Shown piece after piece: positions 1-29,156 of a DNA stretch of 29,156 nucleotides. Made by a program: the position numbers and the translations under genes. The stretch covers positions 1 through 29,156 of the forward strand of contig JAFGUY010000107.1 of NCBI GenBank assembly GCA_016938245.1, read 5' to 3'. Origin of the DNA: Candidatus Omnitrophota bacterium (GTDB lineage: Bacteria; Omnitrophota; Gorgyraeia; Gygaellales; Profunditerraquicolaceae). Positions within the stretch are counted from its first letter, which is position 1; each line of letters begins with the position of its first letter. The notes beneath the pieces are model-generated. The model saw nothing but the letters and a program-made list of their open reading frames with translations, had not been told where the DNA came from and did not search any database.

Positions 1-69
1 ACAGAAACTTCTTTGGTCTTGTATCTATGCGTCCGATTTACCATGGACAAGATAGATTCGTTCCATTAC

Positions 70-627
70 TTATGCGAAAGTCAATAAAACCCAGGCGCAA
101 TCCTGCTCATTATCCACTTCACACTTTCCTTTATTCATTCCTCCGCAGGGGCCATTAAGCAACCCCTTCGGGCAAAGAGTAACCGGGCAAATCCCTCCGG
201 TCTTATCCAAGATACATTCTCCGCACATCGAGCATTTTTCATAAAAATTGCCCTTAGCATCCATAACCGCGCCAAAGGTTGTATTAAGCGCAGGGAAAAC
301 CGCCAAGCTAAACCTGTCGTTATCTTTAAAGGACTGGACGCCTAAGCCGCAGGCTAAGACTAAAACCGCATCTGATTCTTTTAGGGCTTTTATATTTTTG
401 GCTGTCTCGCTTTTAAGTTTTGCCGCCACACAAGGCGCAGAAGGGATGCAACTTCCGGTAATAGTTTTACCGGCTGCCTCTAAATCTTTTTTCATTTGAG
501 CCACTTCCGGTTCGCCTCCGGTCTTACAGGCAGTAGCGCACTCTCCGCATCCGACAATGAAAATTCTAGAGTAGCCTTTTAAGCTATCTATAATAGTTTG
601 AATGGGTTTTCTCTCTGTTATAACCAT
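70..627 (-). CDS. metV: MetV-type methylenetetrahydrofolate reductase small subunit (MTHFR C-terminal-like, Cys-rich); 3' end apparently truncated
   Basis: Motifs GCGECATACKTGG, LACGLGVQ, CSMCGECILDKTGGICPVTLCPKGLLNGPCGG and CEVD..QDCAWVL match the MetV family. The protein stops four residues after CAWVL, where homologues normally continue. Confidence 0.8.
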   Translation of the reverse strand: MVITERKPIQTIIDSLKGYSRIFIVGCGECATACKTGGEPEVAQMKKDLEAAGKTITGSCIPSAPCVAAKLKSETAKNIKALKESDAVLVLACGLGVQSFKDNDRFSLAVFPALNTTFGAVMDAKGNFYEKCSMCGECILDKTGGICPVTLCPKGLLNGPCGGMNKGKCEVDNEQDCAWVLLTFA

Positions 628-633
628 AGGGAA

Positions 634-662
634 ATTTTAACACTAATTAGTGCTATTCTCAA
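634..662 (-). promoter_or_regulatory. Putative sigma70 promoter for metV with a palindrome in the spacer
   Basis: Minus strand reads TTGAGA-N17-TAAAAT with a TGn extension, 6 nt before the ATG. The perfect palindrome CACTAATTAGTG (641-652) lies in the spacer. Confidence 0.4.
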
Positions 663-690
663 GGAAAATAATAAAACTTTTTCCCGGAAA

Positions 691-3684
691 CTATTCTTTT
701 TCTTTCTGTTTCTGTTTTTCTTCGATAAGTTTCTGGGTGATTTCCTGCGGAACCTGCAGGTATTTGGAGAACTCCATGGTGGCATTTGCGCGGCCGCTGG
801 AGAGCGAACGGAAGGCAGTGGCATAACCGAACATTTCTGAAAGGGGTGCTTCTGCGGAGATTATCTTTTGCTTTCCCTTAGGTTCGGCGTTTAGGATTTT
901 CCCGCGACGGGAACAAATATAGCCTATGCAGGCATTAGCATATTCCTCTATTGTTGCAACCTCCAAAGACATATAAGGCTCTAATAAAATCGGTTTGGCT
1001 TTCATAAAGGCTTCTTTAAATCCGAATATCCCTGCCATCTTAAATGCCAATTCAGAAGAATCAACTTCGTGAAAAGACCCGTCATATAATTCTACCTTAA
1101 GGTCAACAACCGGATAACCGACATATACGCCTTTTTGTATTGCCTCAATTACGCCTTTTTCTACTGCCGGAATAAACGAGCGCGGTATCGAGCCGCCTTT
1201 AATTGAATCAATAAATTCAAAACCCTCGCCGGGCTTAGCCGGAATAATCCTTAAATTACAATGTCCGTATTGCCCGCGGCCTCCGGACTGTTTAATATAT
1301 TTTCCTTCGCCTTCTGACTCCTCCGTGATTGTTTCACGATATGCTACTTTTGGCTGACCGACAATTGCCTCTACCCCGAACTCTTCTTTTAGCCTATCGA
1401 CAATAATTTCAAGGTGAAGCTCTCCCATGCCGGTTAAAATTACCTCTTTAGTTTCATCGTCGGTATTAACAAGGAATGTCGGGTCTTCTTCGGTAAGCTT
1501 TGCCAATCCTTTGCCTAATTTATCCTGATCCGACCGGCTCTTTGGCGCAATACTTAATGATACAACCGGCGTTGGGAATTGAATTGCCTCTAATAAAATG
1601 GGATTTGCAGGATCACAAAGTGTATCTCCTGTGACAGTATTGCCTAAACCAACAACCGCTACAATATCTCCGGCAAAGGCATTCTCGATATTTTCTCTCT
1701 GGTTTGCATGCATCTGGACAATTCTAGCAACCCTCTCTCTTTTATTCTTAGTAGAATTTAAAACATACGTCCCGGTCTCTAAACATCCGGAGTAAACACG
1801 CACGTAAACTAACTTGCCCATATGCGGGTCAGCTTGGACTTTAAAAGCCAGCCCGGAAAAAGGCTCGTTAGGCTCAGGCTTGCGCGGCAACATCTTTTCT
1901 TTATCTTCTAAATCGTGCCCCTCTACCGCAGGTACATCCAAAGGCGAAGGGAGATACATAATTACCGCATCTAAAAGCTTTTGCACTCCTTTATTCTTAA
2001 ATGCCGAGCCGCAGATAACCGGAACTGCCTTATTGCCTACAGTGCCGCGGCGTATTCCTAAAGATAATTCTTCTGCGGTAACCGCGCCATCGCCCGACTC
2101 AATATATTTTTTCATTAGGCCTTCGTCAAATGCCGCTGCCTTTTCAATCATAATGCGCCGGTATTCTTTTGCCTTTTCTAAGTAATCCTGCGGGATATCT
2201 TCAATACGGTATTCTTTCCCCTGGGACTCATCCTCATAAATATATGCTTTCATCTCTAATAAATCGATAACACCTGCAAAATTATCTTCTGCCCCTATCG
2301 GTATTTCTACCGGAATAGGATTGCCTCCTAAGTCAGTCTCCATACCCTTTAATACCGCGTAAAAATCCGCTCCGGTCCTGTCCATCTTATTTACAAAACC
2401 TACCTTAGGTACATTATATTTATTTGACTGGTGCCAGACTGTCTCTGACTGCGGCTCGATTCCGCCGACGGCGCAAAAAACCGCCACAGCTCCGTCTAAA
2501 ACACGCAAAGATCTTTCTACCTCAACTGTAAAATCAACATGCCCGGGTGTATCAATTATGTTTATACGGTAGCCTTTCCAAAAACAGGTTGTAGCTGCTG
2601 AAGTAATAGTAATCCCGCGCTCCTGCTCCTGTTTCATCCAATCCATTGTTGCTGCTCCCTCGTGGACTTCGCCTATCTTATGGGAGCGGCCGGTATAAAA
2701 AAGTATCCTCTCGGTAGTAGTAGTTTTCCCGGCATCAATATGCGCCATAATTCCGATATTGCGGGTTTTCTCTAATGAATACTTAGGCTGCGGCTTGGTC
2801 CTTTCTTTAGGACGGGCCTCGGCTTCAACAGGTTGCGTTTCGGGTTCTGGCTCTTCTACCTTGGATTCCTCGGGTGCGGGCTCTTGCGGCGCAGGCGTTT
2901 CTTCCGGCGGTTTTTCCCCTACAACAGGCTTGGCTTCCTCCTTGGCAGGCTCAGGCAGAGGCCCTTCTTGAATCTGTTTTCTTAAATGAGCGATCTCCTC
3001 GGCAAAGCTTTTAAGCCTTTCATCTTTCTGCTCCAGCTCCTTCTCTAAATCAGTATATTCTTCATTTAATTTATTAAATTCCGCTTTAGGGACCCACTCG
3101 CTTATCTTTTCTTTATGCTTAAATTCATCTATTGTCTTTAGATAAACCTTGGCATCCTGCTCATTTTTTTCTATCCTGTGCCGCTGTATTTCAATCTGCT
3201 CGGATTTATCTTTAATAACTTTATCTAATTCAGCTATCTTATCATTAAATTCCCTTATCTCTTTCTTCAGGTTGACATTTTCAGTAAAATCATCCTGCGA
3301 GCCTTTTTCTTTATTTAAAAATTTATTCTTTAGCTCTAAATTCTCCGCCTTAACTTTATTGAGCATCTCTTCAGAAGCAGCTACCCACTTTTCTCTACGG
3401 CCTAACTCCTGTTTTAACCCGTCATACTTGGCTATTGCCTCCTGAAACTGCGCTTTTTCAGAAGCATACAAAGAGCGCGCCTTTTCAAGCTCTGCCTCTA
3501 AAACCTTTGCTTCCTCTTCAAGCCTTGCTATCCTCTGATCGCGGAAATCCGGCAGGGAAGAAATATTATTCTTTTTCTTCTGCTTCTTTTCTCTAGGGGA
3601 TGACGCGGGTGAAAGAATCCCGAATAATGCATATATAACCATGCCTGCTGCCGGAACTAAAATTATTAATGTTAGGTTATCCAT
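691..3684 (-). CDS. fusA: Elongation factor G with ~300-aa N-terminal extension (TM helix + coiled coil + Pro/Glu linker)
   Basis: Residues ~300-997 carry all canonical EF-G motifs: [62 protein letters not shown]. Residues 1-25 are hydrophobic, ~47-241 are E/K/L-rich heptad-like, ~242-300 are P/E-rich. One uninterrupted ORF. Confidence 0.95.
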
Positions 3685-3687
3685 TTT

Positions 3688-4995
3688 CTATTTTTCGTTT
3701 CTACGCAGCTTGGCCATACGCTCTTTTATCTTAGCCTCATACCCTATTTCCGTCGGCTCATAATAGCGCACTTTTTTACGGGTATATTTTTGTTTTACAT
3801 AATGCCCCTTATAATCATGGGCATATTTATAATCTTTGCCGTGGCCTAAATCTTCTCCGTCTAAAGTGGCATCCTTTAAATGATCCGGGACATCCTGAAC
3901 CTTATTATTCTCTATGTCCTGCATTGCCTTGTCAATAGCTAAATAGCTGGCGTTAGATTTGGGGGCGCAAGATACGTAAATGACTACTTGTGCCAGAGGA
4001 ATACGCGCTTCAGGCATGCCGACAAATTCTGATATTTGCAAAGCAGCGTTTGCCAAAACTAATGCCAGAGGATCGGCATTACCAACATCTTCAGCTGCTA
4101 AGATACAAACCCTACGGCAGATAAACCTCGGGTCTTCTCCGGCATAAAGCATCTTAGCCATCCAGTAGAGCGCTGCGTCAGGATCACTCCCGCGCATAGA
4201 TTTAATAAAAGCAGAGGCAGTATCATAATGTCCGTCTTCATCCTTATCATAAACAACCGGCTTTTTCTGGATAGACTCTGCTGCAACCTCTAAATTAAAA
4301 TCAATAAACCCGTCTTTTGATTTAGGGGTAGTAAGGGCCCCGACTTCCAGCGCATTAAGGGCTCTGCGCGCATCCCCTTCACAGGTATGCGCCAGGAAAT
4401 CAAGCGCCTTTTTATCTGCTTTAATCTTTAAAGAGCCTAACCCTGACTCTTTATCCTTTAAGGCGCGGTTTAGAATAGCAATAATATCGGCTTCTTTTAG
4501 GCTTTTAAGCTCGCAAACTAATGAGCGCGATAATAAAGGCGCGGCAAGAGAGAAGAAGGGGTTATGCACTGTAGCCCCGATCAGTACAGGATTTCCGCTT
4601 TCTATATCCGGGAGAAGCACATCCTGCTGGGCTTTGTTAAAACGGTGTATTTCGTCTATAAAAAGGATGGTTTTTTTATTGGTATTGGCTTGTTTCTGCT
4701 TTGCGGATGCAATTATCTTACGCAATTCCTCAACATTGGGAGTAGTAGCATTAATTCCGGTATAATATGATTTGGTAATATTGGCAACGCACCATGCCAG
4801 AGAAGTCTTCCCTACGCCCGGAGGGCCAAAGAGGATAAGCGAGCTTAAGCGGTCAGCTTCGATTGCCCGGCGCAAAAGTTTACCCTTGCCTAATATATGC
4901 GCCTGTCCGGTAAAATCATCTAAAGACGCCGGGCGCATGCGCACTGCCAAGGGGAGTTTTTTTATATCAACCGGTTTTTCTTCGAAGAAGTCCAT
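3688..4995 (-). CDS. rarA: Replication-associated recombination protein A (MgsA/RarA AAA+ ATPase)
   Basis: LAVRMRP, Walker A GPPGVGKT, Walker B LFIDEIHRFNKAQQD, GDARRALN, YDKDEDGHYD..SAFIKSMRGSDPDAALYW, EFVGMPEARIPL. Confidence 0.95.
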   Translation of the reverse strand: MDFFEEKPVDIKKLPLAVRMRPASLDDFTGQAHILGKGKLLRRAIEADRLSSLILFGPPGVGKTSLAWCVANITKSYYTGINATTPNVEELRKIIASAKQKQANTNKKTILFIDEIHRFNKAQQDVLLPDIESGNPVLIGATVHNPFFSLAAPLLSRSLVCELKSLKEADIIAILNRALKDKESGLGSLKIKADKKALDFLAHTCEGDARRALNALEVGALTTPKSKDGFIDFNLEVAAESIQKKPVVYDKDEDGHYDTASAFIKSMRGSDPDAALYWMAKMLYAGEDPRFICRRVCILAAEDVGNADPLALVLANAALQISEFVGMPEARIPLAQVVIYVSCAPKSNASYLAIDKAMQDIENNKVQDVPDHLKDATLDGEDLGHGKDYKYAHDYKGHYVKQKYTRKKVRYYEPTEIGYEAKIKERMAKLRRNEK

Positions 4996-5020
4996 AAATT
5001 ACTTATCTCAATATAAAAAA

Positions 5021-5173
5021 ATCCCCGCATTGTGCCGTTGGACTGAATAGCTTGAACCATGCTTTTAAAGGTGGATGCCCTCTCTATAGCGCAAAAGCGC
5101 TACAGAATACAGGCTCCCTTGATATTTTTGTTGGTTCAAAAATTATCAAATTTCCAACGCGCACCGCAGGGAT
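5021..5173 (-). ncRNA. ssrS: 6S RNA
   Basis: Minus strand: ATCCCTGCGGTGCGCGTTGGA...TTGAACC...GGGAGCC...GGCATCCACC...GGTTCAAG...TCCAACGGCAC..TGCGGGGAT. Ends pair into a rod (ATCCC/GGGGAT, GTTGGA/TCCAAC, TTGAACC/GGTTCAA) around a central bubble. A U-tract follows and a strong promoter precedes it. End coordinates are approximate. Confidence 0.85.
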
Positions 5174-5200
5174 ATCTTAAAGATCTGTTTTTCTAAAAAA

Positions 5201-5228
5201 AGTATAACACATATTTTGGGAAAGTCAA
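5201..5228 (-). promoter_or_regulatory. Sigma70-type promoter of 6S RNA
   Basis: TTGACT-N16-TATACT with TGn extended -10, directly upstream of the 6S RNA. Confidence 0.7.
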
Positions 5229-5253
5229 CCCCTCGGCTCAGCTCGAGGTAAAC
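5229..5253. repeat. Short REP-like palindromic element
   Basis: CCCCTCGGCTCAGCTCGAGGTAAAC with stem CCTCG/CGAGG, just after the pheT stop. Shares the core AGCnnAGyCGA with the element inside thrS (14416-14439). Confidence 0.5.
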
Positions 5254-5254
5254 C

Positions 5255-7279
5255 TTACCTCATCACTGCGTCGAATTTCTCTTTAAGCTCAAGACAAATA
5301 CGGCTGTGCACCGAATAAACCTCTTCTTCGGTTAAGGTGCGCTCGTTTGAGCCGTAATTACATTCTATGGTTAACCCCCGGCACCCTTCCGGAATCTGCT
5401 TGCCTTTGTAATAATCAACTACCTTTATACTGCGCAATAGGGGCCATCCTTTTTCTTTTAACGCAACGATAACCTCTTTTACGGAATTTTTTTCTTGCAA
5501 AATAAAGCTTATATCGCGGGTAATAACAGGGTATTTCGGGAGAGAGACGTATTTTTTCTCTGTTCGCGCATAAGAAATAAGTTTATCTAACGATATCTCA
5601 AGCATAAAAACATTTTTATTCTTAATCCCAAACTTGTCTAAAAGCTCCTGCCCTAACATCTCCATGTAGCCTGTTTTTTCTTTATTAATATAAATACCCG
5701 CCCTTCCCCCCTGCCCCTGATTAATAAATTCATAGCCTTGCACCTTAAGCCTTTTAAAAATTTCTTCTGCTATGCCTTTTAAGTTAAGCAACCCTAATTC
5801 ATCTTTTATCGCAGCATTATTAAAAAACATTCTTTTGGCCCCGGTTAAGGCTATCCCGAGCTTAAGCTCTTCATAAGGGGAGCTGTCTTTCTTTAAGAAA
5901 ACATGGGATATTTCAAAAAGGGCGATACAGTCCTGCTTCTGATTTAGATTGTTCGCGACAGCATGGGTTAATCCCGGGATAAGCGTTGTCCTTAAAGCTT
6001 CCTGCTCCCGGCTTAAAGGATTCAAAAGCTCTATTGCAACTATTCCGGGATTGAAATCTTGCAGGGTTTTAGAACCATCCAGGCTATAGGTAATTGCCTC
6101 ATTTAACCCTAAGCCAACCAAGATGTTTTTTATATTAGAGACTAAACTTCTATTATCCCTTATAGTTATTGGTGGCAAAATCTTAGGCAGGCTAACCGGG
6201 ATATGCTCATAACCAAAGATACGGGCAACCTCTTCAATTAAATCCTCCTCTAAACAAACATCCTGCCTGAATGAAGGAATGCCTACTTTTAATAAACCTC
6301 TCTTTCCTATCTTAAGCTTAAACCCAAGGCCGGATAAAATCTCTTTTGTTTCAGAGCCCTTTATACTTATGCCTAATACTTTTTCTACATTTAAAGTGTT
6401 TAAAATAACGTCCCTTTTTTGGGCCTTCTTTAAACCCACGGACTTAAAGCAATGCTGCCTACCTTTGCAAAGCTCTGTAATTAACATCCCTGCTTTTTGG
6501 GAAGCCATTTTTACCGCTTCTAAATCTACGCCCCTTTCAAATCTATAGCTTGATTCACTCTGTATGGAGTGCGCCTGCCTTGTTCTTCTTATTAAAATAG
6601 GATTAAATACTGCTGCCTCTAACAAAATATTCTTCGTATTGTAGGTAACCTCGGATTCCTTGCCGCCCATTATACCTGCAAGCGCCAAAGGTTTTAAGCT
6701 ATCTGCGATAACTAAAGTATTGCAGTCTATACTCCTTAATGCTCCGTCGATAGTGGTAAGCTTCTCTCCTGCTTTGCCCCGGCGCACAATTATTTTATCC
6801 GGGCTTATTTTATCCCAATCAAAAGCATGCAACGGTTCGCCGGTCTCAAATAAGAAATAGTTAGTTATATCTACGACATTATTTACGCTACGGCAACCTA
6901 TTGATTCCAGTCTTTTTCTTAGCCAATCCGGAGATAATCCTACTTTTATATCCCGGATAATCCTGGCAGTATACAGAGGGCAATCTTTTTTATCTTCGAC
7001 CTCTGTTTTTAAGGCTTGGGTGCTTTTTGATTGCATACCAGGCCTCTCATCTTTTATTTTAAGCTTTGCTCCGGTTATCGCCGCTATTTCCCTGGCTATC
7101 CCTAAAATATTCAGCCAATCCGGACGGTTTGAGGTAATTTCAACTTCAAAAATACAATCACCCTCTTTACTCTCCAGGGAGATAACCTCTAAACCCGCCA
7201 TCGTAAGCTTCTCTGCCAGCTTTTCGGGCGGTAATCTTATATCAACATAATCCTTTATCCAGTTGTAGGTAAATTTCAT
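5255..7279 (-). CDS. pheT: Phenylalanine--tRNA ligase beta subunit (short form, apparently lacking the B2 OB domain)
   Basis: MKFTYNWI start, EITSNRPD, GEPLHAFD, YRFERGVD, PSFRQDV..EEDLIEEVARIFGY, C-terminal FDX-ACB domain (RDISF..YGSNERTL). 674 aa. Confidence 0.95.
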   Translation of the reverse strand: MKFTYNWIKDYVDIRLPPEKLAEKLTMAGLEVISLESKEGDCIFEVEITSNRPDWLNILGIAREIAAITGAKLKIKDERPGMQSKSTQALKTEVEDKKDCPLYTARIIRDIKVGLSPDWLRKRLESIGCRSVNNVVDITNYFLFETGEPLHAFDWDKISPDKIIVRRGKAGEKLTTIDGALRSIDCNTLVIADSLKPLALAGIMGGKESEVTYNTKNILLEAAVFNPILIRRTRQAHSIQSESSYRFERGVDLEAVKMASQKAGMLITELCKGRQHCFKSVGLKKAQKRDVILNTLNVEKVLGISIKGSETKEILSGLGFKLKIGKRGLLKVGIPSFRQDVCLEEDLIEEVARIFGYEHIPVSLPKILPPITIRDNRSLVSNIKNILVGLGLNEAITYSLDGSKTLQDFNPGIVAIELLNPLSREQEALRTTLIPGLTHAVANNLNQKQDCIALFEISHVFLKKDSSPYEELKLGIALTGAKRMFFNNAAIKDELGLLNLKGIAEEIFKRLKVQGYEFINQGQGGRAGIYINKEKTGYMEMLGQELLDKFGIKNKNVFMLEISLDKLISYARTEKKYVSLPKYPVITRDISFILQEKNSVKEVIVALKEKGWPLLRSIKVVDYYKGKQIPEGCRGLTIECNYGSNERTLTEEEVYSVHSRICLELKEKFDAVMR

Positions 7280-7282
7280 AGC

Positions 7283-8296
7283 CTAAAATTGTTTTAAGAA
7301 TCTTACATCGTTTTCAAAAAATAACCTTATATCATTTATCCCGTATTTAAGCATGGCGATCCTCTCAATCCCCATACCAAAGGCAAAACCGGTGTATCTT
7401 TTAGAATCAATTCCTACATGCTTAAATACATTGGGGTGTATCATGCCGGCGCCTAAAATCTCAAGCCATCCTTTTTGCCCGCAGACTGAACAACCTTTAC
7501 CCTTACAGATTATACAGGATATATCTACCTCTGCGGACGGCTCGGTAAAGGGGAAGAAGTGCGGCCTAAAACGCATCTTTATACCATCGCCGAATACAGT
7601 TTTGGCAAATAGCTCTAATACCCCTTTTAAATCCGAAAACTTAATCCCTTTATCTACGATAAAGCCTTCAACCTGATGGAACATAAAAGAATGTGAGGCA
7701 TCTACTGCATCCGGACGGTAAACCTTGCCCGGGACAATAATTGCCAAAGGTGGTTTATGCGCCTTCATCGCGCGCACCTGAACCGGAGAAGTGTGGCTAC
7801 GCAATAACATCTTCGGATAATCTTTTAGGTAAAAGGTATCGAATGCCTCGCGTGACGGGTGTTCCAGAGGTATATTTAAACCGGTAAAATTATTATATTC
7901 GCTTTCGATCTCCGGGCCTTCAACTATAGAAAAACCAATACGGCTAAATATAGAACAGACCTCCTCGGTAATCTGGGTTATGGGATGTAAATGCCCTATC
8001 TCTTGGGCAATCCCGGGCATACCGATATCACAATATGAAACCTGCGCATCTTCTTTGTTTCCGGCAATCCCCTTTTGCTTGTCTTCTATTAGTACGGCGA
8101 GTTTATTCTTAAGGGAATTAACTTTTTGGCCGAAAGAGGCGCGCTCTTGGCAAGATAATGAGGGGATAGTTGAAGTTAGCTGCGCAACAATGCCTTTTCT
8201 TCCTAAATACTTAAGGCGGAATTGCTCTATCCCTTCAAGAGATTTTATATTTTTTGCCTCTTCTTCTATTTGCGAAAGAATAATCTCAATATCCAT
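7283..8296 (-). CDS. pheS: Phenylalanine--tRNA ligase alpha subunit
   Basis: GHLHPI, NFTGLNIPLEHPSR, LRSHTSPVQ, FHQVEG, RFRPHFFPFTEPSAEVD, GFAFGMGIERIAML. Confidence 0.97.
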   Translation of the reverse strand: MDIEIILSQIEEEAKNIKSLEGIEQFRLKYLGRKGIVAQLTSTIPSLSCQERASFGQKVNSLKNKLAVLIEDKQKGIAGNKEDAQVSYCDIGMPGIAQEIGHLHPITQITEEVCSIFSRIGFSIVEGPEIESEYNNFTGLNIPLEHPSREAFDTFYLKDYPKMLLRSHTSPVQVRAMKAHKPPLAIIVPGKVYRPDAVDASHSFMFHQVEGFIVDKGIKFSDLKGVLELFAKTVFGDGIKMRFRPHFFPFTEPSAEVDISCIICKGKGCSVCGQKGWLEILGAGMIHPNVFKHVGIDSKRYTGFAFGMGIERIAMLKYGINDIRLFFENDVRFLKQF

Positions 8297-8760
8297 ACTA
8301 ATAATAAAACCCCCAATAATATTGAAGCCTTCTTTATTTTATCCGGGTTAACTTCCTGTGAAATTAGTCTGCCGGATTCTATTTTCTTAAAAACTTGGGC
8401 GTGTATATCTAAATCTCCGCCGTGATCAGGGCAGGCGCGGTTAAATACCCCGGTTATCTCAAATACATCCCCCTTGGCCTTGTAACTTCCGGTATAAACA
8501 ATACTCTTTGTTAAAGAAAACGGAGCCCAGATACCTATTGCGTGCTCTCCGTCATGAATATTAACCCAGGCAAAATCCCCACGCTTCATTACCTCGCCGA
8601 TAACCTCTCCTCTATATACCACTTTTTTCCCGTCATATTCTTTAGCGTTATCGATTAATTCGGTGCTTGAGATATGCCCAAAAGCCAAACCCGGAGCAAC
8701 ATTTATAAAGCACGCTAACAATATAGCAAAAATTAATCGCTTTACATTATTTATCTTCAT
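8266..8760 (-). CDS. Hypothetical exported, membrane-anchored protein with probable OB-fold, coupled to trkH
   Basis: Signal-peptide-like N-terminus (KR-LIFAILLACFINVAPGLA), beta-rich core (YDGKKVVYRGEVIG..WVNIHDG..GDVFEITGVF), CPDHGGDLDIHA motif, C-terminal hydrophobic helix. Starts 4 nt after the trkH stop. The OB-fold assignment is inference. Confidence 0.7.
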   Translation of the reverse strand: MKINNVKRLIFAILLACFINVAPGLAFGHISSTELIDNAKEYDGKKVVYRGEVIGEVMKRGDFAWVNIHDGEHAIGIWAPFSLTKSIVYTGSYKAKGDVFEITGVFNRACPDHGGDLDIHAQVFKKIESGRLISQEVNPDKIKKASILLGVLLLVWILRLFFRK

Positions 8761-8764
8761 CGCT

Positions 8765-10267
8765 TTATTTACCCTTTACCGCTGCCACAAAAAACCCGAT
8801 TAATGTAAAAACCGATATAAACTCCAGACGCCCTGCCCACATCTGCAGGATATAAGTAACTTTTAATACTACCGGCATAGTTGCCGAAGTTATGCCGCAG
8901 GATAAGCCTACATTTCCCGCTGCTGATGTAGATTCAAATAAAGACCTTAAAAAAGGATGTCCGTAGAACATTCCTATACAGGCCCCTAAGAAATAAAGGA
9001 TAAGGTAGGCTAAAGTGATAAGCAAAGCGCTTCTTACCTGCTTGTTCTGTAAAAAAACTTCTTTGATATGGTGAAACTTCTGGATTACAATCGCTCTTTC
9101 CGGCAGGATTATTTTTTTAATATCCTCGAGGAATGCCTTAAAGATTATCCCCACTCTAAGCATCTTTATTGCCCCGGTAGTAGAACAGACGGCCCCGCCT
9201 AACCCCATTGCCAAAATCACTCCTACAAGGCTTAAATTATTCCATTCGCTGGAAAATTGAGAGGGATATATAGTCTGAAAGCCGGTGCCTGAATGGCCGG
9301 AGACAAGCTGAAAGAAGCCTTTGCGGAAAAACATAACTGCCTGAGGATATATCCCGGCCTGCTTTAAACCTATAGCGACAATAGAGAATACGGCCATAAT
9401 AGAAATGAAAAAAGTCACTGTCTCTATATTCTTGGCTATCTCTTTGCGGTTACCAACCCAAATATGATAATGGAGCTTAAAGTTAAGAGCACCTAAAATC
9501 ATAAGAATAACAGTTACAATCTCAAAGGCAAAAGAGCGGTAATAAAGAATGCTCTGTGACTGCGGGGCAAAGCCTCCGGTATCAAAAGCAGCCATGAATA
9601 TGCATAGGCCGTGGAAAAAAGCACTAAACGGCTTCATCCCTCCTATATTACCGATTATGCTTAAAACGAGGGTGCCTAAGATTAAATAAGTAATGCTTAC
9701 CAGCCATATAAATCTTGAGGTATGTATTACATTGGGCATTATTCTCTCGTCGCGCGCTTCCCCTACGTATAATTTGAATGCTCCGGATGCGCCTTTGACA
9801 AAGAACGAAAGCGCAATAATTACAATCCCCTGCCCTCCGATAAACATAGTTAAATGGCGCCAGAGATTGTGCGTTAAAGACATGTGGTCTAGATTTTGGA
9901 CTAAGGTAAGTCCGGTCGTAGCAAAACCGGACATAGAGTCAAAACAGGCGTCTAAATAAGATTTCCAGTGCCCGCTTAAATGCATAGGAATTGCCCCTAA
10001 AAACATCACTGCCACCCACGCTAAAGAGACTACAATCATCCCCTGCATCCAGTTAAGTTCGCGGTCTGTACGAAAAACCCGGATAAGTATAAGCCCGATA
10101 ATTAAGCCCGTTTCTAAACCGATTAAGAAATCTAAGACAGGGTTTATCTCTCTGGCTAACAATCCTACTAATATAGGTATAGCCATTGTACAAGAGAGGC
10201 CGATAATAATCTTGCCTAAATAATAACCTATGGCCTTGATATCCTGTTTACCGGGCTTTAAGATCAT
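8765..10267 (-). CDS. trkH: TrkH-family potassium uptake membrane protein
   Basis: 500 aa, multi-TM, four pore-loop motifs (SGFATTG, FDTGGF, HSGTGF, AGNVGL), GGQG and GGAVCSTTGAIK loops. Confidence 0.93.
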   Translation of the reverse strand: MILKPGKQDIKAIGYYLGKIIIGLSCTMAIPILVGLLAREINPVLDFLIGLETGLIIGLILIRVFRTDRELNWMQGMIVVSLAWVAVMFLGAIPMHLSGHWKSYLDACFDSMSGFATTGLTLVQNLDHMSLTHNLWRHLTMFIGGQGIVIIALSFFVKGASGAFKLYVGEARDERIMPNVIHTSRFIWLVSITYLILGTLVLSIIGNIGGMKPFSAFFHGLCIFMAAFDTGGFAPQSQSILYYRSFAFEIVTVILMILGALNFKLHYHIWVGNRKEIAKNIETVTFFISIMAVFSIVAIGLKQAGIYPQAVMFFRKGFFQLVSGHSGTGFQTIYPSQFSSEWNNLSLVGVILAMGLGGAVCSTTGAIKMLRVGIIFKAFLEDIKKIILPERAIVIQKFHHIKEVFLQNKQVRSALLITLAYLILYFLGACIGMFYGHPFLRSLFESTSAAGNVGLSCGITSATMPVVLKVTYILQMWAGRLEFISVFTLIGFFVAAVKGK

Positions 10268-10383
10268 TTTCTGAAATTAGCAATAAAACAGATTATAAAC
10301 CCTGCAAGCATTATGCAAAGGGCATAAAGAACCTCTGTAGATATCCCAAAGGCTGTCTTTAAAAATATCTTTTTCTTAATCAT
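10264..10383 (-). CDS. 39-aa small single-pass membrane protein (below the ORF-track size cut-off)
   Basis: Hand translation: MIKKKIFLKTAFGISTEVLYALCIMLAGFIICFIANFRK*. It exactly fills the trkA-trkH gap with ATGA overlaps at both ends and has a hydrophobic stretch of ~20 aa. Confidence 0.75.
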   Translation of the reverse strand: MIKKKIFLKTAFGISTEVLYALCIMLAGFIICFIANFRK

Positions 10384-11045
10384 AATTTACCTGCAAGTAA
10401 ACTTAACAGCTGGGGTTCGTTTCCTATGCTCGTTAAGGCAACTACGTCATCTCCGGGCTTAAGGATAGTGTTGCCTTTAGGGACAATAACATCATCACCT
10501 CGTAGGATAGAGACTAAAACGGAATTTTCAGGCAGGATAATATCTTTTACTTCTTTATTAATTACGGGGGAATCTTCCGGTAAATCCACACGCACAATAG
10601 CAAGCTTGCCGCGCTTAAAACTCATAAGGGTTACAAAATCAGAAAAAGAGACCTCCTCTTCAATAATCTTAGCGATTACCTTGGTGGCATCAACCGGTAT
10701 ATCAATACCCAGCTCGCTAAAAGTATGCTCATTATCAGGATTATTAACTCTGCCTACTGTACGCTGCACACTAAAACGCTCTTTGGCTAACTGGCAAATA
10801 ATCAGGTTGTCTTCATCATCTCCTGTAACTGCCGCTACAACATCTGCCCGGGATATCCCGGCCTCTTCCATAATCTTTGGATCGCATCCGTCGCCGTTAA
10901 TTACCAAAGCCTCAATCTCACGGGCAGTCTCTTCACAGACAAGCTTATTCTTATCGATTATGCTTACAGTATGTTTGCTTCCCGTAAGCCTCTTGGCTAA
11001 GAAATACCCCACTTTCCCTGCGCCGATAATGATAATATACATCAT
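10380..11045 (-). CDS. trkA: TrkA/KtrA-family RCK regulatory subunit (one RCK_N + RCK_C)
   Basis: Rossmann motif IIIIGAGKVG, VVAAVTGDDEDNL, C-terminal SILRGDDVIVPKGNT. Confidence 0.92.
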   Translation of the reverse strand: MMYIIIIGAGKVGYFLAKRLTGSKHTVSIIDKNKLVCEETAREIEALVINGDGCDPKIMEEAGISRADVVAAVTGDDEDNLIICQLAKERFSVQRTVGRVNNPDNEHTFSELGIDIPVDATKVIAKIIEEEVSFSDFVTLMSFKRGKLAIVRVDLPEDSPVINKEVKDIILPENSVLVSILRGDDVIVPKGNTILKPGDDVVALTSIGNEPQLLSLLAGKL

Positions 11046-11060
11046 ACACCTCTTGTTTTC

Positions 11061-11708
11061 CTAAAGCAGCTTAAACCTCTCCTTTATTTTATCAAGGCTG
11101 GTGACTTTAATAAGCGCCATTAATACATCCTTAGGCTTAAAGAAAGTGTTATTTTCAGGAATGATTGCTCCCGAAAGCCTTCTAATGGCTACAATCATAA
11201 ATACCTGCGGGATATTTATGTCTAAAGGGGTCTTGCCGACCAAATCATCTTTAACTTCAATCTCATAAACACCTAAATCTTTGGTTTCAATAAGGTAGCT
11301 GGAAAAACGGCTTTCAATTATCTTATCGCGTAACATTGCGGCAAAGAGGGTCGTCCCGCTAATAATATCAAGGCCTAATGCCGCATAGATATGCGCGCGT
11401 TGCGGGTCATAAACACGGGCGATAACCTTGGGGACCTTGAATATTCTTTTGGCAACCTGCGCAGAGATCAAATTAGTATTATCACCGTTAGTTACAGCAC
11501 AAAAGGCATCTGCTTTTTCAATCCCTACCTGCTTTAAGAGCTCCAAGTCAAACCCATTACCAGCCATAGTCAAGCCATTAAAGGTACTGCCCAAACGGTC
11601 AAAAGCATCGCGGGATTTATCGATTATAACAACATTCTGCCCTTCGTTAGAAAGAAGCTTGGCTAACTCTGCGCCTACCCTTCCGCAACCAACTATTATT
11701 ACATGCAT
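11061..11708 (-). CDS. trkA: TrkA/KtrA-family RCK regulatory subunit (one RCK_N + RCK_C)
   Basis: VIIVGCGRVG, AFCAVTNGDNTNL, VPKVIARVYDP. Confidence 0.92.
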   Translation of the reverse strand: MHVIIVGCGRVGAELAKLLSNEGQNVVIIDKSRDAFDRLGSTFNGLTMAGNGFDLELLKQVGIEKADAFCAVTNGDNTNLISAQVAKRIFKVPKVIARVYDPQRAHIYAALGLDIISGTTLFAAMLRDKIIESRFSSYLIETKDLGVYEIEVKDDLVGKTPLDINIPQVFMIVAIRRLSGAIIPENNTFFKPKDVLMALIKVTSLDKIKERFKLL

Positions 11709-11717
11709 AATAACCTC

Positions 11718-12065
11718 TTATTTTTTCGCTAACCCTACTATCTTCTTAAAGGCTGCGCTATCCCTCACTGCCAGATCCGCAAGTATCTTACGGTCCAGCA
11801 TAACTTTAGACCTCTTCAAGCCGTTCATAAAAACACTGTAGGTAAGGCCGCATTCTCTACAGGCAGCATTAATACGCGCAATCCATAGTGCGCGAAACTC
11901 TCTTTTTTTGTTGCGCCTGTCGCGGTAGGCATATTTTAAAGCGTGCATAAGAGCACGGCTAGCCTGCTGATACTGCTTGCTCCTGTCCGAGAAAAAACCC
12001 TTTGCCTTCTTTAATACCCTCTTTTTCCTTCTGCGCGTAGCAACGCTATGCTTGATCTTAGACAT
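11718..12065 (-). CDS. rplT: 50S ribosomal protein L20
   Basis: [43 protein letters not shown]. Confidence 0.97.
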
Positions 12066-12084
12066 AATGCTTACTCTCCTTTAG

Positions 12085-12285
12085 TTAACCGTAAGGCAAC
12101 ATCCTTTTTAAATATTTCTCTTCTTTCTTATTGTCCAGGACACTCCTTCTTTTTAAAGATCTTAGCCTCTTGGCTTTTTTGCTTGAGGCAAGATGGCTTT
12201 TACCGCCGGGAGAATATTTAATCTTCCCCTTTTTGCTTAATTTAAATCTCTTAGCTACCCCTCTTTTAGTCTTTAGTTTTCCCAT
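12085..12285 (-). CDS. rpmI: 50S ribosomal protein L35
   Basis: MGKLKTKRGVAKRFK..SHL..KK.KRLR.L..LPYG. Start placed at ATG 12285 behind AGAAAGG rather than at the ORF-track 12309. Confidence 0.95.
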   Translation of the reverse strand: MGKLKTKRGVAKRFKLSKKGKIKYSPGGKSHLASSKKAKRLRSLKRRSVLDNKKEEKYLKRMLPYG

Positions 12286-12295
12286 GGCTGCCTTT

Positions 12296-12802
12296 CTATT
12301 TAGGTGCAACTACAAAATACATAATCCTGCCTTCTAAGGCGGTTTTTTTTTCCAGTTGCCCGTCGTTTGCTAAATCCGCGATAAACCTGTCTAAAACCTT
12401 TTTCCCTAAATCTATATGCTCCATCTGCCTGCCGCGGAAGAATAAATTAATTTTAACTTTGTCTTTCTTTTTTAAAAAACTTATTACGTGTTTTAGTTTA
12501 GTTTCGTAATCATGGTCGTCAATGTTAGGCTTTAAGCGTATCTCTTTAAGTTTCCCCTGTTTTTGATGCTTCTTGGCCTCGCGCTCCTTTTTTTCCTCAT
12601 CGTATTTGAATTTACTAAAATCAATAATCCGGCAAACCGGCGGGTTAGCAGTGGGTGCCACCTCAACTAAGTCTAAGTCATACTGATTAGCTAATTCCAG
12701 CGCCTTTTGTATCGCCACTATACCGAGCTGTTGTGCATCCGGGCCGATAAGCCTTACATGGGAAACGCGGATCCTTTCATTAACACGGATAAACTTTTTT
12801 AT
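12296..12802 (-). CDS. infC: Translation initiation factor IF-3 (probable ATA start; GTG at 12811 is the alternative)
   Basis: RVNERIR..VRLIG, LDLVEVAP.ANPPVCRIIDF.KFKY, KEIRLKPNIDDHDY.TK, FRGRQM. Sits in the thrS-infC-rpmI-rplT operon. Confidence 0.95.
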   Translation of the reverse strand: MKKFIRVNERIRVSHVRLIGPDAQQLGIVAIQKALELANQYDLDLVEVAPTANPPVCRIIDFSKFKYDEEKKEREAKKHQKQGKLKEIRLKPNIDDHDYETKLKHVISFLKKKDKVKINLFFRGRQMEHIDLGKKVLDRFIADLANDGQLEKKTALEGRIMYFVVAPK

Positions 12803-12822
12803 CGCAACCACCTTTCCTTTCT

Positions 12823-14565
12823 TTAGGTTAGGCTATTTGACAATAAGCGGGCTTGTTTTATAAAATCACTTAACACCACCATGCCGATATTGCCCTTGCC
12901 TTTTTTTCTGACCGCTACTGACCGAGATTTTTCCTCTCTTTCTCCGACAACTAAAATATAAGGTATCTTATCCAGCTCTGCGTTACGTATCTTCTTGTCT
13001 AATGTTTCATTACGCGTATCTATTTCTACACGGAAACCCTCGTTTTCCAATATTCCCTTAACTTGATCCCCGTAGCCTACAACCGAATCTTTTATCGGAA
13101 TCACCGTCATTTGCACCGGGGCAAGCCAAAGAGGGAAATCCGCATTATAATGCTCTATTAACGCGCCGATAAAGCGCTCTATACTGCCTAACAAAACCCT
13201 GTGCAACATTATAGGTTGTTTTTCCTTACCTTCATTATCAACATAGGCAAGGCCAAACCTTTTCGGCAGGGCAAAATCGCATTGTATGGTGGCGCATTGC
13301 CATTGCCTTTTTAAAGCATCTTTAAGTTTGATATCTATTTTAGGCCCATAAAAAGCGCCGTCTCCTATATTAATATCATATTGAAGCCCTTCTTCTTTCA
13401 ACGCCTCTTCTAATGCAGAAGTTGCCTTCTGCCAGTCCTCATCAGAACCGATACGGTCTTTAGGCTTAGTGCTTAACTCTATTACCCACTCCTTGAAACC
13501 AAATGCTTTCATAGTGTCAAAGACAAAATCTATTACGCCCTTAATTTCTTCGCGCAGTTGTTCAGGAAGGCAAAATATATGGGCATCATCCTGGGTAAAT
13601 CCGCGCACGCGCAATAATCCATGCAGGACTCCGGCTTTTTCATGGCGGTAAACTGTCCCTAATTCAAAAAGCCGTATGGGCAAATCCTTGTAGCTTCTTG
13701 TCCTGGACTTATAAATTAAGATATGCCCGGGGCAATTCATCGGCTTTAAGACATATTCCGCCTCATCTACTTTAAATATATGCATATTTTCTTTGTAGTA
13801 ATCGTAATGACCGCTTGTCTTCCAAAGCTTAGAATTCATAATATGCGGGGTAATCACCATCTGATACCCGCGTTTTACATGTTCCCTCTTTTCGTAATCT
13901 TCAATAATGGTGCGAAGAACAGCTCCTTTAGGATGATAAAAAACCAGCCCTGCGCCGGCCTCTTCATGGTAAATATCAAATAACCCTAAGGCCGGGCCTA
14001 TTTTACGGTGATCGCGAAGCTTAGCCTCCTCTATATTCTTCAGATATTCCTCTAATTCTTTTTTGGTTTCAAAACAGGTGCCGTAAATCCTCTGTAGCAT
14101 TGGGTTAGTTTCAATACCATGCCAATACGCTCCGGCAACCGAGAGAAGCTTGAAGGCCTTGATCTCCCCGGTTGAGTTAATATGCGGCCCGCGGCATAAA
14201 TCTACGAAACCTTTACCCGTTCTATAAACCGAGACTTTTTCATCCGATAAAGCATTAAGCAATTCTACCTTATAATCTTCCTTAATTCCTTGGAATAATT
14301 TTATGGCCTCAGCCCTGCTTATCTCTTCCCTGATAAAAGGTTCATTTTTAGCTATAATTTCACGCATCTTTTGATCAATTTTAACCAAATCCTCGTCAGT
14401 AAAAGCATCTTTTTTACCCGCACTAAGCGCAGTCGAAGTGTCAAAATCATAATAAAACCCGTCTTCTATAGCCGGGCCGATAGCTAATTTTGCATCCGGC
14501 CATAGCTCCTTTACTGCATGAGCCATTATATGCGAACAAGAATGTCGTAAGGTATCTAGATCCAT
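12823..14565 (-). CDS. thrS: Threonine--tRNA ligase (no N-terminal TGS domain)
   Basis: LRHSCSHIMA, GPAIEDGFYYDF, DLCRGPH, RDHRKIG, KPMNCPGH, LLRVRGFTQDDAH, GAFYGPKID, MLHRVLLGSIERF. Confidence 0.97.
   Translation of the reverse strand: MDLDTLRHSCSHIMAHAVKELWPDAKLAIGPAIEDGFYYDFDTSTALSAGKKDAFTDEDLVKIDQKMREIIAKNEPFIREEISRAEAIKLFQGIKEDYKVELLNALSDEKVSVYRTGKGFVDLCRGPHINSTGEIKAFKLLSVAGAYWHGIETNPMLQRIYGTCFETKKELEEYLKNIEEAKLRDHRKIGPALGLFDIYHEEAGAGLVFYHPKGAVLRTIIEDYEKREHVKRGYQMVITPHIMNSKLWKTSGHYDYYKENMHIFKVDEAEYVLKPMNCPGHILIYKSRTRSYKDLPIRLFELGTVYRHEKAGVLHGLLRVRGFTQDDAHIFCLPEQLREEIKGVIDFVFDTMKAFGFKEWVIELSTKPKDRIGSDEDWQKATSALEEALKEEGLQYDINIGDGAFYGPKIDIKLKDALKRQWQCATIQCDFALPKRFGLAYVDNEGKEKQPIMLHRVLLGSIERFIGALIEHYNADFPLWLAPVQMTVIPIKDSVVGYGDQVKGILENEGFRVEIDTRNETLDKKIRNAELDKIPYILVVGEREEKSRSVAVRKKGKGNIGMVVLSDFIKQARLLSNSLT
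14416..14439. repeat. REP-like element inserted in frame within thrS (encodes TSTALSAG)
   Basis: Minus strand ACTTCGACTGCGCTTAGTGCGGGT with CACT/AGTG arms. It adds ~8 residues right after GFYYDFD and is related to the element at 5229-5253. Confidence 0.55.
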
Positions 14566-14579
14566 AGTTTTTCTGGTAA

Positions 14580-14633
14580 GGCACTTAGCTCGCTAAACCG
14601 CTTGTCGCGGTTTTTAACGCTCGCTTGAGTGCC
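14580..14633. repeat. Nested palindromic element upstream of thrS
   Basis: GGCACTTA-GCTCGCT-AAACCGC-TTGTC-GCGGTTT-TTAAC-GCTCGCT-TGAGTGCC: outer and inner inverted repeats plus a GCTCGCT direct repeat. Confidence 0.7.
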
Positions 14634-14666
14634 ATTAAAATTTTCCTTGTCGGAAAATTTTAATGG
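14632..14666 (-). terminator. Perfect 15-bp hairpin at the tRNA-Val 3' end (terminator or processing-stem candidate)
   Basis: CCATTAAAATTTTCC-TTGTC-GGAAAATTTTAATGG, a perfect inverted repeat starting in the tRNA 3' end. Confidence 0.5.
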
Positions 14667-14737
14667 GCCCAAGAGGACTTGAACCTCTGGCCTTTGCGAT
14701 GTCAACGCAACGCTCTAACCAACTGAGCTATGAGCCC
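14664..14737 (-). tRNA. tRNA-Val(GAC)
   Basis: GGGCTCATAGCTCAGTTGGTTAGAGCG-TTGCG-TTGACAT-CGCAA-AGGCCAGAGGTTCAAGTCCTCTTGGGCCCA. CCA is not encoded. Confidence 0.95.
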
Positions 14738-14747
14738 GATGTAATAT

Positions 14748-15521
14748 TTATGGGCAGGGAGGGAGTCGAACCCTCACGCTCTTGCGAACGGGAGATTTTA
14801 AGTCTCCATTGTCTGCCATTCCAACACCTGCCCGTTGATAAACATTGGTCGAATTCAAGAGGTCGATTGTTCTACTTTTTCTCCAACCAGCATAAGAATT
14901 AATACACTCCTCGGCTAATAAATTCTTTCTCTCCAGACCAAAGCTTCCTGGGTAGTAACACTGTTGAGCAATCTGTCTTGCTGCCATTTTGCCAAATTTT
15001 AACTCACAACAAGTTCCTTGCTTGTTTTGCTTATGTATTTTCCCTCTTGCTTTTAAAATTTCTTCTATTGCTTGCCCTAACCATTCCAAGAATTTAATGG
15101 AGACAGAGTATACCCTCAGGCTCCATTGCTCTCTTTTATTACCCGGGTGTATCCAATTACGTATGCAACCATCTCCGTCAATCAATCCTCTTAAGAAATC
15201 AGGAAAATATGCTTCGGGAATATTTAATTCCTTTAGTGTTAAAGATTTATTGGGTGTTAACCCTACAGACAAAAGAAAATCATAAAAATTTCTGTTCCCA
15301 ATTTGAATATGAAAATTTTTCTGTTTTAACGCGTTAAATTTTTCTCCAATTTTATTAGTAATGTTTAGTGTCGTTTTAATCTTAAGAAGAAATTCCCGGT
15401 CTTTAGAGGTTATGTCTATATGTCGTCCATCTGATGACAAACACCCGTCGCTTGTGATTAACCCTACTAAATACCAAAGATTCGCTCCGCTGATTTTTAA
15501 TTCTTCCCTATGCGCAGGCAT
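14748..15521 (-). mobile_element. Free-standing two-motif LAGLIDADG homing-endonuclease-like gene; ORF runs through tRNA-Leu
   Basis: Motifs YLVGLITSDGCL and DFLRGLIDGDGCI. The region is visibly AT-rich and lies between tRNA-Cys and tRNA-Leu. The last 28 codons are the tRNA-Leu gene. Confidence 0.85.
14751..14833 (-). tRNA. tRNA-Leu(TAA), intron-less
   Basis: GGGCAGGTGTTGGAATGGCAGACAAT-GGAGA-CTTAAAA-TCTCC, long variable arm, GAGGGTTCGACTCCCTC, CCTGCCCA. Confidence 0.95.
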
Positions 15522-15530
15522 TTTAATTTA

Positions 15531-15602
15531 AGGCGCGGAGCGGAATCGAACCGCTGAATAACTGTTTTGCAGACAGTTGCCTTGCCGCTTGGCTACCGCG
15601 CC
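15531..15602 (-). tRNA. tRNA-Cys(GCA)
   Basis: GGCGCGGTAGCCAAGCGGCAAGGCA-ACTGT-CTGCAAA-ACAGT-TATTCAGCGGTTCGATTCCGCTCCGCGCCT, with the U73 discriminator typical of tRNA-Cys. Confidence 0.95.
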
Positions 15603-15608
15603 AAACTT

Positions 15609-16145
15609 TTAAAGAACCTTATTGGCCTCTTTGATTATCGCCTCAACTTCCGCCAAGCAGCCAACGCCCGTATCGCCGCAAGCAAGCTTCCCCTTCTTAG
15701 GCCCGATGAACATATAGCCTTTATTTTTAAGCTTGGCAATATTCTCTTGGGTGATTTTATTTTTATACATATTCTCATTCATTGCCGGCGCAATCAAAAC
15801 AGGCGCGCTAGTTGCCGAAACTACGCAGGTCAAAAGATCGTCGCATATCCCGCTTGCAATTTTCGCAATAACATTTGCTGTAGCCGGAGCAATTAAAATT
15901 AAATCTGCCTGTTTAGCCAAAGATATATGTTCTATCTCCCAAGCCTCCGGCATATCAAATAGCCCGCGATAAACTTTATTGCCGGAAAGACTCTGGAAAA
16001 CTACCGGCTTAATCATCTCTTCGGACTCTTTAGTCTGTATTACCGTAACAGAAAAACCTTCTTCTTTAAGCCTGCGCACCAAATCACAGGCCTTATAAAT
16101 CGCGATGCTTGCCGTAACCCCTAAAATAATCTTTTTATTCTTCAA
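15609..16145 (-). CDS. coaC: Phosphopantothenoylcysteine decarboxylase (stand-alone CoaC domain)
   Basis: LGVTASIAIYKA, EHISLA..ADLILIAPATANVIAKIASGICDDLLT, PAMNENM, GKLACGDTGVGCL. It ends at 178 aa with no CoaB domain. TTG start. Confidence 0.9.
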   Translation of the reverse strand: MKNKKIILGVTASIAIYKACDLVRRLKEEGFSVTVIQTKESEEMIKPVVFQSLSGNKVYRGLFDMPEAWEIEHISLAKQADLILIAPATANVIAKIASGICDDLLTCVVSATSAPVLIAPAMNENMYKNKITQENIAKLKNKGYMFIGPKKGKLACGDTGVGCLAEVEAIIKEANKVL

Positions 16146-16149
16146 CGCC

Positions 16150-16359
16150 TTATTCTTTCTGCTTTAACTTCTTAGCTTGCACTTTCCCGGCGGCAATCTC
16201 ACGCAACGCCACAGTAGAAGGCTTAACCGCGGCATTTGCCTCTATAAGTTTAGGCTGTCCCTCGGCAATCTCCAAGGCTCTTTTTGCTGCCAGATTTACA
16301 AGTTTATAGATAGACCCTTCACTCTTTGATAAAAGCTTCTCTCTCTCGACATAACCCAT
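16150..16359 (-). CDS. rpoZ: RNA polymerase omega subunit
   Basis: SIYKLVNLAAKRALEI..KPSTVALREIAAGKV, in the gmk-rpoZ-coaBC context. Confidence 0.92.
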   Translation of the reverse strand: MGYVEREKLLSKSEGSIYKLVNLAAKRALEIAEGQPKLIEANAAVKPSTVALREIAAGKVQAKKLKQKE

Positions 16360-16386
16360 AGATTGCTCCTTACTTGTATTAAAACA

Positions 16387-16947
16387 TCATATTCTTTGCA
16401 ATATAATACCTTTCAACCTTTTGACTGCTTGTTTTAAATTAATATTACGCAGAGAATAATCATAATACGCTGCTTGCCTAAGCTCTGCTTCCACAAGCCT
16501 CACCCTACGCTTAACCTCCTCATTTTTCGTCTTAAAAGAACGCCCCTGTATCCTCTTGCGTAGCTCCTGAAGCGACGGGGGAATAACAAAAATAGTTAAC
16601 GTTTCTTTAGGGTACAGCTTTCTCACCCGCTTTGCCCCTCTAAAATCGAGGCAGAGCAGAATATTCTTGCCTTTTTTAAGCGCAGCTTCAACCAGGGCTT
16701 TCTTTGTCCCGTAATAATAACCTAAGTATTTTGTCCACTCAAGTATCTTTCCGCTTCTTTTTAAATCTGTGAACTTTTCCCCGGTTACAAAAAAATAATC
16801 TCTCCCCTCTTTTTCCCCTGTGCGCCTTGGCCGCGTGCATAAAGACACGGACTTAACAAATTTCTTCTTGATAAGCCCGTCCTTAAGGACGCGGTCGCGT
16901 AATGTAGTTTTTCCCGAGCCCGAAGGCCCGGAGAGGATAAAAATCAT
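16387..16947 (-). CDS. gmk: Guanylate kinase
   Basis: LSGPSGSGKTTL, SVSLCTRPRRTGEKEGRDYFFV, LEWTKYLGYYYGT, IFVIPPSLQELRKRI. Confidence 0.95.
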   Translation of the reverse strand: MIFILSGPSGSGKTTLRDRVLKDGLIKKKFVKSVSLCTRPRRTGEKEGRDYFFVTGEKFTDLKRSGKILEWTKYLGYYYGTKKALVEAALKKGKNILLCLDFRGAKRVRKLYPKETLTIFVIPPSLQELRKRIQGRSFKTKNEEVKRRVRLVEAELRQAAYYDYSLRNINLKQAVKRLKGIILQRI

Positions 16948-17771
16948 TCTATGTTCTGCGCCTGTTCCCGAATCTTTTCAATCAAACCTTTAATCTTTAA
17001 AACCTGCGCGGATACCGATACATCAAATGTCTTAGCCGCCAGCGTATTTGCCTCGCGTTGCATCTCCTGAGCGATAAAATCAAGTTCCTTGCCTATCGCC
17101 CCGCTTGCGGTTATTTTACGCTTAAAATTGCTGACGTGGAAACCCAACCTGTCTATCTCCTCTGTAGTATCTGTATCCTTTAAAAATGACGCCCTCTCTT
17201 CGTCGGTAGCAAAACCCTTAAGCCTCTCTTTAAGAGAACCTTTTAATATGCGCCTTATGCTCAAAAGCCGTTCCTTAAGCTCATCTGCCTGCTTCTTTAA
17301 GTATCCCTGCAGAGCAACCCCTTCTTTTTTGCGCGCCTTTGATAAATTATTGACTGCAATCCTCAAAGCTGCTTTTAATCTAGGCCATAGGCTTTGCGCA
17401 GAGAGCTTCTCTTCTTCCAAAGTTAAGACCCCCGGTAGATTAATTAAGGTATCGAAACTTAAATCATTCTGAATTCCTAACTCCTTTTGGGCCTTATGAA
17501 TCTTGTCTATATATTTTTTAAGGAGCCCCTTATTAATAAAAGCATTCCCGTACTTTTTACCGCTTATATTTACTGAACAGACAACTCTACCCCTTTTAAT
17601 CTTATCCTCAATAGCCTTTTTAACTTTCTCTTCGAGAGAAAGCATCCCTTCGGGCAGATGCAAAGAAGCCTCTAAAAACTTATGGTTTGTACTTCTTAAC
17701 TCCACGGATATCTTCCCGTGCCCGCCTAACCCTATTTCCGAGCTGCCAAAACCTGTCATGCTACTAATCAT
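16944..17771 (-). CDS. yicC: YicC/YloC-family endoribonuclease
   Basis: MISSMTGFG, ELRSTNHKFLE, EEIDRL..H, GKELDFIAQEMQREANTLAAK, EKIREQAQNIE. Confidence 0.93.
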   Translation of the reverse strand: MISSMTGFGSSEIGLGGHGKISVELRSTNHKFLEASLHLPEGMLSLEEKVKKAIEDKIKRGRVVCSVNISGKKYGNAFINKGLLKKYIDKIHKAQKELGIQNDLSFDTLINLPGVLTLEEEKLSAQSLWPRLKAALRIAVNNLSKARKKEGVALQGYLKKQADELKERLLSIRRILKGSLKERLKGFATDEERASFLKDTDTTEEIDRLGFHVSNFKRKITASGAIGKELDFIAQEMQREANTLAAKTFDVSVSAQVLKIKGLIEKIREQAQNIE

Positions 17772-17783
17772 GATCTTGCCCTT

Positions 17784-18290
17784 CTACTCTGCCCAAATAT
17801 TTCTTTTAGTCTCTTTCTCAGTAATCTCCTTAACAGGATAAAGCTTAACGATAATCTCATCCGGCAGAAACCACAGTTTAATCTCCCTTTCTGCATCCTG
17901 CTCGTTAGATGAAACGTGAATTACATTTTCATATACGCCGGTTGTAGTGATGCGTCCGTATGAACCGCGGATAGAGGTAGGGTCTGCCTCTTCGGGATTA
18001 GTTGCGCCAGCGAGTTGACGGCATTTACTGATCGCCCCCTGGCCCCAGTAGACTAACGCCATTACCTTTTTACGGTCATGTAAATCCCCTTGTAGATATT
18101 TTATAATATCCCCGAAAAAGGGCTGATCCTTAAGGTGCTGGTAATGCTTCTCGGCTAATGCCTTGGATACGCGTACCATTTTAGCCGCGACAATTTCCAG
18201 CTTTGTCTCGGAGAGCCGAGTTAATATATTGCCGGTGAGTGATTTTTTAAGCCCGTCGGGCTTAATAAGTATTAAAGCTGCCTGATTCAT
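17784..18290 (-). CDS. ndk: Nucleoside diphosphate kinase
   Basis: LILIKPDG, EKHYQHLKDQPFF, GATNPEEADPTSIRG, NVIH.S, AEREIKLWF. Confidence 0.9.
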   Translation of the reverse strand: MNQAALILIKPDGLKKSLTGNILTRLSETKLEIVAAKMVRVSKALAEKHYQHLKDQPFFGDIIKYLQGDLHDRKKVMALVYWGQGAISKCRQLAGATNPEEADPTSIRGSYGRITTTGVYENVIHVSSNEQDAEREIKLWFLPDEIIVKLYPVKEITEKETKRNIWAE

Positions 18291-19141
18291 TATCTTTTAC
18301 CTCCCCTGATTACATTCGCAATCCTCTCTAAATCTTCCTGGGAATAAAATTCAATAAAGATGTGCCCGCGCTTTTTCATTTTGCTGATTCTTACCTTTGT
18401 AGACAAAGTGGTTTGCAACTCTTCTTCCAAAGCTGCGATGTAAGGCTCGCGCTGAAGATGAATACTTCTACACCTTATGCCCTTTGGCCGGCTTGCCTTA
18501 ATTAAATTCTCGAGCTCCCTGACTGATAGACCCTTGGCTATAACTTCCTGCGTAAGCCTGCGTTGCCGGTTTGCGTCCTCTACCTCTAACAACACCCTGC
18601 CATGAGCAAAAGATATACGCCCCTTCTTCATCTCTTCCTGAATTTCATGAGGAAGTTTTAATAGCCTTAAGGTATTAGCAATGGTAGCACGCGCTTTTCC
18701 CAAACCCTCGCTAATTTTCTCTTGAGTAACCTGAAATTTATCAATAAGATGTTGATAGGCATGCGCCTCTTCAATCGGATTTAAACTCTCTCTCTGGATA
18801 TTTTCAATTAATGCATATTCCAAGGAATCTTTATCATCAACATCTTTAACTATTATCGGTATGTCATTGAGCCCCAGAGAGTTACATGCACGCAACCTTC
18901 TCTCTCCGGCAATAAGTTCATAATAATCCCCCTTGTTTCTAACTAAGAGCGGTTGTATAACCCCCTTCTCTTTAATTGATCGAGCGAGCTCCTCAATAGT
19001 GCCGGGGTCAAAATCTTCTCTAGGCTGAAAAGGGTTTGGACGGATCTGCCCAGTTTGGACATAAATAATTTCGCTTTTAGACCCTTGTACCTTTTCAGGA
19101 ATCAATGCCCCTATCCCTTTTCCTAAGGCTTTTCTCTCCAT
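18290..19141 (-). CDS. parB: Chromosome partitioning protein ParB/Spo0J
   Basis: ALGKGIGALIP, NPFQPR, GVIQPLLVR, ELIAGERRLRA, LIENIQRESLNPIEEA, HTH with RATIANTLRLL. Confidence 0.96.
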   Translation of the reverse strand: MERKALGKGIGALIPEKVQGSKSEIIYVQTGQIRPNPFQPREDFDPGTIEELARSIKEKGVIQPLLVRNKGDYYELIAGERRLRACNSLGLNDIPIIVKDVDDKDSLEYALIENIQRESLNPIEEAHAYQHLIDKFQVTQEKISEGLGKARATIANTLRLLKLPHEIQEEMKKGRISFAHGRVLLEVEDANRQRRLTQEVIAKGLSVRELENLIKASRPKGIRCRSIHLQREPYIAALEEELQTTLSTKVRISKMKKRGHIFIEFYSQEDLERIANVIRGGKR

Positions 19142-19938
19142 TAAGACTCTCCTTCTGCTTTAACCGCACTGGAACTTAAAGGTAACCCTAAAATTTCCCG
19201 GCAAAGCTCCTCATATTTCTGCGCCCCTAAAGAATCTTTATCATAAAGAAAAATAGGCTTGCCAAAACTCGGGGCTTCGGTTAATCTTATGTTGCGCGGG
19301 ATGACTGTTTTATAAACCTTGTCTTTAAAGTGATTTCGCGCTTCCTGAATCACCTCTTTTGTTAAATTAGTCCTGTAATCCGCCATAGTAAGAAGCACAC
19401 CCTCAATAACCAAGCTTGGGTTAATATTGTCTCTGACAAGCCTAACGGTGTTATTAAGTTGCGTCAGCCCTTCCAGGGCGTAATATTCGCACTGCACAGG
19501 AATTATTACTGAATCTGCGGCGCATAGGCCATTAATGGTTAAAAGGCCCAATGACGGCGGAGAGTCAATGATAATGAAGTCAAATTCCGGCCTTATTTTT
19601 TCAAGCGCCCTCTTAAGGCGATACTCCCTGCCAAGGGACCCGACTAGTTCTACTTCGGCCCCGGTTAAATCTAAATTAGATGGTGCGATAAAAAGATTGG
19701 GTATGTTGGTGGACTGTAAGATATCTTTAATGTCAAGCTCTTCCAGTAGAACATGGTAAGTACTTTTAAGAATACTGTGTTTATTTAAACCGATGCCGGA
19801 AGTTGCATTTGCCTGAGGATCTAAATCTATAAGCAAAACCTTCTTTCCGGCCACAGCAAGAAAAACAGCAATATTAATTGCTGATGTAGTTTTACCTACT
19901 CCACCCTTTTGATTACAGATTACAATTACTTTACTCAT
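19141..19938 (-). CDS. parA: Chromosome partitioning ATPase ParA/Soj
   Basis: NQKGGVGKTT, LIDLDPQANAT, IIIDSPPSLG, IPVQCEYYALEG, IPRNIRLTEAPSFG. Confidence 0.96.
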   Translation of the reverse strand: MSKVIVICNQKGGVGKTTSAINIAVFLAVAGKKVLLIDLDPQANATSGIGLNKHSILKSTYHVLLEELDIKDILQSTNIPNLFIAPSNLDLTGAEVELVGSLGREYRLKRALEKIRPEFDFIIIDSPPSLGLLTINGLCAADSVIIPVQCEYYALEGLTQLNNTVRLVRDNINPSLVIEGVLLTMADYRTNLTKEVIQEARNHFKDKVYKTVIPRNIRLTEAPSFGKPIFLYDKDSLGAQKYEELCREILGLPLSSSAVKAEGES

Positions 19939-20387
19939 TATCTTTTATGCACCTTAAAAGCCCTGCTTTGTAAATTTAAACTAGAAAGTTTTTCTGCTAA
20001 AGAACGCAAGGGTTCATAATCTGTGCCTCGATAATTCTTTAATTTATACAATACCATCTTCCGCCAGACATTATAAACCTCTAATTTCTTTTTGCTCTGT
20101 AGGGGATATTTATCAAAATGCTCAATGACCCTCTTAAGCGCGTTAATTTTTGTTACCCTGTAATATGCGGCTGGCTGAGAAAACCCACTCTTAGGAGAAC
20201 CTTTGGATTCTTTTTGGTAATATATATTGCCTAGATAATCAAAGAACTCTCTGATTTCTTCAACTATTTGACGGTTATCTTCCCTTTGCTTAACTCCAAA
20301 ATATAAAGCGAAACTCCCACCGTTTCTACTATAAGTAAACGCCGCTTCTCCATCGCAGAAACCTGTTACATACCAAGGACTTAGCAT
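19938..20387 (-). mobile_element. Free-standing single-motif LAGLIDADG homing-endonuclease-like gene
   Basis: PWYVTGFCDGEAAF motif, VKQREDN.QIVEEIREFF..GNIY, VIEHFDKYPLQSKK, typical of single-motif LAGLIDADG proteins. Its stop overlaps the parA start (TAATG). Confidence 0.85.
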
Positions 20388-20407
20388 ATATATTCTTGAC
20401 TTATAAA

Positions 20408-20438
20408 TGTTCCAATCCGAACATTTTCACGCGGAACA
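20408..20438. promoter_or_regulatory. Two tandem degenerate parS-like sites
   Basis: TGTTCCAATCCGAACA (20408-20423, 12/16 versus TGTTCCACGTGGAACA) and ATTTTCACGCGGAACA (20423-20438, 13/16 versus TGTTTCACGTGGAACA), upstream of parAB. Confidence 0.55.
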
Positions 20439-20459
20439 TTCTTATTCCTACTATCAACT

Positions 20460-20487
20460 ATTATCTTAAATCTACCGAGATTGTCAA
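20460..20487 (-). promoter_or_regulatory. Putative promoter for the LAGLIDADG-parA-parB transcript
   Basis: TTGACA-N16-GATAAT. Confidence 0.5.
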
Positions 20488-20684
20488 GTGTTTTTTGTCT
20501 CCCCTAAGACACTTACACGTACTTTTGCTAACTTTGCTCCGGGCATACCAAAGAGGCCTTTTGCTTCTTCAGAAATAACCTCTATCTTTACCTTCTTACG
20601 GGGTAATTGCAACTTTATCAGGGCTTGTTTAATAGCTTCTTCTACAGTCTTCCCCTCTACTTCAATAGCCTTATTAATCTTCAT
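20484..20684 (-). CDS. jag: Jag/EloR N-terminal domain-only protein
   Basis: IEVEGKTVEEAIKQAL..L..IEVISEEAKGLFG..AKVRV is the Jag_N signature, directly after yidC (ATGA overlap). KH and R3H domains are absent. Confidence 0.75.
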   Translation of the reverse strand: MKINKAIEVEGKTVEEAIKQALIKLQLPRKKVKIEVISEEAKGLFGMPGAKLAKVRVSVLGETKNT

Positions 20685-22207
20685 TTTGCCCTATTCATGC
20701 GCAGTTGGAAAATAAGCATAAGCATGCTATTAACAAACCAGTACAGGACTAATCCTGATGGCATACGGTAGAAAATCAAGCCGAACATAACCGGCATGAC
20801 AATAAGCATTATCTTCTGCTGTTCAGCTGCAGCGCTGCCAGTAGATACCGCAGATATCTTCTGTTGCACAAACATTCCTATAGCCATAATTATAGGTAGT
20901 ATATTTAATTCATGCCCTATTATCGGCAAATTAGGCCAACCCTCAGGAAATACCCATAAACGATCAGGTTCAGATAAATCCCTGATCCAAAGGAATCGTG
21001 CTCCCTTTAATACTATAGAACGCATTAACGCGTTATAAAGCGCAAAAAAGATGGGCATCTGCAGCAACAGCGGTAAACAGCCTCCTAGTGGGTTAACCTT
21101 ATGCTCTTTATAAAGCTCCATAATCTCTTTATTCATCTTTTGCGGGTTATCCTTATAAGTCTTTCTTAATGCCTCTACTTTAGGCTGTAAAGCTTGCATT
21201 TCTTTCATTGAGCGCATCTGTTTTAAGGAAAGCGGGTATAAAATAAGGTAAACTACGAGGCTTAACAAAACAATAGCTAACCCCCAGTTATGAACTAGGT
21301 TATATATAAATCCAAGAATTTGTAAAAGTATTTGCGATATGAAATCAAAAGTTCCATAGTGTATAATACCTGCCCATGCAGGATTATTTTTATTTAAGAT
21401 ATTAATGTCTTGCGGGCCAATATATATATGATATAAATGTCCAATCTGCTCACTCGGTAATAAAAGTTCTTTTTGGACATTTAATCCTAGCTCTGTTTCA
21501 TAATTATTAATTTTATTGACAAAGCCCTGATGTAGGCCCGAATCAGGTTCTACAATCGCAGCAAAATATTGGTCTCGTAAACCTAAAAATTTCACTCCTT
21601 CTAATTGCGTATTCTTGCGCGCATTAATATGCGCAACCTTATCTTGCGTAGCTATAGTTATATCCTGGTACCGCGCCTGTTGATTGCCGGATGAAAAATC
21701 CAAAGCTCCCAATAAAAGGGGAAGATTTATGGTAACGGGATTAGATGAAGTATTTTGAATCTTTATTGCTAACTCCATGGTATAATTAGAGTTGTGAAAG
21801 GTAAACTTTTTGCTAATCCTTTTCCCCGGAGTAACAGCGCTAAAACTTATACTATCGCCTGTCATTTGATCCTTTTTAAAAATAAGGGTTGGGTCTTTCA
21901 ACAGGCAACCATATTTTAGGGGAAGCTTGTAATTATTATAAGATAGAAAGACTACCTCTTTGATTGCTGCGGGCGATTCATCAAAAACAACTTCTAGGTT
22001 ATCCTGGCTATATGTAATAAGCTTTTCTGGGGCTACAGGAAGAGGTTGAGTAACAACAGGAGTAGGCAGAGTAACGGGCTGGGACGATGAATCGGCCTTA
22101 GTTATAACATCTTGCGGCGCAATATGTTGCGGTTTAGGCATCAACGCTGACCAACCCAGTAATACCAAAATAGATAATGCAATTGCTAAGACTAAACGTT
22201 TCTCCAT
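20681..22207 (-). CDS. yidC: Membrane protein insertase YidC
   Basis: MEKRLVLAIALS N-terminal TM, periplasmic domain, NWGLAIVLL, MKEMQALQPK, YKEHKVNPLGGCLPLLLQMPIF, LWIRDLSEPD, PSGLVLYW. Start moved to ATG 22207, just after the yidD stop. Confidence 0.95.
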   Translation of the reverse strand: MEKRLVLAIALSILVLLGWSALMPKPQHIAPQDVITKADSSSQPVTLPTPVVTQPLPVAPEKLITYSQDNLEVVFDESPAAIKEVVFLSYNNYKLPLKYGCLLKDPTLIFKKDQMTGDSISFSAVTPGKRISKKFTFHNSNYTMELAIKIQNTSSNPVTINLPLLLGALDFSSGNQQARYQDITIATQDKVAHINARKNTQLEGVKFLGLRDQYFAAIVEPDSGLHQGFVNKINNYETELGLNVQKELLLPSEQIGHLYHIYIGPQDINILNKNNPAWAGIIHYGTFDFISQILLQILGFIYNLVHNWGLAIVLLSLVVYLILYPLSLKQMRSMKEMQALQPKVEALRKTYKDNPQKMNKEIMELYKEHKVNPLGGCLPLLLQMPIFFALYNALMRSIVLKGARFLWIRDLSEPDRLWVFPEGWPNLPIIGHELNILPIIMAIGMFVQQKISAVSTGSAAAEQQKIMLIVMPVMFGLIFYRMPSGLVLYWFVNSMLMLIFQLRMNRAK

Positions 22208-22209
22208 AA

Positions 22210-22425
22210 TTAATCTAAAGGATCGTACCCAAACCTCCCGGAAAAGGGATGGCATGCGGATATTCTCCTGGCTCCTTTTAAGCTTCCTTTTAATAATCCA
22301 TATTTTTCTATGGCCTGCTTTACATATTCTGAGCAGCTTGGCACAAAACGGCAGGACGGTGGCAGCACCCGTCGAACATAGGCCTGGTATCCTTTAATTA
22401 ACAATACGGCGATTCTCTTAAGCAT
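22210..22425 (-). CDS. yidD: Membrane protein insertion efficiency factor YidD
   Basis: CRFVPSCSEY..AIEKYG..KG..RISACHPF..GYDP. Confidence 0.93.
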   Translation of the reverse strand: MLKRIAVLLIKGYQAYVRRVLPPSCRFVPSCSEYVKQAIEKYGLLKGSLKGARRISACHPFSGRFGYDPLD

Positions 22426-22562
22426 TAACGGCAGAGGCTTTTTCTGCCCTTGCGCCTGCGCCGGGCTAGCAGCTTACGACCGTTGCGGGTAGCCATCTTG
22501 TTGCGGAACCCATGCTTTCTCTTGCCGACAACGTTTGTCGGAGTCTTAAGATTTTTCTTCAT
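22425..22562 (-). CDS. rpmH: 50S ribosomal protein L34 (missing from ORF track)
   Basis: Hand translation: [45 protein letters not shown] (45 aa). Its stop overlaps the yidD ATG (TAATG). Confidence 0.95.
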
Positions 22563-22605
22563 CTTTCTATCCTTAAAAATACGTTTCTTTTAATAATGGT
22601 TGATA

Positions 22606-22633
22606 ATTATAACATAAAAAGGCAGCCCGTCAA
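22606..22633 (-). promoter_or_regulatory. Promoter of the rpmH-yidD-yidC operon
   Basis: TTGACG-N16-TATAAT with TGn extension. Confidence 0.7.
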
Positions 22634-22658
22634 TGAGTAATTTAACTTGTCTTAAGCG

Positions 22659-22688
22659 TTATACACAATTAGGCGTTGGTTATCCACA
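22659..22688 (+). promoter_or_regulatory. DnaA boxes
   Basis: TTATACACA (22659-22667) and TTATCCACA (22680-22688), both matching TTWTNCACA. Confidence 0.8.
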
Positions 22689-22802
22689 GCATCGTCGGAA
22701 AAACCATTTTGTACCCGGCCCTGGCTTAGCAGGCTTCTCCTAAAGATTGTTTTATGGTCCTTAAAAGCATGCTAAGGCATACGACCAGTTGAGTTATTTT
22801 TA

Positions 22803-22830
22803 TTGACGTTCAATAAAATTATTGTATAAT
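22803..22830 (+). promoter_or_regulatory. dnaA promoter candidate (distal)
   Basis: TTGACG-N16-TATAAT. Confidence 0.65.
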
Positions 22831-22852
22831 AGCTAACGTTTATCTTTTTTAC

Positions 22853-22880
22853 TTGCAACTAGGTTTGTTTCTGATATAAT
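22853..22880 (+). promoter_or_regulatory. dnaA promoter candidate (proximal)
   Basis: TTGCAA-N16-TATAAT with TGn extension. Confidence 0.6.
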
Positions 22881-22979
22881 TATCCTGTGACTTGGGCAAA
22901 GGAAGAGACACCCCCGGGCTGATTGCATAATTAATGTTCAATTAGCGTATATAAAAATCCTATAGTATGGAGTAAGTTA

Positions 22980-23010
22980 TTATCCACAGATTTATTCAAG
23001 GTGTGAATAA
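22980..23010. promoter_or_regulatory. Inverted pair of DnaA boxes just upstream of dnaA
   Basis: TTATCCACA (22980-22988) and TGTGAATAA (23002-23010, TTATTCACA on the minus strand). Confidence 0.8.
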
Positions 23011-23028
23011 ACTGTTAATAACACTAAA

Positions 23029-24366
23029 ATGGGCGACTTAACATTAGCCTGGGAGCAGGCACGGGCAAAAATAAAAGGCCAGCTTGACGCAACGGCATTT
23101 GAAACGTGGATATTGCCACTCATAGCCAATATCGAGAGCCAAAATGCCATAACTCTTGAGGCCCCGGATAATTTCTTCAGGGATTGGATCCAAAAAAATT
23201 ACCGGAAAACTATTGAGGACGCAGTACAATCTTTCAGTTCCCCCGCAATCACTATCAACATATCAACAGCACTACGGCAGCCTAATGTGCCGGCAAAAGA
23301 AGAGCCTAATAACGTATTTATGCCCGACCGGGGAAGCCAATACGGAGTCAATTTGAACAGCCGCTATACCTTTGAAAATTTTGTTATCGGTTCTTCTAAC
23401 CGCCACGCGCATGCTTATTCTGTAGCAGTCGCTGAAGCTCCAGCAAAAACCTATAACCCTTTGTTTATCTATGGCGGCGTAGGATTAGGCAAAACCCACC
23501 TTATACAAGCCATATGCCATAAAATTAAGGCCAATACTTCTACAAAACTCAAAATCGCTTATTTACCCTCTGAACAATTTACTAATGAATTAATCAATGC
23601 CATACAACGCCACTCAACCGCGGCTTTTAGGCAGAAATATAGAAATACCGATATTTTGGTAATAGATGACGTACATTTCTTCGGCGGTAAAGATTCCACG
23701 CAAGAAGAATTTTTTCATACCTTTAATACCCTTTATGATGCGCATAAACAAATCATTCTGTCGTCGGACAGGCCCCCTAAAGAAATAGTGGACCTGCAAG
23801 AAAGGCTAGTTTCACGTTTTGGGTGGGGTTTAACCACAGATATCCAGCCCCCGGACATAGAGACGCGCGTTGCGATATTAAAGAAGAAGATTGAAAGAGA
23901 GCCTGTTGTGGTGCCGGATGACGTAATATTTTTTATCGCTCAATTAATTAAAACCAACATAAGGGAATTAGAGGGCGCATTGGTAAGAATCATGGCATAC
24001 TCATTAATGGAAGAGCGGCCCATAACAATAGATTTAACCAAAGAGGTTTTGAGAGACCTGTTAAAAGAGCCTAAAAAACTTATCACTGTTGACTTGATCC
24101 AACGCTATACAGCAGAAGAATTTGGTGTTTCTTTGGGGGACCTCAAAACCAGAAGGCGCAATAAAACCATAGTATTGCCCAGACAGGTGGCTATGTATTT
24201 AAGCCGGGAGTTAACAGACCTTTCTCTGCCCGAGATAGGGCAATTTTTCGGGGGCAAAGACCACACAACGGTTTTACACTCCTATAATAAAATTAAGGAG
24301 GCGATTGTTAAAAACCCTTCTTTAAATGAAAAAGTAGTGCGTATTATGCACATTATAAAACAATAA
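23029..24366 (+). CDS. dnaA: Chromosomal replication initiator DnaA
   Basis: [75 protein letters not shown]. Confidence 0.98.
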
Positions 24367-24429
24367 ATTCAAGGGTTATACAAGGCGGTTTTTTGTCTTA
24401 ATTATCTGGCTTTATAGTATATTATGAGG

Positions 24430-24490
24430 TTGTGCACAGAAACACGGGTTATTACTATTACTACTTTTTAATATTTTATATAATAAATAG
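24430..24490 (+). other. oriC basal unwinding system (DnaA box, GC cluster, DnaA-trios, AT-rich tract)
   Basis: TTGTGCACA (24430-24438), CACGGG, TTATTACTATTACTACT (24449-24465; TAG/TAA trinucleotides on the other strand), then TTTTAATATTTTATATAATAAAT. Same order as B. subtilis oriC. Gene orientation flips around this locus. Confidence 0.75.
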
Positions 24491-24503
24491 TAAGGAGATC
24501 AAA

Positions 24504-25595
24504 ATGAAGGTAAAGGTTAACAAAGGAGTTTTATTAAGTGGTTTACAGATAGTACAAAACGTTATTATCTCTAAGTCTAGTTTACCAATACTGTCTAATG
24601 TTTTAATTGAAACACAACAAGGCGGGCTACGTTTAACTGCCACCGATTTAGACATAGGTATAACCTGTGTAATACCTGTTGATGTCCAGGAAACAGGAGC
24701 AGTTACTGTGACTGCTAAAAGGTTTAGCGATATTATAAAAGAGTTGCCCGGAGAATTCGCGCAAATTACTACCAAAAAAAACAACCAGGTGAATATTGAA
24801 GCGGAATTATGCCAGTTTAAGGTAATGGGGTTGGCGCGCGAAGAATTCCCCAAGTTACCAGAGTTTAAAGATAAAGATGTTGTGCGGTTAGACCAGGGCG
24901 AGTTAAAAGAAATGTTAAGGCTTACGTCGTTCTCTGTTTCTTTGGATGAATCGCGCTATATTTTAAACGGCATCCTTTTTAAGATTAACAAAAACTCTGT
25001 CACTTTGGTGGCAACGGATGGTAAAAGGCTGGCTGTTGTAGAAAAAAGTTTGGTGTCCGGGATTAATAAAGATGTTAGTATTATTATACCTATTAAAACC
25101 ATACATGAGTTAAATCGCAACCTGAAAGAAGAAGGCGAACTGTCTTTGGTGTTAGGGGGTAATCAGGTTTTGTTTGAGCTGGGTAGCGTTACAGTAATCT
25201 CCAGGCTTATAGAAGGCGAATTTCCCGACTATAAACAGGTTGTTCCGCCGGTATCCGAAAACAAGATGCATGTTAATAGGGATACTTTTTTGTTGGCAGT
25301 TAGAAGAGCGGCGCTTTTGTCAACGCCGGATTATCAGGCAGTAAAACTGGAGATTTTTAAGGACAAGTTGGTTGTTTCTAAGTCTACCCCGGACATTGGG
25401 GAGTCTCATGAGGAGGTAGATATCCGCTATCAAGGCAAAGAGATGATTATCGGGTTTAACCCTAACTACCTTGCGGATGTTTTAAAAAACTTAGGGGGCG
25501 AATCAGTGAGTTTAGAGTTGACTGATAGCGAAAAACCAGGAGTTATCCGCCTTAGTGGCTACACTTATATTGTGTTACCTATGCGCTTAAGTTAA
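24504..25595 (+). CDS. dnaN: DNA polymerase III beta clamp
   Basis: LPILSNVLI, LTATDLDIGI, SRYILNGILF, VATDGKRLA, SRLIEGEFPDYKQV, IGFNPNYL, YIVLPMRL. Start at ATG 24504 behind AAGGAG. Confidence 0.97.
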   Translation: MKVKVNKGVLLSGLQIVQNVIISKSSLPILSNVLIETQQGGLRLTATDLDIGITCVIPVDVQETGAVTVTAKRFSDIIKELPGEFAQITTKKNNQVNIEAELCQFKVMGLAREEFPKLPEFKDKDVVRLDQGELKEMLRLTSFSVSLDESRYILNGILFKINKNSVTLVATDGKRLAVVEKSLVSGINKDVSIIIPIKTIHELNRNLKEEGELSLVLGGNQVLFELGSVTVISRLIEGEFPDYKQVVPPVSENKMHVNRDTFLLAVRRAALLSTPDYQAVKLEIFKDKLVVSKSTPDIGESHEEVDIRYQGKEMIIGFNPNYLADVLKNLGGESVSLELTDSEKPGVIRLSGYTYIVLPMRLS

Positions 25596-25600
25596 CGGGT

Positions 25601-28338
<2,738 letters not shown>

Positions 28339-28346
28339 AGGGGATT

Positions 28347-29099
28347 ATGGCTGAAATTGCACGCAAGGCGATCTACCCGTTTCTTATCTTTAAAGAGGCC
28401 TGGGGGGGTATGCCGCAAGAATTTAGCGAAACTTAGCGCTGTTTACCTTATTTTTTATATTCCGTATCTTTTTATTGCCGGCTCGGCTAACTTAGTCCCG
28501 GACGACCAATCCAATATTTTAAGCATCATTGCTACTTTGATAGGTATATTAAGCGGGGTTACATTATTAGTAGCGGCTAATAAAGCAGTTCAAGCAGAGC
28601 CAGTAGGGGTAGTTAAAAGCTTGGTAGAGGCAAAAAATATGCCTTAAGTTATCTGGGGTTAACCTTACTTATTTTTCTTGTTATCGCCGGGATACTCTTT
28701 GCCGGAGGAGTGCTTGTTATTATTGCCGGTGCGCTTACGGCACAGATCGGGATGGTCTTGGCGGTTAGCATACAGATCGTTTCTGTTGTAGCGGTTATTT
28801 GTTTCCTGGTATATTTTATGATCTGCTGGGCATTAAGCGGGATAGCATGCGTCTTAGAAGGGAAGCGCCCTGTTGCTGCATTAAGGCGCAGCCGGGAATT
28901 AATTAAAGATTATGTTAATCCGGTAGTAGGGGAATATTGCCTGTTTATTGTTACTCTTTTGCTCGCCTCTATTCCGTATATGATAGTGCTTTATATGCTC
29001 GGTGAGCCTGCGGACGGGACAGAAGCCGAGATTTTTATCGGTGCAATTAACAACATTATTATTAACAGCATACTAGTGCATTGTGACATTAGTTTCTGA
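28347..29099 (+). pseudogene. Polytopic membrane protein split by two homopolymer frameshifts, probably 3'-truncated
   Basis: ATG 28347 follows GAGGG. Removing one G from G7 (28402-28408) and adding one A to A6 (28632-28637) joins three frames into one hydrophobic multi-TM ORF (MAEIARKAIYPFLIFKEAWGVCRKN...AKKYALSYLGLTLL...). It could be sequencing error instead. Confidence 0.6.
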
Positions 29100-29156
29100 T
29101 ATCATCATAGAATCGCGAAAGTTTTTCGCGTGCCTTGTTCTTTGTAAACTGCCAGG

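Follow-up and report, generated by a model that had tools for sequence, protein, structure and literature searches.

The window analyzed here, a 29,156-nucleotide stretch from a Candidatus Omnitrophota bacterium (contig JAFGUY010000107.1, assembly GCA_016938245.1), contains a gene (691..3684, minus strand, stop codon at 691-693) that encodes a 997 aa fusion of a transmembrane (TM) helix, a stalk and a linker with elongation factor G (EF-G). The single uninterrupted ORF of 997 codons reported in an earlier note on this DNA is confirmed, and its strand is minus, as for all the features discussed below; at the local base composition, the probability of 997 open codons occurring by chance is about 1e-27. 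Directly upstream lies rarA/mgsA (3688..4995; Pfam MgsA_C and AAA_assoc_2), coding for an AAA+ ATPase, with its stop 3 nt ahead of the fusion ATG, the spacing given in the earlier note, and the two genes are likely to belong to the same transcription unit. The rarA gene is immediately upstream in 11 of 11 family loci and, among species representatives, in 39 of 56 fused and 16 of 23 stalk-only loci, with a modal 4-nt overlap; the other neighbors are genes for a glycine-zipper lipoprotein or a PilZ protein, cyclophilin and uvrD. A consensus scan, the only source for either site, detects a TG-extended promoter-like sequence, TTGACT-16-TATACT (5201..5228), ahead of rarA and just after the hairpin that trails pheT, and a second promoter-like site (634-662) past the stop of the fusion.

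It is extremely improbable that the true product is an ordinary soluble EF-G and that the long ORF results from a chimeric assembly, from read-through across two genes or from a wrongly called start. In the public annotation, the ORF is given as 891 aa beginning at Met107, so that the anchor is missing, and the GC content is unequal among the stalk (0.39), the linker (0.60) and the EF-G part (0.44), as might be expected of an artefact. However, the protein sequence of residues 1-106 is conserved (alignment A1), and the GC contrast is explained by the different amino-acid compositions of the parts, in particular by P and E codons. In a Logan assembly made independently from what is likely the source run, a 12.4-kb contig covers positions 600-3800 with 1 substitution and 0 gaps relative to the window, and without any stop or frameshift in the fusion. 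More than 100 species, recovered from numerous samples and with numerous assemblers, share this co-linear layout including the TM helix; at least 119 homologs are full-length at about 1000 aa, and no pair of separate genes stands in its place in relatives. An in-frame scan of aa 230-312 identifies no ATG, GTG or TTG; in 18 aligned fusions, the position at which the free EF-Gs of the same lineage start, adjoining the invariant Pro300, has no Met. An internal start that would give a soluble EF-G is rejected because the linker has no start codon, and a separate soluble product is not evident from the sequence. The independent assembly, the start scan and the loci of relatives rule out a split gene or an assembly artefact. 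The sole RNA run of the study gave no RNA support for the fusion, its signal being confined to 30-40 nt of a conserved GTPase region that derives from other organisms, and no proteomic data for the fusion were found. The fusion is a real, conserved gene of one Omnitrophota class, and the covalent layout of membrane anchor, stalk, leash and EF-G is real as well; no description of a membrane-tethered EF-G of this kind was found in the searched literature, in agreement with the earlier note, which knew of no described example.

Anchor, stalk and linker

Domain and family matches, hydropathy and both AF2 models agree on the architecture of the protein. The N-terminal TM helix (aa 2-24, 3613..3681; an AF2 helix over the same residues) includes the hydrophobic string of aa 4-24 noticed earlier; the Kyte-Doolittle 19-residue maximum (KD19) is 2.53 at aa 6-24, the sole such segment in the whole protein, and KD19 reaches at least 1.6 in 111 of 120 homologs. 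The predicted orientation, N-out/C-in, is based on hydropathy, charge bias and AF2 and conforms to the positive-inside topology proposed before: across the 120 homologs, K+R averages 0.08 before the TM helix versus 4.7 in the 20 aa after it. The helix is followed by a basic, disordered juxtamembrane segment (aa 25-46, 3547..3612; 25% K, pLDDT below 50 at aa 29-45), in which the patch REKKQKKK occupies aa 31-38 and the K/R character of the patch is conserved in alignment A1.

The stalk begins with a helix of 148 aa and about 22 nm (aa 47-194, 3103..3546) that carries the invariant residues W100 and H169 and is predicted by AF2 as a single helix with pLDDT of 90-98. Its heptad a/d positions are hydrophobic at an occupancy of 0.5-0.88, and the register shifts near aa 176. 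The conserved hinge SEWVP (aa 195-199, 3088..3102) breaks the helix in both AF2 models, and a second helix of 41 aa and about 6 nm (aa 200-240, 2965..3087) is delineated by AF2 and by the alignments. In a set of 59 sequences that includes fused and stand-alone forms, W100, W197 and K200 never vary, and W197 does not vary even in distant stand-alone stalks; conservation within the module peaks in the hinge and the first third of helix 2 (K[18 protein letters not shown]) taken together. The coiled-coil-like region described in the earlier note is thus borne out as long and helical (aa 47-240) but not as one unbroken coil of 29 nm, given the 22-nm helix, the hinge and the 6-nm helix. AF2 predicts the stalk as a straight single helix and not as a hairpin.

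The P/E-rich linker (aa 241-301, 2782..2964), also anticipated in the earlier note, consists of 61 aa with 27% E and 25% P, is predicted to be disordered (pLDDT of about 33-47), and varies in both length and sequence in alignment A1. Such a long disordered segment is a plausible protease substrate, and in five species a gene for a PilZ protein (c-di-GMP receptor) lies directly upstream of the fusion. These features would be compatible with a regulated reservoir, in which the membrane would hold a store of EF-G, either inactive or inaccessible, until linker proteolysis or a c-di-GMP-type signal frees it. However, the variable linker contains no visible conserved cleavage motif, no protease gene is linked at the fused loci, and the PilZ neighbor occurs in a few lineages only and is not found in the window, so that a reservoir of this kind appears highly improbable.

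The EF-G part and its lineage

The remainder of the protein (aa 302-997, 694..2781) is, by profile matches and phylogeny, a complete EF-G of a lineage, B, that is located outside the str operon. It comprises domains G (with G'), II, III, IV and V and a K/E-rich tail; the homology to EF-G spans aa 302-991, and the profile match in the genome lies at 712-2781. The Pfam domains are GTP_EFTU (aa 306-580), EF-G_D2 (608-691), EFG_III (703-776), EFG_IV (778-897) and EFG_C (900-985), and the AF2 fold is consistent with a five-domain EF-G. Against TIGR00484 (EFG I equivalog), the protein scores 1048.1 bits over model positions 5-690 of 691, well above the cut-off of 659.4 (1049 bits in the genome search). 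The G1-G4 motifs, with the P-loop, RGITI, switch II DTPGHVDF and NKxD, and both domain IV tip loops are intact in 119 of 119 fused homologs including the window protein, so that the full EF-G with intact GTPase and domain IV motifs announced in the earlier note is indeed present. Judging by these motifs, the EF-G part is catalytically intact and looks fully functional. No residue was found that is invariant in the fused EF-Gs and absent from the free ones, and fusion-specific substitutions as a sign of new function are accordingly rejected.

The closest solved relatives are the EF-Gs of Thermus thermophilus (896 bits) and Escherichia coli (871 bits), and other family assignments fail: the scores are 505 for EF-G2/EFG II (NF009377, cut-off 890), 493 for Bacteroides EF-G2 (NF058620, cut-off 1000) and 369 for the tetracycline ribosomal protection protein (NF012153, cut-off 775). 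A spdEFG1/spdEFG2 or mitochondrial EF-G1/EF-G2 type (PMC3150367, PMC4342817) is likewise rejected by a comparison with the mitochondrial proteins, with 582 bits to mitochondrial EF-G1 and 480 bits to mitochondrial RRF2/EF-G2 as opposed to 896 bits to T. thermophilus EF-G; the match to 1WDT is 405 bits. Bacteroides EF-G2 (fusA2; PMC6989115) and T. thermophilus EF-G2 (1WDT) resemble the window protein in being alternative paralogs that accompany a housekeeping factor, but they are soluble, and the window protein remains below both family cut-offs. A PDB profile search also identifies the solved structure of an artificial chimera in which L9 is attached to the N-terminus of EF-G. This chimera was reportedly solved on the ribosome, which suggests that EF-G may still bind ribosomes when something is attached to its N-terminus.

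As stated in the earlier note, the gene lies outside the rpsL-rpsG-fusA-tuf operon, which is found on another contig (C86) of the same genome and contains a normal fusA of 701 aa; an additional short EF-G paralog of 650 aa is encoded in this genome as well. In the phylogenetic tree, where the clades were labelled after a check of operon context, free non-str EF-Gs and all fused EF-Gs form clade B (support 100/97), with nine of ten fused sequences in one nested clade (92/95). Identity with the housekeeping fusA is thereby rejected, as the fused EF-G lies outside clade A, which contains the str-operon EF-Gs and the single-copy ones. The EF-G part of the window protein shares 69% identity with free B proteins and 54% with the fusA of its own genome, and free lineage B EF-Gs exist in sister families. 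The fused EF-G is an accessory member of this second, non-str lineage, with the housekeeping fusA kept alongside. Strict coupling between the fusion and the short 650-aa paralog, suggested by five genomes of one genus, does not hold, given that two other genomes (G244 and G361) encode the fusion without it. Paralogs cannot be counted from the phylum-wide search with TIGR00484, in which no more than two candidates per genome were scored.

Compared with canonical EF-G (FusA, EFG I, TIGR00484; e.g., 1DAR/4V5F and the E. coli protein), the fusion shares the full set of five domains and all motifs but differs in its 301-aa N-terminal extension (TM anchor, stalk and linker), its location and lineage, and its dispensability in some relatives (see below). 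A related arrangement is known in Pseudomonas aeruginosa, where EF-G1A is encoded in the str operon and EF-G1B elsewhere; both are soluble and 84% identical, translocation is mainly the task of EF-G1B, and EF-G1A has been suggested to function in ribosome recycling (PMC3832671). As in Omnitrophota, a gene in the str operon is accompanied by another of the same subfamily that lies elsewhere and is highly conserved; the Omnitrophota copies differ in being only 54% identical and in that one of them is predicted to be membrane-tethered. The fusion offers a handle on the purpose of second EFG I-type paralogs.

Distribution and fate of the stalk family

A search with just the N-terminal part of the fusion as query finds at least 152 homologs. 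The stalk module is present in 105 of 401 genomes of the phylum sample, all within one class, and in 58 of the 59 genomes of the family to which the window belongs; when 185,579 species were scanned, 133 matches resulted, of which the best 80 all come from Omnitrophota-type MAGs. The window protein matches stalk profile A2 with 367 bits, and the N-terminal TM helix and the W100-type and SEWVPK-type motifs are present and co-linear. Other families have stand-alone homologs, 195-350 aa long, in which W100 and the motif EW-x-x-K-x-E are retained. Searches of Pfam, NCBIfam, PDB profiles, Foldseek and the ESM atlas for kinship of the stalk to known families return only generic coiled-coil noise. 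The stalk is an autonomous protein family restricted to Omnitrophota, a pre-existing lineage-specific membrane protein to which EF-G became attached.

Among 80 species representatives, 56 encode the fusion and 23 a stalk-only form. At the 23 stalk-only loci, the gene order rarA-...-cyclophilin-uvrD-DUF5981 is retained and an EF-G gene is absent within 3.5 kb; the stalk-only forms fall into two nested clades of 21 and 2 species. They are in-place deletions of EF-G, made at least twice, and they are still under purifying selection (dN/dS of 0.13-0.16, compared with 0.05-0.12 for fused stalks). The species with the EF-G part deleted are left with the stalk and a single fusA. The recurrent loss shows that the tethered factor is dispensable, and the retention of the stalk after at least two such deletions implies that it is not merely a tether for EF-G. 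Attention shifts to the stalk as an uncharacterized membrane protein family, whose partner, rather than EF-G, is the thing to find.

These observations could also be taken to mean that the stalk comes first, as a membrane scaffold, and that EF-G is mainly a ribosome-binding hook, which would moor ribosomes for storage, hibernation or partition in a cell with few ribosomes instead of driving translocation. The stalk family is older than the fusion and outlives the loss of EF-G, its most conserved site is the distal hinge/head, and membrane-anchored ribosome binders are known in bacteria: YqjD, ElaB and YgaM of E. coli are small proteins that span the inner membrane once and bind ribosomes at the membrane through their cytoplasmic part (bioRxiv 10.1101/2024.08.16.608256). 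However, these proteins are C-tail anchored, lack a GTPase and inactivate ribosomes, and Pfam and PDB profile searches detect no homology between them and the stalk. All 119 fused homologs strictly retain the catalytic elements, namely the P-loop, the His of switch II and the tip loops of domain IV, and the EF-G domain evolves slowly, at the same pace as free EF-G (74-88% identity, similar to rarA, as against 47-72% for the stalk). Such strict catalytic conservation fits selection for full cycling, which a mere docking handle would not need, and the hook reading is considered unlikely.

Other cargo on the same stalk was searched for and rejected, the longer profile matches inspected being fusions cut by contig ends. 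Three TM-coiled-coil proteins bear an MshEN domain, two of them also PilZ, and share with the stalk only the pattern of the first ~90 aa; homology of these proteins to the stalk is unproven because the W100 and SEWVPK motifs are absent.

Possible roles of the tethered EF-G

The best explanation of the combined observations, to which we give about an even chance of being correct, is that the stalk and the leash keep a pool of ordinary EF-G tethered at the membrane side. The stalk, probably a parallel coiled-coil dimer, would extend about 28 nm from the membrane into the cytoplasm, with the conserved distal hinge/head as its own working site, for a partner, and EF-G would hang from this head on a leash of 4-22 nm. 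Translocation- and recycling-competent EF-G would thereby be held permanently in the membrane-side layer of a tiny cytoplasm, where it would serve ordinary ribosomes as a normal GTPase, so that the gain from the fusion would consist in local supply and placement of EF-G and not in new chemistry. The rigid (~28 nm) and flexible (4-22 nm) parts give a total reach of ~32-50 nm, which is estimated to cover 63-95%, in round terms about 70-90%, of the cytoplasm in a cell of 0.2 µm, the size used for the estimate (PMC10066038). With such coverage, the tether confines EF-G little, and membrane placement may accordingly impose little restriction; a role in membrane-linked translation is what we infer from the layout.

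A narrower function, proposed in the earlier note, is that of a factor dedicated to translocation or recycling on ribosomes docked at SecYEG/YidC, which would boost the supply of EF-G for co-translational membrane insertion. The predicted topology places a catalytically intact EF-G, as judged by motifs, in the cytoplasm beside the membrane, and a eukaryotic analogue exists, namely kinectin (KTN1), a TM-anchored coiled-coil protein that holds the EEF1B complex, through EEF1D, at the ER membrane (PMC13231004, PMC12768868). However, no Sec, YidC, SRP, FtsY or ribosome genes are linked to the fusion loci, the reach exceeds the expected need of a membrane-docked ribosome (as estimated from ribosome size) and spans most of the cytoplasm, and the species that lost the EF-G part manage with the stalk and one fusA. 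The proposal is left without support from gene context, and a dedicated role of this type seems doubtful.

The anchor of kinectin and of p180/RRBP1 is N-terminal, and both proteins resemble the fusion in combining a membrane anchor with a long cytosolic coiled coil. The stalk might be viewed as a counterpart in design of these proteins, with its distal head organizing ribosomes or factors under the membrane and the EF-G fusion as the covalent form of this arrangement; p180 promotes the association of ribosomes and polysomes with the ER (PMC3326322). Kinectin differs in that its hold is non-covalent and involves the eEF1B exchange factor, not a translocase. Pfam and PDB profile searches detect no sequence kinship of the stalk to kinectin or p180, the likeness is an analogy of design only, and a scaffold of this kind is regarded as unlikely. 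If this reading were true, translation in these nano-sized bacteria would be spatially structured by a dedicated lineage-specific scaffold.

EF-G is usually regarded as a freely diffusing factor. Under the preferred reading, that of a tethered pool of ordinary EF-G, a membrane-fixed EF-G that exists beside a normal one in more than 100 species would be the first case encountered in the searched literature of a bacterial translation GTPase positioned by covalent tethering, and would provide a handle on whether ultra-small cells organize translation spatially. Gene callers often drop the anchor, so that databases file such proteins as plain "elongation factor G".

The fusion gene and its EF-G part

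The fusion occupies 691..3684 of the minus strand as a single open frame of 997 codons, uninterrupted as the earlier note had described it; from the base composition, the chance of a frame this long staying open is approximately 1e-27. A 12.4-kb Logan contig, from a run that is probably the source of the window DNA and hence an independent assembly but not an independent sample, covers positions 600-3800 without gaps and with one substitution, a C>T difference at window position 2573; the stop that would be expected in the reads if there were two separate genes does not appear in it. The reading of the fusion as an artefact is refuted. The public gene call (library protein P0002) begins at Met107 and yields 891 residues, so that the anchor is lost; the missing part (aa 1-106, window 3367-3684, minus strand) takes in the TM helix together with 60 residues from the start of the stalk. 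About nine of the 120 homologs look short-called in the same way. The fusion gene was not found in any RNA run.

Residues 302-991 constitute a complete EF-G with all five Pfam domains, and the match to the NCBIfam model TIGR00484 reaches 1048 bits, against a cut-off of 659. All 119 fused homologs surveyed keep an intact P-loop, [13 protein letters not shown] and NKxD as well as both tip loops of domain IV, in agreement with the initial view of a full EF-G with intact GTPase and domain IV motifs. The best solved relatives are the EF-Gs of Thermus thermophilus (896 bits) and Escherichia coli (871 bits), with mitochondrial EF-G1 (582 bits), T. thermophilus EF-G2 (405 bits) and TetQ (393 bits) far behind. 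In the EF-G alignment, no column was found that is invariant in the fused forms and absent from the free ones. Among eleven loci of the family, identity to the window is 74-88% for EF-G, 77-85% for rarA and 47-72% for the stalk.

The linker (aa 241-301; 27% Glu, 25% Pro) contains no in-frame ATG, GTG or TTG. The position that matches the starts of the free EF-Gs of lineage B (the second, non-str lineage), as taken from the N-termini of these proteins, carries no Met in 18 aligned fusions and adjoins the invariant Pro300. Nothing here points to a separately translated soluble EF-G.

The membrane stalk and its predicted role

The hydrophobic segment quoted in the earlier note corresponds to aa 4-24 (Kyte-Doolittle 19-residue maximum of 2.53), is the only one of that kind in the whole protein, and is followed by the basic patch REKKQKKK (aa 31-38). 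For the N-terminal region, an AlphaFold2 model built from a 59-sequence alignment predicts a TM helix (aa 2-24), disorder (aa 25-46), an uninterrupted single helix (aa 47-194, pLDDT 90-98), a helix break at SEWVP (aa 195-199), a second helix (aa 200-240) and disorder up to aa 303; the full-length model has the same N-terminal layout, with an EF-G fold beyond a linker of pLDDT ~33. In the stalk, heptad a/d occupancy ranges from 0.5 to 0.88 and the register shifts near residue 176. Given the predicted helices, the break and the heptad data, the modeled stalk is a helix of ~22 nm, a hinge and a helix of ~6 nm, rather than the single ~29-nm rod originally envisaged. Conservation within the module peaks at the hinge and the start of helix 2 ([10 protein letters not shown][11 protein letters not shown]); W100 and H169 are further conserved positions. 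The stalk has no match to any known family.

An N-terminal segment with a Kyte-Doolittle 19-residue value of at least 1.6 is present in 111 of the 120 homologs, and the remaining nine look like short-called starts. The mean number of Lys and Arg residues in these homologs is 0.08 ahead of the TM helix versus 4.7 in the 20 residues after it, a bias that fits a predicted N-out/C-in orientation.

In the fusion, an intact accessory EF-G of lineage B is covalently attached to a membrane stalk that is autonomous and specific to Omnitrophota. By geometric inference, the rigid part measures ~28 nm, and the 61-aa linker adds 4-6.5 nm rms, or as much as 22 nm at full stretch; with a reach of 28-45 nm, EF-G would cover 63-95% of the cytoplasm volume at a radius of 70-100 nm, and Omnitrophota cells are ~0.2 µm across (PMC10066038). 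The tether would hold EF-G at the membrane but need not confine it to translocon-bound ribosomes. The most likely role, to which we give about an even chance as a general statement, is that of an ordinary EF-G that would hang by a leash from the conserved head of the stalk and so be kept on the membrane side of the cytoplasm. That the tethered EF-G serves Sec/YidC-docked ribosomes is less likely, given this reach and the absence of linked Sec, YidC and SRP genes; mooring of ribosomes by the tethered EF-G and a releasable reservoir are likewise less probable than an ordinary EF-G on a leash.

Full-text literature searches yielded no description of a membrane-anchored EF-G; a survey of trGTPases (PMC4342817) mentions no membrane or TM feature, and two genome papers on Omnitrophota are silent about the fusion. 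The nearest precedents by design include EF-G1A/1B of Pseudomonas aeruginosa (PMC3832671), kinectin, which anchors EEF1B to the ER (PMC13231004, PMC12768868), p180 (PMC3326322) and YqjD/ElaB/YgaM (bioRxiv 10.1101/2024.08.16.608256). New here are the tree of the EF-G lineages, the test of the stalk for selection, the demonstration by synteny of in-place deletion, and the lack of both fused-form-specific substitutions and an internal start codon.

EF-G lineages and the origin of the fused copy

The host genome (1.01 Mb, 96% complete) encodes three members of the EF-G family: the fusion (691..3684, minus strand), a 701-aa fusA in rpsL-rpsG-fusA-tuf (contig C86), i.e., the second, ordinary copy sought in the str operon, and a 650-aa paralog (contig C13, L003:1471-3423, minus strand). 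The latter lacks ~48 residues of the G/G' region, measured as the gap between two matched stretches, and scores 833 bits with NF009381 and 653 bits, slightly below the cut-off, with TIGR00484. Most genera of the window's family have an ortholog of it (60-79% identity), whose presence is not strictly coupled to the fusion.

In a maximum-likelihood tree of 42 EF-Gs, all from Omnitrophota, clade A (support 99/94) unites the str-operon fusA of the window's class with the single EF-G of other classes, clade B (100/97) contains the free non-str EF-Gs of families f13, f24, f30 and f20 along with all fused forms, and the short paralogs make up a third group on a long branch. Nine of the ten fused sequences form one clade nested within B (92/95). 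The EF-G part of the tenth (genome G310; loci L055, L036) pairs with the free B copy of the same genome (100/100), which suggests gene conversion or re-fusion, i.e., a second fusion event. Genomes of f30 (G381, locus L067; G133, loci L068 and L069) possess four EF-G genes (str-operon A, free B, fused B and short), and with 941-982 bits their str-operon copy ranks below their free B copy (1072-1093 bits); in G381 (C3:86000-99000), free B is the gene immediately upstream of the fusion. Free B is absent from the window's family, so that the tethered copy is the only B-type EF-G there. For the EF-G part of the window, identity is highest to free B (69%), lower to the fusA of the same genome (54%) and lowest to the short paralog (38%).

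Distribution, neighborhood and loss of EF-G

A search started with the N-terminal 310 residues identifies at least 152 proteins, nearly all ~1000 aa long and with EF-G domains. In a sample of 401 genomes of the phylum, the module is present in 105, all from the window's class and including 58 of 59 from the window's family and 15 of 17 from f30; the ~100 genomes sampled from other classes all lack it. Among 185,579 prokaryote species, a pattern scan detects 133 relatives, the best 80 of which are all labelled Candidatus Omnitrophota/Omnitrophica, bar a few 'uncultured Planctomycetales' and one plain 'bacterium'. A profile search of 1.84 billion representatives produces 321 matches at E <= 1e-3, of which 55 also pass E <= 1e-30. 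Three TM and coiled-coil proteins of the representative library (P0217, P0243, P0251) resemble the stalk over its first ~90 residues, with a c-di-GMP-binding MshEN domain in the place of EF-G and, in P0243 and P0251, also PilZ; as they have neither the W100 nor the SEWVPK motif, this likeness may represent coiled-coil convergence.

The rarA stop lies 3 nt ahead of the ATG of the fusion, as first noted, and rarA is directly upstream in 39 of 56 fused and 16 of 23 stalk-only loci, most commonly with a 4-nt overlap; because the loci are kin, this linkage may be inherited rather than functional. Promoter-like sites (consensus matches only) ahead of rarA and after the stop of the fusion hint at a rarA-fusion transcription unit. 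In deeper-branching lineages, a small same-strand gene directly precedes the fusion, often with rarA before it, and encodes a glycine-zipper lipoprotein (lipobox; Pfam Rick_17kDa_Anti/Gly-zipper) in at least 11 loci (L096, L104, L106, L111, L121, L128, L139, L141, L154-L156) or a PilZ-domain protein in five (L103, L115-L117, L150); neither gene is present between rarA and the fusion in the window. Unlike in many relatives, no cyclophilin or uvrD gene separates the fusion from DUF5981 (MTHFR C-terminal-like) in the window (70-627, minus strand), which fits further reduction of a 1.0-Mb genome.

The 80 species representatives divide into 56 with the fusion (median 1019 aa), 23 with a complete ORF of 248-412 aa that encodes the stalk only, and one truncated at a contig end. 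None of the 23 has an EF-G gene within 3.5 kb, that is, the relatives do not carry the two parts as separate genes, and the stalk is followed by cyclophilin, uvrD and DUF5981, as are many fused copies. The stalk-only genes therefore arose in place, by deletion of the EF-G-coding part, rather than by the splitting of a gene. In the stalk tree, stalk-only clades of 21 species (100/99) and two species (100/100) are both nested within a fused clade (100/99), implying at least two losses of EF-G followed by speciation. Within one genus, three stalk-only genomes have a single EF-G, the str copy, and two fused genomes have three. Pairwise dN/dS of the stalk is 0.13-0.16 among stalk-only species and 0.05-0.12 among fused species; thus, the stalk stays under purifying selection.

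Distant stand-alone homologs of 195-350 aa, some sharing a genome with the fusion, occur in other families and retain the TM helix and basic patch along with W100 and, at the hinge, the EW-x-x-K-x-E motif. Those of loci L027, L029 and L160 (228-349 aa) show a recurrent gene order, with a 545-632-aa protein, the stalk, and a 389-395-aa protein, which in L027 is a class I/II aminotransferase; TPR repeats are confirmed in the large protein of L027 only, and in L160 the stalk and the 395-aa protein are separated by a 169-aa ORF.

Follow-up and report, generated by a model that had tools for sequence, protein, structure and literature searches.

An open reading frame (ORF) placed between tRNA-Cys and tRNA-Leu in a 29,156-nucleotide stretch of a Candidatus Omnitrophota genome (contig JAFGUY010000107.1, assembly GCA_016938245.1; hereafter the window) is, as judged from its sequence and its predicted structure, a free-standing, single-chain, two-motif LAGLIDADG homing endonuclease gene (HEG). 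By comparative criteria (sporadic occurrence, one site, empty alleles and decay) the gene is a mobile one, and its target is likely the tRNA-Leu gene itself, into which a cassette formed by the HEG and a tRNA-Leu of its own would probably be recombined. The ORF crossing a whole tRNA gene, the most striking feature at first, proved to be nothing unusual: its stop was lost in a frame which chance had left open. The proposal of the sequence-only reading, that of a selfish LAGLIDADG gene which has no intron and lies within a tRNA operon, is supported, while its views on the read-through and on the target had to be changed.

The locus and the encoded protein

The features of the locus are collected in Table 1. 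The gene order flavoprotein - Cys - [endonuclease] - Leu - Val - thrS is conserved across the family. The sequence-only reading had described an ORF starting 9 nt after tRNA-Cys, with no stop ahead of tRNA-Leu and with the entire 83-nt tRNA used as its last 28 codons, followed by TAA; this was borne out, as was the statement that both tRNAs are intact and intron-free (ARAGORN, Rfam). In fact, the Rfam intron models gave zero matches against positions 14000-16500, where the flanking tRNAs are uninterrupted, and neither a group I intron nor any other RNA family was detected around the ORF. Directly 3' of tRNA-Val, at window positions 14633-14663 on the minus strand, there is a perfect 13-bp AT-rich hairpin of the AAAATTTTCC-loop-GGAAAATTTT type, and similar hairpins were observed 3' of tRNA-Cys within the Cys-Leu spacers of the relatives L052, L007, L046, L051, L055 and L011. 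The hairpin next to tRNA-Val could be a processing signal, a termination signal or a small mobile repeat.

Table 1. Features of the endonuclease locus, in window coordinates.
Feature	Position	Strand	Remarks
Flavoprotein (coaBC-type) gene	15609..16145	-	Upstream flank; ends 6 nt before tRNA-Cys
tRNA-Cys(GCA)	15531..15602	-	Intact; 66 bits (ARAGORN, Rfam)
AT-rich 9-nt spacer TAAATTAAA, tRNA-Cys to ATG	15522..15530	-	Shine-Dalgarno motif absent
LAGLIDADG ORF, 257 aa, ATG start	14748..15521	-	ORF call and Pfam
Conserved endonuclease core, aa 1-218, ending with GWRKSRT	14868..15521	-	Family C-terminal motif; confident two-domain monomer model
LAGLIDADG motif 1, YLVGLITSDG	15444..15473	-	Acidic D25 invariant in family
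LAGLIDADG motif 2, FLRGLIDGDG	15168..15197	-	D115 and D117 invariant in family
Codon 140, Val	15102..15104	-	Gly in all 119 other homologues
39-aa C-terminal extension: 11 aa of former 3' spacer and 28 tRNA-Leu codons	14751..14867	-	Absent from 89% of homologues; pLDDT ~50
tRNA-Leu(TAA), 83 nt, discriminator A, no encoded CCA	14751..14833	-	Intact; 51 bits (ARAGORN, Rfam)
TAA stop of the extended ORF, first 3 bases of the tRNA-Leu 3' trailer	14748..14750	-	
tRNA-Val(GAC), 13 nt after tRNA-Leu	14664..14737	-	Intact; 73 bits (ARAGORN, Rfam)
thrS, downstream flank	12823..14565	-	

The ORF matches Pfam LAGLIDADG_3 (PF14528, E 6e-12, above the cut-off) and also LAGLIDADG_1. A database search returned 620 homologues; the best 120 of the 620 are 56-76% identical to the window protein and, where the source gives a name, are designated as LAGLIDADG endonucleases of Candidatus Omnitrophota. 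All 58 sequences compared share the motif aspartates D25, D115 and D117, and 84 alignment columns are at least 93% conserved. The AlphaFold (AF2) model, with a pLDDT of 82.6, is confident over residues 11-215 and shows a two-domain LAGLIDADG topology, with the order of secondary-structure elements expected for two alpha-beta-beta-alpha-beta-beta-alpha domains arranged as a pseudo-dimer. Foldseek assigned a probability of 1.00 to I-Tsp061I, I-DmoI and I-AniI, the best fold matches being I-Tsp061I (2dch, E 5e-11) and I-DmoI. Residues 220-257, which include the 28 codons encoded by the tRNA, have a pLDDT of around 50 and are predicted to be disordered.

Distribution, mobility and probable target of the gene

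Close orthologues were found in 24 of the 401 Omnitrophota genomes sampled (~6% of species), representing more than 10 families; the three sampled congeners of the window's species have none. Within another genus, g4, five of the 31 species have the HEG. The Cys-Leu spacers of HEG-less genomes measure 8-30 nt (11, 25 and 30 nt in the three congeners), so that the comparison of empty and occupied spacers proposed in the sequence-only reading revealed empty alleles in relatives, all three sampled congeners included, and a gene that is not fixed. Several stages of decay were also found: a frameshifted gene in G097, an N-terminal remnant in G427, a C-terminal remnant in G410 and a 13-codon remnant in G373. 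A whole-genome family search found no second tRNA-Leu-linked member elsewhere in the window's genome, and the long (47-360 nt) spacers of genomes with native alleles held no significant HEG remnants. The HEG tree is star-like, with long tips and weak support; its use as proof of recent horizontal transfer was consequently dropped, and no recent transfer is documented. In the trees of the thrS flank, a host marker which adjoins the locus itself, HEG-bearing species are polyphyletic, with five state changes in g4 and g1 and twelve among 57 species of the family; with the N-terminal part of thrS, the window groups with its HEG-less congeners (SH-aLRT 100).

Regarding the position of the gene, each of the 24 orthologues is followed immediately by tRNA-Leu(TAA), whereas its distance from tRNA-Cys ranges from 7 to 342 nt. 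Moreover, the 21 paralogues from the same search (30-44% identical) are, without exception, co-oriented with a tRNA-Leu gene (TAG, CAG, CAA, GAG or TAA) at most 56 nt away, being placed upstream of Leu(TAG) and Leu(CAG), downstream of Leu(CAA) and on either side of Leu(GAG). The paralogues of L115, L116 and L118 start 17 nt after tRNA-Leu(GAG) and overlap with their 3' ends the 5' part of tRNA-Glu(CTC); they are thereby squeezed between two tRNAs, as is the gene of the window. In three genomes, 5' stumps of the native tRNA-Leu are found directly at the start of the HEG (tRNA positions 1-24 in G264, 1-20 in G269 and 1-25 in G244), and a complete, different tRNA-Leu lies 3' of it; in G264 and G269, the ATG of the HEG is that of the tRNA D loop. 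In the metagenomic relative L148, a 3' fragment of a donor-type tRNA-Cys precedes the HEG, downstream of the resident tRNA-Cys. No convincing 3' stumps of a native tRNA-Leu were found downstream of the cassette, except for an 18-nt piece in G345. It was also considered whether the first codons of the HEG (K-E-L-K, AGAATTAAAA) derive from the anticodon arm of the tRNA (AGACTTAAAA); the match, which is short, AT-rich and offset by one codon, was treated as chance.

The alleles of tRNA-Leu point in the same direction. In genus g4, one nearly invariant tRNA-Leu(TAA) allele is shared by 24 of the 26 HEG-less species, whereas the alleles of the HEG-bearing species are strongly different in 5/5 cases, with compensatory changes in the D and anticodon stems, in the variable arm and in acceptor pair 6. 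The tRNA-Cys of these HEG-bearing species is native or within two bases of native in three of the four where it was recovered, and in G283 and G398 the native tRNA-Val is found 8 nt past tRNA-Leu. As for the window, its tRNA-Leu is 78-80% identical to those of congeners and 98% identical to those of endonuclease-linked or formerly occupied loci in other genera. Its tRNA-Cys (86-88% to congeners, 93-97% to endonuclease-bearing or formerly occupied loci in other genera) looks to have been imported too, while tRNA-Val, with the congeners' allele over the shared core and 95-97% identity over the called genes, has apparently not been replaced.

Within the family, 37 species are HEG-less with a native allele, 12 have the HEG and a non-native allele, seven are HEG-less with a non-native allele and one has the HEG and a native allele, a two-by-two count which overstates the independence of the species. 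The phylogeny-controlled sign test could rely on only four well-supported independent pairs, of which three to four were concordant and none discordant (p 0.125-0.25), and is underpowered. An exception is G205, which bears the HEG together with a native-like D arm, and of seven HEG-less f1 genomes with non-native alleles only two hold HEG remnants and one holds other cargo. The histories of the HEG and of tRNA-Leu also disagree at some points: between G283 and the window the tRNA is 98% identical and the HEG 57-58%. In g4, the tRNA-Leu(CAA) replicate is only partly clean, many HEG-less genomes sharing HEG-linked alleles.

Other cargo was observed at the same site and near it. In L034 (G417, 713-1497) and L038 (G338, 657-1477), the Cys-Leu(TAA) spacer holds a small ORF and a DUF6036/DUF2204 nucleotidyltransferase gene, and the adjoining tRNA-Leu is a non-native allele of the HEG type; the Cys-Leu site may be a general landing pad, or the nucleotidyltransferase cargo may have displaced an HEG. 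In L149 (2268-3618), one of two otherwise identical metagenomic contigs with the closest homologue, a large serine recombinase gene takes the place of thrS beyond tRNA-Val, which suggests an integrated element at tRNA-Val.

Because of the siting of orthologues and paralogues, the allele contrast in g4, the native 5' stumps and the polyphyly of HEG-bearing species, the target is likely to be the tRNA-Leu gene itself and probably not the empty Cys-Leu spacer, which the sequence-only reading had named as a possible target. A spacer target, in which the insertion would split the recognition site and the differences in tRNA-Leu would be lineage history, is in our opinion quite improbable. Many occupied loci do have 7-17 nt between tRNA-Cys and the HEG and 5-11 nt between the HEG and tRNA-Leu, a sum which resembles the 9-30 nt of empty spacers; nevertheless, empty spacers are conserved neither in sequence nor in length, paralogues adjoin tRNA-Leu genes with other neighbours and sometimes lie downstream of the tRNA, stumps of the native tRNA-Leu stand upstream of the HEG, and it is tRNA-Leu, and mostly not the flanking tRNA-Cys and tRNA-Val, that has been replaced within one genus. 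Even less credit is given to a domesticated LAGLIDADG protein with a host role tied to tRNA-Leu (a DNA/RNA-binding regulator or a maturase-like factor), inherited vertically and often lost. The HEG has diverged (55-67% identity) to a degree comparable with the flanking host proteins, its tree follows taxonomy in part, the conserved columns indicate strong purifying selection, and the fold is common to WhiA and maturases. However, a gene present in so few species and in no congener, for which pseudogenes and deletion remnants are known, fits such a role poorly, as do the invariance of both catalytic aspartates and the replacement of the linked tRNA allele, with stumps left behind.

Read-through of tRNA-Leu and expression

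The sequence-only reading had taken the missing stop as a property of the element, and the survey of the family did not bear this out. Among 118 homologues with the C-terminal GWxKSKT motif, 105 (89%) stop 3-7 aa past the conserved C-terminus, before the tRNA, 13 extend at least 18 aa into the tRNA and only four (3%) cross it completely. At the level of the 24 orthologous loci in species-representative genomes, the window included, the stop lies 0-21 nt ahead of tRNA-Leu in 18, read-through is complete in three (the window, G264 and G320), and the remaining three have a stop inside the tRNA or a one-base overlap. The sister copy of the window's gene, in G221, stops 6 nt before the tRNA. When the three frames of each of the 24 tRNA-Leu alleles linked to the endonuclease were examined, no stop interrupted the tRNA in 34 of 72 (47%), nor in two of the three of the window's own allele; a lost stop would therefore yield a full crossing, with a stop in the AT-rich trailer, about half the time. 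Judged by these frames, complete read-through is not beyond chance, while the gene and its position are.

At alignment columns with a conservation of 93% or more, substitutions are about twice as numerous in copies overlapping the tRNA as in the others (1.9 vs 0.98; p 0.003 in a one-sided Mann-Whitney test, kinship ignored), and the overlapping copies thus show signs of relaxed constraint. The window's copy has the change G140V, in a position occupied by Gly in 119/119 others, a possible sign of decay. We read the read-through of the window as a lineage-specific stop loss, either neutral or an early step of decay, and not as a designed feature. Three side observations concern neighbouring cases. 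The HEG stop codon abuts tRNA-Leu with zero spacer in L016 (G392), and in L023 (G087) its last base is the first base of tRNA-Leu; in these two genomes, by analogy with mitochondrial tRNA punctuation, RNase P cleavage would leave an incomplete stop. In L037 (G373, 669-1487 of the endonuclease-oriented reverse-complement copy), a 30%-identical paralogue upstream of tRNA-Cys has a frame which crosses the whole of tRNA-Cys and stops 8 nt before tRNA-Leu(TAA); it is a second, independent ORF crossing an entire tRNA gene.

With spacers of 9 nt on the 5' side and 0 nt on the 3' side, the HEG is packed too tightly for a promoter or terminator of its own, and it is co-oriented with the tRNA in 45 of the 45 loci examined. 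In the consensus scan, promoter-like sites were not above those of shuffled sequences, and no Shine-Dalgarno motif was found ahead of the ATG of the HEG. The absence of this motif was rejected as a special trait, about half of the window's 25 long ORFs having none. The genome contains RNase P RNA (143 bits) and tmRNA (168 bits), and no tRNA-Leu(UAA) other than the overlapped one was found in the assembly, which implies that this tRNA must be processed correctly. In metatranscriptome contigs only the tRNA parts of relatives are covered, the locus being present only in the probable source DNA run. On this arrangement, it can reasonably be supposed that the HEG is co-transcribed with the tRNA operon and freed by tRNA processing.

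Two further explanations of the read-through have to be weighed here. According to one of them, the missing stop would be functional, RNase P cleavage producing a non-stop mRNA whose tagging by tmRNA would keep the nuclease low. The genome does have both RNAs, the stops of other members also lie just 0-21 nt from the RNase P site, and overlap with the tRNA recurs in separate lineages; nevertheless, complete crossing (4/118) and even any overlap (13/118) are infrequent, the sister copy in G221 stops short of the tRNA, overlapping copies have more changes at conserved sites, and a crossing is expected by chance once the stop is lost, for which reasons we find this explanation quite improbable. 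The other one, an assembly or sequencing error that deleted the stop codon, is the least probable of all. Depth is only ~9x in the single run that holds the sequence, but a 3332-nt contig of the Logan assembly of the probable source run is identical to the window over 14701-15700; an assembler error is thus unlikely, since this second assembly, though built from the same reads, is identical across the entire gene. In addition, the same frame is read through in three further metagenomic homologues, which come from other samples.

Proposed mechanism and comparison with known systems

Taking these results together, we consider it probable that the cassette, composed of the HEG and its own tRNA-Leu, has been recombined into a broken native tRNA-Leu gene, and that the read-through of the window is a stop loss in an open frame. 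The enzyme would cut the tRNA-Leu gene of an HEG-less genome, probably in or near the D arm (tRNA positions ~10-30), and repair from an HEG-bearing copy would insert the HEG along with a complete tRNA-Leu resistant to cleavage, with the result that the essential tRNA would never be lost. The HEG would be expressed as part of the tRNA operon, from whose transcript tRNA processing would free it. The stop that normally lies 0-21 nt ahead of the tRNA would have been lost in the lineage of the window, the frame continuing across the tRNA as far as the first stop of the trailer; RNase P cleavage would then yield transcripts devoid of a stop, and those left uncut would encode a protein lengthened by a disordered 39-aa tail. 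A more far-reaching version, unlikely in our view, is a break-and-replace drive on essential tRNA-Leu genes with its dosage set by tRNA processing. Stops lie 0-21 nt from the RNase P cut in nearly all members and beyond it in ~11%; processed transcripts, truncated at or near the stop, would be directed to ribosome rescue, the nuclease would come only from the few ribosomes acting before processing, and the window would be the extreme of a continuum.

Most known free-standing homing endonucleases come from phages and organelles, and the literature search yielded no paper that links LAGLIDADG genes of Omnitrophota with tRNA-Leu. What is described here appears to be a LAGLIDADG lineage which maintains itself in bacterial chromosomes by settling at tRNA-Leu genes, with a sublineage for each isoacceptor, and whose cassette apparently overwrites an essential tRNA gene with the copy that it carries. 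If cleavage were confirmed, the case would show how an RNA gene that the cell cannot do without can be invaded by a nuclease even though no intron is involved; odd switches of tRNA-Leu alleles within genera would be explained, with a caveat for tRNA-based typing, and natural enzymes with long, tRNA-gene-specific sites would be at hand.

The best matches of the window protein, both in sequence and in fold, are I-Tsp061I (PDB 2dch) and I-DmoI, which are likewise single-chain, two-domain proteins with both acidic motif residues. However, identity to them is only 15-21%, and their genes reside within introns spliced from archaeal rRNA, whereas the gene of the window has neither intron nor intein. 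As to the arrangement of the locus, tRNA punctuation of mitochondrial transcripts, reportedly described by Ojala et al. in 1981, provides a coding region bounded on both sides by tRNAs with almost no spacer and a stop that abuts the next tRNA, as here; the present case differs in that it concerns a bacterial chromosome and has no known stop-completing mechanism. Genomic islands that carry an integrase insert into tRNA genes and restore them. Like the cassette, they bring a replacement for the disrupted tRNA sequence and leave a tRNA fragment at one border, but their insertion relies on att sites and a tyrosine or serine recombinase and duplicates the 3' part of the tRNA, while here a LAGLIDADG nuclease is the sole cargo and the stump is a 5' one. 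The tRNA-Leu(UAA) gene of cyanobacteria and plastids harbours a group I intron, that is, a mobile-type element at the same tRNA gene as here, although the tRNA of the window is uninterrupted and gave no group I match. This intron has been reviewed (PMC3984707).

The closest functional analogue is SegB of phage T4, a free-standing GIY-YIG endonuclease encoded in a tRNA cluster, which recognises the T-psi-C part of a tRNA gene and whose intronless homing carries neighbouring tRNA genes along (PMC2330249). Both are free-standing HEGs in a tRNA gene cluster with a target in a tRNA gene, a target which for the window is inferred from sequence. In having no intron or intein around it, the gene of the window resembles free-standing HEGs of the SegB/SegF/SegG type. 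SegB is a phage enzyme of the GIY-YIG type, whereas the genes considered here encode LAGLIDADG enzymes in bacterial chromosomes, with each sublineage tied to the gene of one tRNA-Leu isoacceptor. Furthermore, unlike SegB, a cassette of the window's type seems to overwrite its own target tRNA gene, of which a 5' stump can be left behind.
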